From an uncultured Gemmatimonadales bacterium (GTDB lineage Bacteria; Gemmatimonadota; Gemmatimonadetes; Gemmatimonadales; GWC2-71-9): DNA of 64,000 nt. The DNA is taken from the NCBI GenBank assembly GCA_963695555.1, contig CAVOGR010000001.1, positions 768,001 to 832,000 of the forward strand, given 5' to 3'. A program made the translations under genes and the position numbers. Below, one piece after another: positions 1 through 64,000 of this stretch (position 1 is its first letter; the number at the start of each line of letters is the position of its first letter). The notes beneath the pieces were generated by a model. The model did not search any database. It was not told the DNA's origin and saw only the letters and a list, made by a program, of their open reading frames with translations.

Positions 1-203
1 GATGGAAGGGCCGAGCGGGTTTTGGCCCGTCCGCGCAGGAGGCACTCCGCGCAGCTGTGCCGACCGCGGCCTTGGTCGTTCTCTTCGGACACCCCCGGCT
101 CGCGGCTCACGTTCCGGAAGGTCCGCCCATCCTGCTCGCGTGGCATCGCCAGCGGCCGTTGCAGAAGGCCGCCGGTCGCTGGATCCGCGAGCGGGTTCGG
201 TGA
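1..203 (+). CDS. 3' end of a gene, probably the C-terminal domain of a glycoside hydrolase family 3 (beta-N-acetylhexosaminidase-like) protein; partial
   Basis: Frame 3 reads WKGRAGFG...LVVLFGHPRLAAHVP...ILLAWHRQRPLQKAAGRWIRERVR* and resembles a GH3 C-terminal domain; its TGA overlaps the next GTG (GTGA). Not in the ORF track. Confidence 0.55.
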   Translation, partial: WKGRAGFGPSAQEALRAAVPTAALVVLFGHPRLAAHVPEGPPILLAWHRQRPLQKAAGRWIRERVR

Positions 204-1825
204 CGGCACTCGATTGGAGCGTGGTTGCCGCCTACCTGGGCGGCACGTTGTTCCTTGGGCTCTGGCTCGCCCGGCGCGGCACCAAGAGCATGGTCGATTT
301 CTTCGTGGGTGGGCGGGCCATTCCTTGGTGGCTCGCGGCCACGTCCATGGCGGCGACGACCTTCAATGTCGATACCCCGCTGTATGTGGCGGGTGTGGTT
401 GCCCGACGAGGTGTCGCCGGCAACTGGGAGTGGTGGAGCTTCGCCTTCGCGCACGTTCTCCTTGCCGTTCTGCTCAGCAAGCTCTGGCGGCGGGCCAATG
501 TTCTCACCGACATGGAGCTCACGGAACTCCGCTACGGCGGGAAGCCGGCGGCGGCACTCCGCGCGGCCCGCGCATTTCTGTTTGCCGTTCCCTTCAATTG
601 CATATCGATTGGCTACGGGATGCTGGCCATGCGGAAGGTCATGGTCGGATTGGGGGTGTTCGATCATTTGCCGAACCTCCCGGGCGATGACCGTCTCTGG
701 GCCATTATGCCGATTGTGCTCGTCGTCCTGGTCTACACGGCTGCATCGGGGCTCTGGGGTGTGGTCGCGACCGATTTTCTCCAGTTCTTCCTGGCGCTGG
801 GTGGCGCGCTGTTGGTCATGGGTTTCGCGCTGGTCGAGGTGGGTGGGCTCGGAGGGTTGACCGACAGCCTGCGCGCCATGGGCGAGGGCGAGAAACTCTC
901 GCTCGTTCCCGTTGGTCAGGACGCATTGCTCCCGATCTCGACATTTGTAGGCTATCTGTGCATCCAGTGGTGGTCGTTTCGAAACGCGGATGGCGGCGGG
1001 ATGTTCGTCCAACGGCTTTCCGCGACGGCCAACGAACGTGAAGCGACCAAGGCGGCCCATGCCTTCAACATCCTGAATTATCTGATCCGGACCTGGCCCT
1101 GGGTCTTGGTGGGGTTGGCGGCGCTGGTCGTGCTTCCGGGTCTCGAGGATCCCGAGCTTGCCTATCCGCTCCTGATGGTCCGCTACCTCCCGGCCGGCGT
1201 GCTGGGTCTGGTACTGGCGAGCCTCGTGGCCGCGTTCATGTCAACGGTTTCCACGCAGGTCAATTGGGGTGCGAGCTACCTGGTCCACGACCTCTATGCG
1301 CGATTCAGCGGCCAGCGCGACGAGGCGAGGCTGATCCTGTTGGCGCGGGTGGCCACCGTCCTGCTCACCATCACCGCTGCGACTGTCTCCTTCTTCATGG
1401 ACAACGTAGGCACCGTGTTCCGGTTCGTGATCCTCATCGGCACCGGGCCGGGCACAGTGCTTCTGCTGAGGTGGTTCTGGTGGCGGGTCAATGCGTGGAC
1501 CGAGATATCCGCCATGGTGGCCGGGCTCGCGGTGGCGATCGGCTCGTTGTTCGTCACCCTGACCTTCGGGCAGCGACTCATGGTCACGACCTTTGGTTCC
1601 ATGGCCGTCTGGATTCCGGTGATGTTGCTCACCCGGCCCGAGCCGGCCGAGGTGCTCGACCGCTTCTATGCCCGCGTGAGGCCGGGCGGCGCCTGGGGGC
1701 CCGTCCGGTCACGCACCGGCCTCACGGCGCTCGACAACCTCGCGCGCGATGCCGGGCGCTGGGTGGTATGGGTGACCGTGATATTGGGTGGGACGCTGGC
1801 AGTGGGCTGGTTGCTCCTGGCCTAG
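200..1825 (+). CDS. sodium:solute symporter (SSF family)
   Basis: Many TM helices; DFFVGGRAIPWW, SMAATTF and AAFMST motifs; GTG start at 200 coupled to the upstream stop. Confidence 0.9.
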   Translation: MTALDWSVVAAYLGGTLFLGLWLARRGTKSMVDFFVGGRAIPWWLAATSMAATTFNVDTPLYVAGVVARRGVAGNWEWWSFAFAHVLLAVLLSKLWRRANVLTDMELTELRYGGKPAAALRAARAFLFAVPFNCISIGYGMLAMRKVMVGLGVFDHLPNLPGDDRLWAIMPIVLVVLVYTAASGLWGVVATDFLQFFLALGGALLVMGFALVEVGGLGGLTDSLRAMGEGEKLSLVPVGQDALLPISTFVGYLCIQWWSFRNADGGGMFVQRLSATANEREATKAAHAFNILNYLIRTWPWVLVGLAALVVLPGLEDPELAYPLLMVRYLPAGVLGLVLASLVAAFMSTVSTQVNWGASYLVHDLYARFSGQRDEARLILLARVATVLLTITAATVSFFMDNVGTVFRFVILIGTGPGTVLLLRWFWWRVNAWTEISAMVAGLAVAIGSLFVTLTFGQRLMVTTFGSMAVWIPVMLLTRPEPAEVLDRFYARVRPGGAWGPVRSRTGLTALDNLARDAGRWVVWVTVILGGTLAVGWLLLA

Positions 1826-1849
1826 CAGGAGCCGCCCGGCACGCGTGTG

Positions 1850-3286
1850 TCAGGGCATCCCGTCGAGGAGTTCGAGGGCATACACGATCGGAACGCTGTA
1901 GAGGATCCGCCCTCGACCACCCGCCTGGCTTCCGTAAACGAGACCCACCACGCTCCCGGTGCGATCGAACACCGGACTCCCACTCGATCCTTCGACGCCA
2001 AACCCGTCGAATTGGATGAGAGTCTGGAGGACCCGCGTCACGGACCCGGGTGATGCCGTCGCGGTGATGCCGACTTGCTCCCACTCGCCCCCCATCGGGA
2101 GGTCGAAGCCCAACGGGTAGCCGATAGTCGCCACCGCGTCCCCGACCGCCACCGGCGGCTCGCGCCATTGGAGCGATGCGACTGCCGGAACGGCACCCCG
2201 CGCGCTCGTCCGAAGCAGGGCGATATCGACGTCGGGGTGGACCGCCACCACCTCGAGGTGCAGGGCACGAGTCGAGCCCTCGAACACGATGTCCAAGGTT
2301 TCCGCCGGTGAGCCATCGATTCCGAGGACCACGTGTTTGGTGGTCAATACCAAACCCTCGATCCGGTCCGACCTGATGCCGAAGCCCGTGCCCGTGACCC
2401 TGGTGCCACCGGGGAACGCGGCCAGCACGATCCCAATCGCCGCCTGGTTGGCCTTCGCGATGGCTTCCAGGTCCAACGCGGCGGCCAGCGTGAGCTGCCG
2501 CTGGAGCGCGAGCGCATCCTCGAGCCGGCGACGGAGCAGCATGACGTCTTCCGGGTCCTGGTCCGGTCGGCTCACGGAGTCGCGCAACTGTGCGGCCTCT
2601 GCCTGCACCGAGTCGAATCGGCCGCGGAGCGTTTCCATGTTGATGGTGAGCGATCCCATCTCCTGCATGAGGCTATCCGCGCGGGCCAAGAAGGTTTGGC
2701 GATCGGCCTCGAAGCGCACATTCTGGCTGACGCGCTGCCATACCAAGGCGGACACCGACAACGCCGCAACGGCGGCGGCCGCATACGTCACGCGGCGCAG
2801 CGGGGCCGTCTGGCGTGCGACTTCGGCACGAATGCGCGTGTGCGTTCCTGGGGTCGGGCGCCACCGGGGGAGCGCGTAGGATGGGGTCGCGTGTCCCCGG
2901 CGCGCGGGTGAGCGCTGGCGCATTCGCACCGGAGGGACGGCGAGTCGGACGCTTCCAGGGTGGTGGTCGGCGGGCTCTCGCACGATCTCGAACCTGACGC
3001 GCGGGCCTCTCGCGCCGAACTGGATGACGTCCTCGTCGGCCAGCAGGTGGTCGGCCGTGAGACGGACACCATTGACGAACGTTCCGTTCACGCTCCCCGC
3101 ATCCCGTAAGACGAAGAAGCTACCTCGTTGAAAGATGGTCGCGTGATGACCCGAGACCTGGAGGTCCGATTCGGGATGGAAGCGGAGATCGGAAGACGGC
3201 TGGCGGCCCACGCTGAGATAAGCACCGTCCAACGTCGTGCTCTCGCCCGAGAGGCCACCGGAGAGAAACGTGAAGCGGGCGCGCAT
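1850..3286 (-). CDS. FHA domain + TM + coiled coil + trypsin-like serine protease
   Basis: FHA motifs (VGRQPS, VSGHHA, GSVNGTFVNG); protease triad TTKHVV / VDIALL / GSSGSPV; ATG overlaps the PP2C stop (TAATG). Confidence 0.85.
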   Translation of the reverse strand: MRARFTFLSGGLSGESTTLDGAYLSVGRQPSSDLRFHPESDLQVSGHHATIFQRGSFFVLRDAGSVNGTFVNGVRLTADHLLADEDVIQFGARGPRVRFEIVREPADHHPGSVRLAVPPVRMRQRSPARRGHATPSYALPRWRPTPGTHTRIRAEVARQTAPLRRVTYAAAAVAALSVSALVWQRVSQNVRFEADRQTFLARADSLMQEMGSLTINMETLRGRFDSVQAEAAQLRDSVSRPDQDPEDVMLLRRRLEDALALQRQLTLAAALDLEAIAKANQAAIGIVLAAFPGGTRVTGTGFGIRSDRIEGLVLTTKHVVLGIDGSPAETLDIVFEGSTRALHLEVVAVHPDVDIALLRTSARGAVPAVASLQWREPPVAVGDAVATIGYPLGFDLPMGGEWEQVGITATASPGSVTRVLQTLIQFDGFGVEGSSGSPVFDRTGSVVGLVYGSQAGGRGRILYSVPIVYALELLDGMP

Positions 3287-4332
3287 TATCGGAGAACCAG
3301 CAGCACGATGGCAATCAGGGCCAAGATGAGACCGACCCACATAAACGAAATCGCCGAACGACGCGGGCTGAGCACCGGCTCGGGCTCGTCGATCACGGCG
3401 GGATGCTCCTCGGTCTCGATGTCGTCCTCGCCTTCCAGCTCGAAGACTTTTCGGCCGGCTGGCGATCCCTCATCCGCCGCGGGCAGACCCTCCCCGCTCA
3501 AACGCACCACGACGACCGTGATGTTGTCGGGCCCGCCGCGCTCGTTGGCTCGCGCGATCAGGGTTGTGCACGCCTGGGCCAGGTCGGGATGCGCTCCGAT
3601 CACTTCCGCTATCTCTTCCGGCTTGACTTGTCCGCTCAGCCCGTCGGAGCACAACACGAGTGTGTCCTCGCGCCGCAGGTCCTGATACGTGAGATCGACC
3701 GTGATGCGAGGCTCCGGGCCGAGCGCCTGAAGAATGATGTTCTTGCGCTGACTGTCTTCCGCTTCTTGCTCCGTGAGCTCGCCGGCGTCGACCAATCGCT
3801 GCATCAAGGACTGGTCCTTGGTGAGTTGGGTGGTCTGGCCACGACGAATCAGATAGGCACGGCTGTCGCCCACCTGGGCCAGATACAGGCTCTGGCCCAG
3901 AATACCGACCACCGTGGCGGTGGTTCCCATGCCACGCACGTCGGGATTCTCGCGCGCATGCCCGTGGATACGGTGATTGGCGAGCTCGAGCGCCTCGCGC
4001 ATGCGGTAGGCGAAACGTTGGGCCGAGGCCTCGTTGTCGGTGGGCCACACGCTCGACATGTGCTCGTAGATGGCCTCCGCGGCCATCGCGCTCGCGAGTT
4101 CGCCTGCCGCTGCCCCACCCATGCCGTCGGCCACGACACAAAGCGAGCCACGGGGCCCGAGTTCATGCTCGCGAACCTCGGGTTTGAGGCTCGCTGACGG
4201 GGCGCTCAGGTTGGCTACCAGAAACGTGTCTTCGTTATGGTCGCGCGTGCGGCCCAAGTCGGTCTTGCCGAAGACCGAGACATGGACCGCTCCCGGTGTG
4301 GGCCCAGGATCGGGATCGCGCTGGCGGGACAC
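3286..4332 (-). CDS. PP2C/PPM-family Ser/Thr protein phosphatase with C-terminal TM anchor
   Basis: GRTRDHNED, VADGMGG, VGDSRAY, LCSDGL, GGPDNIT motifs; hydrophobic C-terminus. Confidence 0.93.
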   Translation of the reverse strand: MSRQRDPDPGPTPGAVHVSVFGKTDLGRTRDHNEDTFLVANLSAPSASLKPEVREHELGPRGSLCVVADGMGGAAAGELASAMAAEAIYEHMSSVWPTDNEASAQRFAYRMREALELANHRIHGHARENPDVRGMGTTATVVGILGQSLYLAQVGDSRAYLIRRGQTTQLTKDQSLMQRLVDAGELTEQEAEDSQRKNIILQALGPEPRITVDLTYQDLRREDTLVLCSDGLSGQVKPEEIAEVIGAHPDLAQACTTLIARANERGGPDNITVVVVRLSGEGLPAADEGSPAGRKVFELEGEDDIETEEHPAVIDEPEPVLSPRRSAISFMWVGLILALIAIVLLVLR

Positions 4333-4496
4333 GACCTCAGCGCCTTCCGTGACCGGGAGAGTTGATGCGCATCGGAATGGCTACGCGAGTGGCGTCGGGC
4401 ACCACGGGCGGGACCTCGGCAAGGAACGGAAGACCTGCCTGGTGGTCTAAGATGGTGGTGGGGGCGCTATTCGATTCCACAGCCGTAGCGTAGCGA

Positions 4497-4628
4497 GGGA
4501 GCGGCCCCGAGGCTAGGCCCCGACTTCGGCCGTCCCGACCTTGCGGGTCGCCGACAGGTGGTTCCGTGCCTGTGGCTCGATTGGGTTTCACATGACCTCC
4601 GGGGCCTCGAGAGCCCGCGGCCGCTCTT
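4497..4628. other. nested inverted-repeat (multi-stem) element in the divergent intergenic region; possible structured ncRNA
   Basis: GAGCGGCC(4499-4506)/GGCCGCTC(4619-4626) and AGGCCCCG(4515-4522)/CGGGGCCT(4600-4607); internal hairpins CGACC..GGTCG and ACAGG..CCTGT. Confidence 0.35.
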
Positions 4629-4730
4629 TGACGGTGATCCCTGCGCCGGGGCGACAATTTAGGGCTCGCACGCCGGAGCGTCAACCTATCACGTAGCGTA
4701 AGTCCTAGTCCTTGCTTACCTTGTGGACTC

Positions 4731-6767
4731 ATGACCCATTCGCGTGCACTGGCAGCCCTGACTATCGTACTTGCGGGTTGCGCCTCCTCGCAATCCACGC
4801 TGACCCCGCCTCCGGCGCTGACGCCATTGCCGCAGCCCTCGGCGGGCCTCGCACCGGTGAGCCTCGCGGCGTTGGAGGACCGGCTCCCGCGAGTACCGGT
4901 TGTAAAGGGTCCGATTGCGCTCCGCGTGATCTATCCCACTCTCCAGGACCGGGTGGTCGCCGGCGACTCCAGTTTCATCTTTGGCTCGACCGGCACCGGC
5001 GACGCGTCGCTGACCATCAACGGTAATCCGGTGCCGGTCTGGCCGAACGGCGCCTGGCTCGCCTGGATTCCCTTTCCGCCCGACAGTGTGATGCGGTTCG
5101 AGCTCTTCGCCAAGACAGCGACAGACTCCGCCCGCCTCGAGTATGTCGCGCGCCGGAGGCCCGCCTTCATTCCTCCCAGAACGGCACCCTGGATCGATTC
5201 CCGCTCGATTTCTCCGCAGGGCGCGGTGTGGTGGCCGCAGCAGGAGCCGCTCCTCGTCTCGGTACGCGCGTCTGAAGGATCGGCTGTCGCTATCAGGCTG
5301 GCGGACGGTCGACGCATTTCCCTGATGCCGGATCCCAGGTTGGCCGACCTTGCCTGGGGTATTCGGGCGTTCGATCGCGACACCATGAACCTGCGGCCGC
5401 GACTCGAGGCCGACCGCTACGTGGGATCGATTACGGGGGAGACGATTGGTGGAGACCCAGGACCGATGGTGGGTCCGACCCCGGCTACCGGCCGGTGTCC
5501 GCATCATTCCCCGGGCCGGGCGTGCCCGATGGCACGGCGTGATACCGCGACGCCCGTCATGCCCGTGATCGAAGTCATTCACGGTAGCGATACCGTGTCG
5601 GTCCCCTGGCCGGTGCAGATCAGGCCGCTCGATGATGCAGTGCTGGTGGAGTTCGACGACGACACCGCCAGGGTTGGCGACACCGATAGCCTGACCGTCG
5701 GGCGCGCGGCGCCCGGTGCCACGTACCACTGGTTCTTCCCGACCGGGACGCGTGCGGCCGCCGTGGGCCGGATCAATAGCATGCTGCGCCTACGTCTTTC
5801 GCGCGGCGCCGACGCCTGGGTTGCGGTGGAGGACGCACAGCCGCTACCCCCGGGCCGGACCTCGCTCCACGCTCGTGTCGGGTCCATGACACTGTTTCCG
5901 GAAGCGAGTAAAGTGACCGCTCGCATCCCGCTCAGCGATCGGGTGCCGTTTCGGGTCAGTGAGACCGAATCGGACATTGTCATCAAGTTCTATGGCGCGT
6001 ACGGCGACATTGATTGGATACGCTACGGTGGAACCGATCCGCTGGTTGCGCACGTCGATTGGGAGCAATCGTTGGCGGATGAGGTAACGATCATATTTCG
6101 GCTGGCGCAGCCGGTCTGGGGCTATCGGGCCCGGTGGAACGGCAACGACCTTCTGCTGGAGATACGCCGCCCTCCCACGATCGATCAGTCGCACCCGTTG
6201 CGCGGGCGGCTCGTGCTGGTCGACCCGGGGCATCCACCTGCCGGGGCGACGGGCCCGACGGGGTTCCGGGAGGCCGAAGCCAATCTCGCGGTCGCGCGCC
6301 ACCTGAAGGCGCTGTTGGAAGGGGACGGGGCGACGGTGGTCATGTCACGGACCACCGATAGCGCCGTCAGTTTGTGGGAGCGGGTAGCGCTCGCGGATGC
6401 GATCGACGCCGAGCTGCTGATTTCTATCCACAACAACGCCCTGCCCGACGGGGTGAACCCGTTCACCAACAACGGCACGAGCGTGTTCTACAACCATCCG
6501 CGGAGCATCCCGCTCGCCTTCGCAATCCAGCGCGAGCTGGTCAGCGAGCTTGGACTGCCCAACCTAGGCGTCGGCCGTGGAGACTTGGCGCTGGTGCGGC
6601 CAACCTGGATGCCCGCCGTCTTGACCGAGGGGCTCTTCATGATGCTTCCGCGACAGGAAGCCGCGCTCCGGTCCGACGAAGGACAGCGACTCTATGCGCG
6701 GGGCGTGTTCGAGGGGATCAAGGCCTTCTTGAAGGAGCGGGCCAAGGAGAGTAGGCCGCCAGGGTAA
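4731..6767 (+). CDS. N-acetylmuramoyl-L-alanine amidase (Amidase_3), lipoprotein
   Basis: Lipobox LAGC; VDPGH, EAEANL, ISIHNNA and VLTEG Zn-amidase motifs at the C-terminus. Confidence 0.9.
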   Translation: MTHSRALAALTIVLAGCASSQSTLTPPPALTPLPQPSAGLAPVSLAALEDRLPRVPVVKGPIALRVIYPTLQDRVVAGDSSFIFGSTGTGDASLTINGNPVPVWPNGAWLAWIPFPPDSVMRFELFAKTATDSARLEYVARRRPAFIPPRTAPWIDSRSISPQGAVWWPQQEPLLVSVRASEGSAVAIRLADGRRISLMPDPRLADLAWGIRAFDRDTMNLRPRLEADRYVGSITGETIGGDPGPMVGPTPATGRCPHHSPGRACPMARRDTATPVMPVIEVIHGSDTVSVPWPVQIRPLDDAVLVEFDDDTARVGDTDSLTVGRAAPGATYHWFFPTGTRAAAVGRINSMLRLRLSRGADAWVAVEDAQPLPPGRTSLHARVGSMTLFPEASKVTARIPLSDRVPFRVSETESDIVIKFYGAYGDIDWIRYGGTDPLVAHVDWEQSLADEVTIIFRLAQPVWGYRARWNGNDLLLEIRRPPTIDQSHPLRGRLVLVDPGHPPAGATGPTGFREAEANLAVARHLKALLEGDGATVVMSRTTDSAVSLWERVALADAIDAELLISIHNNALPDGVNPFTNNGTSVFYNHPRSIPLAFAIQRELVSELGLPNLGVGRGDLALVRPTWMPAVLTEGLFMMLPRQEAALRSDEGQRLYARGVFEGIKAFLKERAKESRPPG

Positions 6768-6827
6768 CCCCAGGGGTACGTGGAGATCTCTCCCGCTGTG
6801 TCGTCTCCATACCGGATGATGTTCACA

Positions 6828-9197
6828 ATGTCCCATCGATGGGTGCGCCGCCGGATCGTGCGATCGTGGCGCGGCAGCCGCATCACCGCGGCCGGTCGGG
6901 CCGTGCCCGCCTTCCTCATGCTGATTGTTGGGTCGGCCGCCGCGCAGAGCCCCTCGGATCGCGCGGCGATCGACCAATTCCGCGATTCGCTGGCGTTGTC
7001 CTCCGACGCCGAGGCGATCACCGCACTGGAAGAGCGATTGATCGAGGTCGCGAAACGCGATCGAGACAACCCGGTCATCCACCTCAAGCTCGGATTCCTC
7101 GGGCTTCGTCTCGGCCAACTTCAGGGTGTCTCGCATGGCCGTGACGGAACGGCCTTCGACGACGCAGCGGTCGAGTTCGAATGGGCCGCCGAGCTTGCGC
7201 CTGACTGGCCCTATTCCTGGTACGGCCTCGGCCTCGCGGAACTGGGCCTGAGCTACCTGCCGCAGACGGCCGCGGAGAATGTGCGTCAGCATCTCGGCAA
7301 GGACCACCGAACCAAGGCCGCCGATGCGCTCGCGAAAGCCGCTCAGGCCGACCCGGCTTATGTGCCCGCCATCGCTCTCCTCAGCGAAGTCACGCTTGCC
7401 CAGAAGATCAAGCCCAAGCGTGAGGAGGCCTTGGCGGCGGCTCGCCGGGCGGCTCAGTCGGCGGCGGGAACCAGCCCGACCGTCCACCTAGCCCGGGCAC
7501 GGCTCGAACGAGAAGTGGGGTCGAGCGACTCGGCGATCGTCGCACTCCAGGCCTACGTCGCGACCGGAGGCGATCCGGCGATCGCGCGATTCGAATCGGC
7601 CCAGGCCCTCTACGACCTTGGTCGCACCCGGGACGGGATGGACGCCTACTTCGACGGGGCCGGAAACATCGTCTCCACCGAGGCACGAAAGCTCTACCGC
7701 TCCGATATCGAGTGGGTTGCCGACAGCGCCGAGCTTGCCTCGTACGATCTCGAGGAGGTAGGCGCGCTCAGGGCATGGCTGACTCACTTTTGGACTCGGC
7801 GCGATGTGGCTGCCGGACGGCGCCCAGGTGAGCGGCTGGCCGAACACAGAAGTCGCCAGACCTACGCGGTGAGAACCTTCCGGCGAATCGGGAGTCTCGA
7901 GTTCCTGCCGGCCCTGTACGATCCGCCGGTCTCGACCTTCCTGCAGCCCGGCGTGGTCGTGCAGGGTCCCGGCGGGGACCAGCCTGCGGCGCCGCGGGGT
8001 GAGCCGGGCGAGACGCCGGGGCAGGGGGTCGTCGATCTGGCGCTCCGGCGCGGTGAGAACCCGGTCACGGCGGGAGCGTGTGGTAGCGAGCTGGTCGACG
8101 CCCGCGGCGTCATCTACGTACGACACGGCGACCCCGACCAGACCGCGTCCTATGCCGGCGAGGACGCGCGGCCGAATGTGTCGTGGCAATACGAGCGGCC
8201 CGGCGGGCCCCTCATGTTCCACTTCATGCAACCCATCGGGGCCAGCGACTACTGCCTGTACGTCCTGCCCGATTTGACACCGAACGTGTTGGCCTCGCGT
8301 GCGGGCCTCTACTCAGGCTTCCTGACCCTCGGGTCGCGGGCGTCGGTAGAGCGGGCAGCAACACGGGGGTGGCATGACATGGCCGTGGGTCTCACCACCG
8401 ATTCGTACACCCTTCGTTTCCGTCGGAATCTGGAGCCGGTAGCGCGCGCCTACGCGCTGAGCATGCCCGACGGCGGCGGGAACAGGCTCGTCGTGGCGTA
8501 CGCGATACCGGGCAAAGAGCTGGAGCCCGAATCTGAGGCGGTCCCCGTGACGTACCGCCTGCGAGTGCGCACTCTGGTGAGTACGGAGCGGGACAGCCTC
8601 ATCACCGCCAGCGATTCGACTCGGCTCGTGCGGCACCAGACACGCCTCGGTCGGGGCGAATACCTGACCGGACTCGTAGGGTTTCCGTTACCGGTCGGGC
8701 GCTACAACGTGCGGTTGGTTGTGAGCCAGGACGAGCGTGAAGCGGGTGGTTCCGCGGCCTTTCCTGCAATCGACCTACCGGACTTCAGTCGCCCGCGTCT
8801 GAGCCTGAGTGATTTGGTGCTTGGGCGCGACGGTTTGGGGCTCCGGATGCGGACCGGTGGTGGCACGGTGCCGGTTGATCCCCTCAACACCTACCCGGTT
8901 GGTGCCACGGTCGACGTGTACTACGAAATGACGGGAATGGCGTCCGGTTCTCAGTACCAAACGGATATCGAGTTGGTGCCCATCGAAAGCGGCGATGATG
9001 AAACGGCACTCGAACGCCGGGTTCCGGACATCACATTGAGCTTCAGCGAACTGACCGACGCGCCCATCGTTCGGGTAACCCGCCGTGTGGACCTGGGTGT
9101 GCTCCGAGCGGGTCAGTATCGTCTCAGGGTCCGGGTGACCGACCCATCGACCGGTACGAGTCGGCGTCAGGACGCCACAATTGCCGTGGTCGACTGA
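6828..9197 (+). CDS. secreted TPR + GWxTD-like domain protein, paralogue 1 (start uncertain)
   Basis: Signal peptide ending AAAQ; TPR-like helices; FWTRRD and DARGVIYVRHGDP motifs; beta-rich C-terminus (LSLSDLVLG, VYYE). Confidence 0.75.
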   Translation: MSHRWVRRRIVRSWRGSRITAAGRAVPAFLMLIVGSAAAQSPSDRAAIDQFRDSLALSSDAEAITALEERLIEVAKRDRDNPVIHLKLGFLGLRLGQLQGVSHGRDGTAFDDAAVEFEWAAELAPDWPYSWYGLGLAELGLSYLPQTAAENVRQHLGKDHRTKAADALAKAAQADPAYVPAIALLSEVTLAQKIKPKREEALAAARRAAQSAAGTSPTVHLARARLEREVGSSDSAIVALQAYVATGGDPAIARFESAQALYDLGRTRDGMDAYFDGAGNIVSTEARKLYRSDIEWVADSAELASYDLEEVGALRAWLTHFWTRRDVAAGRRPGERLAEHRSRQTYAVRTFRRIGSLEFLPALYDPPVSTFLQPGVVVQGPGGDQPAAPRGEPGETPGQGVVDLALRRGENPVTAGACGSELVDARGVIYVRHGDPDQTASYAGEDARPNVSWQYERPGGPLMFHFMQPIGASDYCLYVLPDLTPNVLASRAGLYSGFLTLGSRASVERAATRGWHDMAVGLTTDSYTLRFRRNLEPVARAYALSMPDGGGNRLVVAYAIPGKELEPESEAVPVTYRLRVRTLVSTERDSLITASDSTRLVRHQTRLGRGEYLTGLVGFPLPVGRYNVRLVVSQDEREAGGSAAFPAIDLPDFSRPRLSLSDLVLGRDGLGLRMRTGGGTVPVDPLNTYPVGATVDVYYEMTGMASGSQYQTDIELVPIESGDDETALERRVPDITLSFSELTDAPIVRVTRRVDLGVLRAGQYRLRVRVTDPSTGTSRRQDATIAVVD

Positions 9198-9375
9198 GCG
9201 GAGGGCACACGGCCCGCTGCATGTGCGCAGGTGATTGGCTCAGGCGTCCCTAGTCGTGGACCCGCGAGGATCTTGGTGCTATACCTTATAGGGGTCGAAC
9301 GCACGGGGCGGTCGGGATATTGCTGTGGCCCAGCCCGCCAACCGTTCTGACGCGCCGCGAGAAATGCCAGTACGC

Positions 9376-11662
9376 ATGATTCATTCGAACCATCATCACA
9401 GAATTGGCCAAGGCCTGCGTCGGGCTATCCTGCCGGGCTTCGCTGCGTGTGTATTCGTGCTCTCCCCCGTCACGGCGCGGCCATGCGCCGCCCAGCTCCT
9501 CGACCAACGCGAAGCACTCGAGCAGTTCCGTGATTCGCTTGCCGCCGTGCGCGACACGACCCAGCTCCTCGCGCTGAAGCAGGCGATGGTCCGGGTGGCT
9601 ACTGACGACCGTAACAACACGCTGCTTCACCTGAAGCTCGGGTTTCTGAACCTTCGACTGGCCAATCTCGGGGTCGCCCTGCAATACGACGATGCCGCCG
9701 CCGAGTTCGAATGGGCCACGGAGCTCGAGCCCACGTGGCCCTACGGGTGGTATGGGCTGGGCCTGGCCGAGTACGGCGTTGGCGATTCCCAGATTTCGTT
9801 CGTGACCGGCATCAAGACGATGTTCGGCAAGGACGCACTGTCGCGGTCCGCCGACGCCTTTGCGAAGTCGGCCGAAGTCGATCCCGCGTTCTCACTTGGC
9901 CTGGTCGAGCTGGCCCGGACCGCGCTCAAGCAGCGGGTCAATATCAAGTTGGACGTCGCCCTCGCGGCACTCAGGCATTCGGCGGCGACATCCGCGGGGG
10001 CCGTGCCCCAGGTCTTGCTGGAGCGTGGCCGAGTGGAGCGGGAGGCCGGCAGTCTCGACTCTGCACTCGCCGCCTTCAATGCCTATCTCCGTGTCGGCGG
10101 CAAGCCCGGGCTCGGGCTGCTCGAAGGGTCCCGGACCAAGTGTCTGCTCGGCGCGACGGACTGTTTCCGCGACTACCTGCATGGCGCAGCCTATGATGAT
10201 CCGCCATCGGTGAGCGAGTATCGCAAAGACCTGGCCTTCATCGCGACGGACGAGGACCTCAATCGGTTCGATCGGACCTGGGGCAACCAGCGTGCCGAGT
10301 TTCTCAAGGAATTCTGGACGACCCGGGACCGGCACGATCTGCGGCGCGACGGCGAGCGGTTGCGGGAGCATTACCGCCGCTACTTCTACGCCAGGCAGAA
10401 CTTCGCGCTCGCGAGTACCAACCGGCATTACGACATCGTCGAACGCTATCGGTCCGAAAGCGTAGACTTCGACGACCGCGGCATCATCTATATCCGCCAC
10501 GGCGAGCCCACGGATCGCGCATCGTATCGGGGCCGTGACGTCGAGCCGAACGAATCGTGGCGGTACGAGCGGGCCGATGGCGACCTCATTTTCCACTTCA
10601 TCGCACGTGAAGACGTTCAAGACTACAAGTTGGTCGAGAGCCTGTTCGATGTGTTGGGCAATGCGGCAACGGTGACGCTGCGGGGTACCGGTGTTTCCGG
10701 CGACCCGGTGGCGACCGAACTCCTGCTGTCGCGCGAGCGACTCTCGCCGATCTATGGCCGGATTCAGTCGTCGGGATTTGCCGGGACCAACCGGTACCAG
10801 GCCGAAGAGCGGTCACTGGGGCGGACCAGTATCGAGGTCGGGACCTCGACCGATAGCTACGAGCTCACGTTCGCCCGGCCGCTTCGGGGCGAGACCCAGG
10901 TGCTCGCCGTCGGCCACGACGAGAACGGGCCCCAGCTGCAGCTCACGTTTGCCATTCCGGGATCGGCACTCGAGGGAACGAAGGTCCAGCGCGGGCACTC
11001 TCTATCCGGTGCGGGTGCTCTTCGTTGCGCAGGACTCGGCGGGGAACGTCGTCAGCGCATGCGACACGACGCGCTTCTTCCTGGCCGGCAATCCCGTGCC
11101 CCAGCACGAGTACCTGGTCGGACGGGTGGCGGTCGATGCCCCGGCCGGCAAGCTCCGCTATCGGCTCGCAGTCCAGCACGGAGAGCATGCGGGCCTCGTG
11201 ACCCCGACCGATACGATCGAAGTAGTGCGGGCGGACGGGACCACCTTTGCATTGAGCGACCCCGTGCTCGGTGCCAAATGGAGCACCCTCCTCTGGCTCC
11301 CGACGCCCGTCGACTCGGTGTACTTCAACCCGCAGGCCGTGTTCGGCTCCAACGATTTACTCGAACTCTACTATGAGGTGTACGGGCTCGAGTCGATGGC
11401 GACGTACAAGACCCAGTTGGCCGTCAAGAAGGGAAGCGGAGGAGGTGGCTTTCTGGGTATAGGCAAGCTGTTCGGCGGCGGCGGCGCGGAGATCAGCATC
11501 AAGTTCGAGGAGCAGGCGCCCGGGCCGATCGTGCGGAGCCGCCGCACGATCGAACTCGGTAAGCTCAAAGCAGGGCAGTATACCCTCGAAGTCACGGTCA
11601 CCGATGCCCAGGGCCGCACCGAACGCCGACAACAGGCGTTCCGGGTTGTCGCCGCGCCCTAG
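9376..11662 (+). CDS. secreted TPR + GWxTD-like domain protein, paralogue 2; one frameshift near 10993
   Basis: ORFs 9325-11376 and 10691-11662 join at KVQRG|TLYPVRV (extra G in a GGG run); FWTTRD and DDRGIIYIRHGEP; colinear with paralogues 1 and 3. Confidence 0.75.
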
Positions 11663-13821
11663 GCGGGCTCGCCGTTCTCGCGTTCGCGCTCGCCGTAGGC
11701 GCGCTCTGGTGGCCAAACGGGACCGCAGCCGCACAAGCTCCCGAAGATCGCCAAGCTCTCGAGCTGTTCCGTGACTCGCTCGCCACTGCCTCCGACACCG
11801 CCTCCCTGCTTCGGTTCGAAGCGAGCCTGATCGAACAAACCAAGCTCGATCGTCACAACCCCATCCTCCACCTTCGGCTCGGCTTCCTGGCGCTCAGGCT
11901 CGGGATGCTCGGCGACAAGTCCCACTTCGATGATGCGGCCTCCGAGTTCGAATGGGCCGCCGAGCTCGAGCCCGATTGGCCGTACCCACTACTTGGTCTC
12001 GGCGTCGCGGAGCGCGAGCTGGGCCGTGGCGTCGGCTCGCTCCTGTTCGGTGTGAAGGCAATGCTCGGCAAGGATCAAGACACCAAGGCCGTGACGGCCT
12101 TTGCAGGCGCCGCCCAGGTCGACCCGGGGTTCGTGCCCGCGCTTACCGAACTGGCGCAGACGACCGACAGCATGCGGTTGAACCGCCGGCCCGATCTCAC
12201 CCTCGCCGCCTTCCGCCGCGCCGCGAGCACCGGTGAGATCGCCGATCCGGACTATCATCTCTATCGCGGCCGAGTCGAACGCGCCTTCGGCGATCTCGAT
12301 TCGGCGCTGGCGGCGTTCCAGCAGTATCTGTCGCTCGGGGGTACCCGAGGGCTCGCGTTGCTCGAGATCGCCCGGTCCAGGCTGGCGCTGGGTCAGACCG
12401 AGGCGCTGGAGCAGTACCTCGAGGGGGCGGCCTGGGAGGACCCCGAACTGGCCGCGCTCTACCGAAGCGATATCGCGCCCGTCGCGACCGACGGTGAGCT
12501 GGCTGAGTTCGATTCCCTCGATGGGGCGGGGCGCGCCCGCTTGCTCCGAGAGTTTTGGGGCAATCGCGACGCGGCCGACCTTCGGTCCGACGGCGAGCGG
12601 GTGACGGAGCACTACCGGCGGCTGGTATACGCCAGGCGTTATTTTCGTCTCGGGCCGTTCAGGCGGGTCTATGACTACGGAGAACGATATCGCAGTGGAA
12701 GCAGGGAGTTTGACGACCGTGGCGTCATCTACATTCGACACGGGCCGCCGCTGACTCGGCAGATTCACGTCACGCCGGCCGCGGCAACGTACGGTGCGGA
12801 GTCGTGGACCTACGTGATCGCAGAGCACATGCGAGCGTTCCATTTCGTGGGGCGCGAGGATCCCGACGACTATCGGCTGGTCGACAGCCCGCTCCGCATG
12901 CCTGTCGCAGCCCGCGAAGAGTTCCTGCTCACGTGGGCTCCGAGGGCCGTCTCGGCAGGCGTGAGCGCACCGATGTACGCTACCAATCTGCGCGTGCAGA
13001 CTCTGAAAGACATCGACGTCGCAACCACGACGGATTCCTACGAGCTCCAATTCGCGAAGCCGATCAGCGCGTTCGCACAGGTTCTGGTCGCCGGCGCCCA
13101 GATGGGACGCAACAATCTTCATGTCGCCTATGCGATCGCGGCGGGGGATCTCGTCCCCACCCAATTGGTGAGCGGGTGGCTCTATCCCGTTCATCTCAGG
13201 CTCGCGGTCCTCGATAGCGCCGGTGCTCCAGTTGCGCGCGTGGACACGACCTCACTCATGGTGGCATCGCGTGCCCTGGGTCCGGACGACAACTTGCTTG
13301 GACACGTGGCTATCCCACTGCCGGCTGGGTCGTACACCCTTCGGTTCGCACTGAGCCAAGGAGATGTTGGCGGCGTTTTTCCACGTGAAGCGATCGATGT
13401 CCGCATCCCTGGCGAGGCGCTCGACCTGAGCGACCTGGTGGTGGGCACTCGCAAGATGGGTCTCTCCTGGGTGAGCCCTGCTCGCGACACCCTCTTCTTC
13501 GATCCGTTTCGTGTTGTGAGTGAAGGCGCTGTGATCGAGCTCTACTATGAGGTGTACGGTCTCACGCCTGAGGAGCCCTACGAGACCGAGATCAAGGTCG
13601 AAAAGGAGGGCGGAGGGCTCTTCCGTAAGATATTCGGCGGGGGCGGCAAGAAGATCCGCCTGGGGTTCTCCGAGACGGCAATGGGTCGGCTCGTCCGCGC
13701 GCGCCGCACGATCGATGTGGAAGGTCTGAAGCCCGGCGAATACGTTCTCACCATTACTGCGAAAAGGCCCGGCGGCGCCACGGCCGAACGGCGATATTTT
13801 TTCGTCATCGACGAGCGCTAA
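11659..13821 (+). CDS. secreted TPR + GWxTD-like domain protein, paralogue 3 (true start not resolved)
   Basis: The frame upstream of ATG 11905 encodes a signal-like LGGLAVLAFALAVGALWW..AAAQ and the conserved ALELFRDSLA..HLRLGFL; DDRGVIYIRHGPP. Confidence 0.75.
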   Translation, partial: LGGLAVLAFALAVGALWWPNGTAAAQAPEDRQALELFRDSLATASDTASLLRFEASLIEQTKLDRHNPILHLRLGFLALRLGMLGDKSHFDDAASEFEWAAELEPDWPYPLLGLGVAERELGRGVGSLLFGVKAMLGKDQDTKAVTAFAGAAQVDPGFVPALTELAQTTDSMRLNRRPDLTLAAFRRAASTGEIADPDYHLYRGRVERAFGDLDSALAAFQQYLSLGGTRGLALLEIARSRLALGQTEALEQYLEGAAWEDPELAALYRSDIAPVATDGELAEFDSLDGAGRARLLREFWGNRDAADLRSDGERVTEHYRRLVYARRYFRLGPFRRVYDYGERYRSGSREFDDRGVIYIRHGPPLTRQIHVTPAAATYGAESWTYVIAEHMRAFHFVGREDPDDYRLVDSPLRMPVAAREEFLLTWAPRAVSAGVSAPMYATNLRVQTLKDIDVATTTDSYELQFAKPISAFAQVLVAGAQMGRNNLHVAYAIAAGDLVPTQLVSGWLYPVHLRLAVLDSAGAPVARVDTTSLMVASRALGPDDNLLGHVAIPLPAGSYTLRFALSQGDVGGVFPREAIDVRIPGEALDLSDLVVGTRKMGLSWVSPARDTLFFDPFRVVSEGAVIELYYEVYGLTPEEPYETEIKVEKEGGGLFRKIFGGGGKKIRLGFSETAMGRLVRARRTIDVEGLKPGEYVLTITAKRPGGATAERRYFFVIDER

Positions 13822-13834
13822 GTCCGCGCCTGTC

Positions 13835-13864
13835 TTGACTCTGGCACGCGCTTTGCCCTAGGTT
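13835..13864 (+). promoter_or_regulatory. putative promoter of the kinase gene: overlapping sigma70-like (TTGACT-N18-TAGGTT) and sigma54-like (TGGCACG-N4-TTGC) matches
   Basis: TTGACT 13835-40, TAGGTT 13859-64, TGGCACG 13842-48, TTGC 13853-56; no Shine-Dalgarno before ATG 13871. Confidence 0.45.
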
Positions 13865-13870
13865 CGCCTC

Positions 13871-15886
13871 ATGAACTGTTCTCGCTGCGGCGCCGAGGTC
13901 CAGCGCGAATGGAAGGCCTGTCCCGAGTGCGGACTCTCGCTTGCTGCAACGACCCCGATCCAGGCCATCCTCCAATACGACGTCGCGGAAATCGACCTGG
14001 TCCGCGAGGCCCTGGCTGAAGAATACGAGCTGATCTCGGAGTTGGGCCGCGGCGGAATGGCCGTCGTGTATCGCGCCAAGGAGAAGCGTCTGGAGCGCGA
14101 GGTCGCGATCAAGGTGCTGCCCTTCTCGCTCTCGTTCGATCCGGAATTCGTTGAGCGGTTCGAACGCGAGGCGCGCACATCCGCCGGGCTCGAGCACCCC
14201 AACATCATCCCGATCTACCGCGTCGGCCACTCCGGGAAGGTGGCCTACTTCGTCATGAAGCTGCTGCGCGGCCAATCGCTCTCGGGACTCCTGGCCGAGC
14301 GCGGTCGGCTCGAACCCGATGAGATCCGCCACTTGCTGATCCAGACGGCCGGCGCGCTCGGCTATGCCCACATGCGCGGCATCGTCCATCGCGACGTCAA
14401 ACCCGACAACGTCATGTTCGACGATTTCGGCGCCGCGATCATGACGGACTTCGGGATAGCCAAAGCCGTGAGCGGACAGCGGCTGACCGGCACCGGGATG
14501 TCGATCGGCACGCCGCATTACATGAGTCCGGAGCAAGCGCGGGCCCAGGACCTCGACGGTCGGTCCGACATCTACAGTCTGGGAGTGGTGGCCTATCAAT
14601 GTCTGGCCGGCCGGGTGCCGTTCGATGGGGAAGATGCCTTTGCCATCGGGTACCGTCACATCATGGATCCGGTCCCGAAGCCCACCTTGTCCTCTCCGGA
14701 CGAGCGGCGGCTCTACGAGATCATCTGGCGCATGCTCCAAAAAGAGCCGGGCGAGCGTTACCAGAGCTGCGAAAAGCTGATCGCCGAGCTGGGGGGAACG
14801 GTCGCGGCGGGCACCGGTGGGATGGCGGGGGTGGGGGCCGGGACCAGTGCCTCCGGGGCTCACTCCAGCGGCCCGCTTGCGGCCCGTTCGGGGCCATCGG
14901 CCACTATCCGGTCTGCCCCCACCACGCCATTACCGAACGTGGCAGCACTCGGCGGGCTGTCCCCGGCGCGGCCCTCGGGCCCGGTGGCGCGACCGGTGGC
15001 GTCGCGCTCGCCGGTCGCGATGGCCGAGCACCGCTCGTCTGGTCTGGGCTGGGTGTGGCTCGCGATCGTTGCACTCCTCGGCGGGAGCGGTGCCGCGGCC
15101 TATCATTTCAAGGTGGGTCCGTTCGCCGAGCCGGCCTCCGGGGCCTCGCTCGCTGAGCCGGTGGCAGCGGATTCTTCCCAGTTTGCGGGTGGGCCGATCG
15201 TGGATTCCGCCGCTGCCAAGGTGGACAGCACCCTGGCCCAGGTTTCGGCTCCCACGGCCCAGCCCGTGGCTCGTCGGCCATCTCCTCCGCCCGCCCAACG
15301 TTCGGCGCCTGCGCCACGCGACAGCGGTGCGATACGAATCCGGAATCTCCCGGCCGGGAGCCAGGTCCACATCGATGAGCGCGAGGCGATGACGGCGACG
15401 ACCAAGTTACCGGTCGGCGCCCACGTGATCGCCGTGATCGCACCACGGCACAATTTCTACACCGACACGGTGACCATCCGGCCCAACGAGCTGGTGCTCT
15501 ACGAGCCTCAGCTCTCAGCCTTCGGCGAGCCGGTGCGTGACAAATCCAAGGCGATCTCGACCCGGGCCGCGCCGCACTGCACCGGCCCCACCCTCGGGTA
15601 CAATGTCGACAAGGTCTGCTTCGATGTAGGCCCCCGTCCTCTGTCCGCCACCGAGATCCCCATTCCCGTCTCCGCGGCGAGGACCCCCCGGGCGACGCGG
15701 CTCCTGGTTCATGTGAAGAAGGACGGCAGCGTCGCCGAAGTGCGAGGCCTGCGGCCATCAGACGTGCGGGTGTTCGAGGCCGCAGCCCGTGGGTTTGCCC
15801 AAAGCCTCTCCTGGCAGCCGGCGACCAAGGGTGGCGTGCCGGTCGATGCCTGGACGCCGTGGGAGTTTTCTCCTGTCCGCCGGTAG
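13871..15886 (+). CDS. Ser/Thr protein kinase with N-terminal zinc ribbon, TM helix, PEGA-like domain and C-terminal TonB-like domain
   Basis: CSRC..CPEC; GRGGMA, VAIK, HRDVKPDN, DFG, GTPHYMSPE; C-terminal VHVKKDGSV..AAARGFAQSLSWQPATKGGVPV resembles TonB_C. Confidence 0.85.
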   Translation: MNCSRCGAEVQREWKACPECGLSLAATTPIQAILQYDVAEIDLVREALAEEYELISELGRGGMAVVYRAKEKRLEREVAIKVLPFSLSFDPEFVERFEREARTSAGLEHPNIIPIYRVGHSGKVAYFVMKLLRGQSLSGLLAERGRLEPDEIRHLLIQTAGALGYAHMRGIVHRDVKPDNVMFDDFGAAIMTDFGIAKAVSGQRLTGTGMSIGTPHYMSPEQARAQDLDGRSDIYSLGVVAYQCLAGRVPFDGEDAFAIGYRHIMDPVPKPTLSSPDERRLYEIIWRMLQKEPGERYQSCEKLIAELGGTVAAGTGGMAGVGAGTSASGAHSSGPLAARSGPSATIRSAPTTPLPNVAALGGLSPARPSGPVARPVASRSPVAMAEHRSSGLGWVWLAIVALLGGSGAAAYHFKVGPFAEPASGASLAEPVAADSSQFAGGPIVDSAAAKVDSTLAQVSAPTAQPVARRPSPPPAQRSAPAPRDSGAIRIRNLPAGSQVHIDEREAMTATTKLPVGAHVIAVIAPRHNFYTDTVTIRPNELVLYEPQLSAFGEPVRDKSKAISTRAAPHCTGPTLGYNVDKVCFDVGPRPLSATEIPIPVSAARTPRATRLLVHVKKDGSVAEVRGLRPSDVRVFEAAARGFAQSLSWQPATKGGVPVDAWTPWEFSPVRR

Positions 15887-16026
15887 GCGGACAGGAGAAA
15901 AGGCGGAAAGATGAAAGCGGGAAAGGCGGGATGTGTTTCGTAACGAGGGTCTAGCTCCTGCCGCTTGAACCTGCTAGAGTCAGTCTTCCCGACCTTCCGA
16001 CTTCCCGACTTTCCGTCTGACCGCCC

Positions 16027-16548
16027 ATGCCAGCCAGCCATCCCTCAGTCCATCCCACCGCCTTCATCGCACCCGGCGCAGTCGTCGTCGGTGACGTCTC
16101 CCTGGGTGAGGAGGCGTCCGTCTGGTACAACGCCGTGGTCCGGGGCGACATGGAGCCCATCGTGATTGGCGAGCGGAGCAATATCCAGGACGGCGCTGTC
16201 ATCCACGTGGACGAGGACATCCCGTGCACGGTGGGCCGGCGGGTGGTGGTGGGGCACCGGGTGATCCTGCATGGCTGCAGCGTCGAGGACGACTGCCTGA
16301 TCGGCATGGGTAGTGTGGTCCTCAATCGGGCCACGATCGGGGCTGGAAGCCTGGTGGCCGCAGGCGCGGTGGTGCCCGAAGGGATGGTGGTGCCGCCGCG
16401 CTCCGTGGTGATGGGTGTCCCCGGCCGGATCGTCCGTCAGGTGGACGATCAGATGGCCCAGCGCATGGCCGAAGGGTGGCAGCACTATGTGAGGCTGGCG
16501 CGTGGCCATGCGAGGGGGGAGTACCCGGGAGTAGGGAGTAGGGAGTAG
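16027..16548 (+). CDS. gamma-carbonic anhydrase / hexapeptide-repeat protein (YrdA/CaiE-like)
   Basis: Hexapeptide repeats; VRGD, SNIQDGAVIH, VGHRVILHGC metal-ligand motifs. Confidence 0.92.
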   Translation: MPASHPSVHPTAFIAPGAVVVGDVSLGEEASVWYNAVVRGDMEPIVIGERSNIQDGAVIHVDEDIPCTVGRRVVVGHRVILHGCSVEDDCLIGMGSVVLNRATIGAGSLVAAGAVVPEGMVVPPRSVVMGVPGRIVRQVDDQMAQRMAEGWQHYVRLARGHARGEYPGVGSRE

Positions 16549-16641
16549 GGAGTAGGGAGTAGGGAGTGGGGCGCGCGAAAGTGAGAGCCGGCAGATGAGT
16601 TTGAGTGACCCTACTCCCTACTATCCCACTCCCTACTCCCC
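16527..16641. repeat. (GGGAGTA)x5-6 heptamer tract plus an inverted TACTCCC-type tract
   Basis: Direct reading: 16527-16568 and 16609-16641. Confidence 0.9.
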
Positions 16642-16854
16642 TTCCGACATTTTTGTGATGTGGACACTGTTGCGTCCTGTCTGGTCGGACCATTCGCACG
16701 CTATTGTATTGTTGAGATTCTTGCCCTAGCTTGCCAATCCGTCTTTCTGGTTACAGTTACGTATATTTCTCCAACAATTGAAGTTGGCGGGGTTCAAGAA
16801 ACACCGTCTGTTCAGGCGGGAACCCCCTTCTTCGCCGCACTCTGAGGCTCTTCC

Positions 16855-19380
16855 ATGGACCACGGTAGCTCTTCCGCCCCGGCTCAGCTCTCCGACAACG
16901 CGATCACCGTGCTGGAGAAGCGGTATCTCATCAAGGACGAGCAGGGGCAGCCTACCGAGCATCCGGAAGACCTCTTCAGTCGGGTGGCCAAGACCATCGC
17001 CGCCCCGGACCGGCTGTACGGGGCCAGTGCCGGTGCCGTGGAGGAGTTGGGCCACGCCTTCTATCGGCTCATGGCCGAACGGCTGTTCATGCCCAACTCG
17101 CCCACCCTGATGAACGCCGGACGGCCGCTGGGGCAGCTCTCGGCCTGTTTCGTCCTTCCGGTCGAGGACACCCTGGCGAATGGCAAGAACGGCATCTACG
17201 ACACCCTGAAGGCCATGGCCCTGGTCCACCAGTCGGGCGGCGGGACCGGATTCAGCTTCTCCCGGCTTCGGCCCAAGAACGACATCGTGCGCTCCACTAT
17301 GGGCGTCGCCTCCGGCCCGGTCTCGTTCATGACGTTGTACGACTCCTCCACCGATGTCGTGAAGCAGGGCGGAACCCGTCGTGGTGCCAACATGGGCATT
17401 CTCCGGGTCGATCATCCCGACATCCTCGACTTCATCACCTGTAAGTCCGATACCACCAAGATCACCAACTTCAACATCTCGGTCGGCGTCACCGATGCCT
17501 TCATGGATGCTGTGGAGAACGACCTGGAGTACGACCTCCTCCACCCGAAGACCAAGGCGGTGGTGGGCCAGCTAAAGGCTCGTGAGGTGTGGCGTCAGAT
17601 CGTGCACGGGGCGTGGAAGACGGGTGAACCCGGAGTCTTCTTCATCGACCGGGCCAATTACTACAACCCCGTGCCGCATCTCGGGGAATACGAAGCCACC
17701 AACCCTTGTGGCGAGCAGCCGCTCTTGCCCTACGATGTCTGTAACCTCGGGTCGATCAACCTCGGATTGTTCGTTGCCGACGGGAAGATCGACTGGGACC
17801 GCCTGGCCCGGACGGTGCACCTCTCGACTCATTTTCTCGAGAACGTGATCGACGCCAACAGCTATCCGCTGCCCGAAATCACCGACTTGGCCAAGCGGAT
17901 TCGGCGCATTGGGCTCGGGATCATGGGCTGGGCCGACGTGCTGGTCCGCCTCGCCATTCCGTATGACTCGGAAGAGGCCGTCGATCTGGCGCGCCAGGTG
18001 CAGAAGTTCGTGGACGACGAGGCCAAGAAGGAGTCGGAGCGGCTGGCCTCGATTCGCGGCGTCTTCCCCGAGTGGGAGAACTCGATTTGGGGCCCGGACG
18101 CCACAAGCCCCCGCGGGCCGGCCGGCGAGCGGATCCGCCCGATGCGGCGGCTCAGGAACTGCAACGTGACCACCGTGGCGCCCACCGGGACCATTTCGAT
18201 CATCGCCGGGTGCAGCTCGGGCATCGAGCCGCTGTTTGCCGTGGCATTCATGCGGAACCAAGCCGGCGTCTTGATGCCGGACGTGAATCAGGACTTCGTG
18301 CGGATCGCTCAGGACGAGGGCTGGTACTCGGACGAGTTGATGCGGAAGATCGCCGAGAGCGGCCACATCGACTACGACGAGGTGCCGGGCAAGTGGAAGC
18401 GGGTGTTCGTGACCGCCAACCACATCGCACCCGAGTGGCACATTCGGATGCAGGCCGCGTTCCAGGAGTACAACGACTCCGCCATCAGCAAGACCTGCAA
18501 CTTCGCCCGCGACGCCAGCGAGGATTACGTCGAGGAAATCTACCGGCTGGCCTTTCGGCTCAACTGCAAGGGTGTGACGGTCTATCGTGACGGGAGCCGC
18601 GACCTGCAGGTCCTCTCGACCGGCGCCACGGCCCAGCAGGTGAAGGCCAAGGCGCGGGAGACCGGCCATGCCGAGGCGCGGCACGACCTCGAGACGGTGG
18701 TGAAGGGCGGGGAGGAGGCGCAGCACGTGGTGGCCGACCTCTTGGGCGAATTGGCCGAGGTCCGCACCGAGAACGAGCGGCTCCGCAAGCTGGTGCACGA
18801 TCTCGAGGCCGAGAACCTGCAGCGCCGGCAGAAGCGGTCCCGGCCTGATCTGCTGCGCGGCACCACGCGCCGGGTCGAGAGCCCGCTCGGCACCCTATAC
18901 GTCACCATCACCGAAGACGACAAGGGGCAGCCGTTCGAGGTCTTCATGTCGCTCGGCAAGGCCGGCGGGGCCTTGATGGCCGATGTCGAGGCGATTGGCC
19001 GGCTCCTGAGCCTGGCACTCCGTTCCGGTATCCCGATGGCCGAGCTCCACCGCCAGCTCCGCGGCATCAGCTCTGACCGCGCCATCGGACTCGGGCCGGC
19101 CAAGGTGCTCTCGGTGCCCGACGCGGTGGGCATCGCCATCGAGAAGTGGATGCAGGAGAAGCATGAGGGCATTCAGCAGGAGCTGCTGGCCGACGAAGAC
19201 CCTGCGGTGACGGCCGAGACGCCGATCGTGGAGAAAGTGGTCTCGGAAGGCTTCGAGCAGATGGCCTTGAGCCGGATGCAGGAGTTCCTGCCCGGCGCTT
19301 GCCCCGACTGCGGCAGCCAGCTGGAGTTTGCCGAGGGCTGCGTCAAATGCATCGTGTGCGGCTACTCGGAGTGCGGCTAA
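16855..19380 (+). CDS. nrdJ: vitamin B12-dependent (class II) ribonucleotide reductase with C-terminal TSCPD-like domain and zinc ribbon
   Basis: PNSPTLMNAG, LSACFV, ATNPCGEQPL, CNLGSINL, TVAPTGTISIIAG, YRDGSR; C-terminal CPDC..CVKCIVCGYSECG. Confidence 0.95.
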   Translation: MDHGSSSAPAQLSDNAITVLEKRYLIKDEQGQPTEHPEDLFSRVAKTIAAPDRLYGASAGAVEELGHAFYRLMAERLFMPNSPTLMNAGRPLGQLSACFVLPVEDTLANGKNGIYDTLKAMALVHQSGGGTGFSFSRLRPKNDIVRSTMGVASGPVSFMTLYDSSTDVVKQGGTRRGANMGILRVDHPDILDFITCKSDTTKITNFNISVGVTDAFMDAVENDLEYDLLHPKTKAVVGQLKAREVWRQIVHGAWKTGEPGVFFIDRANYYNPVPHLGEYEATNPCGEQPLLPYDVCNLGSINLGLFVADGKIDWDRLARTVHLSTHFLENVIDANSYPLPEITDLAKRIRRIGLGIMGWADVLVRLAIPYDSEEAVDLARQVQKFVDDEAKKESERLASIRGVFPEWENSIWGPDATSPRGPAGERIRPMRRLRNCNVTTVAPTGTISIIAGCSSGIEPLFAVAFMRNQAGVLMPDVNQDFVRIAQDEGWYSDELMRKIAESGHIDYDEVPGKWKRVFVTANHIAPEWHIRMQAAFQEYNDSAISKTCNFARDASEDYVEEIYRLAFRLNCKGVTVYRDGSRDLQVLSTGATAQQVKAKARETGHAEARHDLETVVKGGEEAQHVVADLLGELAEVRTENERLRKLVHDLEAENLQRRQKRSRPDLLRGTTRRVESPLGTLYVTITEDDKGQPFEVFMSLGKAGGALMADVEAIGRLLSLALRSGIPMAELHRQLRGISSDRAIGLGPAKVLSVPDAVGIAIEKWMQEKHEGIQQELLADEDPAVTAETPIVEKVVSEGFEQMALSRMQEFLPGACPDCGSQLEFAEGCVKCIVCGYSECG

Positions 19381-19452
19381 CGATCGACCGGGACTGAGTT
19401 CCGGGGGCGGGTCAGGGACCGTCCCCCAACCCTGTGACCGGATCGGTCGGGA

Positions 19453-19480
19453 GGGGGCGCCTCGGGAGGCGTCCCCTTTT
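19453..19480 (+). terminator. Rho-independent terminator after nrdJ
   Basis: GGGGGCGCCTC-GG-GAGGCGTCCCC followed by TTTT. Confidence 0.8.
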
Positions 19481-19636
19481 CTTGGTACTCACGCAGAATC
19501 TCAGGCGCTCGTCGACGCCGAACGGCTCCGATCCCCTTACGCGCTGGACTCTCCGCCCGTACTTTGAAAGTCTAGCCCTCGCGCGGCAGCCGACCCCTCC
19601 GGGCCGGCACGCGGGGGCCGAGAAGGGGAGGTCTAC

Positions 19637-19846
19637 GTGCTCATGCAGAGGCGGCGCTACTCACTTCATGCCCTGCAGCACCTGATCGAGCCCAAAGGCG
19701 GCTGCGTTCCCGAGACCAGGCTTCCCGGTCCCGGCTGTGTTCCAGAGGGCGGGCTCCCCGGCCCCGGCTGCATCCCGGAGCCGGATGTTCATGAGAAGCA
19801 CCGCGGCTCGAGGCGTCGGCCTTCGAGAATGACCAATGGGCAATAG
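19637..19846 (+). CDS. small Cys/Pro/Gly repeat peptide, candidate RiPP precursor (GC[VI]PE x3 with LPGP spacers)
   Basis: Strong RBS AAGGGGAGG; 33-nt period over 19700-19780 with mostly synonymous third-position differences; 44 nt upstream of the radical SAM gene. Confidence 0.7.
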   Translation: MLMQRRRYSLHALQHLIEPKGGCVPETRLPGPGCVPEGGLPGPGCIPEPDVHEKHRGSRRRPSRMTNGQ

Positions 19847-19890
19847 CCAATAGCCGCGACCCCCAACCGCCCCATCCCAAAGGCCCCCGC

Positions 19891-21777
19891 GTGCGCCTGC
19901 TCCTCATCAATCCCAAGTTCCCGGAAAGCTTCTGGAGCTTCAAGTGGGCACTCGACACAGTGCTCCGCGAGCAGAAGGCCCCGACCCCGCCGCTCGGCCT
20001 CGCGACGCTCGCCGCCCTCTGCCCCCAGGATTGGGACATCAGGATCGTCGACGAGAACGTGGAATCCATCCCGCTCGACCCCAAGGCCGACCTGATCGGC
20101 ATCTGCGGCATGGGAGTCCAGTTCCCGCGCCAGCGGGAGCTCCTCACCTTCTACCGCAGCAAGGGCTATCACGTGGTGGCCGGCGGCAGCTTCGCCTCGC
20201 TCTGTCCGGAGCGGTACGAGACGCTGGCCGACACGGTGGTGGCGGGGGAGGCGGAGTATATCTGGCCAGAGTTCTGCCGGGATTTCGCGGCCGGCAAGAC
20301 CAAGCCGCTCTATCACGAGACCGGCGTCGTCGCGCTGTCGGATACCCCGGCGCCGCGGTTCGATCTCTTGAACCTGCGGCTCTACCAATCGGTGACTCTC
20401 CAATTTTCGAGAGGGTGTCCGTTCCGCTGCGAGTTCTGCGATATCATCGTGATGTTCGGACGTCGTCCACGCACCAAGCCCCTCGAACAGGTGGGGCGCG
20501 AGCTCGACCTGCTGCGGCACCAGCACGTCCGGAACGTCTTCTTCGTGGACGACAACCTGATCGGAGACAAGCCGGCAGCCAAGAAACTCCTGGCGTTTCT
20601 GGCCGCCTACCAGGAGGAGCACGCCTATCGGTTCCAGTTCGGCACCGAGGCCTCGCTCAACATGGCTCAGGACGACGAGCTGCTCGCGTTATTCCGGCGG
20701 GCGAACTTCAAGTGGGTCTTCATCGGCATTGAATCGCCCGATGTCGAAAGCTTGAAAGAGACCAAGAAGTATCAGAACACGCGGCAAGAGATCCTGCCTG
20801 CGGTGCAACGGGTCTACGCTGCTGGCCTCGACGTACTCGGCGGGTTCATCGTGGGCTTCGATCACGACACGCTCGAGACCTTCGACAAACAATTCGAGTT
20901 CATCACCGAGTCCGGCATCCAGGCGGCCATGATCGGGCTCCTCACCGCTGCGCCCAAGACGCCGCTCTACGAGCGATTGGAGCGGGAGGGGCGGCTCATT
21001 CACGACGCGAATGACTCCGACAACACTAAGCTCAGCACCAACGTCATCCCGAAGCGAATGGCATATGCCGAGATGATCGAGGCGTATAGAACGCTGTACG
21101 GGCGGCTGCTCAGCAACCGCGGGATTGCAACCCGGATCAGAAACAAGGTGCGCCACCTCACCCGGCCGGCCGGGGGCAGCGTCGAGCCCATACGCGATCG
21201 GTTGGCCAAGCTCCAGCGTATCGTGATACACGGGGTGCTGGCAGGCGGCGTCTCGCGGATCGTTCATTTCGTGCGATCCCTGCCGTACCTGCGCCCGCGC
21301 CTCCTGCCGCTCGTGATCGAGGATTGGGTCGTCGGCCTCTCGATGCGGGACTACGTGGACCGGCATCTGAATCCGGAAGTGGGACGAGTCAGCGAGCGGG
21401 CCCGGGCCTATCTCGAGTCGATCCAGCGTGCCTTCCAGCGCCAGGTTCAGCTGGGAGCGGTGGAAGTGTCGCTGGACGAGGTCCGACACCGAGCCGCCAA
21501 CCTGTCGGTCCACGTGAAAGGCTGGCTCGACCGGGGCTTCTTCGACCAGGCGGGTCGCCACCTCGAGGCGGTGTTGAAGCGCACCACGGCGTCCATTACG
21601 CTTCGAATCGATGCCCTGCAGGAGTCCGAGGTCCAGCACCTCAAGCGGCTCCTTCGGCGGCTGGCCCGTCATGGCGATCGGGTTTCGATCGCGCTAGGGG
21701 AGGAACTTCGATCCCTCATCGAGATCGACTCGTCGGTGTTCAATCTGGTGTTGGAAGGAGCAGGTGGTAGGAAGTAG
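19891..21777 (+). CDS. B12-binding radical SAM enzyme (class B methylase-like, DUF4070/HpnP-like) with an extra C-terminal domain
   Basis: N-terminal cobalamin-binding domain (PPLGLATLAA, VVAGG, GEAE); SRGCPFRCEFCD motif; FIGIES, GFIVGFDHD. Confidence 0.9.
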   Translation: MRLLLINPKFPESFWSFKWALDTVLREQKAPTPPLGLATLAALCPQDWDIRIVDENVESIPLDPKADLIGICGMGVQFPRQRELLTFYRSKGYHVVAGGSFASLCPERYETLADTVVAGEAEYIWPEFCRDFAAGKTKPLYHETGVVALSDTPAPRFDLLNLRLYQSVTLQFSRGCPFRCEFCDIIVMFGRRPRTKPLEQVGRELDLLRHQHVRNVFFVDDNLIGDKPAAKKLLAFLAAYQEEHAYRFQFGTEASLNMAQDDELLALFRRANFKWVFIGIESPDVESLKETKKYQNTRQEILPAVQRVYAAGLDVLGGFIVGFDHDTLETFDKQFEFITESGIQAAMIGLLTAAPKTPLYERLEREGRLIHDANDSDNTKLSTNVIPKRMAYAEMIEAYRTLYGRLLSNRGIATRIRNKVRHLTRPAGGSVEPIRDRLAKLQRIVIHGVLAGGVSRIVHFVRSLPYLRPRLLPLVIEDWVVGLSMRDYVDRHLNPEVGRVSERARAYLESIQRAFQRQVQLGAVEVSLDEVRHRAANLSVHVKGWLDRGFFDQAGRHLEAVLKRTTASITLRIDALQESEVQHLKRLLRRLARHGDRVSIALGEELRSLIEIDSSVFNLVLEGAGGRK

Positions 21778-21848
21778 GAAATCGGGAAGACGGGAGGTAG
21801 GGCGGCTGGAGCCCTCAAATGCTCTGAACCCAGGCGGTCAATTCCACA

Positions 21849-22319
21849 ATGGCTCTTCGTGTCTCTTCCACGCCGGTCGAACTTCTGATTGACGCGAGCG
21901 TCGTCGCCTCACTCGATCAGGAGATGCGGGGTGCCGCGCCGCGCCGCGCGGCAGGGTTCCTGTTGGGGCATTCGAGCGGTGTGGTCCTGTCCGCTCGGGC
22001 GCTGTGCGCCGTACGCCCGGGCACCGACGGTGGCGGGGGGCAGTTCTCTTCTGTCCTCACCAGCGCCGACTATCGCCAGGCGCTTCGGAAGGCCCGGGGC
22101 CTCGGGTTCAAGGTCGTGGCCAGCTACTCCACTCACCCAGACGGTGACCCGCATGTAGGCCTGAGGGAAATCGCCAGCTTCAGGCGCTCACCCCTCGTCT
22201 CGCTGGTGGTGACGGCGCGACCCGACGGTGCTGCGCCACAGCTCGAGGCCTACGGCCCGCCAACAGGTGGGGCCATCACCGTAGCCGTCGGACGTGGCGC
22301 GGAACGCGATCCGGCCTAA
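21849..22319 (+). CDS. JAB/MPN (Mov34)-like protein with a degenerate catalytic motif
   Basis: PRRAAGFLLG and VVASYSTHPDGDPHVGLRE align with the PxExxGxLxG and YHSHPx5PSxxD pattern but lack E, the first H, S and D. Confidence 0.6.
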   Translation: MALRVSSTPVELLIDASVVASLDQEMRGAAPRRAAGFLLGHSSGVVLSARALCAVRPGTDGGGGQFSSVLTSADYRQALRKARGLGFKVVASYSTHPDGDPHVGLREIASFRRSPLVSLVVTARPDGAAPQLEAYGPPTGGAITVAVGRGAERDPA

Positions 22320-22728
22320 CCTCGGTCGGATGCTGTGGCCAATATTCGCCCAACCGGATACGTACATGGATCCTGTCATCGACAGCTCGCGGTTTGCGAC
22401 CTGTGTTCGGGTCCGGTTCGGTCAATAATGTGCGCTTTGGTCCAGGAATTTGGCGATCATGGTCGAATCACAGACGGTCCACCGAAGCCTCGCGGGAGGA
22501 TGCTGGGATGGCGTGAAGCCCGGTTTCAGGCCGCCAACCGAGCATTCCGGGGCATGAGGTCCAGCGGACAATTGGTTGCACTGCACCATTCTTCCTGCTA
22601 TTTCGAGCTGTTTTCGGGTGCGATTCGGGTTATGAAGTGCATTCTTCGGGGTTGGTGGTGCAGGGTTTGGCACGGTGACGGGGGTGTTCAGGCGCACCCA
22701 AGGCCTCAACCATCACAAGGGACTACCC

Positions 22729-24978
22729 GTGGCTATTGAAGTCCGTCTCAGCCGCGAGATGCGCCTCCTCGACATCACGATGATCGGTGTCGGGGCCATG
22801 ATCGGTGCCGGCATCTTCGTGCTGACCGGCATTGCGGCGGGCGTGGCGGGTCCAGCCTTGCTGCTCGTCTTCGGATTGAATGGGTTCGTGGCCCTGTTGA
22901 CCGCCATGGCGTACGCCGAGCTCGGGAGTTCCTATCACAGCGCCGGCGGCGGGTACACTTGGGTGAAGACGGCCCTTCCGGACCCCAGCGGATTCCTGAG
23001 TGGGTGGATGTCCTGGTTTGCCCAGGCCGTCGCGTGCTCGCTCTACGCGCTGGGATTCGGCGCCTACTTCAAGCTGGTGCTCGATGCCGTGGGGGCCCCG
23101 GATATTTCCGTGGGCTTCATGTCGATCGAGAAATGGCTCGCCATTCTGACCGTGATGCTGTTCTCGTACATCAACTACCGGGGCGCGTCGGAAGCGGGCA
23201 AAGCCGGCAATGTCGTGACGGTCGGCAAGGTTCTCATCATCCTGGCCTTCATCGTCGCCGGCCTGTTGGTGATGGCCAAGCGAGGCGGCGTCGAGATCGC
23301 GTTCACGCCCTTCCTTTCTGAGGGGTGGGGCGGCGTGGTCGCGGCCATGGGTCTCACGTTCATCGCGTTCGAAGGCTACGAGATCATCGCCCAAACCAGC
23401 GAAGAGGTAAAGAACCCGAGGCAAAACATCCCTCGCGCCGTGTTCCTCTCCCTGGCGATTGTCGTCCCGATCTACTTGTTGGTCGCCTTTGTCGCCGTCG
23501 GGGGGGTGCAAGCCCCCGGGGGCATTGCGGTCACGGACTACCTCGGTCAGGAAGGCGAAATAGCGCTGGTACGGGCAGCGGACCAGTTCCTGGTGGGTGG
23601 GGGTATTCTCATTCTCGTCGGTGGCCTCCTCTCCACCTTGTCGGCGCTCAACGCGACCATCTTCTCGTCGTCCCGGGTGGCGTTTGCCATGGCCCGCGAC
23701 GCCAACCTCCCCCCCGTCCTTGGCAGCATCCACAGCCGGCGGGCCACGCCCTATGTCGCCATTCTCTTCTCGGCGGCGCTCATCATGGTCATGGCCGTTT
23801 CCCTGCCCATCGAAGAAGTGGCGGCCGCGGCCGACGTCATGTTTCTCTTGCTCTTTGTCTTGGTAAATCTGGCGCTCATCAAGCTCCGGAAGACTCGGCC
23901 CGACCTGGACCGCGGATTCAAGGTTCCCTTCGTGCCGTTTGTGCCGCTGCTGGCCGTCGGGACGATGCTGTTCCTGACCGTCTTCCTGTTCATTCGCTAT
24001 CCGATGGCATTGCTGGCGGTGGGGGGATGGATCGTCGCTGGTGGAATTGTGTATACCCAGTACAGCCGGAAGCGTGAGAAAGCCTTTGTCGAGCGAACCG
24101 TGTGGATGGAGCGGATCGAGCGGCACGAGTACAGTGTTCTGGTGGCGCTCTCGACACCTCGGACGTTGGAATCCTTGATGGAAGTTGGGATCGCCATCGC
24201 GAAGCGTCACGGCGGAGAGATCGTGGTCCTATCCGTGGCCGAGGTCCCCGAGGGGCAAAGTCTGCTCTCCGGTCGCCGCGCGGCGCGCAAGCTCGAGGCG
24301 ATGCTGGAACGAGCGGTGCAGTACGCCGAGTCTCGGGGCATCGTCGCTCGACCCGTCGTGTCGATTTCTCATCGAGTGAGCCATGGCATCGTGGAGACGG
24401 CTCGTGTCGAGAAATGCAATTTCCTGGTCATGGGGCAACCGGACACGCAGTCCATCTTCGAACGGATCGTGGCAACGGCAGTCGATCGGGTGTTGCAGGA
24501 TGCCCCCTGCCAGGTCGGTGTGGTCTACGGCACCGTGCGTCCGGAAGGGATATCGCAAATCCTGTTGCCGGTGACAACAGGTCCCAATTCTCGGTTGGCA
24601 GCCAAGCTCGCGTCGGTATTTGCCGAGCGGTTTGGCGCCCCGATCCGGGCCGTGACCATTGTCGAACGTCACCTCAGTGCTGCAGAGGCGGAAAAGCAGG
24701 TGGCGGACGCCCAAGCGACCTTGACGGCAGCGGGCTCCGAAGAACCCCTCGAAGTGCTCAAGCGGCGCGACGTTGCCCGTGGTCTCAGGCAAGCGACCAA
24801 ACGGGGAACCTTGGTGATGATGGGTGCCCCCACTGCGGAATCGCTGCAGGCTATCCTGGGCGAGACGGTACCGGCGCAGATCGCCCAATCAAAGAAGGCC
24901 CCTATCGTGGTCGTCCGCAACGTAGCGGAGCATCGGGTTCGCAAGTTCGAGCAGCTCTTCTTTGGAAGGAGTAGGTAG
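22729..24978 (+). CDS. APC-family amino acid permease fused to two universal-stress (USP)-like domains
   Basis: IGVGAMIGAGIF, AFEGYE, about 12 TMs; C-terminal USP-like motifs (VMGQ, APCQVGVV, PIVVVR). Confidence 0.9.
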   Translation: MAIEVRLSREMRLLDITMIGVGAMIGAGIFVLTGIAAGVAGPALLLVFGLNGFVALLTAMAYAELGSSYHSAGGGYTWVKTALPDPSGFLSGWMSWFAQAVACSLYALGFGAYFKLVLDAVGAPDISVGFMSIEKWLAILTVMLFSYINYRGASEAGKAGNVVTVGKVLIILAFIVAGLLVMAKRGGVEIAFTPFLSEGWGGVVAAMGLTFIAFEGYEIIAQTSEEVKNPRQNIPRAVFLSLAIVVPIYLLVAFVAVGGVQAPGGIAVTDYLGQEGEIALVRAADQFLVGGGILILVGGLLSTLSALNATIFSSSRVAFAMARDANLPPVLGSIHSRRATPYVAILFSAALIMVMAVSLPIEEVAAAADVMFLLLFVLVNLALIKLRKTRPDLDRGFKVPFVPFVPLLAVGTMLFLTVFLFIRYPMALLAVGGWIVAGGIVYTQYSRKREKAFVERTVWMERIERHEYSVLVALSTPRTLESLMEVGIAIAKRHGGEIVVLSVAEVPEGQSLLSGRRAARKLEAMLERAVQYAESRGIVARPVVSISHRVSHGIVETARVEKCNFLVMGQPDTQSIFERIVATAVDRVLQDAPCQVGVVYGTVRPEGISQILLPVTTGPNSRLAAKLASVFAERFGAPIRAVTIVERHLSAAEAEKQVADAQATLTAAGSEEPLEVLKRRDVARGLRQATKRGTLVMMGAPTAESLQAILGETVPAQIAQSKKAPIVVVRNVAEHRVRKFEQLFFGRSR

Positions 24979-24980
24979 CG

Positions 24981-25682
24981 ATGCAGGTACAGGTGCAGCC
25001 TCAAGCTCAGAGCCCGGTGTCGGACTTCCTGCAGGGAGTGTCCAACTACCTTCCGACGCTCGCGGCCGGACTGTTGGTCATCGCGCTCGGCCTCGGGGTT
25101 GGGTGGCTGGTCAAGCGCGCCGTGGTTCGCGTCCTCATCTGGGGCAGGCTCGACCGGCTTGGAGCGAAACTCGGCTGGCGGGCGGCCTTCGCCAAGGGCG
25201 ACGTGCGGGCGGCGTTGTATGAATTGATCGGCAATGTCGTCATGCTGCTCGTCGTGTTGCTCTTCCTCGACAACGCCTTGCAGATTCTGGGTTTGACGGT
25301 TCTCTCCAATGCCATCGAGCAATTGGTGGTGCTCCTCCCCAACCTCGGTCTCGTCGCGCTGATTGTCGGTATCGGTGTGTTCGTCTCGAGCCTCCTCGCG
25401 GACCGCCTGGAGCGCGTTCTCGAAGACGAAGAGGTGGCGCACGCGCGGCTCATTGCCAAGATTCTGAAGGGCGTGCTCCTGTCCATCGTCACCGCGCTCG
25501 CGCTCTGGCAGCTCGGGTTCGCTCGTGAGATTGTTCTCGCCGGGTTTCTCATCGCGTTCGGCGCCGTTGGTGTGGCGTTCGCCGTCGCGGTAGGGCTGGG
25601 ATCGGCAAAGGCCATTGCGCAAGGGTGGCATGATCTGTTCGAAAAACGGAAGGCGGAACGAGACGGCGGGAGCAAGGAGTGA
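24981..25682 (+). CDS. membrane protein with conserved TM-helix repeats (CmpX / small MscS-like N-terminal region)
   Basis: Repeated YLPTLAAGLLV / LLPNLGLVALIV helices; AFAVAVGLG end. Confidence 0.65.
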   Translation: MQVQVQPQAQSPVSDFLQGVSNYLPTLAAGLLVIALGLGVGWLVKRAVVRVLIWGRLDRLGAKLGWRAAFAKGDVRAALYELIGNVVMLLVVLLFLDNALQILGLTVLSNAIEQLVVLLPNLGLVALIVGIGVFVSSLLADRLERVLEDEEVAHARLIAKILKGVLLSIVTALALWQLGFAREIVLAGFLIAFGAVGVAFAVAVGLGSAKAIAQGWHDLFEKRKAERDGGSKE

Positions 25683-25745
25683 GAAGTAAGGAGTAAGGAG
25701 TGAGGAGTGAGGAGTAGGGGGGAGTAAAGAGTAAAGAGAAGAGGA
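25674..25745. repeat. GAGT(A/G)AG heptamer tract between convergent genes
   Basis: aaggagtgagaagtaaggagtaaggagtgaggagtgaggagtagg. Confidence 0.85.
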
Positions 25746-25769
25746 GGTGGTGAGAGGAAGTACCGTCGG

Positions 25770-27395
25770 CTAGGCGTTTGCAGCCGATTGCGCTGTTCGC
25801 CGTTGATCGAAGCTTTCCCACCAGCCTAGCGCCCGTTCCTGGGTCCACGGGCTTTCGACTTCGATCCGCCGGAGCGCCGCAATCATTTCTTCCGCGGTCT
25901 GTATCCGATCCGCCGGATCTTTGGCGAGACAGGCGAGGACCAGGTGATCCAGCATCGGCGGGATGTGCGTGCTCGGCACGCGCGCTGGGCGGGGTCGGCT
26001 CCTTGCTGGCGTGGGCGGTGAACGTGGCGAGGGCCGTCGGCTCCTCGAACACCAGGTCGTCCGGTCAGGAGCCAATAGGCGACGCACCCGAGCCCGTAGA
26101 TGTCCGCCCGGCCATCCACCGCCTTGCCGAGAATCATCTCAGGCGCAACATAGGACGGCGTCCCGGGAACCATGTCGGCCTGGGTCAGATGGTCTGCCAT
26201 GGTCCTGCGCTCCATGGCCGCCACGTGTTTCACCAGGCCGAAATCGAGCACCTTGACGAAATCACATTCCAATCCGAGCCGACAGAGATAGATGTTGGCA
26301 GGCTTGATGTCTCGATGCACCAGGCCGTGGTGGTGCGCTTCAGCCAGGGACGCACAGGCCTGGCGTCAAGACGTGGATGCTCGTTCCGGGGGGAGTGGCC
26401 CTTCCTGCTCCACCATGCGCTGGAGATCGATGCCATCGAGCAGCTCCATCACGTAATACAGGGTTCCGTCCTGCGCCACGCCATAGTCGTACAACTCCAC
26501 CGTGTGTGGCGAGCGCAGCTTCGCGGTCGCACGCGCCTCCCGCTCGAAGCGCGCAATGGAGGCTTTGGCTAGTGCGGGATCGGAGGTCAGCGCCTCGCGG
26601 GCGATCAGCTTGATCGCGGCTGGCCGGGCGAGCAGACGATGCGTTCCGCGCCACACGTCGCCCATGCCGCCGTGCCCCAATAGCGTATCAAGACGATACG
26701 CACCGAGTTGCTTGGCCCTGATCGCGTCGATACGGAGTCGGTAGAGCGTGCGGGAGGCTACGTATGAGGCAATCCCGACGAAAAGGTAAGGGAGGATCAA
26801 CACCAAGAAGAAGTTAGTGACGGAGACCGGCTCCATGTGCACCGTCGCCAGAGACGAGGAGATACGTCCCCGGCACCGCGGCCGCCGAACCGAGGAGAGC
26901 GATCAGAACGAGCCGTGGTCGTGCCGGCACCAACACCGCGAAGACCACCATCCAAATGCCAACACCCGACATTCCGAACTGATCGACGTTGATCTGTTCC
27001 GGAGGTATCCAGTCAAACACGCCCAAGAACTGGCTGAACGACCAACTGAGGCTGACCGCGACGTGATAGGCCCAGCCGATGGAGAGTAGGGTGGAGGCAC
27101 GAAGTCGCCGGAGATAGGTAAGTCCAAACACCAGGGCGGAACTTCCCACCATGAACGTGGGCGGCCCCCATTGGGCCAGGCTCCCAAACTCCTCGGCAAC
27201 CTTTCCGCGGAGGCCGATCGACAGGCTCCAGCTCACGAGCACGAGTATGAAGAAGAGGCCGCTCACGATCCGAATGCGCGATACGGAGAGTTGCAGCAAC
27301 TCCTCGGGGAGCGTCTGGGACGTGCCCGGTGTCGACGGACCGCGCGGGTCGAAGGTCTGCTGGGGGTCGAGAGAGCGGTCGTTCGGATCCGACAT
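25770..27395 (-). pseudogene. membrane-anchored Ser/Thr kinase broken by about four single-base indels (pseudogene or sequencing error)
   Basis: N-terminal TMs (26814-27395), GHGGMG/AAIK (26366-26842), HRDIKPAN/DFG (25883-26320), C-lobe (25770-26087); indels near 26850, 26380, 26364 and 26056. Confidence 0.75.
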
Positions 27396-27443
27396 GGAGG
27401 GACAAGATGGAGGACTATTGGAGGGCTGGCTAGGAGGGAGGAT

Positions 27444-27480
27444 GGGGTGAGGAGTAAGGAGTGAGGAGTAAGGAGTGAGG
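27444..27480. repeat. GAGT(A/G)AG heptamer tract
   Basis: ggggtgaggagtaaggagtgaggagtaaggagtgagg; same unit and orientation as the tract at 25674. Confidence 0.85.
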
Positions 27481-27579
27481 CGAAACTTCGGGGGTAGGGT
27501 GCAGGTCAGGGCAGACGTTGGGCCTGAACGTCACCCGTCCTTCTGCCTTCCCGTCTTTCCGCCCTCCCGTCTTCACGCC

Positions 27580-30500
27580 TTATTGTCCCTCCACCGGCGC
27601 CGTCTCTCCCCTGAGCGCCGCCACGGACTTCCGGGCGCGGTCGACCTGGGGTTGCAGGGTCGCGTCGGCATTAGCCCAGGCACGGATGAACCGATCGTAG
27701 TTCTCGATCGCCTTAGCGCTGTCGCCGAGCTGCTGGTGGAGGGCTCCCCGTTCGGCCCATGAGCGCACATGGAGAGCAGGACACTTGATACCGGACGCCT
27801 CGGTGTCGAACAGCGCGTAGGCATCCACCGACGCTTTCGCGTTCCCCACGCGCGCCTGAAGATCGGCCCAGGCAAAGAGGCGGGCGCAGCCGTACTCGTC
27901 CCGGAGTTCGATGTCATCCCGGCGGACGAAGTTCCGGTCGTAGCGCGCGAGGGCCGACACGGTGTCACCGCGGGCGAGTTCCACGTGGGCTGCCATGGCC
28001 TTCCACGTTCGGGAGCGGGTCGTGTCGATGAGACCGATGTAGCGCGTCAGCAGGGTCGTGTCACGCTCGGAGAAGTACCCGGCGAGAATCGTCCCTCCCG
28101 CCTGAGTCAGGCGGTCGGCGAACTCGGCGGTTCCGCTCGGATAGTACGCCGCCAAGCTGTCCATATAGCGCAAGCCGGCACGAGTCGTGTTGGGACCACC
28201 CCCGTCCGAGACGAGGGCACCGAAAGCGAGGAACTGAAGCATCAACCGCTTGGGATAGATCCGATTGCCGGGTCCGGGGATCGAGTCTCCCGGCACCAAT
28301 GCGAACAACTCCTCGGTCATCGCCGTTGCCCGGCTCCGCATGCCGGCGCCGATCAACGGGTAGAGCATCTCCCCCGGATCCACCGCGCCGCCAGCCAGCA
28401 GCTCACGCAGTGCGGTCGGCCGCGCGTCCAGCGCATCTCGTATCTCGACGCCCGCGCTCCCATAGTCTCCCCGCAGGAAATCGAGCTGGCCATCCAACGC
28501 CCCGGCCGCAAGTTCCTGGCCGGCCGCCCGCAGCCCCTCGATCTGTCCCTCGGCTTCCGTGTATCGCTGGCCCGACATCAAGAGGCCAATCAATTGGGTC
28601 CGGGCGTTGATCGAGGACGGCACGGCGGCCACCCAGGCGTACGCGGTCGCGAGTCGGTCGCTCCGCGCGTCTTGCCGCATTCGAGTAACAGTCTCCTGGC
28701 CGAATTGTCTGACGAGCTGCTCCGGTCGGCCGTACACCGTCGAATCGCGCAGACAGATCCAGGGAGCGTCAGCCGCGCAGCTTCCCAAGACATCAATGAT
28801 GTGCCGGTACGCAACGGTGTATCCCGAATCGAGCGCCAGGGCATGCTGGAAGGCGTATAGCGCCTTGCCCCAGTTGCCCGTGCTGTCGGAGTGCGGGAAG
28901 CTGCCCGGCGTGTCGTGGAAATGAGCCTCGCCCAGCTGGTACCACGCCTCCACGTCGCTCGAGTCCCGGGCGATCATCTGCCCGGCGATCTCGCGCGCCC
29001 GGCCGAGCAGGCCGTTCTCGTAGGCCTGATAGTATTGGACCAAGAGCCGGAATCGGACGGGGAGATTCTCGCTGTACGCCTGGGCCTTGGCGATCAGGGC
29101 GCGCCTGTTAGCCGGACTTCCCTCGAGACCGGCCCAGCCATCGGCGTCGCGCAGCCTGAGATACGCGAGCGCAAACGTCGAGTCCAGCGTCACGGCCCGG
29201 TTCAGGTGGGCCTTGGCCGAGTCGATCTGCATGCGCTGGATGGCCTGGGCCCCCGACAGGTACTCGCGGTAGGCCTCGAGTGACCCGGTGGTCTGGCTCA
29301 CCAGGTCGGGGCGCTCGCTTGCTGGGGCGCCGCTCACCCGGAGGATGCGTGCGGCCAGGGAATCGAATAGCGGGCGCGGGTCGGCCCCGAAGCCGGCGCG
29401 GACGATCTCGGTCGACAGCCTGTTGCCCGTCTTGACGTCGTGGACCTTGGCCTCGATGGCGAGTGAGTCGCCCTCCTGGCGGATATCGCCCAGCACCAGG
29501 GTGCCCACCTTCGCGTCGCGGGCCATGGCCTGGGCCGCGTCGAAGTCGATGTCTTTGGGAGAACCGATCTGGCGCCGGCGGAGCAGCGAGCCGGTACGCT
29601 CGTCGTCGAACACCCGCATGTCTTCCCAGTGTCCCACCGCGAGGCCGAGGAGGTTCATCGACGCCTCCTCCAGATAGTCCTTGGAGGCGTCACCCGTCCT
29701 GTTCTCGAAGGGGAACACGATGAGGCTCTGCCTGGGGTCGCCCTCTACCCGGTAGCCCTTCGGTCTGAGTGCCCACGCCAATGAACCCAGCACGACCAGG
29801 ACGACCATTGTCGTGATGATCTTGCCCAGCGACATACGTCTGGGCCCGGTCGCCACGGAATACCCGGACCTGAGGGCATCGCGGAAATCGGCCGCGGTCT
29901 GGAAGCGCTGGTCCGGGTCCTTGGCCAATCCCCGCGCGATGGCGGCGCTCACGGCGGGCGGGGTTCGTGGCTCCCGCTCCTGGACCGACGGCGGTTCTTG
30001 GGTGAGATGGGCGGCGAGCACCGCCTGTGGTGTCGCCCCTCCGAACGGCGCTCCACCGGTCAGCATCTCATACCCGACCACGGCCAAGGCATAGACGTCG
30101 GCCCGGGCATCGACGTTGCGTTCGCCGGCCGCTTGTTCGGGCGACATGTAGCCCGGCGTCCCCACCGCCATCCCGAGTTCGGTGAGCCGAGCTCCACCTT
30201 CGTCCCGCGCCTCCTCGACCGCGCGGGCCACGCCGAAGTCGGTCAGGACTGCATGACCCTGCTGGAGAAGGATGTTGTCCGGCTTAACGTCGCGGTGGAC
30301 GATGCCGCGCTCGTGGGCGTAGGCCAGTGCGTCGGCCACCTCCGTCAGGATCCGGACGGCGTCCTCAACCGGGAGTTTGCCGTCTTCGAGCCGGTGCCGG
30401 AGGGACTCGCCCGACACGTACGGCATGACGTAGTAGATCAGATCGTCCTGGGCGCCGGCCGCAAGAACGGGTAGCACGTGCGGGTGCTGGAGCTGGGCCG

Positions 30501-30699
30501 CCACGCTGACTTCCTGCTGGAACCGTGCCGCACTCACGGCACTCGCCATTTCGGGCGGGAGCAGCTTGATCACCACCTTGCGGTTGAGCGAGACCTCGGT
30601 GGCAAGGAACAGCCGGCTCATGCCGCCGCGGGCGAGCTCGCGGTCGATCTGATAGGCGTCGCCCAGGGCGGCTTGGAGGCGGTGCTGGAGGTCGGTCAC
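27580..30699 (-). CDS. Ser/Thr protein kinase with TM, TolB_N-like domain and TPR repeats
   Basis: ARGGMS, VVIK, HRDVKPDN, DFG, GTPGYMSPE; IVFPFENRTGD; TPR-like helices; GTG start at 30699 (the upstream extension is repeat-derived). Confidence 0.9.
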   Translation of the reverse strand: MTDLQHRLQAALGDAYQIDRELARGGMSRLFLATEVSLNRKVVIKLLPPEMASAVSAARFQQEVSVAAQLQHPHVLPVLAAGAQDDLIYYVMPYVSGESLRHRLEDGKLPVEDAVRILTEVADALAYAHERGIVHRDVKPDNILLQQGHAVLTDFGVARAVEEARDEGGARLTELGMAVGTPGYMSPEQAAGERNVDARADVYALAVVGYEMLTGGAPFGGATPQAVLAAHLTQEPPSVQEREPRTPPAVSAAIARGLAKDPDQRFQTAADFRDALRSGYSVATGPRRMSLGKIITTMVVLVVLGSLAWALRPKGYRVEGDPRQSLIVFPFENRTGDASKDYLEEASMNLLGLAVGHWEDMRVFDDERTGSLLRRRQIGSPKDIDFDAAQAMARDAKVGTLVLGDIRQEGDSLAIEAKVHDVKTGNRLSTEIVRAGFGADPRPLFDSLAARILRVSGAPASERPDLVSQTTGSLEAYREYLSGAQAIQRMQIDSAKAHLNRAVTLDSTFALAYLRLRDADGWAGLEGSPANRRALIAKAQAYSENLPVRFRLLVQYYQAYENGLLGRAREIAGQMIARDSSDVEAWYQLGEAHFHDTPGSFPHSDSTGNWGKALYAFQHALALDSGYTVAYRHIIDVLGSCAADAPWICLRDSTVYGRPEQLVRQFGQETVTRMRQDARSDRLATAYAWVAAVPSSINARTQLIGLLMSGQRYTEAEGQIEGLRAAGQELAAGALDGQLDFLRGDYGSAGVEIRDALDARPTALRELLAGGAVDPGEMLYPLIGAGMRSRATAMTEELFALVPGDSIPGPGNRIYPKRLMLQFLAFGALVSDGGGPNTTRAGLRYMDSLAAYYPSGTAEFADRLTQAGGTILAGYFSERDTTLLTRYIGLIDTTRSRTWKAMAAHVELARGDTVSALARYDRNFVRRDDIELRDEYGCARLFAWADLQARVGNAKASVDAYALFDTEASGIKCPALHVRSWAERGALHQQLGDSAKAIENYDRFIRAWANADATLQPQVDRARKSVAALRGETAPVEGQ

Positions 30700-30735
30700 G
30701 GGCGCGGGTCCTAAGATGTGGAATCGAAGGAAGAT

Positions 30736-30945
30736 AGGGTGGTAGGAGAGTAGGGGGTAGGAAGTGGCAGGTAGGATGCAGGGAAGTAGGAAGTAGGAAG
30801 TGGGCGGTGGAATCCAACCAACCAACCAACCTACCTACCTACCCACCTACACACCTACCCACGTACCCACCTACCCACGTACCCACCCACCCACGTACCC
30901 ACCCACCCAACTGCCTACCCACTCACCTACCGCCTTCCTACCTTA
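30736..30945. repeat. purine-rich (GGAAGTA/GGTAG) tract and partly complementary (CTACCCAC-type) tract in the divergent intergenic region
   Basis: Direct reading: 30736-30806 and 30815-30945. Confidence 0.85.
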
Positions 30946-30983
30946 CTGACGTAGCCCCTCGGAGTGCTCTCGAAGGAGGCACG

Positions 30984-31142
30984 GTGAGAATCGACAAAGA
31001 AGACATCGACCCAATCTGCCCGCATTGCCAGATGCTGCTGCAACGGCTGATCCAGGTGAAGCGCGGATTCTTCGCGGTCAATCGGGTGTTTTGCTGTCCC
31101 CATTGCCGGAAAGTTCTGGGCATCAGCGCCGGGGCCCAGTGA
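30984..31142 (+). CDS. small zinc-ribbon protein (CPHC...CPHC), 52 aa
   Basis: RBS AAGGAGG, GTG start, two CxxC motifs; stop overlaps the next start. Confidence 0.75.
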   Translation: MRIDKEDIDPICPHCQMLLQRLIQVKRGFFAVNRVFCCPHCRKVLGISAGAQ

Positions 31143-31963
31143 CAGCCGGCGTTCCGCCGGCAGACTGGCTCGCCTTTCTCGAGCGGATTGCAGATCAGGC
31201 CGATGACATTGCACTCCGGCTGTTTCGCTCGGTAACACTTCGCGTCGAGGCCAAGCCGGACCGAAGCCCTGTGAGCGAGGCGGATCGCGCGATCGAGTCG
31301 ATGGCCCGGGCCTATGCCCTCGAGCATCAGCCAGGCCTCGGCATCGTAGGCGAGGAAGAAGGCGAGACGGTTTCCTCCGGCGACACGCGCCTGATCATCG
31401 ACCCGATCGACGCGACGCAGAATTTCGTGCGCGGAATTCCAATCTTTGCCACCTTGCTCGCCATCGAGGATCGAGGCGATGTTGTGGCAGGGGTCGTGTC
31501 CGCGCCCGCGTTGCGCGCTCGGTGGACCGCTGGTCGAGGGCTCGGCGCCTCCTCCGCAGGGCGGCGGCTCGCAGTGTCGAACGTCAGCGCGCTGTCGGAA
31601 GCCCATCTGCTCCACGCCGGACTCGGTGGGTCGAGCGAGACGCTCCCGCCGCCCGGCATGCGCGACCTCCTCGATCGAGCGGCGCGAAGCCGTGGCTTCG
31701 GCGATTTCTACCAGCACATGCTGGTGGCCGAAGGCGCCGGCGACGTGGCCATCGACCCTGGCGTACACCCGTGGGACGTGGCCGCGATTCAGGTGATCGT
31801 AGAGGAAGCCGGAGGGAAGGCGACAACGCTGGGCGGCGCGCGTGATGTCTATGGCGGGAGCCTCGTGACGACCAACGGTCTCTTGCACGCGGAAGTGTTG
31901 GACCTGCTGGGAGGAGAAGAGTCGGGAAGTCGGGAAGTGGGGAAGTCGGAGGTAGGGGAGTAG
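31139..31963 (+). CDS. inositol monophosphatase family, histidinol-phosphatase (HisN-like)
   Basis: SPVSEAD, GEEEG, IDPIDATQNFVRG, RGFGDF, PWDVAA motifs. Confidence 0.85.
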   Translation: MTAGVPPADWLAFLERIADQADDIALRLFRSVTLRVEAKPDRSPVSEADRAIESMARAYALEHQPGLGIVGEEEGETVSSGDTRLIIDPIDATQNFVRGIPIFATLLAIEDRGDVVAGVVSAPALRARWTAGRGLGASSAGRRLAVSNVSALSEAHLLHAGLGGSSETLPPPGMRDLLDRAARSRGFGDFYQHMLVAEGAGDVAIDPGVHPWDVAAIQVIVEEAGGKATTLGGARDVYGGSLVTTNGLLHAEVLDLLGGEESGSREVGKSEVGE

Positions 31964-32054
31964 TGAGGAATGGCCCTCTACTCGCGGCTGAAGCCGCGGA
32001 CCAGGCGGGAATGCCGAGCTATCAGGGGTCGACCACGCACACTAGCTTCTCGGC

Positions 32055-32095
32055 TAGCCAATAGCCAATAGCCAATAGCCAATAGCCAATAGCCA
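32055..32095. repeat. (TAGCCAA)x5.8 heptamer tract
   Basis: Direct reading; two units also occur at 19841-19855. Confidence 0.9.
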
Positions 32096-32112
32096 CCATT
32101 ACCGGAGACCCG

Positions 32113-33684
32113 ATGCGTCCGTCTCGCCTAATTCTCTTCGTTGTTCTCGCCCTGCTCGGTCCGACGTCCGTCCTGGCCCAATCGGCGCCCGACGCGCTCC
32201 CCCCAGGGCTCGACGACTATCTGGCGCAAGTCATGGAGGCCTTCGAGGTTCCCGGCGTGAGCCTGGCCATCGTCAAAGACGGGAAGCCGATCTTGACCAA
32301 AGGCTACGGGGTCAGACGCTTGGGCGACAAGACCCCGGTCGACGCGCGGACGCTGTTTGGGATCGCCTCTAACACCAAGGCCTTTACGGCCACGGCCATT
32401 GGCCTCTTGGTGGAGGAGGGTAAGCTGGAGTGGGACGCACCGGTCCGGCGCTATCTGCCGTGGTTCCAACTCTCCGACCCGTACGTGACGCGCGAGCTGA
32501 CGGTGCGCGACCTCCTGGTTCACCGGAGCGGCCTCGGGCTCGGCGCCGGCGACCTGTTGTGGTGGCCGCCCTCAACATATAGCCGCAAGGAAATCGCGCG
32601 TCGGCTGCAATACATCCCACTCACGACCAGCTTCCGCAGCGCGTACGCCTACGACAATGTGCTGTATTTGATTGCGGGCGAGCTCATCGAGGAGGTGAGC
32701 GGGCTCACCTGGGAGGAGTTCGTCGCCTCGCGGATTCTGCAGCCGCTCGGCATGACCGGCAGCAACGTGCGACATGCCGAGGCGTCGGGCGGGGGCAACA
32801 TCGGAACACCGCACGCCCGGGTCGAGGGGGTGGTCCGGCCGGTCAAACCCTTCGCGAGCGACAACACCAATCCGGCCGGCGGCATCAACGCAAGCGCGGT
32901 CGACATGGCGAAGTGGCTGATCGTACAGCTGGATTCGGGACGCGTGGCCAAAGACAAACGGCTGTTCTCTCGGTTCACCACGCACCAGCTTTGGGCCATG
33001 GTCACGCCAATCCCCATTCGGAATCAGCCGCCGGAATTGGCGGCGCTCAGATCGAACTTCGAGGGCTACGCCCTGGGATTCCGGGTACACGACTATCGCG
33101 GCCGGAAGATCGTGACCCACACCGGAGGCCTGCCCGGCTATGTGTCGAAGGTCACGATGGTACCGGACCTGAAACTCGGCATCTCCGTCCTCACCAACCA
33201 GGAATCGGGCTCGGCGTTCCAAGCGATCACCTACCGCATTCTGGATCACTACCTCGGGGCACCGCCCACCGATTGGCTCGCAGGGTATCGGGCCGTGTCG
33301 GCCCGAAGCGACTTTATGGTCAAGGCGGCCGAGCAGCGTGCGGCATCGGCGCGGGACTCTACGTCACGCCCGTCGCTCCCGCTGGCCGGGTACACCGGGA
33401 CCTTCACCGATCCATGGTATGGGGATGTGAAAATCAGCCAGCAGGACGGAAAGCTGGTGATTCGCTTCGGCCACACGCCGTCGTTGGTCGGCGATCTGGT
33501 GCACTACCAATACGACACCTTCGTGGCCCGGTGGTGGGATCGCGAACTGCGGGCGGACGCCTACGTGACCTTCGCACTCAAACCCGACGGATCGATCGAC
33601 CGGGTCAAGATGCTGCCCGCGTCACCCGCCGTGGACTTTAGCTTCGATTTCCAGGATCTGTTGTTGTCGCCGGCTGATCGGTAG
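32113..33684 (+). CDS. secreted serine hydrolase, beta-lactamase class C/PBP family, with C-terminal DUF3471-like domain
   Basis: Signal peptide; ASNTK (SxxK), YDN, HTGG motifs. Confidence 0.88.
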   Translation: MRPSRLILFVVLALLGPTSVLAQSAPDALPPGLDDYLAQVMEAFEVPGVSLAIVKDGKPILTKGYGVRRLGDKTPVDARTLFGIASNTKAFTATAIGLLVEEGKLEWDAPVRRYLPWFQLSDPYVTRELTVRDLLVHRSGLGLGAGDLLWWPPSTYSRKEIARRLQYIPLTTSFRSAYAYDNVLYLIAGELIEEVSGLTWEEFVASRILQPLGMTGSNVRHAEASGGGNIGTPHARVEGVVRPVKPFASDNTNPAGGINASAVDMAKWLIVQLDSGRVAKDKRLFSRFTTHQLWAMVTPIPIRNQPPELAALRSNFEGYALGFRVHDYRGRKIVTHTGGLPGYVSKVTMVPDLKLGISVLTNQESGSAFQAITYRILDHYLGAPPTDWLAGYRAVSARSDFMVKAAEQRAASARDSTSRPSLPLAGYTGTFTDPWYGDVKISQQDGKLVIRFGHTPSLVGDLVHYQYDTFVARWWDRELRADAYVTFALKPDGSIDRVKMLPASPAVDFSFDFQDLLLSPADR

Positions 33685-33935
33685 CGGGGAGGCAGGCGTC
33701 ATGAGCCGGGGAGAGGGGGACAGCTACTGGGCAGGAGGTAAGGGGAGTAGGATCGTAGGCGACACCGTGGAGAAGGTGTATTGTCGTGCTCGCTTCGCCA
33801 GATCCTTCGACGCGTACCGTCACTTTAGTGACAGCCGCCGAGTCTCGGCTTTAGCCGAGGACCAGGCAGGAATGTCGACTACAGGTGCCGCTACCATCCC
33901 TCAGTTAGCCAATAGCTGTCTTGGACACCACGGCA

Positions 33936-34262
33936 ATGAAATACCATCACATCGGAATCCCGACGACGGTCCCGCGCGACGGCGAGACATATCTCGACGC
34001 ATACAAGGTGCGTGTCTCGGGGTTCGACACCAGCGAATACGGGATCGAATGGATGCGGTTCGATTCTGATTGCCCGTTGCCGGAGTTGGTGAAGACCGTG
34101 CCGCACGTCGCATTTCGTGTTCATGACCTGGATGGGGCGTTGGTCGGCAAGGAGATCTTGATAGCCCCGAACAGCCCCTCGCCGGGGGTCCGGGTGGCAT
34201 TCATTGTCGAGAACGGGGCTCCGGTCGAATTCCTGGAGCTTTCGGAGGACGAAACCGGCTGA
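33936..34262 (+). CDS. VOC/glyoxalase-like small protein
   Basis: YHHIGIPT, PHVAFRVHDLD, GAPVEFLE. Confidence 0.7.
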   Translation: MKYHHIGIPTTVPRDGETYLDAYKVRVSGFDTSEYGIEWMRFDSDCPLPELVKTVPHVAFRVHDLDGALVGKEILIAPNSPSPGVRVAFIVENGAPVEFLELSEDETG

Positions 34263-34270
34263 CGCGTTCA

Positions 34271-34888
34271 GTGATTGACCCAATCGAGCACTTCAACGGC
34301 ATCGACATCTACTTGTTCGACCAACTGCAGCGGGGACGAATCGTGCCTGGTATGACCGTCCTCGATGCGGGCTCAGGCTCGGGCCGAAACCTCATCTACT
34401 TCATGCGGGCCGGCTACCGGGTATTGGCTGCCGACACGAGCGCCGACGCGATTGGCGCACTTCAGGCGTCGGCAGCCCAGTTCGCACCTAGGATACCGCC
34501 GGAGAATTTCCGCGTTGAACCCATCGAAGCCATGACCTTTCCGGACCAGATCGCCGACGTGGTGATCAGCAACGCGGTGCTTCACTTTGCTCGTGATGAT
34601 GAACATTTCTGGGCCATGCTCAGAGGGAGTTGGCGCGTGCTCCGACCGGGCGGGCTCTTCTTTTGCCGGCTCGCATCCAATATCGGGTCTGAGCACCTGC
34701 TGGATCCGATCGGAGGGCGACGCTACAGGTTGCCCGATGGGAGCGAGCGCTATCTGATGGACGAGGCCCTGCTGCTCGACGCGACCGAACGGCTGGGTGG
34801 AGAGCTCGCGGACCCGCTCAAGACCACCCTGGTGCATCACCAGCGATCCATGACGACCTGGGTAGTGCGGAAACAGACAGCCGGTTGA
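34271..34888 (+). CDS. class I SAM-dependent methyltransferase
   Basis: VLDAGSGSGRN, DVVISNAVLHF, LRPGG. Confidence 0.85.
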   Translation: MIDPIEHFNGIDIYLFDQLQRGRIVPGMTVLDAGSGSGRNLIYFMRAGYRVLAADTSADAIGALQASAAQFAPRIPPENFRVEPIEAMTFPDQIADVVISNAVLHFARDDEHFWAMLRGSWRVLRPGGLFFCRLASNIGSEHLLDPIGGRRYRLPDGSERYLMDEALLLDATERLGGELADPLKTTLVHHQRSMTTWVVRKQTAG

Positions 34889-34900
34889 CCTGAGGCAGCC

Positions 34901-35356
34901 ATGCATACGACCGTACGCCGATACATCAAGACGGCCGTCGCTTTTCTCGCCGCCGGGCTGATCTCGGGGCTCTCCATGGTGGTGCGGCGAGAAGTGACCG
35001 GACGCTGGCCCTCGCCCTATCTGGTTGCGGCGCACACCCACGTTCTGTTGGTCGGATTCATGATGTTCATGATTCTGGGTGTGGCGCTCTGGATCTTTCC
35101 GCGGCCGGAGAGGGACGACACCCGCTACCGGCCGGGCCTGATCGATGCGGCCTACTGGTTGCTCTTATGCGGGACGGCGGGGCGGTTTCTCGGTGAGGTG
35201 GCCAAGGTATCCGTTGAAGCGGTCTGGCTCAGATGGGTGGTCGTGATGGCGAGCCTGGCCCAGGTCGCAGGCATTCTCCTTTTCATGTGGACCATCTGGT
35301 CGCGTATCCGTGCGGTCGGCAGCAAGGCGCGCGAGGCCCGCGGGGAGCGCTTCTAG
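34901..35356 (+). CDS. 4-TM membrane protein with an AHTH motif (heme-copper oxidase subunit I-like fragment family)
   Basis: AAHTHVLLVGFMMFMILGVALWIFPR; four hydrophobic segments. Confidence 0.6.
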   Translation: MHTTVRRYIKTAVAFLAAGLISGLSMVVRREVTGRWPSPYLVAAHTHVLLVGFMMFMILGVALWIFPRPERDDTRYRPGLIDAAYWLLLCGTAGRFLGEVAKVSVEAVWLRWVVVMASLAQVAGILLFMWTIWSRIRAVGSKAREARGERF

Positions 35357-35536
35357 GGAAGCCCGATGCGAGCCTCAGCGCCGCGGGTGTCGGCGAATCC
35401 GTCCGCCTCATTCTCGAACATTACCGACCATCCCTGTCCTGATTCTCGCTCTAAAGAAAGTTTCGCGAGGACTTCACGCTGGCTTCAACGATGGGGTGTG
35501 GGAGTACTAGCGTATTCTCACGTGCAGGAGGACCCC

Positions 35537-36658
35537 ATGCGAAGAATCTCTGCGCTCCTGACCGCGTTCAGCCTCGTTGTCGTGGCGGCATGTTCCGACA
35601 ACTCGGTCTTCGAGCCCTCACAGCAGAACCAAGGTGTCGATACCAGGGCCAGCGCGGCCTCGGATGGCGCGCTCCGCGTGACCGTGATGACGCGCAATCT
35701 GTACGTTGGCGCCGACGTCGATGCCGTGATTGCCGCACTCGCCAGCACCGATCCAGCCGACGACCTGCCGGCGCTGCTCACGGCGATCGAGATCATCCAG
35801 CGGACCGACTTTCCGACCCGGGCCCGCGCCATCGCCGAAGAAATCGATCGGGTACGCCCTCATGTCGTCGGACTTCAAGAGGTGTCGGAGATCGACATCG
35901 ATCTGACAGGCCTTGGTCTTCCCATCGTAATCCACCAGGACTTTCTCGCCAGCCTCGACGCCGCGCTGAGCGATCGAGGTCTCAACTATGTGCCGGCGGC
36001 CACGATCAAGAACATCGAGGCCGTGCCGCTTCCCGGCATCAGTCTGGTGGATTTCGATGTGATGTTGGTGGACCCAGCTCGCGTCGCGGTCACATCGGTG
36101 GTCGAACAGAGTTTCGCGGCCAACCTCGGGATCGTCGCTCCGGGACTGGATATCAAACGAGGGTGGGTAACCGTCACGGGCCTGGTTGATGGTGCCGCGT
36201 ACACTTTTGCCAGTACCCACCTCGAGTCCGGCTCCTTGCCCGGGTTCCCCGAATTGCGGGCCCTACAGGTCGGTGAGCTGGTTGCCTCCTTCGGCCCGAG
36301 TTCGCCCGCCGTGCTGATGGGTGACCTGAACGATATGCCGGGCTCGCCGATGTACGAGGTGCTGACCGGGGCGGGTCTCACCGATGTCTGGCGTGCCCTC
36401 AGGCCCGGTGTCGTGGGCTACACGTGCTGTCACGCTGATGACCTGTCCAACCACATCCCGGCGTTCGACCAGCGGCTGGACTACGTCTTCGTTCGCGGAG
36501 TCGGGCATGCCAACAAGGCGGTCATGGGACAGATCACGTTAGTTGGCGTGGTCCCGGCGGCACGACTGCCGGGGCCACTGGGTACGATTTGGCCATCGGA
36601 TCATGCCGGTATCGGGGTGGACTTCTTGATGCCGCCGGCCCGAGGTCGTTCTCCCTAG
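35537..36658 (+). CDS. endonuclease/exonuclease/phosphatase-family lipoprotein
   Basis: RBS AGGAGG; lipobox VAAC; MTRNLY, GLQEV, THLES, GDLN, LDYVF, SDHAG. Confidence 0.88.
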   Translation: MRRISALLTAFSLVVVAACSDNSVFEPSQQNQGVDTRASAASDGALRVTVMTRNLYVGADVDAVIAALASTDPADDLPALLTAIEIIQRTDFPTRARAIAEEIDRVRPHVVGLQEVSEIDIDLTGLGLPIVIHQDFLASLDAALSDRGLNYVPAATIKNIEAVPLPGISLVDFDVMLVDPARVAVTSVVEQSFAANLGIVAPGLDIKRGWVTVTGLVDGAAYTFASTHLESGSLPGFPELRALQVGELVASFGPSSPAVLMGDLNDMPGSPMYEVLTGAGLTDVWRALRPGVVGYTCCHADDLSNHIPAFDQRLDYVFVRGVGHANKAVMGQITLVGVVPAARLPGPLGTIWPSDHAGIGVDFLMPPARGRSP

Positions 36659-36779
36659 ACCACTGGTGGAAGGCGGCCGAGTTTCTGGTGAGGCGGACCG
36701 CTTGCCCTTGTGGGCTTCAGACGTGATCATAGGGGGTCGTCATTTGTACGACGCCCCGATACTACTGCATGGAGGACCA

Positions 36780-37304
36780 ATGAAGCACGCATTGACAGCA
36801 GCGATTGCACTCGGCATGCTTGCCGGCCCCGCGATTGCCCAAGAGATGCCCGCGCCCGGCGCCGAGCAGGCGAGGATCGGCTACTACGAGGGGACGTGGG
36901 ACTACCAAGGCGAGGCCATGCCGTCGCCGATGGGGCCGGGTGGCAAGATTGCGATGACCGAGACCTGCCGCTGGTTCGAGGGTGGGTTCCATATGATCTG
37001 CGACTCGAAGGGCACCTCGCCGACGGGACCGGTGTCCGGCCATTCCGTCATAGGCTACGATCGGGCCGAGCAGATGTACGTCATGTATGGGCTGAACAGC
37101 CGGGGCGAAGGGTATTACGTCAAGGGCGGCATAGCCGGCGCCGTCTGGACCTGGACAGCCGAGATCATGATGGAGGGCACGCCCGTCAGGTTCCGGGCGA
37201 TCGCGACGGAGAAATCACCGACCTCCTATGATTTCCGGCTGGAGGCTTCGATGGGCGACGCGGACTGGGCGGTGCTCGAAGAGGGGAAGGCCACGAAGCA
37301 GTAG
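36780..37304 (+). CDS. secreted beta-barrel protein (DUF1579-like)
   Basis: RBS GGAGG; signal peptide; YYEGTW..CRWFEGGF..GYD pattern. Confidence 0.65.
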   Translation: MKHALTAAIALGMLAGPAIAQEMPAPGAEQARIGYYEGTWDYQGEAMPSPMGPGGKIAMTETCRWFEGGFHMICDSKGTSPTGPVSGHSVIGYDRAEQMYVMYGLNSRGEGYYVKGGIAGAVWTWTAEIMMEGTPVRFRAIATEKSPTSYDFRLEASMGDADWAVLEEGKATKQ

Positions 37305-37373
37305 CGCGCACGGCTTCCCCGCTGGTTGAGACTGGCTCTGTTTCTTCCGGGGATGTCGGTGTAATCTCCCCTC

Positions 37374-37868
37374 ATGAAGCGGAAACACCGCCGGACCCTC
37401 CAGGCCGTCATCGCGACCATTGGCGCGGTGATCGGCCTGGTGCTCTGGCTGGGCGGCCTGGGGTACCTCCGAGGCGTACGCGAGTTGCGGCTGCCTCGGA
37501 CCAGCCTCCTCGCCGCCACCATGTCTGAGCCGGACTACCTCGACTCCTATCATGTCGCGGTGCGGACCACGTCATTCAAGAACGCGGACGATCTTCGTGC
37601 GGCGGCCTTCCAGAAGGGTGAGGAGATTGCCCGGAGCCGGTGGGAGGTCGTGTACTCCGGTTCGTCGCCGGGCCTGGATTATCACGTCTCCTACATCCTC
37701 GAAGGCGGGCTTCCGGCGACCGGCCTCCGGGTGTCGACCGCGGTGAAGTACCGCAGTGGCATCGGGCGGCTCTACTTTGCGATCATTCGTCCATTTCACC
37801 GCCGGTTCACGCCTTTCATGCTGAGCCGAATGGCGAGGTGGCACCCAAAGGCGGACCCCATCGAGTAG
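37374..37868 (+). CDS. DUF2867-like protein with N-terminal TM
   Basis: DYLDSY and GRLYFAIIRPFHR motifs. Confidence 0.65.
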   Translation: MKRKHRRTLQAVIATIGAVIGLVLWLGGLGYLRGVRELRLPRTSLLAATMSEPDYLDSYHVAVRTTSFKNADDLRAAAFQKGEEIARSRWEVVYSGSSPGLDYHVSYILEGGLPATGLRVSTAVKYRSGIGRLYFAIIRPFHRRFTPFMLSRMARWHPKADPIE

Positions 37869-38024
37869 GTCGCACGAGCGGTTGGCGAGAAAGCCCGCGC
37901 GCCCGACCCGACACCCTGGTGGATGGGATCTGCTGAGGGGTTGCACGCCTCTCACTAGCATTTCATTCTTCCTTCAGGCGGCCCCGGCTATTGGTCCCAA
38001 TCGTCAAGGAAAGCGCAGGAGCCC

Positions 38025-38438
38025 ATGTCCAGCTCTATTCGTCGTGCCGACTACTTCTATGCCACCGTGACTGACCGTCCCGGCGAGGCCTACAAATTCC
38101 TCTCCACCTTGGCGGATCTGGGCATCAGTCTCTTGGCCTTTACGGCGGTGCCGACGGGACCGAATCAAACCCAGCTCGCCCTCTTTCCGGCCGATACCCT
38201 GAAGATGCAAGATGCCGCGAAGAAAGCCGGGCTCGAGCTCGACGGGCCGCATCGTGCCTTGTTGGTACAGGGTGATGACGAACTCGGTGCCCTGGCAGGC
38301 GTTCACGCCCGATTGTATGAGGCCAACGTCAACGTCTATGCGTCGAGCGGCGTGGCGGACGGCCATGGTAGCTACGGCTACGTCGTCTATGTCCGACCCG
38401 ACGAATACGAGCGCGCCGCATCCGCGCTCGGCGTCTAA
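38025..38438 (+). CDS. tandem ACT-domain protein
   Basis: DRPGEAY and DELGALAGVHARL..VNV ACT-like repeats. Confidence 0.75.
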   Translation: MSSSIRRADYFYATVTDRPGEAYKFLSTLADLGISLLAFTAVPTGPNQTQLALFPADTLKMQDAAKKAGLELDGPHRALLVQGDDELGALAGVHARLYEANVNVYASSGVADGHGSYGYVVYVRPDEYERAASALGV

Positions 38439-38483
38439 TCGGCTGTCTTTGTCCCACTACGGGTCGAGGACCGAGGAGGAGTC

Positions 38484-38873
38484 TTGGCATTCGTGCCCGT
38501 TCCGCAGACCGATCGCGAGGTGTCAATCCGGGCCAGAGACCTGAGCCAGCGCTTGACGCAAACGATTCGCGAGTTCCAGCAGAATCATCCCGGAACAACG
38601 TCGGAGGATGTGCGTCAGGCGGTGCGGATGGCGGCGGAAGGATCCGGGGTGAGCCGTGGTGGCACCGGCCAACAACGCGCGGCGATCGCGGTGGTGCTGG
38701 GGATCTTCTTTGCCGGCCTTGGGGCGTTTGCCTTCCTGCAACGGGCCGGAGGAGGGGGGGCGGGAGAGGGAGGGGGAGGGGGAGCTTCGGTTTCGTGGAT
38801 GCTCGTCGGCATCGGCATCCTGACGGTGGTTCTCGCCCTCGTCGCCGTCCTCCGGCAGAACCGGGATCGGTAG
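38484..38873 (+). CDS. hypothetical 2-TM membrane protein
   Basis: RBS GAGGAG with TTG start; two hydrophobic helices. Confidence 0.6.
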   Translation: MAFVPVPQTDREVSIRARDLSQRLTQTIREFQQNHPGTTSEDVRQAVRMAAEGSGVSRGGTGQQRAAIAVVLGIFFAGLGAFAFLQRAGGGGAGEGGGGGASVSWMLVGIGILTVVLALVAVLRQNRDR

Positions 38874-38876
38874 CCG

Positions 38877-39149
38877 ATGGAAGGGGTGCTCGCTCTCCTG
38901 ATTCCGCTGATTCCGGTCACGGTGTTCGGCGTCTGGATCTTGGGGAAGACCGACATCGGCCGCGCCATCGCGAGGCGAATCGAGGGAAGGGCAGGGATCG
39001 GCCGGGATCAGTTGACGGCCGTGCAGGAGGAACTCGACGCGCTTCACGACGAGATACTGCGACTCCAGCACGATCAGGCCGAAACCCACGAGCGGCTGGA
39101 TTTCACCGAGCGACTGCTGGCTCGGAAGACCGACGCGACGAACACCTAG
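38877..39149 (+). CDS. small TM + coiled-coil protein
   Basis: N-terminal TM; IGRAIARRI..ERLDFTERLL. Confidence 0.7.
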   Translation: MEGVLALLIPLIPVTVFGVWILGKTDIGRAIARRIEGRAGIGRDQLTAVQEELDALHDEILRLQHDQAETHERLDFTERLLARKTDATNT

Positions 39150-39333
39150 CGCCGCCAAGCTGGCCACTGGATCCTCCCAATCCGCACCGTAGGGCTCACC
39201 TTGCACAGACCGATTGCCATTCGGCGCAATCCCGTCGATCATGCACCGTGTTCTGGAGCAGATCTACTTCCTCACTTGACGGGCGATCGTCACGGCGAAG
39301 AGGTAGTGAGGTATTTTTTTTGGAACGGGCGTC

Positions 39334-39840
39334 ATGAATCCGGACAGACAACTGCTCAAGCACTTCCTCGCAGCCTTGGCCTACCGGACCCAAAAGGCCC
39401 TGAAGGGCGCCCCGGCAGATTTCCCGGATTTCCGGGCCGCCCCGGGTCTCCGGACCCCGCACGAGCTCCTGCGTCACATGACCAGCGTCCTGGGCTACGC
39501 CCGCACGCACCTGATCGGTGGAACCTACCGGCCAAACCGCTTGCCCCGGTTCGAAGACGAGGTGGCTCGCTTCCACGAGATGTTACAGGCACTCGGGGTT
39601 GAGTTGGAACGAGGGACACCGTTCCGGGACACCACATCGGAACGGATGCTCCAGGGTCCCTTGTCCGATGCCATGACCCACGCCGGGCAGCTCGCGATGC
39701 TGCGCCGCCTGGCAGGATCGCCCATCCCGCCCGAGAACTTCATCGAGGCCGATATCGACTCCCAGAACCTGGGTCCGGACCAGCCGAAGCCGGTGAGCCC
39801 CGACGAGCACTGGAACCCGGCGGAAGAGGAACCGGGGTAG
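39334..39840 (+). CDS. DinB-like four-helix-bundle protein
   Basis: TPHELLRHM and DAMTHAGQL motifs. Confidence 0.7.
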   Translation: MNPDRQLLKHFLAALAYRTQKALKGAPADFPDFRAAPGLRTPHELLRHMTSVLGYARTHLIGGTYRPNRLPRFEDEVARFHEMLQALGVELERGTPFRDTTSERMLQGPLSDAMTHAGQLAMLRRLAGSPIPPENFIEADIDSQNLGPDQPKPVSPDEHWNPAEEEPG

Positions 39841-39845
39841 TCCTC

Positions 39846-40457
39846 ATGCCCCCTCGGACCAAGCGATACGATCGCCGCTACTTCGACAAGTGGTACCGTG
39901 ACCCACGCCACCGGATCAGCTCCCCGGCAGGGCTGAGACGCAAGGTGCAGCTCATCGTGAGTCTCACCGAGTTCGTCCTCGAGCGCCCGATCCGGACGGT
40001 GCTCGACGTGGGGTGTGGCGAGGCACGGTGGCAACGCGTCCTGGCCACATTCCGCCCCAAGGCCGCCTACACCGGCATCGACCGAAGTCCGTACGTCGTG
40101 GAGCGCTATGGGCGCCATCGCAATATCCGGTTGGGGAGCTTCGACCAACTCGAGGCCTGCGGGCTCGACCGTCCGTTCGACCTGGTAGTGTGCTCCGATG
40201 TGCTGCATTACCTGCCCCGACGACAGCTGGTCCGCGGGCTCGACACCGTGGTGAAGTTGGTCGGCGGTGTCGCGTGCCTCGAGGCCTATACCAGAGCGGA
40301 CGAGATCGAGGGCGATCGCCAGGGGTTCCACCGCCGCACCGCTTCCGCTTACCGCCGGGTCTTTTGGGACGCCGGGCTCGTCCCGTGCGGCATGCAGTGT
40401 TACGTGCACAGGGATCGAGGCCGGGAAATGGTTGCGCTCGAGGTCTTTCCGGGATGA
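39846..40457 (+). CDS. class I SAM-dependent methyltransferase
   Basis: VLDVGCGE, FDLVVCSDVLHY. Confidence 0.85.
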   Translation: MPPRTKRYDRRYFDKWYRDPRHRISSPAGLRRKVQLIVSLTEFVLERPIRTVLDVGCGEARWQRVLATFRPKAAYTGIDRSPYVVERYGRHRNIRLGSFDQLEACGLDRPFDLVVCSDVLHYLPRRQLVRGLDTVVKLVGGVACLEAYTRADEIEGDRQGFHRRTASAYRRVFWDAGLVPCGMQCYVHRDRGREMVALEVFPG

Positions 40458-40578
40458 AAGGGGTCTAGCGGATTTGAGATGGCACCATCGGCGGGTGGAT
40501 TCCTCGCCCTAGCCATGTTTGGGTACCGGATGCATCTTGCGGCCGCCGATCCTCAGCCTCGACCAGAGTGGAGGTCCC

Positions 40579-40962
40579 ATGAGTGGACGAGTTCGCCGAT
40601 TGCTCGACAGGCTCAAGGGCACGCCTCCGGCGCTCACCACCGAGGAACTCGTCCGGTTGGTGCTTGACCGCGCCGCCCGGCCCAGCGATCGCGACGACGC
40701 GGCCATCGAACTCGGCCGTCATGACGACCCCGCCGTCGAGGCCGCCTTGCTTCGCATCGTGCGCGATCCGCTGTCCGGTGCGGTGCTCCAGGAAGACTGC
40801 GGGCTCTCACTCGCCGAGATCTGGAGTCGGCGGGACCGGCTCGACGTGCCGCTGGCCGCGACCCTCCCTCCGCCGGTCCTGCGCATCGCGCTCTCGGTCC
40901 TCAAGGACCGCCGTCCCGAGTGGAAGGGCTCCCTGGTCGCGCTCGATTCCTCGGCGAACTGA
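40579..40962 (+). CDS. hypothetical helical (HEAT-like) protein
   Basis: RBS GGAGG; RDDAAIELG..GLSLAEIW. Confidence 0.55.
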   Translation: MSGRVRRLLDRLKGTPPALTTEELVRLVLDRAARPSDRDDAAIELGRHDDPAVEAALLRIVRDPLSGAVLQEDCGLSLAEIWSRRDRLDVPLAATLPPPVLRIALSVLKDRRPEWKGSLVALDSSAN

Positions 40963-41075
40963 CCGAAACGCGGCCGCCCCGCGATATCTTTCCACCATCA
41001 TTGATCGTGTCGCCTCGGAGGCACCGGTGCCGAAGAGCGATTGGTCGTATCTACCCCTCGTTGCGGGAGTGTTCT

Positions 41076-41432
41076 ATGTGCTCGCCCAATAGGCAGTGTC
41101 GGTGGGGCAGTGGGAAGTTGGTCCTCATCGCGGCGCTCGCCGTCATGGCATCACCCGGGTTCGTGAGGGCGCAGGAAGCCGATCGGAAGACTGCGCAGGA
41201 GCAGGCACAATTCCAGGCGCAAATGGAGCAGATGGCCCCGATGCTGCGGCAGATGTCGCTGGGGGCGATTGATCTGACCCTGGAGGTGCTCAGCCAGAAG
41301 GAAACGGCCGACCGCCTGGCCGAGTTCACGCGGAATTACTACGAGGCCCTGCTCGCCAGGCGCTTCACCAAGGTGGAGGCCCTCGATATCGTGAAGGCCG
41401 TCGGCATACCGGCCCTCCCGGCGCTTCGGTAG
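41076..41432 (+). CDS. hypothetical secreted protein
   Basis: Signal peptide ending VRAQ; helical body; start uncertain. Confidence 0.55.
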   Translation: MCSPNRQCRWGSGKLVLIAALAVMASPGFVRAQEADRKTAQEQAQFQAQMEQMAPMLRQMSLGAIDLTLEVLSQKETADRLAEFTRNYYEALLARRFTKVEALDIVKAVGIPALPALR

Positions 41433-41525
41433 GGCGCCGGGCCCTGGAGCGCGGCCCGGGGGCGGGAATGCCTGGTGTGGCCAGATTCCCGCCCTAGCGC
41501 CGGAAGGGGTTTCGGCGCATTGTAA

Positions 41526-41954
41526 TTGGCTCCGACATTCGACTCATCTCCAGGAGGCCGTATCTCGAGTCTGCCATGGTGGGCCTCGATGTACCTTGGC
41601 GCCCTCGGCACGGTTGCCGTGCTCTCTTCGATCCTCGATCTGGGCCGGCGGCGGCCATGGTGGCATCTGCTGGCGAGCCTCATGGCCATTGCCGCAGTGG
41701 CGCTGATGGTGGTGACGTTCTGGTCGGAGCCGACCTTCGCGTTCTTTGGTCGCTGGATCGTGGTGGTATTTCTTGGCGCCGGCGCCTGGCTCATGCTGTC
41801 ATTCGCACAACGCATCGGCGAGCTCCTCCCGAAAATGCGCTCCAGTGACAGCCCTGCCGCGTCGGCCGAGTATGTCTGGTTCCTGGTCGAGGCGCTCTTC
41901 CTCGTCCCGGGGGTCGTCATCGGCATCATCCAGGTGGTTCGCGCATGGCTCTAG
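41526..41954 (+). CDS. hypothetical 4-TM membrane protein
   Basis: Four hydrophobic segments; start uncertain. Confidence 0.5.
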   Translation: MAPTFDSSPGGRISSLPWWASMYLGALGTVAVLSSILDLGRRRPWWHLLASLMAIAAVALMVVTFWSEPTFAFFGRWIVVVFLGAGAWLMLSFAQRIGELLPKMRSSDSPAASAEYVWFLVEALFLVPGVVIGIIQVVRAWL

Positions 41955-42502
41955 TACCCAAGACGTTGCTCAATGACACGGCCGTTGGGCTTACCGATGG
42001 CGACTTGCGGCGGCTCGCTATCGTCGCGCAGATGGATCGGGAGCAGTTCTTCGCGACGTATGCCCGGTGGCGGCAGCTCTACGGCGACCGGCATATCTGC
42101 ACGGTGCTGTGTGACGAAGGCCCCGACGCCCGGGGCTACACCGTGTGGAGTTTCTTCCGCGAGCACCCCGATGCCCCGCTGCCCTATCGCCGAAAACGCG
42201 TGTGGCCGGTCGAGGATGCACGCTTCGGCCGGTGCCTGGACCACCCGGCCTTCGCGGAACGATCGGTCGCGGTGATCAGCCGCAGCATTCCCGCTGGCCT
42301 GTTGGATGAAGCCGGCGAGACACTCGGGCGCTATCTGCAGGCGGGTAGGTCCGCCAGCGCCCGGCTCCTTCGGGACCGTCGGCTAGTGCAACTCGAGCCC
42401 GCCGAGGGTCGCGGGGAGGCCGTCTGGCCCGAGCCCGAGTCCCGTGGGCTGGTGCCTCTCCCCACGGCCGGCCAGCCACGCAGTCGCTGGCGGAGGCCGT
42501 AG
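41945..42502 (+). CDS. hypothetical protein
   Basis: ORF overlapping the upstream stop; protein-like composition. Confidence 0.45.
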   Translation: MALVPKTLLNDTAVGLTDGDLRRLAIVAQMDREQFFATYARWRQLYGDRHICTVLCDEGPDARGYTVWSFFREHPDAPLPYRRKRVWPVEDARFGRCLDHPAFAERSVAVISRSIPAGLLDEAGETLGRYLQAGRSASARLLRDRRLVQLEPAEGRGEAVWPEPESRGLVPLPTAGQPRSRWRRP

Positions 42503-42568
42503 CGGATCCGCATCCGCGAGCCACCCCTTGAGTTGAGGCCTGGCTCGCTCTACTGTTTCGGGGGATCG

Positions 42569-42642
42569 GCGCCCGTAGCTCAATTGGATAGAGCATCGGA
42601 CTTCGGATCCGAGGGTTGGGGGTTCGAGTCCCTCCGGGCGCG
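42569..42642 (+). tRNA. tRNA-Arg, anticodon TCG; CCA not encoded
   Basis: Acceptor GCGCCCG/CGGGCGC; D arm GCTC..GAGC; anticodon stem TCGGA/TCCGA with loop CTTCGGA; T loop GGTTCGAGTCC. Confidence 0.95.
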
Positions 42643-42644
42643 CT

Positions 42645-42683
42645 GGCTCGCGCTGGCTCTCGAGGCCAGCACGAGCCTTTCTT
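42645..42683 (+). terminator. hairpin/terminator after the tRNA
   Basis: GGCTCGCGCTGGC ... GCCAGCACGAGCC followed by TTTCTT. Confidence 0.65.
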
Positions 42684-42824
42684 CTTCCATATGAAGGGTA
42701 GATCGGGGGAGCGGTGACCTCCTCCGTCCTTGCCGTCGGGCCGCTCTCACGAAATCTTCCAGGGCAGAAGCGTCCCGACTCCCGATGCCGAGCAGGAGCA
42801 CGGTCATGGACCCGAGGAGACGCC

Positions 42825-44285
42825 GTGAGCAGCACTGAAAACCCAGCCAGCACCACGTTACGCAGCCGCATCCTCGGGGTCGAGCAGGAAGTCCCGTTGC
42901 TCGACGGGCGGATGGGGCCGTACGTCAACTTCGACAACGCCGCGAGCACGCCGCCGCTGGTGGACGTCATGGATGCGCTGACGCGGTTCCTGCCTTTCTA
43001 TTCCAGCGTGCACCGGGGGACCGGTTTCAAGTCCCGCTTGAGCAGCGAAGCCTACGATGACGCGCACAGGATCCTCACCAGGTTCGTCGGGGCCGACCCG
43101 GCCAGCAACACTGTCATCTTTGGCAAGAACACCACCGAAGCGATCAACAAGCTGTCCTACCGGTTGGCGCTGTCCTCCGACGCGGTCGTGCTCTCGTCGC
43201 AGCTCGAGCACCACTCCAACGATCTCCCGTGGCGGCGTACGGCCCAAGTCGTCCACGTCCGGGCCACCCCGGATGGCCGATTCGATGAAGACGACTTCGA
43301 CCGGCAATTGGCGCAGTATGGGAACCGCGTCGCCCTGGTCTCGGTGACCGGGGCCTCGAACGTGAGCGGCCTCATCCCGCCCATCCATCGACTGGCCCGG
43401 AAAGCCCATGCGGCGGGCGCACGCATTCTGGTGGATGCCGCTCAGCTCGCGCCCCATCGGCGGATCGACATGAGGCCCGACAACGATCCGGAGCATCTCG
43501 ATTTTGTCGTCTTGTCGGCACATAAGATGTACGCGCCGTTCGGGACCGGGGCGTTGGTGGGGCCGAAAGAGGTGTTCCTCAGGAGCGCGCCCGAATACCA
43601 GGGTGGGGGCACTGTCGATGTGGTAACCCTGGACGAGGTGCATTGGGCGGATGTTCCCGACCGCGAGGAAGCCGGGAGCCCCAATGTGGTCGGTGCGGTG
43701 GCCATGGCCGCGGCCGCGGCGGCCCTGATGGATGTCGGGATGGACACGATCGCCGAGCATGAGACCCGGCTGGTGAGCCATTGTCTCGAGCGGCTTCGCG
43801 ACGTGCCAGGGGCGGTGGTCTACGGGGACCGAGATCCGGCGCTGGCACACACCAGGGTGGGCGCCATCCCGTTCAATCTCGAGGGCGTGTCGCACGCGCT
43901 CCTGGCGTCCATCCTTGGTTACGAGGCCGGGATTGGCGTCCGGCACGGCTGCTTCTGCGCCCATCCCTACGTGGTGCATCTGCTCCAGCTCAGCGAAGCG
44001 GACGCGGCATCCTGGCGCGCGCAGGTCCTGACCGGCGACAAGTCCAACATGCCCGGGATGGTTCGCGTGAGCTTCGGGTGCTACAACACCACCGAGGAGA
44101 TCGATCGCCTGATCGACATGCTGGGCCGGATTTCCCGCGGCCAATACCAGGGCCGCTACCGGCAGCTCGCCGGGAACGGCGAGTACGTGCCGGAAGGACA
44201 GTCCATGCGATTCGATGAATACTTCTCCCTCGAACCGGGCGCGGCCGGATCGGGCGGGCTTCCGGAGCGGCTCTGCGGCGGCTAA
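42825..44285 (+). CDS. class V aminotransferase, SufS/Csd-like cysteine desulfurase family
   Basis: NFDNAAST, EHHSNDLPW, VDAAQ, SAHKMYAP (PLP Lys), RHGCFCA; RBS GAGGAG with GTG start. Confidence 0.88.
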   Translation: MSSTENPASTTLRSRILGVEQEVPLLDGRMGPYVNFDNAASTPPLVDVMDALTRFLPFYSSVHRGTGFKSRLSSEAYDDAHRILTRFVGADPASNTVIFGKNTTEAINKLSYRLALSSDAVVLSSQLEHHSNDLPWRRTAQVVHVRATPDGRFDEDDFDRQLAQYGNRVALVSVTGASNVSGLIPPIHRLARKAHAAGARILVDAAQLAPHRRIDMRPDNDPEHLDFVVLSAHKMYAPFGTGALVGPKEVFLRSAPEYQGGGTVDVVTLDEVHWADVPDREEAGSPNVVGAVAMAAAAAALMDVGMDTIAEHETRLVSHCLERLRDVPGAVVYGDRDPALAHTRVGAIPFNLEGVSHALLASILGYEAGIGVRHGCFCAHPYVVHLLQLSEADAASWRAQVLTGDKSNMPGMVRVSFGCYNTTEEIDRLIDMLGRISRGQYQGRYRQLAGNGEYVPEGQSMRFDEYFSLEPGAAGSGGLPERLCGG

Positions 44286-44335
44286 GACCTCGCGTCATGC
44301 CCGTCTCGAGTCCTCAGCCGGGTGACAACCCCACA

Positions 44336-46123
44336 ATGACGAAATCCCTGCTCGTGATCGGCGGTGCCTCGCTCGATATCCTGCACTTCCGAGGACGAAC
44401 GGCACGCTCGGCCGGCGGGGCGGGGCTCTACACTGCGCTCGCGGCCCATCGGGCCGGAGTGCGGGTCACCATGATCGGCCCCCGGCCCAATCCGATGCCG
44501 CCAGAACTCGGCCCCGCGGCGGAACGGATTCAATGGATCGGGCCCCAGGTGACGCCTGAAGAGTTGCCCACGTTCGAAATCGCGCACCACGGGGCTGGAT
44601 ACTCCAATATCGAAAACATCTACTGGCGCTCCGAGGCAGCACTCTCGCCGGCGGATCTACCCGGGCTCGAACCGGGTCACGACTTGGTCTATTGCATCGG
44701 GCTGACCGACCCCCAAAGCCAACTCGCTTTCGTTACCTACCTGCGGTCCATTGGTCGGACGGTGGCGTGCGGTACCTATGGTTGCGCCGTGACCGATCAT
44801 GCGCCTGTCGTTCGCGAAATCATGGAATTGGCGGACATCTTCTTCTGCAATGAGTCGGAAGCCGTCGGTCTCTTCGGTTCCGTCGAGGGGGCCCGCACCC
44901 AGTCCGGCAAAGTCCTGTTCGTCACTCGTGGACCGCGAGGGGCCAGGGTGATTCTTGGCGACTATGCAACCGACATACCGGCAATCCCTGTCCGCGAGTT
45001 GGATCCGACCGGCGCCGGCGACACATTCTGCGGAACCGTGCTGGCCTTTCTGGCGCACAATGCTCATCCGGTCATTGCGGCGGAGCACGGTGTAGCCGCC
45101 GCGGCTGAGATGATTACCGGCGTGGGCCCTGAAACTCTGCTCCGCGCCGCGCCGACGCCGGCCCCGCCGGACGACCCGCGGGTTCGTGTAGATGAAGCGC
45201 AAGCGGGTCGGATCGGCCGTCTGATCGGTTCGCTTCCGGAGGTCGAACCGTTCGACTTCACAGGCGAGCTGTTTCCACCGCCGGGACACACGGCTGCGTT
45301 GGATTTCTTTTTCGCGGCCACACTCCAGCAATTTGGATTCTGGAACGAGCAGGGCGGGCGCTACACCGCGCCGATGGTCGCGAGCGTGGGTGGGATCGAG
45401 CGCAAAGGAAGTGACTATCTCTGGGCGGCCTACCGCCGCTGGATGGAGGACGATCCGGAGGGACTGACCCCCGCCGCGCAGGCGTCGCTCGATCGCCCCG
45501 CCCTCGCCGCTCACACCCGCTCGGATTCGGGGGCGAGCCCGCTTCCGGTTCTCGACCTTCGAGTCGAGGCGGCACGCTCGTTTGGGCGCGACATGACCGC
45601 GCTAGGGTGGACCCCGGCCTCGGTTCTTCAGCACGCCAACGCATGCCCTGCGCCGCTCGAGAGCTTCTTGTCCTCACTCGATCGGGTGGGCGGATACAAG
45701 GAGGACCCGCTCCGAAAAAAGTCCGCGCTGCTCGCCGTCATTCTCGAGCAGCGGCCCGAGCGCTTTCTGAAACACATCCCCGGCGAGACCACGCCGCCAA
45801 TCGTGGATTACCACGTCATGCGGAGCTGTCTTCGTATGGGACTGATCCGGATCGATGACGAGGAGCTGTTGCGCAAACTCGAAGGCAGGGAGACGGTGCC
45901 GGCCCCGGACGAGTGGGCCGTTCGGCACGCGTCGTATCGTGCAATGACCCGGCTGCAGGGAGTCAGTGGCCGGTCGATGGGGGCAGTCGACTACTTCTTC
46001 TTCCAGAACCGTCGGCGCTGCCCGGAAATGACGGCACCGGATTGCGGCCGATGCCCGGTCGATCCAGCCTGTGCCCACGCCATCGGGCTGTTTCAGCCGG
46101 TGGTTCGCACCACATTCTACTAG
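44336..46123 (+). CDS. fusion of a PfkB/ribokinase-family kinase and a Qng1/queuosine-salvage-like domain, with a C-terminal 4-Cys Fe-S-type motif
   Basis: N-half GGAG, NESEA, VTRGPRGA, DPTGAGDTF; C-half LQQFGFW, KKSALL, VDYHVMR, VDYFFF; C-x7-C-x2-C-x5-C at the end. Confidence 0.7.
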   Translation: MTKSLLVIGGASLDILHFRGRTARSAGGAGLYTALAAHRAGVRVTMIGPRPNPMPPELGPAAERIQWIGPQVTPEELPTFEIAHHGAGYSNIENIYWRSEAALSPADLPGLEPGHDLVYCIGLTDPQSQLAFVTYLRSIGRTVACGTYGCAVTDHAPVVREIMELADIFFCNESEAVGLFGSVEGARTQSGKVLFVTRGPRGARVILGDYATDIPAIPVRELDPTGAGDTFCGTVLAFLAHNAHPVIAAEHGVAAAAEMITGVGPETLLRAAPTPAPPDDPRVRVDEAQAGRIGRLIGSLPEVEPFDFTGELFPPPGHTAALDFFFAATLQQFGFWNEQGGRYTAPMVASVGGIERKGSDYLWAAYRRWMEDDPEGLTPAAQASLDRPALAAHTRSDSGASPLPVLDLRVEAARSFGRDMTALGWTPASVLQHANACPAPLESFLSSLDRVGGYKEDPLRKKSALLAVILEQRPERFLKHIPGETTPPIVDYHVMRSCLRMGLIRIDDEELLRKLEGRETVPAPDEWAVRHASYRAMTRLQGVSGRSMGAVDYFFFQNRRRCPEMTAPDCGRCPVDPACAHAIGLFQPVVRTTFY

Positions 46124-46184
46124 ACGGCCTTCCTGCAAGGCTCGGCGGCCAGTGGGCACGGATCTTGATTAGCTTTCCACCATC

Positions 46185-46991
46185 ATGCCGTTCACCCTTG
46201 CACACCCCGCTGCCGCCATCCCCCTCCGACGCCTGCTTGGCGGGTCCGGGGTTCTCTCGGCCCTGGTCATCGGAAGCCTGACCCCGGATTTTGCCTACTT
46301 CGTGCCGTGGACCGTGAGCGTGATGGAAGCCCGCGGCGGAACGCACAGTTTTCTGGGGCTGCTCTGGTTCTGCCTACCGGTTGGGCTCGTCACCTACGTG
46401 GCCTTTCACGTCCTCGCGAAAGAGCCCGCCGTCGCCCTGTTGCCCGAACGGATAGCTCAGCGTCTCTGGCCGTTGGTGGACCGTGAGCCGGGCCTGCCGC
46501 GTGCCTCCGTTTGGGCCGTTGTCCTGTCGCTCATGGTCGGCGCCCTGACCCACCCGCTGTGGGATGCCTTTACCCACTTCGGCGGTCCAGCCATGGATAT
46601 CTTTCCCTTCTTGAACACCGCCGTTGGCCAGGTCTTTGGGCAGACGCTCCGGGTGTACAACGTGTTGCAGCATGCCAGCACAATCGGCGGGCTAGGCTTG
46701 TTGGCCTGGTGGACGATGCGCTGGATTCGTGCCGCGCCAGCTCCGGAGCTGACCCGACCCCGGCTCTCTCCACGTACCCGGACGCTCCTGATACTCATGG
46801 TCATGTTGGCGACGGCAGCCGGCGCAATTCTCGGTGGGTGGCGAGCCGCGCGAGTGGGAGAAGGGTGGTGGGCGGTCGAAACCTTCGTGTGGCACGGCGC
46901 CGTGTGGGGCATGGGGGCATTCGGCCTGACGTTGGTGCTGCTGGGTATCATCTGGCGAGGGACGGGGTGGCGCGCACTCGCGGAAACGTGA
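46185..46991 (+). CDS. DUF4184-family membrane protein
   Basis: MPFTLAHPAA, GSLTPD, THPLWDAFTH, LQHAST. Confidence 0.85.
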   Translation: MPFTLAHPAAAIPLRRLLGGSGVLSALVIGSLTPDFAYFVPWTVSVMEARGGTHSFLGLLWFCLPVGLVTYVAFHVLAKEPAVALLPERIAQRLWPLVDREPGLPRASVWAVVLSLMVGALTHPLWDAFTHFGGPAMDIFPFLNTAVGQVFGQTLRVYNVLQHASTIGGLGLLAWWTMRWIRAAPAPELTRPRLSPRTRTLLILMVMLATAAGAILGGWRAARVGEGWWAVETFVWHGAVWGMGAFGLTLVLLGIIWRGTGWRALAET

Positions 46992-47055
46992 AACATTCCC
47001 CTACTATTCCAATGGGTTATACGCCACCCTGTGCCGCACCAATTGGAGGAGATCC

Positions 47056-47226
47056 GTGCAACTCAGCTTGACACCCGAAGAGGCGTCGATGCTCCACGAC
47101 GTCCTGGCGAACTACGTGTCGGAACTCCGGATGGAAATCTCCAACACCGACTCCATGGACTTCCGAGAGCGGCTCAAAGCCAAAGAGGTGTTCCTCAAGC
47201 GTCTGCTCAACGACCTCGGTGCCTGA
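47056..47226 (+). CDS. small hypothetical helical protein, 56 aa
   Basis: RBS GGAGGAG with GTG start: MQLSLTPEEASMLHDVLANYVSELRMEISNTDSMDFRERLKAKEVFLKRLLNDLGA; not in the ORF track. Confidence 0.7.
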   Translation: MQLSLTPEEASMLHDVLANYVSELRMEISNTDSMDFRERLKAKEVFLKRLLNDLGA

Positions 47227-47255
47227 GTCACTGGAACTCGATTCCGCGGCGTCCT

Positions 47256-47669
47256 GTGGTCACCGCGTCGGCTGAGCCGGCAGCGGGCCGCACCGTTGTT
47301 CTGCAACTCACGGAATGGGGTAGTGGGCCGATCGGTCCGGCCGAGGCCCACGTCGGTCATGTCACCCTCGGCCGTCGACTGATTCGAGGGGGCATCCCCG
47401 TGGCTGTCGCCGCCGTTCTTACGCTCTTGATCCTACCGGTACCCCTGATGCACCTGGCCGGTATTCCGCTCCTCGTCTTGGGCATCTATTTTGGCGTTCG
47501 AAATGCCCGGGCGCGAGAGGTGTTTCTCGATGCCTCAGGCACCTGTCCGAGTTGCCATAGTCAGACGAAGCTCTTCATCGGCTTCGGGAAGCCGCCATTC
47601 AAACTGCCGGTCAAGACGTCGTGCGGCTCCTGCGGGAGGAACCTGATGTTGAAGCAGGGTGGTGAGTAG
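47256..47669 (+). CDS. membrane protein with C-terminal zinc ribbon
   Basis: Two TMs, then CPSC...CGSC; start uncertain. Confidence 0.55.
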   Translation: MVTASAEPAAGRTVVLQLTEWGSGPIGPAEAHVGHVTLGRRLIRGGIPVAVAAVLTLLILPVPLMHLAGIPLLVLGIYFGVRNARAREVFLDASGTCPSCHSQTKLFIGFGKPPFKLPVKTSCGSCGRNLMLKQGGE

Positions 47670-47930
47670 GGCAGTAGGCTGGTCGGGGTGTGGGTGTTGC
47701 AGGCGTGTCCCTCCGATGTTTGGGTAGCCGGGGGTCTGGTGGGCAGATTGACCGCTCTTCTGTACGATCGCTTTCTTCGTGGAACAGATGATTCGAGCCG
47801 AATTCCGTCCCGCACCCGCCCTGGTGCGGGCCAGGGTCCGGGGAGTCGCCCGGAAGGCGGGCACACCGTTCGGCAGTTGACGAGGCGCCTCGACTCGCGC
47901 CCGCGGCTCCAAGGGCCGTATAATTAGCCG

Positions 47931-50481
47931 ATGCCCGACAACCCGGCCGACAACGATCCCCTCACGCGCCTCCGCACGGCGCTGGCCGAGCGATACGAGG
48001 TGCTTGACCAGATCGGGCAAGGTGGCATGGCCACCGTGTATCTGGCGCGCGACGTCAAGCACGAGCGGAACGTCGCTCTCAAGGTCCTTCGGCCCGAACT
48101 CAGCGCCTCGCTCGGCGCGGAGCGCTTCCTGCGAGAGATTCGGGTCGCGGCGAACCTCCAGCATCCCAACATCCTGGCACTGTACGACTCCGGCGACGCG
48201 GATGGCTCCCTCTACTACGTCATGCCGTTCGTGGAGGGCGAGTCGCTGCGCGATCGGCTCGATCGCGAGCGACAGCTCACCATTCCCGACGCCCTCAAGA
48301 TCATCCGGGAAGTGTCGGAAGCGCTGAGCTACGCCCACGCCCAGGGTGTCGTCCATCGCGATATCAAGCCCGAGAACATCATGCTCATGGCCGATCATGC
48401 GCTGGTGGCCGACTTCGGGATCGCGCGCGCCGTCGAGGAGGCCGGCGACGACAGGCTGACCCAATCGGGCATGGCCATCGGGACCCCGCTCTACATGAGC
48501 CCGGAACAGGCCGCCGGGGTCGAGCGGGTCGACGGCCGGAGCGACATCTACAGTCTCGGGTGCATGCTGTACGAGCTGCTGACCGGGGAGCCGCCCTATC
48601 TCGGCTCAACGCCGATCGCGCTCATGACCAAGCACTCGATGGAGGCCATCCCGAGCAGCAAGGTGCTTCGGAACACCGTTCCGGATGAGGTCGATGCCGC
48701 GATCGGGAAGGCCATGGCAAAGGTCCCGGCCGACCGGTTCCAGACCGCACTTCAACTCGCGGAGGCCTTGGGCTCTGTCGAGCACCGGATGAGCATGGGC
48801 GTTGCTCTTCCGGTCACGGTACCTGTGCCGGCCCGCCCCACGGTGGAGCTGCCGAAGAAGCGGGGGCTGTCGAAACTTGCCTTGGCCATGGGTGCCGGAG
48901 GGCTCCTCGTGATTCTGGGGGCCGTCGCCGCCTGGCAACTCGGCCTGTTCGGGGGCGGCGACGGGACGCTCTTCGAGGAGACCGGGCCCGACCCGCGGAA
49001 CATCGCGGTGCTCTACTTCGATGATCAAAGCGCCGACCGCAATCTGGGGTATCTGGCCGATCGGTTTCACCGAGGCGTTGATCGGCGAGTTGAGTCGGGT
49101 GCAGGGGCTCAAGGTGATCTCGCGGAACGGCGTCTTGCCCTACCAGGGTCAGCGGGTGTCTCCCGACAGCATCGCGCGGGCACTCGGCGTCGGGACCTTG
49201 GTCCAGGGCACCATTCAACAGTCGGGTGATCGCCTCCGGATCAACGTCTCGCTGGTCAATGCGGCCGACGGTGCCGAGATCGGCAAGACGACCCTCGAAC
49301 GGAACAAGGACGAGACCTTCGCCCTCCAGGATGACGTGAGCCGGGAGGTGTCGGCCTTCCTCCGACGCCGGCTGGGCGAAGAGGTCCAAATTCGCGAAAG
49401 CCGGCGCGGCACCGGCAATCTCGCCGCCTGGCAGAAGGCCCAGGAGGCCGAGCGGCTGGAGCGGGGGGTACAGGCGTTTCTGGATGCCGGAGACGTCGAG
49501 GCCGCGTCGCAGGAATTTTCCCGCGCCGACTCGCTCTTTGCGGAAGCTGCGTCGCTGGACGACAAGTGGGCGAGTCCGGAGATTGCGCGCGGCTGGATCG
49601 ACTACCGGCGGGCCCGAGAGCTGGCGCGAGGGTTCGACAAGGCGCACTACGCCGAGTGGATCGAGAAGGGTCTGGTCCACGCCGACCGTGCGCTTGCGCT
49701 GGCACCGAACGACCCTGACGCCCTCGAGCTTCGAGGCACGTTCCGGTATTTGAACTATCTCCTGAATCTCGTGCCCGATGCCGAGCAGGAATTGTCCCTG
49801 GCGGAGCAAGATCTCGTGGCGTCGGTGCGGGCCAATCCACAGCAGGCGTCGGCGCTGACCACCTTGAGCCATCTGCTCATGAACCAGGGCAAGACCGCCC
49901 AGGCCAAGGTCCAGGCCCAGCGTGCCTACGAAGCGGATCCCTACCTGAGCAACGTCGATCGCACCATCTGGCGGCTGTTCACCAGCTCACTCGATCTCGA
50001 TGAGGCGGTCGAGGCCACGCGATGGTGCGAGGAAGGAAGGCGCCGCTTTCCCGACGACCCGCGGTTCGTCGAGTGCCAAATCCGAGTGTTTGCCTTACGG
50101 GGCCAGACGCCGGATGTTCCCAAGCTCTGGCGATTGGTCGATGAGTACGTCGAGAAGAGCGCCGAAAATCTCCGCGAGTTCCGGCGCAAGCGGGCCGGCA
50201 TGTTCGTGGCGATGGCGTTGGTGCGCGCCGGCTTGCCGGACAGCGCGCGGGCGGTTGCGGTCCGGTCACGGGCGGACGCGGAAATCGATACGGCTCGGGA
50301 GCTGGCCTGGTTCGAGGCCATCGTCCGAACGTTCCTGGGCGAGAAAGACCAGGCCATCGACCTGCTTAGCGTGTACCTGGCATCCAATCCGGGGCAGCGC
50401 GCCTCCTGGGCCCGCGATTCGACGTGGTGGTTCAAGGATCTCCGGTCCGACCCTCGGTATCGGGATCTGGTAGGATCCTAG
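47931..50481 (+). CDS. Ser/Thr protein kinase + TM + TolB_N-like + TPR; one frameshift near 49062
   Basis: GQGGMA, VALK, HRDIKPEN, DFG; ORFs 47931-49229 and 49021-50481 join at GYLAD|GFTEAL (one extra C). Confidence 0.85.
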
Positions 50482-50582
50482 CTGCTCTAGCAAAACTCCG
50501 ACGACACCATACATTGGTAGGCAATAGCCCCTCGTACTGGGGAATCCCCTCGTTCATACCTGCGTCTACCTTGGAGGGCCGC

Positions 50583-51933
50583 ATGCGACGCGGAATGCAA
50601 ATTGTTGCAGCTGTACTCGTGGCGGGGGCCGTCGCTGCCTGTAGCGACGAGAGCCCGACGGTTCCACAGTTGTTGGAGCCACAGTTCGTCATTGCGCCAG
50701 GCACCGACGTGGCGTGTGACTTCAAGGATCTCCGCACCAAGGCGGCACCGGCCTACTTCAAGAACGGGTCGACCACGCTCCGGACGGTGAAGGGCCTGAT
50801 CCAAGAGATGGAGAGTGCCGGGGCAGGATCAAACGGGGCCAGGGCCATCGGCTTCCAGATCTTCGAGATCATCGAAGAGCCAGGTCGAGGCCAAGGTTGC
50901 CGGCAGCCCCTCCCATATCGATGGGGGAGCGGCGAATGGGTCGGATTTCATGAACAAGACCCTCGCCTGCATGGAGCCGGCACCCTTCAAAGCGGTCGAC
51001 TTCACCGCGGCGCTCGATGACGTCGTCGGTGGCGGTGGCGGTGCACTGTGCGTCCGCGGCGGGCCGAACGACGATCCGTCGGCCTGCGTGACCTTCAATG
51101 GCTTCTCCGGGCTCTCGCCGAATGCCGGCAGCAGCTTCACGACTTGGTTCGGAGGTCGGAGGCTGGTCTATGCCGCGCCGCTCAACATCTTCACCAGCAA
51201 CGAGGTGATCGTCGGCGGCCGATACGAGTGGTCCACGGTGCCCCATGCGGCTCTCGACAACACGCAACGGCAAGGGCGTCGTGGGGATGTGCGTGCCGAA
51301 TCCGGTGAACGCCCCGGTCAATCGGGTGCAGCACCGCGAGCAGGGTAATACGGCGACGATCTTCTTCTGGCAGACGCCGTCTTCTTGGACAGCTTCCTTC
51401 CCTGCGATGACTTCGCGGCACTCGACCGTGGGTCGACTTCTCCTCTGTTCGAGTTTGCGCGCAACGCGTTCGACTGGGCCAGCCCGCGGCCGCTCTACGC
51501 CTCGGCGCTCAAAGTCGGTGGCGGCACCGGCGGCTCGCTCGGCGACCTGAGCAAGTTCGCGGTGGTCAACGCGCAGGCAGTGAACCTGGCCTTCACGACG
51601 CAGCCAGTCGACGGGTTCCTGAATCAGCCGCTGAAAGACATCGTGGTACGGGCGTTCGGCAATGGGAATACCCCTTTCATCGACCTCAGCGTCACGGTCC
51701 AGATCAACGTGAACAACAGCGTCAACGCCACGTTGAGCGGCCCGTCATGCACCGTGGTTGGGCAGATCGGGACGTGCACTGGCACCACCGATGTGAATGG
51801 CGAGGTGACCTTCTCCGGCCTCACGATCGACAAGACCGGCGGCTACCGGTTGCTGGCGACGACGACCGACCTGCCGCTCAGCTCGCCCGATGCGGCCCAG
51901 GCGGTGTCCAACGGGTTCAACATCCGCCCGTAA
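50583..51933 (+). CDS. lipoprotein with C-terminal Ig-like domain; three frameshifts (about 50876, 51265, 51380)
   Basis: Lipobox VAAC; protein-like sequence continues across ORFs 50424, 50815, 51245 and 51385; LAFTTQP..VTFSGLTIDKTGGYRL. Confidence 0.65.
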
Positions 51934-51958
51934 CGCCACTGGAGTTCGACAGCGAATG

Positions 51959-51995
51959 AACGAAGGAGGGCTCTCTCAGGGCCCTTCTTCGTTTT
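51959..51995 (+). terminator. Rho-independent terminator
   Basis: AACGAAGGAGGGC ... GCCCTTCTTCGTT followed by TT. Confidence 0.8.
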
Positions 51996-52057
51996 GTGAC
52001 GATGCCTTGCGCGGTCTCGCGTCTCGATGAGATTGTCTCTAGGAGGCGCACACGATC

Positions 52058-52237
52058 ATGGCCATGACTAGAGAAGACCTGACTACCAGAATCGAAGTAC
52101 TGGAGGCCAAGCTTCGCGGCGTGGAGCAGGCCAACCCGCTGCTCTCACACTCCGGGCACCTCGCCATCAGTCGGAAATGGCTCGAGGAGTTGTCCGAACT
52201 GAAGGCCCAGCTCGCGAACCTCAACGACGGGACCTGA
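52058..52237 (+). CDS. small coiled-coil protein, 59 aa
   Basis: RBS AGGAGG; MAMTREDLTTRIEVLEAKLRG...WLEELSELKAQLANLNDGT; not in the ORF track. Confidence 0.65.
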   Translation: MAMTREDLTTRIEVLEAKLRGVEQANPLLSHSGHLAISRKWLEELSELKAQLANLNDGT

Positions 52238-52247
52238 GGACTGACGA

Positions 52248-52562
52248 GTGGAGCCTCGGCTTTTCGTCGTCCTCTTCATCGTCTTTACCGTGCTGTCGGT
52301 CGAGGTGGTGCGTCGAGGCTATCAACGCTGGAAGAAGGAGCGGGACGTGCTGGCGGAGCTGGGTGGAGGTGCCCCGCCGGAGGCCGTACGGCGCCACCGC
52401 CAGGCGGGACGCCGGCTGGTGAGCCTCGCCGTGGCGCTGGCCGCAATGGTCGCGCTCGCGTTCCTGGCACCGCTCGGCGCACCGAGAGCGGCCATCGCCG
52501 CGTTCCAAGTCGTGGCGATCACCGCCCTTGGACTGGGTGTGTACTGGACCGTTCGATCGTAG
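52248..52562 (+). CDS. small 3-TM membrane protein
   Basis: GAGGA RBS with GTG start; hydrophobic segments. Confidence 0.55.
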   Translation: MEPRLFVVLFIVFTVLSVEVVRRGYQRWKKERDVLAELGGGAPPEAVRRHRQAGRRLVSLAVALAAMVALAFLAPLGAPRAAIAAFQVVAITALGLGVYWTVRS

Positions 52563-52593
52563 CGTTCTGCAGGCGATGCCTCGAGGAGAGCGT

Positions 52594-53580
52594 ATGAACA
52601 CGATCCGCTTTGGACGAACCGGTCTCGACCTTCCCGCAATCGGGGTGGGTACGTGGCCCCACGGCGGACCGCTTACTCGTGATGGTGTCCCGGTCGGTTG
52701 GGGTGGGCACCATGACGCCCTCGCGCGCCAGGCGTTACTTCGCGCCCATGATCTGGGGCTCTTCCACTGGGATACGGCCGACGTGTACGGCGACGGGCAG
52801 TCCGAAACGATCATCGGGGCGCTGTGGGATGAGGTGCCGCGCGCCGACATCTTCCTGGCCTCGAAGGTGGGCTGGGATGCCGGACCGTACGGACACGCCT
52901 ACCACCCCGAGCAGATCCGGGCCCAGTTCGAGCGCTCACTCCGGAATCTCCGGGTGGACGTGATCGACCTCTATTACCTGCATCACTGTGACTTTGGCCC
53001 CGGCGACCGGTATCTGGATGACGCCATCGATCTGGTGCGGCGCTTCCGGGACGAAGGGAAGATCCGCTTCATCGGCCTGTCCGATCGGGACAACGCCAAG
53101 GTGGCCCGGCTGGCCGACCGGGTGGATCCGGACGCCGTCCAGATCTACCGGAACGTGGTGGACGACAGCTATCACAGCTCCGGACTCGCCGCCTGGGTGG
53201 ATAAGCACGACGCGGGGGTCGCCTTCTTTTCACCCCTCAAGCTCGGGCTCTTGCTCGGGAAGTATCGGTCACCCACGACGTTCGAGACGGGGGACGTCCG
53301 GAACCGGGTGGACGGATTCAATGATGCGGGCGTCATCGAGGCACTGATCGCCACCAGGGCGGCGGTGGAACGGCGGTTCGGCACCATGGCGGAGCCGGTG
53401 GAAAGTGCGGTCATCGCATCGATTCTCAGCGACACCACGACCGCGTGTGCATTGGTCGGTCTCAGGAATCCGGAACAGGTCGATGCGGCCGCCCGACTGA
53501 CCCTTGATCTGAGCGCCAACGACCTCGAGTGGGTGCGCCGACAGTTCCAACGCGTACCCCACGTCGGGGGAGACGAGTAA
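52594..53580 (+). CDS. aldo/keto reductase
   Basis: DTADVYG, ASKVG, SLRNLRVDVIDLYYLH, GKIRFIGLS. Confidence 0.92.
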   Translation: MNTIRFGRTGLDLPAIGVGTWPHGGPLTRDGVPVGWGGHHDALARQALLRAHDLGLFHWDTADVYGDGQSETIIGALWDEVPRADIFLASKVGWDAGPYGHAYHPEQIRAQFERSLRNLRVDVIDLYYLHHCDFGPGDRYLDDAIDLVRRFRDEGKIRFIGLSDRDNAKVARLADRVDPDAVQIYRNVVDDSYHSSGLAAWVDKHDAGVAFFSPLKLGLLLGKYRSPTTFETGDVRNRVDGFNDAGVIEALIATRAAVERRFGTMAEPVESAVIASILSDTTTACALVGLRNPEQVDAAARLTLDLSANDLEWVRRQFQRVPHVGGDE

Positions 53581-53649
53581 GGAGCCGATGCGCTTGCCCG
53601 ACGGTTCGCAACGCCCCAACTGCTGTGTCGACTTTCGCCAGGATGACCA

Positions 53650-54305
53650 ATGAGTGGACAGATCCGGGACTACACGACAGAACACATCAAGGTCACCTAC
53701 GACCGACGGCGCTGCATTCACGCCGCCGAGTGCGTCCGGCGGCTCGGCACGGTGTTCGACCCGGACCGGCGGCCATGGATCCAGCCCGAGCATGCGTCTC
53801 CGGCGGAGGTGTCGGAGACCGTGTCGCATTGCCCAACCGGCGCGCTCCACTTCGAGCGTCTGGATGGAGGCCAGGACGAATGGCCCGATGCACCGAGAAC
53901 ACGATCTCGCTGGTGCCGGACGGGCCGCTGTATGCCCGCGGTCAGATTCAGATCGTGCGGCCGGACGGGAGCGTCATTCTCGAGGACACACGTGTCGCGT
54001 TCTGTCGCTGTGGCGCATCGAAGGAGAAACCGTTCTGCGATGGGTCGCATGCCGCGGCCGGATTCCACGACGAGGGAGCGCTCGGCCGCACGCCCATGCC
54101 CGCCGAGGCCGGGGACCACGCCCCGCTCACCGTGACCGTGAGCCCCAATGGCCCGCTGATTCTGCGGGGGCCCCATCACGTGGTGCCACATGGGGCGGAG
54201 GCCGAGATCGGGCTCGAAAAGTGTGCCCTCTGCCGCTGTGGCCATTCCGCCTACAAACCGTTTTGTGACGGGACGCACAATACGGTAGGATTCAAGGACG
54301 TCTGA
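53650..54305 (+). CDS. divergent 4Fe-4S (Fer4_19/YjdI-like) domain + two CDGSH Fe-S domains; frameshift near 53895
   Basis: CIHAAECVR..CPTGAL, then FCRCGASKEKPFCDGSH and LCRCGHSAYKPFCDGTH; joins at WPDAP|ENTI. Confidence 0.85.
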
Positions 54306-54409
54306 ACAGGCCCCCATGGCCGATGCGCCGTACCGATCTCAGGTACGGAGATTCGCACCACTCGGCGTGGGGTGAACATGATCCGGGCCGACCAACGGAG
54401 TCAGAATCC

Positions 54410-54919
54410 ATGACCGATTTCGCTCATACGTTCATAGCCCGCTCACGCTATTACCTGAGTGAAGACTTCTTCCCGAAGATCGAACGCTGCCTCGACGAAC
54501 TGTCGGAAGAAGACGTGTGGTGGCGACCTAACGAAGCCTCGAACAGCGTCGGGAATCTGGTCCTCCATTTGGCGGGGAACGTGCGCCAATGGATCATCAG
54601 CGGCATCGGCGGGGCGCCCGACCTGCGCGACCGCGACCAGGAGTTTGCGCAGCGGGCTCCGATAGCCGTCGAGCGGTTGCTCGAGCGGCTGTCGGCCACG
54701 GTACGGGAGGCGGATGCGGTCCTGGCCGTGCTCGACACGTCGAGGCTGGTCGAGCCGCGGCGGATTCAGGGGTTCAACATGACCGTGGGGTCGGCCATCT
54801 ATCACGTGGTGGAACACTTCGGCATGCACACCGGGCAGATCGTGCTCCTGAGCAAACATCGACTGGGCAAGGACCTGAAGCTGACCCGCTTACCTGCGTC
54901 GGACGCGCCCGAAGAATGA
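54410..54919 (+). CDS. DinB family protein (DUF1572-like)
   Basis: SNSVGNLVLHLAGN, RDRDQEF, HFGMHTGQI. Confidence 0.85.
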   Translation: MTDFAHTFIARSRYYLSEDFFPKIERCLDELSEEDVWWRPNEASNSVGNLVLHLAGNVRQWIISGIGGAPDLRDRDQEFAQRAPIAVERLLERLSATVREADAVLAVLDTSRLVEPRRIQGFNMTVGSAIYHVVEHFGMHTGQIVLLSKHRLGKDLKLTRLPASDAPEE

Positions 54920-54938
54920 AACTCGCACGAGGGGATCG

Positions 54939-55352
54939 GTGACACGAGTCGCCTTCATCTGCGTCGAGAACTCCAACCGGAGCCAGATGGCCGAAGCCTT
55001 TGCCCGGATGCACGGGGTGGGGGTCATCGAGCCTTACAGCGCCGGCTCCCGGCCGTCGGGCCGGGTGAATCCGCGCGCCATCGCGGCAATGCAGGAGGTG
55101 GGGTACGACCTCTCGACGCACCGCTCTACCAGTGCCCAAGACCTTCCGCCCGGCGAATTTGCCTACGCGATTACCATGGGGTGCGGCGACGACTGCGCCT
55201 GGATCCCGGCGAGGCAGCGCGAGGACTGGCCGATTCCCGATCCCAAAGACCTCGAGCCCGACGCATTCAACACGGTGCGCGACGAGATCGAACGGCGGGT
55301 GGTTGATTTGCTTGCGCGGATTGGCCGACGCGAGCGGCAGGACACCGGCTGA
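54939..55352 (+). CDS. arsenate reductase ArsC-like / low-MW phosphatase family
   Basis: FICVENSNRSQMAE P-loop, MGCGDDC, WPIPDP. Confidence 0.85.
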   Translation: MTRVAFICVENSNRSQMAEAFARMHGVGVIEPYSAGSRPSGRVNPRAIAAMQEVGYDLSTHRSTSAQDLPPGEFAYAITMGCGDDCAWIPARQREDWPIPDPKDLEPDAFNTVRDEIERRVVDLLARIGRRERQDTG

Positions 55353-55549
55353 TGTACAGCTACAAGGTGGTCGAGCAGAAGCACAAGAGTATCCTAGGCG
55401 GGCGGTTCAAACCGGTCGACCTCGAAGACCTCTTGAATCAACATGCCATGGACGGCTGGGAGTTCGACCGCATCATCGACGGCGAGATCGTCTCGACCAT
55501 GACCAGCGGGAAGGATGTGTTTTTGGTGGTGTTCAAACGGCGGGAGTAG
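55352..55549 (+). CDS. DUF4177-like small protein
   Basis: YSYKVV..LNQHAMDGWE..VFKR pattern. Confidence 0.75.
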   Translation: MYSYKVVEQKHKSILGGRFKPVDLEDLLNQHAMDGWEFDRIIDGEIVSTMTSGKDVFLVVFKRRE

Positions 55550-55613
55550 GGAGTAGGGAGTGGGGAGTAGGGTGCGCGCCATCCTACTCCCCACTCCCTA
55601 TTCCCTACTCCCT
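55543..55613. repeat. inverted pair of GGGAGT(A/G) heptamer tracts forming a long hairpin between convergent genes
   Basis: ggagtagggagtagggagtggggagtaggg ... cctactccccactccctattccctactccct. Confidence 0.85.
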
Positions 55614-56035
55614 CAGTCCTCGTCCACCGGCGGCGCCTGGCTGGCCGGCCCCAGGCCCATCCCAAGATGCTTGCCTTCGGAGTAGATCCAGCGGACTAAG
55701 AACGGCTCGTCCATCCCGCTGAACTTCGCCGTCCGCCAGTACTGCGTCTGTCCGTTCCGCTTCTTCCAACTCTCCTCGATCACTTCCATTTCGAACCCGG
55801 CGCGCTCGGCCACCATCAGAGAAATCTCCGCATATCTGGCGCGCCGTTCCGCGGGGTCGTCATCGCCGCCGTAGTAGGCCACGAGACTATCCACGTCGCC
55901 GGCGTAGAACCACATGGTCCATTGCTGGGCCAGCGCCAGGGAGTCGGGAGCGGTGTCCGCCTGAGCCGCCGCGGACGTGGGGATGGCCGCCAGACAGAAC
56001 GCGACCGCGGCCAGGATGAGCGACCTCGTGTTCAT
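55613..56035 (-). CDS. hypothetical secreted protein
   Basis: Signal peptide ending AAAQA. Confidence 0.65.
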   Translation of the reverse strand: MNTRSLILAAVAFCLAAIPTSAAAQADTAPDSLALAQQWTMWFYAGDVDSLVAYYGGDDDPAERRARYAEISLMVAERAGFEMEVIEESWKKRNGQTQYWRTAKFSGMDEPFLVRWIYSEGKHLGMGLGPASQAPPVDED

Positions 56036-56219
56036 TCGAATCCTCGGGCTAGGGGATGTATGGGCCTACGCAACGCACGTCGTATTAGTTTCAAGCTGTA
56101 ACGAGAAGGACCTTGCCATGGCCAGTGGAGCGGGTCAACGTTCTCCCTGGCATGCTGCGGGCGTTGTGTAGCGTCCCGTCCACCGTCGAAATCACCCGGC
56201 GCTTCCACCACGAGGCTCA

Positions 56220-57116
56220 ATGAAAGCTCAACGGATTCCACTGGCGCTTCGCTCCCTGGGTCCTGACGCTCCCGATGTCACATCGGTGGCATTCGGCGGG
56301 ATGCCCCTCTCGACCGAGGGCCGCCCGGAGGAGCCTACCTCCCTGTCCGTGATTCGGGGCGTGCTCGATGCGGGTGTGACCCTGATCGACACCGCCGATG
56401 TGTACTGCACCAGCCACAAGGACATCGGACACAACGAGCAACTCATCGCGAAGGCCCTCGCTTCGTGGCGGGGTCCGGCAGAGTCGGTCATCGTCGCCAC
56501 CAAGGGCGGCCTCACCAGGCCCGGGGGCCGGTGGGAGCGAAACGGTCGGCCCAAGCACCTGCGTAGGGCATGCGACCAGTCACTCCGGGCGCTGGGCGTC
56601 GAGCGGATCGATCTCTATCAGTTACATGCCCCGGATCCCGACGTGCCGTTCGCGGAAAGCGTCGAGGCCATCGCCGAGCTGCGTCGGGAAGGGAAGCTCC
56701 GGTGGGTGGGGCTCTCGAACGTGTCGGTGGCCGAGATCGACCAGGCGCGGGGCATCGTACCGATCCAGACCGTTCAGAACCGGCTGAATCCATTCTTTCG
56801 CGAGGCGTTGCGGGACGGGGTGGTGGAGTATTGCGGGAAGAACGGCATCGGGTTCCTGGCCTACAGCCCGGTCGGCGGCGGACGCCTCAACAAGAAGCTG
56901 CCGAGCCACGCCGCGCTTGAGCCCATCGCGGCGCACTACGGAGTTTCCGCACACGTGGTCACATTGGCCTGGGTCTTGGCTCAGGGCAGTTCGGTCATCG
57001 TGATTCCAGGAGGACGTACGGTGGCGCATGCGCTCGACAGCCTGGCGGCCTCGACGCTCGCGCTCGACCCGGACGACCTCGCCGCGATCGACCAGGCGGA
57101 GTTCTCAATCGCCTGA
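56220..57116 (+). CDS. aldo/keto reductase
   Basis: IDTADVY, VATKGG, IDLYQLHAPD, VGLSN, AYSP. Confidence 0.92.
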   Translation: MKAQRIPLALRSLGPDAPDVTSVAFGGMPLSTEGRPEEPTSLSVIRGVLDAGVTLIDTADVYCTSHKDIGHNEQLIAKALASWRGPAESVIVATKGGLTRPGGRWERNGRPKHLRRACDQSLRALGVERIDLYQLHAPDPDVPFAESVEAIAELRREGKLRWVGLSNVSVAEIDQARGIVPIQTVQNRLNPFFREALRDGVVEYCGKNGIGFLAYSPVGGGRLNKKLPSHAALEPIAAHYGVSAHVVTLAWVLAQGSSVIVIPGGRTVAHALDSLAASTLALDPDDLAAIDQAEFSIA

Positions 57117-58181
57117 GCCGTTCGATTCCCGCTTCTGGCGGACGCTGAGCTCGTGCTCGAGCAGGAACCGCTTCCGCCAGAGACCCCCGCCGTAGCCGTG
57201 CAGCTTCCCTTGGCTGTTGATCACCCGGTGGCAGGGTATGACGACGGCCAGCCGGTTGTCGCCGTTGGCCTTGCCGACGGCACGCTGAGCTCCCGCTCGC
57301 CCGATGTCCGCCGCAACCGCGGCGTAGGTCGTGGTCTCGCCGAAGGGTATGGCGAGGAGACGCTCCCACACCGCTTGCTGGAACGGTGTGCCCGCAATCG
57401 CGATAGGCACGGTGAACCGTGTTCGCCGACCAGTGAAGTACTCGTCCAATTCTCGACGGAGCCGCTCGAGCGGGTCGTTGGTTCCGGGAACGACCGGCAG
57501 GTCGAACCAACGCGTGAGCGTCGCCGCCTGGGTCTTGAGCGCGGGCCGATCGCCGAATTCCAGCATGCAGACGGCTTCTGGCGTTGCCGCCGCGATGAAT
57601 GGACCAATGGGCGTCGTGACCAGGGAGGCGGAAATATGGCGCGCGCCCCGGGCCCGGCCCGGCGGCTGGCCGAACAGCTGACGGAACGCTTCACGGAACC
57701 CGCTGTTGGATTCGAACCCCGAGTTGAACGCGACATGCATGAGATCGCCGCCCTGGTTGATGGAGTCGAGCGCCATGCCCAGCCGGCGCGAACGCTGATA
57801 CGCGTGGAAGGTCATGGCAAAATGGTGCCGGAAGTAGCGGCGCGTCTTGACCGGATCGATGCCCATCGCCCGCAGATCGCGATCGGTGATCCGCTCGGCC
57901 GGGGTCCGTTCGAGCCGTTCGAGCAGTCCGGTGACCCACGCGGGATGTTCACCCGACACGTCTGTTGGCCGGCAGCGTTTGCATGGGCGATACCCCGCGG
58001 CCTGAGCGTCCTCTGCATGCCGGAAATACTCTACATTGGTCCGGAGCGGGGTGCGCGCCGGGCAGGTGGGACGGCAGAAGATGCCGGTCGTTCGCACGGC
58101 AACCACGAACAACCCCTCAAAGGAGCCGTCCCGCTCGGCCACCGCGCGGTATAAGGTCTGGGACGAGGGAAGCGCTGTCAT
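57105..58181 (-). CDS. ada: bifunctional Ada: Zn-binding methylphosphotriester domain, AraC HTH and O6-methylguanine-DNA methyltransferase
   Basis: [27 protein letters not shown]. Confidence 0.92.
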
Positions 58182-58265
58182 GGCGTCAAGCTAGAGTCCC
58201 GGCCCGGCTCGCGCTACCGAAAACCGGACACCGATATTTCTCGTGGCCGGGGTATATTTCCCGCC

Positions 58266-59534
58266 ATGCCTGCCATCACACGGCGTCAGACCGTGACCAC
58301 CAGGGTCGGGGACGTGCCCATCGGGTCCGACCACCCGGTGGTGGTCCAGTCGATGACCAACACCGATACCGCCGACGTGGCGACCACCGCGGGCCAGGTG
58401 GCGGCCTTGGCCGAAGCCGGCAGCGAGCTGGTGCGCGTAACGGTGAACACCGATGCGGCCGCCCAGGCGGTGCCGGCAATCGTCGGTGCACTGGCCCAGC
58501 AGGGGGTTTCGGTTCCCATCATCGGCGACTTCCACTACAACGGGCATCTCCTTCTGGCCAGGTATCCGGACTGCGCCCGGGCGCTCGCGAAGTACCGGAT
58601 CAATCCGGGCAATGTCGGGGGCAAACGCCGTGATGAGAATTTCCGGACCATCATCGAGGTGGCGCTCGCTAATGACAAGCCGATCCGAATTGGAGTGAAC
58701 TGGGGATCGCTCAATCAGGAGCTCCTGACCGAGCTCATGGACGCGAACGCCCGTCGGCCGGAGCCGCGCGATGCCCGGGCCGTCACCATGGACGCGATGA
58801 GCTTGAGCGCGCTCAGGTCGGCCGAGTTCGCTGAGGCGCTCGGCCTGCCGCACGATCGGATCATCTTGAGCGCCAAGGTATCCGGCGTCCAGGACCTCAT
58901 CAGCGTCTACCGCATCCTGGCGGGGCAATGCGACTATCCGCTCCATCTCGGCTTGACCGAGGCAGGGCTGGGCGCCAAGGGTGTCGTGGCCAGCACCGCC
59001 GCGCTGGCGGTGCTGCTCCAAGAGGGCATCGGCGATACGATCCGGATCTCGCTCACTCCAGCGCCGGGCGGCGATCGGACCGAAGAAGTGCGAGTGGGCC
59101 AGCAGATCCTGCAGTCACTGGGGCTCAGAAGCTTCACGCCACAGGTCACGGCCTGTCCGGGGTGCGGCCGAACGACCAGCACGTTCTTCCAGAAGATGGC
59201 CCAGGACATTCAAGAGTACCTGCGCCGCAAGATGCCGGTGTGGCGGAGCGAGCGACCGGGCGTCGAAGAGATGACGGTTGCCGTGATGGGATGCGTGGTG
59301 AATGGCCCGGGAGAATCGAAGCATGCCGATATCGGCATTTCGCTCCCGGGAACATTCGAGGACCCCAAGGCGCCGGTTTACGTGGACGGCGCGCTCACGG
59401 TCACGCTCAAGGGAGCCAACATCGTTCCCGAGTTTCTGGCGATTCTTGATGACTACGTGGCGACTCGGTACGCTACCGCCGCCGAGCCGGCTTCTGTGGC
59501 CCGGCCGCGCGAGCGAGCCGACGCCCGCGGGTAG
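58266..59534 (+). CDS. ispG: (E)-4-hydroxy-3-methylbut-2-enyl-diphosphate synthase
   Basis: [42 protein letters not shown]. Confidence 0.97.
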
Positions 59535-59535
59535 C

Positions 59536-60066
59536 ATGGTTCCGGTACTCATGACGGGCTCCTCTCGGAATCGGCTCCTAATCCTGGTGGCCGCGGCACT
59601 TCCCCTCGCCGGCGTGGCCCGCGCGCAAGACATGACCGAGGTCGAGGCCGGCCAGCCGGCACCCGTTGTGAGCATCAACGATCTCGATGGCCGCCCGGTC
59701 AACTTGGGCGATTATGTGGGTCATGAGCCCGTCTTCCTCCTGTTCTGGGCCACCTGGTGCGAGCAGTGCCAGGCGCTGTTGCCGAAGGTGCGGGACGCAG
59801 CACGGGCATATGGCGATCGGATGAAGTTCTTTGGCATCAACGTGACCGTGGGCGAAACTCCGGCGAGAGTCCGGGAGTACGTGGCCAAGCACGATCCCCC
59901 GTATCAGGTTCTGTACGACACGGAAGGCGTGAGCCAGCGGGCGTACGGAGTCCTGGCGACCGCCTTCGTGGTGATCGTCGATCGGCGGGGGACCATCGTC
60001 TACACGGGATACGGGCCAGGCCAGCGGCTCGACGAGGCGCTGGCCCGGGCGATTGGGGGCTCATGA
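59536..60066 (+). CDS. TlpA/ResA-like thioredoxin (exported disulfide reductase)
   Basis: Signal peptide; FWATWCEQC. Confidence 0.85.
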   Translation: MVPVLMTGSSRNRLLILVAAALPLAGVARAQDMTEVEAGQPAPVVSINDLDGRPVNLGDYVGHEPVFLLFWATWCEQCQALLPKVRDAARAYGDRMKFFGINVTVGETPARVREYVAKHDPPYQVLYDTEGVSQRAYGVLATAFVVIVDRRGTIVYTGYGPGQRLDEALARAIGGS

Positions 60067-60911
60067 TGCGTTGGCGAGTCGGGGTAGGAGCGGCCGCCCT
60101 CGGGCTGATTGGTGTGGTTTCGGGCGTGGCTTTCAACCCGGGGAATTTGAGCGCACAAGGAGCCGACGGCCCTTCCGGCCCGGAATGGCGTCTCGAGGGT
60201 CTGGAGCTCAGTTTCTGCGTCGACTTTCTCATCGAACTCGCGTCGGCAGACAAACGGCTTCCCAAAGGATTTCAGCCGGTAGCTGCGGCTCGGTTTGCGC
60301 AACTCCATCCGGCACTTCGGAGCATGATCGATGCGGAGCCGGTCTACCGCGACTGGATTCCCTCGGCCCTCTGTACCTATGGCGCCGCGGTCGTCGAAGT
60401 GGACGGTCGTCGCTATGGCCAAAGTGGGTCCGGCTCTCGGCAAATGGTTGGGATGTGGGCCATCGCCGGAACCCCTGAGGAGAACGGGACCGATAGCCTG
60501 TGGGTCGTGTCGGAGTTCCTGACGGGCAACGACCGGATCAAACGAGCGGCCGAGGGGAGTCTGCTTCGCCTCCGGGAGATCGACGAGGTGGTGGGGGAAG
60601 ACTCCGAGAGTGGCGAGGACATGCACGGGCTCAAGATTGGAAAGACCAGGGTCACCTGGATTGGCCATCTCGGGGGAGACTCGACCAGGGCAGCGGAACC
60701 TGGGCACGAGGTGTGGTGGCTCAAAGGAAACCGCGGAACGACCTGGCTGGCCCGGCTCTCCAGAGAGCCGGTTTGGCGCCAGCCGATGGTTGGCGGACTC
60801 CGGATTGAGGGCAAGGACGACCTGGCCAAAGCACTCAAGTCCTCACCGATCAGGATGTTGGGTCCTGCCTTCTGGGGAGGTGGAGCAACACTGGTCTTCG
60901 AGCGCCAATAG
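60063..60911 (+). CDS. hypothetical secreted protein
   Basis: Signal-like N-terminus; start overlaps the upstream stop (ATGA). Confidence 0.6.
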   Translation: MMRWRVGVGAAALGLIGVVSGVAFNPGNLSAQGADGPSGPEWRLEGLELSFCVDFLIELASADKRLPKGFQPVAAARFAQLHPALRSMIDAEPVYRDWIPSALCTYGAAVVEVDGRRYGQSGSGSRQMVGMWAIAGTPEENGTDSLWVVSEFLTGNDRIKRAAEGSLLRLREIDEVVGEDSESGEDMHGLKIGKTRVTWIGHLGGDSTRAAEPGHEVWWLKGNRGTTWLARLSREPVWRQPMVGGLRIEGKDDLAKALKSSPIRMLGPAFWGGGATLVFERQ

Positions 60912-60967
60912 CGATGTGGACCCAGTGCCCTGATGGTCCAAGCCAACGCGACAGTGGCGTCACCGAG

Positions 60968-61199
60968 TTTTCAACATCAGACCGATTCCTCAACGCTTTG
61001 TGGAATAAGATGTTAGAGAACCCACTTCGAGTGGAAAACAAGATAGGACCGTAGGGCCTGTTCCTCAGCGGCTCAGCCTATGTTTTTCTGGTTTTCCAGA
61101 TCGTTCGCTGTGGAGAAAAATGGTTTTCCACATCATGTTGGCGGCCGATTTCGAGCCCGAAAATCCGGCCTCCAGCCAAGACGAATGGAATGTGGAAAA
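60968..61199. promoter_or_regulatory. cluster of seven DnaA-box-like 9-mers in an AT-richer intergenic region
   Basis: TTTTCAACA 60968, TGTGGAATA 60999, AGTGGAAAA 61030, TTTTCCAGA 61092, TGTGGAGAA 61109, TTTTCCACA 61124, TGTGGAAAA 61191. Confidence 0.55.
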
Positions 61200-61248
61200 G
61201 TTAAAGATCCCGCCCTGACCTCTGGCTAAGCTCCGTCTCACTTCCTTC

Positions 61249-62727
61249 ATGCGTGAGGATGGCTCATTGCCCAACCGTACCAATGTTCGGCGCACCAAAA
61301 TCGTTGCCACCCTGGGCCCGGCAACCTCCACGCCGGAGGCGATCACCGAGTTGCTGGAGCGTGGCGCCGACGTTTTTCGGGTCAACGCCTCCCACGGCAC
61401 CCCGGAATCCCGCCAGCGACTCATAGCCGACGCCCAGCGGATCATCGCCGCCAGAAAGGAAGCCGGGGCAATCCTGGTGGACCTTCACGGGCCCAGGATC
61501 CGGGTGGGGAGCCTGCCCGAGCCGATCCAGCTCGTGCCCGGCAGCACGGTGGTGTTCGGGTTCGAGGGCGAGGTGACCCAGGGCGAGATCCCTACCACCT
61601 ACCGCGAGCTGGCAGAGGATGTCCGGCCCGGCACGCGGATCCTCCTGAACGACGGACTGCTCGCGGTCGAGGTGACCCGGATCGTCGGCGACAAGGTCGA
61701 GGCCAAGGTCCGTCACGGTGGGGAGTTGTCCTCGAACAAGGGAATGAACCTGCCCGGGACCGAGGTGAGCACGCCCGCGGTCACGGACTCCGACCGGGAA
61801 GAGATCGCCCGCGCGGTGGCTTCCGGGGTCGACTACATCGGCATTTCCTTCGTGCGGCGGCCGCACGAGGTGGAGGAGATCAGGAGTGTGGTCCCGAGCA
61901 CCGTCAAGCTGGTCGCGAAGATCGAGAAGGACACCGCATTGGAACACATGTACGAAATCGTCGAAGCGTCCGATGTGGTGATGGTGGCCCGCGGGGATCT
62001 CGGCGTCGAGCTGGCCTACGAAGAGGTCCCCATGGTGCAGAAGCGCCTGATACGAGCCGCCAATCTCCAGGGCAAGCCGGTGATCACCGCCACGCAGATG
62101 CTGGAGTCGATGGTGCACGCCCCACGACCAACCAGAGCCGAGGCCTCGGATGTGGCCAATGCCATCCTCGATGGCACTGACGCCGTCATGCTCTCAGCCG
62201 AGACCGCCGTCGGCGAGTATCCGGCGCTGGCCGTCGAGGCCATGGACCGGATTGCCCGGGAGGTCGAGAGCTACCGGCAGGGTCGGAGTCCTGCCTTCGA
62301 CCTGGCGATCGGCCGCCGGGGCAGTGGAGAGGACCGGGCCCAGGTTCCGGTGGTCGCGGCCCGGACGTCGGCTGAAGATGCCATCGCGGTCGCCGTGGTC
62401 GCCGCGGCCGAGTTGCTCGGTGTCCCGCTCATCGTCTGCTTCACCAGCAGCGGCTTCACTGCCCGGACGGTGGCCCAGTACCGCCCCAAGGTCCCGATTG
62501 TCGCGGTGACACCCGAGGCCAGCACCTACCGCCAACTCGCCATGGTCTGGGGAGTCGTGCCGGTCCTGGTCGATCACTATCCAACCTACGACACCCTGCT
62601 TCCCGTGGCGCGCGAGCGCATTCTCGCTCGCGGACTCGCGCGCGAGGGTGATCAGGTGGTGGTGACGGCCGGGGTCCCGTTCGACATGCCGGGCACCACC
62701 AATCTCCTCAAGATCGAGTCGGTGTAA
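61249..62727 (+). CDS. pyk: pyruvate kinase
   Basis: RRTKIVATLGPA, VAKIE, MVARGDLGVE, ATQMLESM, PTRAEASDVANA. Confidence 0.97.
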   Translation: MREDGSLPNRTNVRRTKIVATLGPATSTPEAITELLERGADVFRVNASHGTPESRQRLIADAQRIIAARKEAGAILVDLHGPRIRVGSLPEPIQLVPGSTVVFGFEGEVTQGEIPTTYRELAEDVRPGTRILLNDGLLAVEVTRIVGDKVEAKVRHGGELSSNKGMNLPGTEVSTPAVTDSDREEIARAVASGVDYIGISFVRRPHEVEEIRSVVPSTVKLVAKIEKDTALEHMYEIVEASDVVMVARGDLGVELAYEEVPMVQKRLIRAANLQGKPVITATQMLESMVHAPRPTRAEASDVANAILDGTDAVMLSAETAVGEYPALAVEAMDRIAREVESYRQGRSPAFDLAIGRRGSGEDRAQVPVVAARTSAEDAIAVAVVAAAELLGVPLIVCFTSSGFTARTVAQYRPKVPIVAVTPEASTYRQLAMVWGVVPVLVDHYPTYDTLLPVARERILARGLAREGDQVVVTAGVPFDMPGTTNLLKIESV

Positions 62728-62734
62728 GGTGGGG

Positions 62735-63511
62735 ATGACGCTCACGTTCCTCGGTACCGGCACGTCCTTCGGCGTGCCACAGATCGGGTGTCGGTGCCCG
62801 GTGTGCTGCTCCGTCGATCCGCGTGACAAGCGCATGCGGGCCTCGGCGGTGATCCAGACGCCGCGGGCCACCATTCTGTTCGATACCCCGCCGGAACTAC
62901 GGCTCGAGCTCCTCGCTGCCGGACTGAACCACATCGACGCGGTCTGCTACACCCATGAGCATGCCGATCACGTGAGTGGGATCGATGATCTTCGGTTGTT
63001 CACCGTCCGCGACCGGAAGCCTATGCCGATCTTCGGACCGGCCGAGACGCTCGATCGCCTCCGCCAGGGCTTCCGCTACATCTTCGACGATTCGATGGAG
63101 GCGCACCCGGGCACGAGCAAGCCTCGGCTGATTCCCGAGGCCGTCGAACCGGGCCAGGCCTTCGAGGTCGCGGGCGAATCGATTCTTCCGCTGGTGTTCG
63201 CCCACGGCAACATGCGCGTCTTCGGGTACCGGATCGGTCGCGTGGCCTATGTGACCGATGTGAAGACGGTACCAACCCGTGAGCGGGCCGCGCTGCGGGA
63301 CCTCGACGTGCTGGTGTTGAACGCACTGTGGTGGCGCTCGCATCCGACCCATATGAGCATCGCCGAAGCCGTCAGCACCGCGCAAGACCTTGGCGCCGCC
63401 CACACCTATCTGACACATCTCACCCACGAGACCGGGCATGCCGAGCTCGAAGCGGCGTTGCCGCCCGGCATCTCACCGGCCTACGACGGACTGACGGTGG
63501 AGGTCAGCTGA
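62735..63511 (+). CDS. MBL-fold metallo-hydrolase, PhnP-like
   Basis: FLGTGTSFGVP..CRCPVC, THEHADH, YVTD, THLTH. Confidence 0.9.
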   Translation: MTLTFLGTGTSFGVPQIGCRCPVCCSVDPRDKRMRASAVIQTPRATILFDTPPELRLELLAAGLNHIDAVCYTHEHADHVSGIDDLRLFTVRDRKPMPIFGPAETLDRLRQGFRYIFDDSMEAHPGTSKPRLIPEAVEPGQAFEVAGESILPLVFAHGNMRVFGYRIGRVAYVTDVKTVPTRERAALRDLDVLVLNALWWRSHPTHMSIAEAVSTAQDLGAAHTYLTHLTHETGHAELEAALPPGISPAYDGLTVEVS

Positions 63512-64000
63512 TGCGCATCTCTTACGGGCGGATGTTCGCGGATCGCCTGGACGGTCGCCACGGGTTGCCGCGACCACGGCTCAGCGAATTGGCCGCACGA
63601 TTCCCTGTGGTGCAGGCGGAACTCCGCGACCGCCGAAAGAATGGTGAGTACGGATTCTATGACTTGGTCGACCAGGGGTCGACCGTCACCCAAATCACCG
63701 AGTTCGCCGAGGGCCTCGGCCAGGCGTTCGATCACGTGTTGGTGCTCGGGATCGGGGGCTCAGCCCTCGGCGCTCGGGCGCTGCTCGAGGCGCTCAAGCC
63801 GGCCGGATGGAACGAGCTCGACGACGAGGCGCGTGAGTTCTACCCGAAGCTGACCGTGCTGGACAATATCGATCCGGATACGGTCGCGACCACGCTCGCG
63901 CGCATCGACCCCCGGCGCGTGTTGGTGAACGTGGTCTCCAAGTCGGGCGGCACGGCCGAGACGCTGGCCCAGTATCTGGTGGTCAGACGGTGGCTCGAAG
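63511..64000 (+). CDS. pgi: glucose-6-phosphate isomerase, N-terminal part (runs off the window)
   Basis: The frame from ATG 63511 gives VLGIGGSALG, LDNIDP and VSKSGGTAET; not in the ORF track. Confidence 0.9.
   Translation, partial: MRISYGRMFADRLDGRHGLPRPRLSELAARFPVVQAELRDRRKNGEYGFYDLVDQGSTVTQITEFAEGLGQAFDHVLVLGIGGSALGARALLEALKPAGWNELDDEAREFYPKLTVLDNIDPDTVATTLARIDPRRVLVNVVSKSGGTAETLAQYLVVRRWLE

Follow-up and report, generated by a model that had tools for sequence, protein, structure and literature searches.

This locus raises the question of which reaction is carried out by a protein that joins a PfkB kinase to a domain reminiscent of the glycosylase Qng1, and whether, as the initial annotation proposed, that reaction is queuosine salvage. 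In the 64,000-nucleotide stretch of DNA analysed (the window), an uninterrupted ORF on the forward strand (44336..46123) encodes the PfkB kinase and the predicted Fe-S Qng1-fold glycosylase in a single chain of 595 aa; all domain and residue coordinates below refer to this strand. The PfkB signature is indeed intact and in frame with the C-terminal domain (PfkB E value 3.6e-20, ORF open over 595 aa), and each motif quoted at the outset, including C-x7-C-x2-C-x5-C, was found in its place (DPTGAGDTF at residue 223, QFGFW at 332, KKSALL at 461, VDYHVMR at 490, EWAVR at 526 and VDYFFF at 551). An in-frame ATG at 44297 is a possible earlier start that would add 13 aa; the start column of 44336 is shared by 43 of 115 aligned homologues, and most of the others lie at most six residues off.

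Scoring 8000 candidates gave at least 1280 full-length relatives of the fusion, of which the 120 listed span 91–100 % of the query at 54–92 % identity; the fusion is a real family and no chance join. The 115-sequence alignment used throughout comprises the query and 114 of these 120, leaving aside a fragment and the five sequences nearest to the query. The AlphaFold model of the two-domain chain built from it returned a mean pLDDT of 94.6 and a pTM of 0.94, the latter suggesting that the two domains are held in a fixed arrangement.

The N-terminal domain (residues 1–272; 44336..45151; PF00294, E value 3.6e-20) is nucleoside-kinase-like. Its catalytic motifs are intact (S12-x-D14, G27-G28, N172-x-x-E175 and GAGD229), D229 is kept in 114/115 sequences, and the fold, the N-x-x-E motif and the GAGD anion hole with the catalytic Asp place it in the PfkB/ribokinase superfamily. 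The best solved kinase match is 3KD6, a C. tepidum nucleoside kinase (E value 4e-25, Z 32.4), with ribokinase at Z 31.3, 1.1 below it. Assignment to ribokinase (RbsK) proper was rejected, as TIGR02152 returned 46.7 bits against a cut-off of 299.65 and the sugar-binding residues are replaced: the ribose-binding Asp is kept, whereas the ribokinase Lys, Asn and Glu (a residue set drawn in part from the accessible text of PMC12621476) give way to A29, Y32 and a small residue, respectively. The kinase had originally been assigned to making a 5′-monophosphate substrate or to recycling the released ribose. Because the ribokinase Lys, Asn and Glu are missing, we favour the first of these roles, in which the kinase would act first, on a nucleoside, and disfavour ribose recycling; the coupling of kinase to nucleotide glycosylase stands.

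The C-terminal domain (residues 282–595; 45179..46120) had been likened to Qng1 and the HhH glycosylases, and its predicted structure agrees. Folded alone, it matched Qng1 in Foldseek at TM 0.74–0.79, and structural alignment to Qng1 returned Z scores of 29.4 and 28.5 (rmsd 2.7 and 2.5 over 293 and 286 residues), with AGOG (Z 14.3), EndoIII (14.0) and MutY (13.5) the next-best folds. The HhH two-lobe fold with the Qng1-specific insertions and tail is present, and the alignment reaches the last residues (595 versus 323 in Qng1). At the sequence level, profiles were required to detect this kinship: a single-sequence PDB search with the C-terminal half returned human QNG1 at an E value of 1.8 only, and a profile of 60 relatives reached S. 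thermophilus and human Qng1 at 2e-15 to 3e-15. The Q_salvage model (PF10343), which had been suggested as a check, did match the C-terminal half (E value 2.5e-5), but at 24.4 bits it fell below the cut-off of 25. Some fusion relatives do carry the PF10343 annotation; no NCBIfam family matched the C-terminal half, and a PF10343 search of the query genome missed the fusion protein and matched no control either, so that its outcome carries no information.

We mapped Qng1 residues onto this domain by profile alignment to S. thermophilus Qng1 (7U07; 17–20 % identity), with residue roles taken from the accessible text of PMC9881137. The HhH lysine K199 (K461; 45716..45718; 56/60 in the wider family), D231 (D491), F75 (F335), Y232 (Y492) and D298 (D552) are each kept in 115/115 sequences, and E267 (E526) and R80 (R342, 100/115) are also retained. 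Tyr is the final residue in 115/115 (Y595, followed by the stop; 46118..46123). It corresponds to Tyr323 of Qng1, which contributes its free carboxylate to the active site (PMC9881137). Model confidence is low in the tail. Qng1 is inactive when tagged at its C terminus. D552 and F556 (45989..46003) are the predicted guanine-edge reader and its stacking partner, corresponding to D298/W302 in Qng1, Q315/F319 in OGG1 and D218/W222 in AGOG (accessible text of PMC3397491).

The base pocket, on the other hand, is remodelled (T329, Q332, F335 and W336, the last equivalent to Qng1 W76, through to K357-G-S359-D360; 45320..45415). The residues of the relay proposed to protonate the 7-deaza base in Qng1 (PMC9881137) are changed (D69 to T329, N72 to Q332 and D207 to I469); the two relay motifs occur in 0/115 fusions versus 24/25 true Qng1 proteins, and none of the 60 wider members has Asp at either relay position. 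The pocket for the cyclopentenediol of queuine is replaced as well (W48 to F308, Y93 to S359, W94 to D360, W299 to a variable position 553, P46 to F306 and H53 to F313), with the resulting KGSD invariant in 115/115, and W302 has become F556. In the 5′-phosphate pocket, R80 and Y232 correspond to R342 and Y492, K233 is replaced by H493, and Q306 by a variable R560 beside an invariant R559; few standalone members (14/60) retain the R80 equivalent. On these alignments, the domain appears Qng1-like in fold and catalytic residues, yet would fall outside Qng1 itself. The family is being mislabelled, with one member called a ‘queuosine salvage family protein’ despite the loss of the queuine-specific residues.

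Near its end, the domain carries C-x7-C-x2-C-x5-C (residues 562–579; 46019..46072), a predicted 4Fe-4S cluster loop whose four Cys are invariant in 115/115 fusions and present in 58–60 of 60 wider members and 0/25 true Qng1. They are accompanied in 115/115 by D491-x-H493-x-x-R496-x3-R500 (45806..45835), an EndoIII-type motif containing the predicted catalytic Asp491; in EndoIII itself, a Cys-Arg-His-Asp network joins the cluster to the catalytic Asp (accessible text of PMC12000561). Of 18,178 frames in the genome, six have the Cys spacing by itself, and only two, the query protein and a MutY-like protein, combine it with an upstream D-x-[HN]-x-x-R-x3-R. Because the four Cys and the Asp-His-Arg motif are invariant, it is very probable that the C-terminal loop binds a 4Fe-4S cluster, as had been supposed from the Cys motif. 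The overall model matches Qng1, a protein with a blocked DNA cleft (PMC9881137).

Searches of open-access text returned no description of the family or the fusion, although the supplementary alignments and networks of PMC9881137 and PMC11130926 might contain members; as far as these searches go, the protein family is undescribed. Carriers of the fusion are patchily distributed, with 10/201 genomes in the query genome’s phylum (every one fused) and 18/301 and 9/201 in the classes of genomes G245 and G412, respectively. Standalone glycosylase domains are common: 40/70 locus groups lack a kinase, some merely through a contig end, and clear standalone copies occur in Verrucomicrobiota and Kiritimatiellota (L009, L011 and L012) and as one named archaeal protein. 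The glycosylase domain was matched by 389 clusters at 50 % identity (E value 0.001 or better), a count that perhaps includes true Qng1. No relatives were found in viral contigs, plasmids or phages. A search for longer fusions yielded 23 proteins, PfkB fusions throughout, one of them with an extra SDR domain. Among more distant relatives, L207 and L208 carry fused GIY-YIG domains, and the divergent relative P0341 (a cluster of six) is fused to a GTP cyclohydrolase II with intact zinc cysteines.

A quick, unrooted tree built from 108 domains placed true Qng1 in a clade of its own (support 98). Its nearest sisters were Cys-bearing forms, and others of these branched at greater distance, a pattern that would fit cluster loss in Qng1. 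The P0341-type cyclohydrolase fusion amounts to a single, long-branched cluster. The single change that the tree counts for the fused state compares the fusions with true Qng1 only and is no proof of a single fusion event. Separately, and as a lead only, the ESM Atlas contained related unnamed clusters, among them mainly archaeal ‘iron-sulfur cluster loop’ proteins.

The neighbours named in the initial annotation are present, namely a tRNA-Arg(TCG) (42569–42643) and a SufS-like class V aminotransferase (42825..44285, forward strand; PF00266, E value 1e-78; SufS model 273 bits versus a cut-off of 475). Neither was retained as a conserved partner. The SufS-like gene adjoins the fusion in 5/123 family loci, all of them near-identical relatives (84–100 %), and the tRNA is not conserved, nor does its UCG anticodon make it a Q-linked neighbour, as tRNA-Arg(UCG) lies outside the GUN-anticodon tRNAs that carry Q. 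A partnership with DUF4184 was likewise rejected. Across 70 locus groups, no conserved neighbour was found beyond lineage synteny. Scattered loci do have catabolic neighbours: a xanthine-dehydrogenase-type cluster (L288 and L291), a uridine-kinase family gene (L300), NupC (L129 and L131), a nucleoside phosphorylase (L170 and L172), phosphoribosyltransferases (L141 and L013), and a nucleoside hydrolase with an adenosine deaminase directly upstream of the family gene (L292). These are a minority, some from related pairs of loci, and repair-type neighbours (ATL, AlkZ-related, AidB-like and UvrD) are about as frequent, by counts that cover part of the neighbours and carry no background control.

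The link to queuosine, in which the protein would use queuosine as substrate and supply the ‘missing Q kinase’, was not supported: the Q-specific residues are replaced family-wide, and we detected neither clustering nor consistent co-occurrence with tgt/que genes. In the query genome (87 % complete), fragmented tgt and queA genes lie next to each other and queG is present; searches recovered neither queC nor YhhQ, and an apparent QueF match proved to be a GTP cyclohydrolase I-like protein. Among 24 carriers, 23 have queA, 22 have tgt and 11 have queC, and queA is also present in 146/201 background Chloroflexota genomes. Compared with matched non-carriers, tgt was found in 15/17 carriers versus 27/27 in one class (p 0.14) and, in the opposite direction, in 8/8 versus 18/28 in the other (p 0.08). 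With queA widespread in the background and the tgt trends opposed, we rejected Q-gene profiles as a discriminator; the phylogenetic profile against tgt/que genes gave no consistent association.

Gene order pointed the same way. tgt lies near 1/85 independent family loci (L128, tail-to-tail) versus within 1.5 kb of 4/27 true Qng1 loci (p 0.012; relatives among the loci are not independent). Approximately 760 kb of flank around family loci showed no copy of queA, queC or queG. True Qng1 is also encoded in 5/42 carrier genomes, in four of which it adjoins tgt and queA was not found. The two tgt genes examined among these have a divergent GG-SLG pocket, of the queuine-inserting type. Queuine salvage there seems to fall to an ordinary Qng1, with the fusion kept elsewhere in the genome; the fusion’s glycosylase domain therefore probably serves a different job.

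Our preferred explanation, to which we give an even chance, is a one-chain kinase and 5′-nucleotide glycosylase, acting in disposal or salvage of a guanosine that is modified or damaged but is not queuosine. In its favour stand the retained fold and catalytic residues, the nucleoside-kinase-like features of the kinase, the tie of that kinase subfamily to the fusion (3/201 Chloroflexota genomes, two fused and one standalone), the PsuK–PsuG precedent, the lost 7-deaza relay and the coexistence with true Qng1 in 5/42 genomes. Counting against it are the presence of tgt and queA in most carriers, the narrow Z gap between nucleoside kinase and ribokinase, and the finding of no conserved neighbour. 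Judged by the family it belongs to and by its intact catalytic residues, the PfkB domain would use ATP to convert the nucleoside to its 5′-monophosphate, which the Qng1-fold domain would then bury. Asp552 and Phe556 would read the guanine-like edge, Lys461, Tyr492 and the terminal Tyr595 would hold the ribose, and Arg342, His493 and Arg559 would sit near the phosphate. Asp491 would drive N-glycosidic cleavage to free base and ribose 5-phosphate, with the 4Fe-4S cluster probably supporting the active site through His493 and Arg496 in an EndoIII-like manner. The invariant Ser359-Asp360 would lie near position 7 of the base, a placement that suits an N7-H donor or a cation, and bases of this kind presumably would not need the relay of Qng1. 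The leading candidates, which are speculative, are 8-oxoguanosine, ring-opened formamidopyrimidine (Fapy) guanosine and 7-methylguanosine. Standalone copies may draw their monophosphates from RNA turnover, MutT-type enzymes or GTP cyclohydrolases.

The cyclohydrolase fusion of P0341 and the scattered purine-catabolism neighbours point to an oxidised, ring-opened or N7-altered guanosine as a plausible substrate. The fused cyclohydrolase has Leu at the position of a Tyr in E. coli RibA that is presumably needed for formate release, in which case the Leu would leave a Fapy product; our literature searches for this Tyr105 switch found nothing. GTP cyclohydrolase II products are ring-opened guanine 5′-monophosphates (accessible text of PMC9478397), and OGG1, OGG2 and AGOG recognise 8-oxoguanine through N7-H (PMC3397491).

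The best of the alternatives, though an unlikely one, is salvage of a smaller 7-deazaguanine (preQ1, preQ0 or an archaeosine nucleoside), in which Asp360 would hold the positively charged 7-substituent and Tgt/QueA would be supplied with the released base. With tgt, queA and queG present and queC not found in the 87 % complete query genome, the organism would need preQ1. queC is also missing in 13/24 carriers, one family copy is tail-to-tail with tgt, and a preQ1 transporter adjoins a bacterial qng1 (accessible text of PMC11130926). Nevertheless, queC is present in the other 11/24, four carriers lack queA and the two tgt genes examined are the divergent form beside true Qng1, tgt adjacency is confined to 1/85 loci, and the relay required for 7-deaza bases has been lost.

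Ordinary purine catabolism, by a general purine nucleoside kinase with a GMP/IMP/XMP nucleosidase or by a nucleoside glycosylase followed by ribose phosphorylation, is distinctly unlikely. It would account for the generic purine-catabolism genes among the neighbours, the kept guanine-edge Asp and the near-equal structural match of ribokinase and nucleoside kinase. However, Qng1 leaves AMP, GMP, CMP and UMP uncleaved in the assays covered by the accessible text of PMC9881137, an unregulated GMP hydrolase beside a kinase would presumably waste nucleotide pools, the ribokinase residues are missing, and the query genome encodes a separate PfkB paralogue elsewhere (E value 6e-19).

We regard as quite improbable the original idea of a queuosine kinase joined to a Q-5′MP hydrolase, that is, a one-protein queuine salvage pathway revealing the missing Q kinase. 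Qng1 is by far the nearest fold and prefers Q-5′MP (PMC9881137), and as of 2025 no Q kinase had been identified (accessible text of PMC12207525). In one class, moreover, true Qng1 is in excess with the fusion (5/17 carriers versus 1/27 non-carriers; p 0.025, non-independent), so the kinase could serve Qng1. Against this, the equivalents of D69, D207, Y93 and W94 are replaced, and most carriers have a preQ1-type Tgt motif and QueA, and free queuine would therefore be of little direct use to them. The kinase subfamily was found in 3/201 Chloroflexota genomes (two fused and one standalone) and in 0/37 of those with weaker, Qng1-like matches, a survey that scored 12 candidates per genome and may have missed some; 24/25 Qng1-like proteins fetched from these genomes have the Qng1 motif.

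Finally, it is very improbable that the C-terminal domain repairs DNA or RNA in the manner of EndoIII or AGOG while the kinase recycles its products: the Fe-S loop and EndoIII-type motif are retained, distant relatives have GIY-YIG fusions, and ATL and AlkZ-related genes lie near a few loci, but the domain aligns with Qng1 over 286–293 residues, a stretch that takes in the insertions and tail by which Qng1 closes off its DNA cleft, and Qng1 is itself inactive on tRNA in the accessible text of PMC9881137.

Little is known of what becomes of most modified or damaged guanine nucleosides once RNA has been turned over. It is possible, though doubtful, that this is a widespread undescribed family of 4Fe-4S nucleotide glycosylases bridging EndoIII/MutY and the cluster-less Qng1, that with its kinase it forms the first dedicated pathway to rid the free pool of guanine nucleosides and nucleotides that are oxidised or ring-opened, and that Qng1 arose by cluster loss and gain of the queuine pocket. 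Both proposed steps are carried by one soluble protein that could be screened against a small nucleoside panel, and the pairing of a Qng1 scaffold with an EndoIII-type Fe-S module would offer a natural test of the role of the cluster without DNA. Were the less likely queuosine reading true, the first Q kinase would have been identified.

Among known systems, the closest to the glycosylase domain is Qng1 (DUF2419, PF10343), with which it shares the fold, the HhH Lys and Asp, the ribose-stacking Phe and Tyr, the guanine-edge Asp, the Arg80 equivalent and the terminal Tyr; it differs in its replaced relay aspartates and aromatic queuine pocket, added four-Cys loop, fused kinase, separate clade and lack of tgt clustering. 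With Endonuclease III, MutY and MIG, it has in common the Cys spacing (x7, there x6), the D-x-H-x-x-R network and the general fold (Z 12–14), but it has Qng1-type insertions and a tail, and the sequence match is non-significant (EndoIII, E value 0.09, over the Cys loop alone). AGOG, OGG1 and OGG2 share the Lys/Asp pair as well as an Asp(Gln)-x3-Trp(Phe) motif for reading guanine, AGOG being the third-best fold (Z 14.3), whereas they act on DNA; their N7-H readers, Gln31 in AGOG and Gly42 in OGG1, are at most possible counterparts of Asp360. On the kinase side, the C. tepidum enzyme 3KD6 is the closest solved kinase by both profile and structure, but it is a standalone enzyme at approximately 23 % identity, for which we found no established natural substrate. 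RibX/YbiA (COG3236), reportedly an N-glycosidase of riboflavin intermediates linked to GTP cyclohydrolase II, has an unrelated fold and resembles P0341 by analogy only, as an N-glycosidase tied to that cyclohydrolase. The overall arrangement is most reminiscent of the pseudouridine kinase PsuK and the 5′-phosphate glycosidase PsuG, which are fused in animals and fungi (accessible text of PMC9247573): a PfkB kinase and then a 5′-nucleotide glycosidase act in one chain to give base and ribose 5-phosphate, as would be the case here, although in PsuK–PsuG the glycosidase fold is unrelated, the domain order is opposite and the substrate is a pyrimidine C-nucleoside.

Within the family of PfkB kinase-glycosylase fusions, one sub-branch (represented by locus L253 of genome G245 and by protein P0249) carries Ala-Phe or Ser-Phe at positions 359-360, the site of the Qng1 queuine-pocket Tyr93-Trp94, rather than the Ser-Asp of the window's protein; Phe occupies position 360 in 7/58 sequences of alignment A2. 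This difference suggests a second specificity in the sub-branch.

The kinase also occurs without an intact glycosylase. At L013, a decayed fusion copy (6004–7007) lies 5′ of an HPRT-like gene, with the kinase whole and the glycosylase reduced to frameshifted remnants behind it. Standalone members of the same kinase subfamily are encoded at L015 (6001–6846), L016 (5908–6783) and L247, and a search for glycosylase relatives in two genomes with such standalone copies (G205 and G316) returned none.

In the window, the gene directly 3′ of the fusion gene encodes a DUF4184 membrane protein (46185–46991, + strand; Pfam and locus comparison), and locus comparison placed the two side by side in close relatives only. 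Upstream, 5′ of the tRNA-Arg gene, a 185-aa ORF (41945–42502, + strand) matched neither Pfam nor NCBIfam and is kept at 94–95 % in close relatives by locus comparison. Further downstream, ORF reading gave two overlapping ORFs (47931–50481, + strand), one encoding a Ser/Thr kinase, the other a TPR-like part, which are possibly a single gene split by an indel.

Outside the window, the same genome encodes adjoining queA and tgt genes (contig C1, 201696–203870), broken by frameshifts into four and two pieces, respectively. Both are unbroken in G023, a genome of the same genus, and the frameshifts are probably assembly indels. The Tgt base pocket in this genus reads His-Val, whereas most other Tgt proteins have Glu-Cys.

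Relatives of the glycosylase domain are joined to other partners as well. P0341 (a cluster of 6) couples GTP cyclohydrolase II to a divergent Fe-S Qng1-like family member, and in two Chloroflexota genomes a GIY-YIG domain shares one frame with a more distantly related, Cys-rich domain of the Qng1-like type (L207, 6347–7810; L208, 6079–7365).

Many Chloroflexota (among G206–G405) have second QueA-like and Tgt-like paralogues that match more weakly (E value about 1e-80 to 1e-95). In genome G237, where a search for queA found none, two Cys-bearing Qng1-like paralogues surround an ABC transporter operon (L209, 422–13000 for the whole arrangement), whose other genes encode GntR, a further ABC ATPase, an SDR and an amidohydrolase; a quick, unrooted tree places this pair as sister to true Qng1. 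True qng1 itself lies immediately 5′ of tgt at L306 (3582–6429) and L307 (2077–4319), in genomes where queA was likewise sought and not found; the tgt here is a divergent form that carries an insertion and has a GG-SLG pocket, and the qng1-tgt pair is likely a direct queuine-salvage operon in Chloroflexota.
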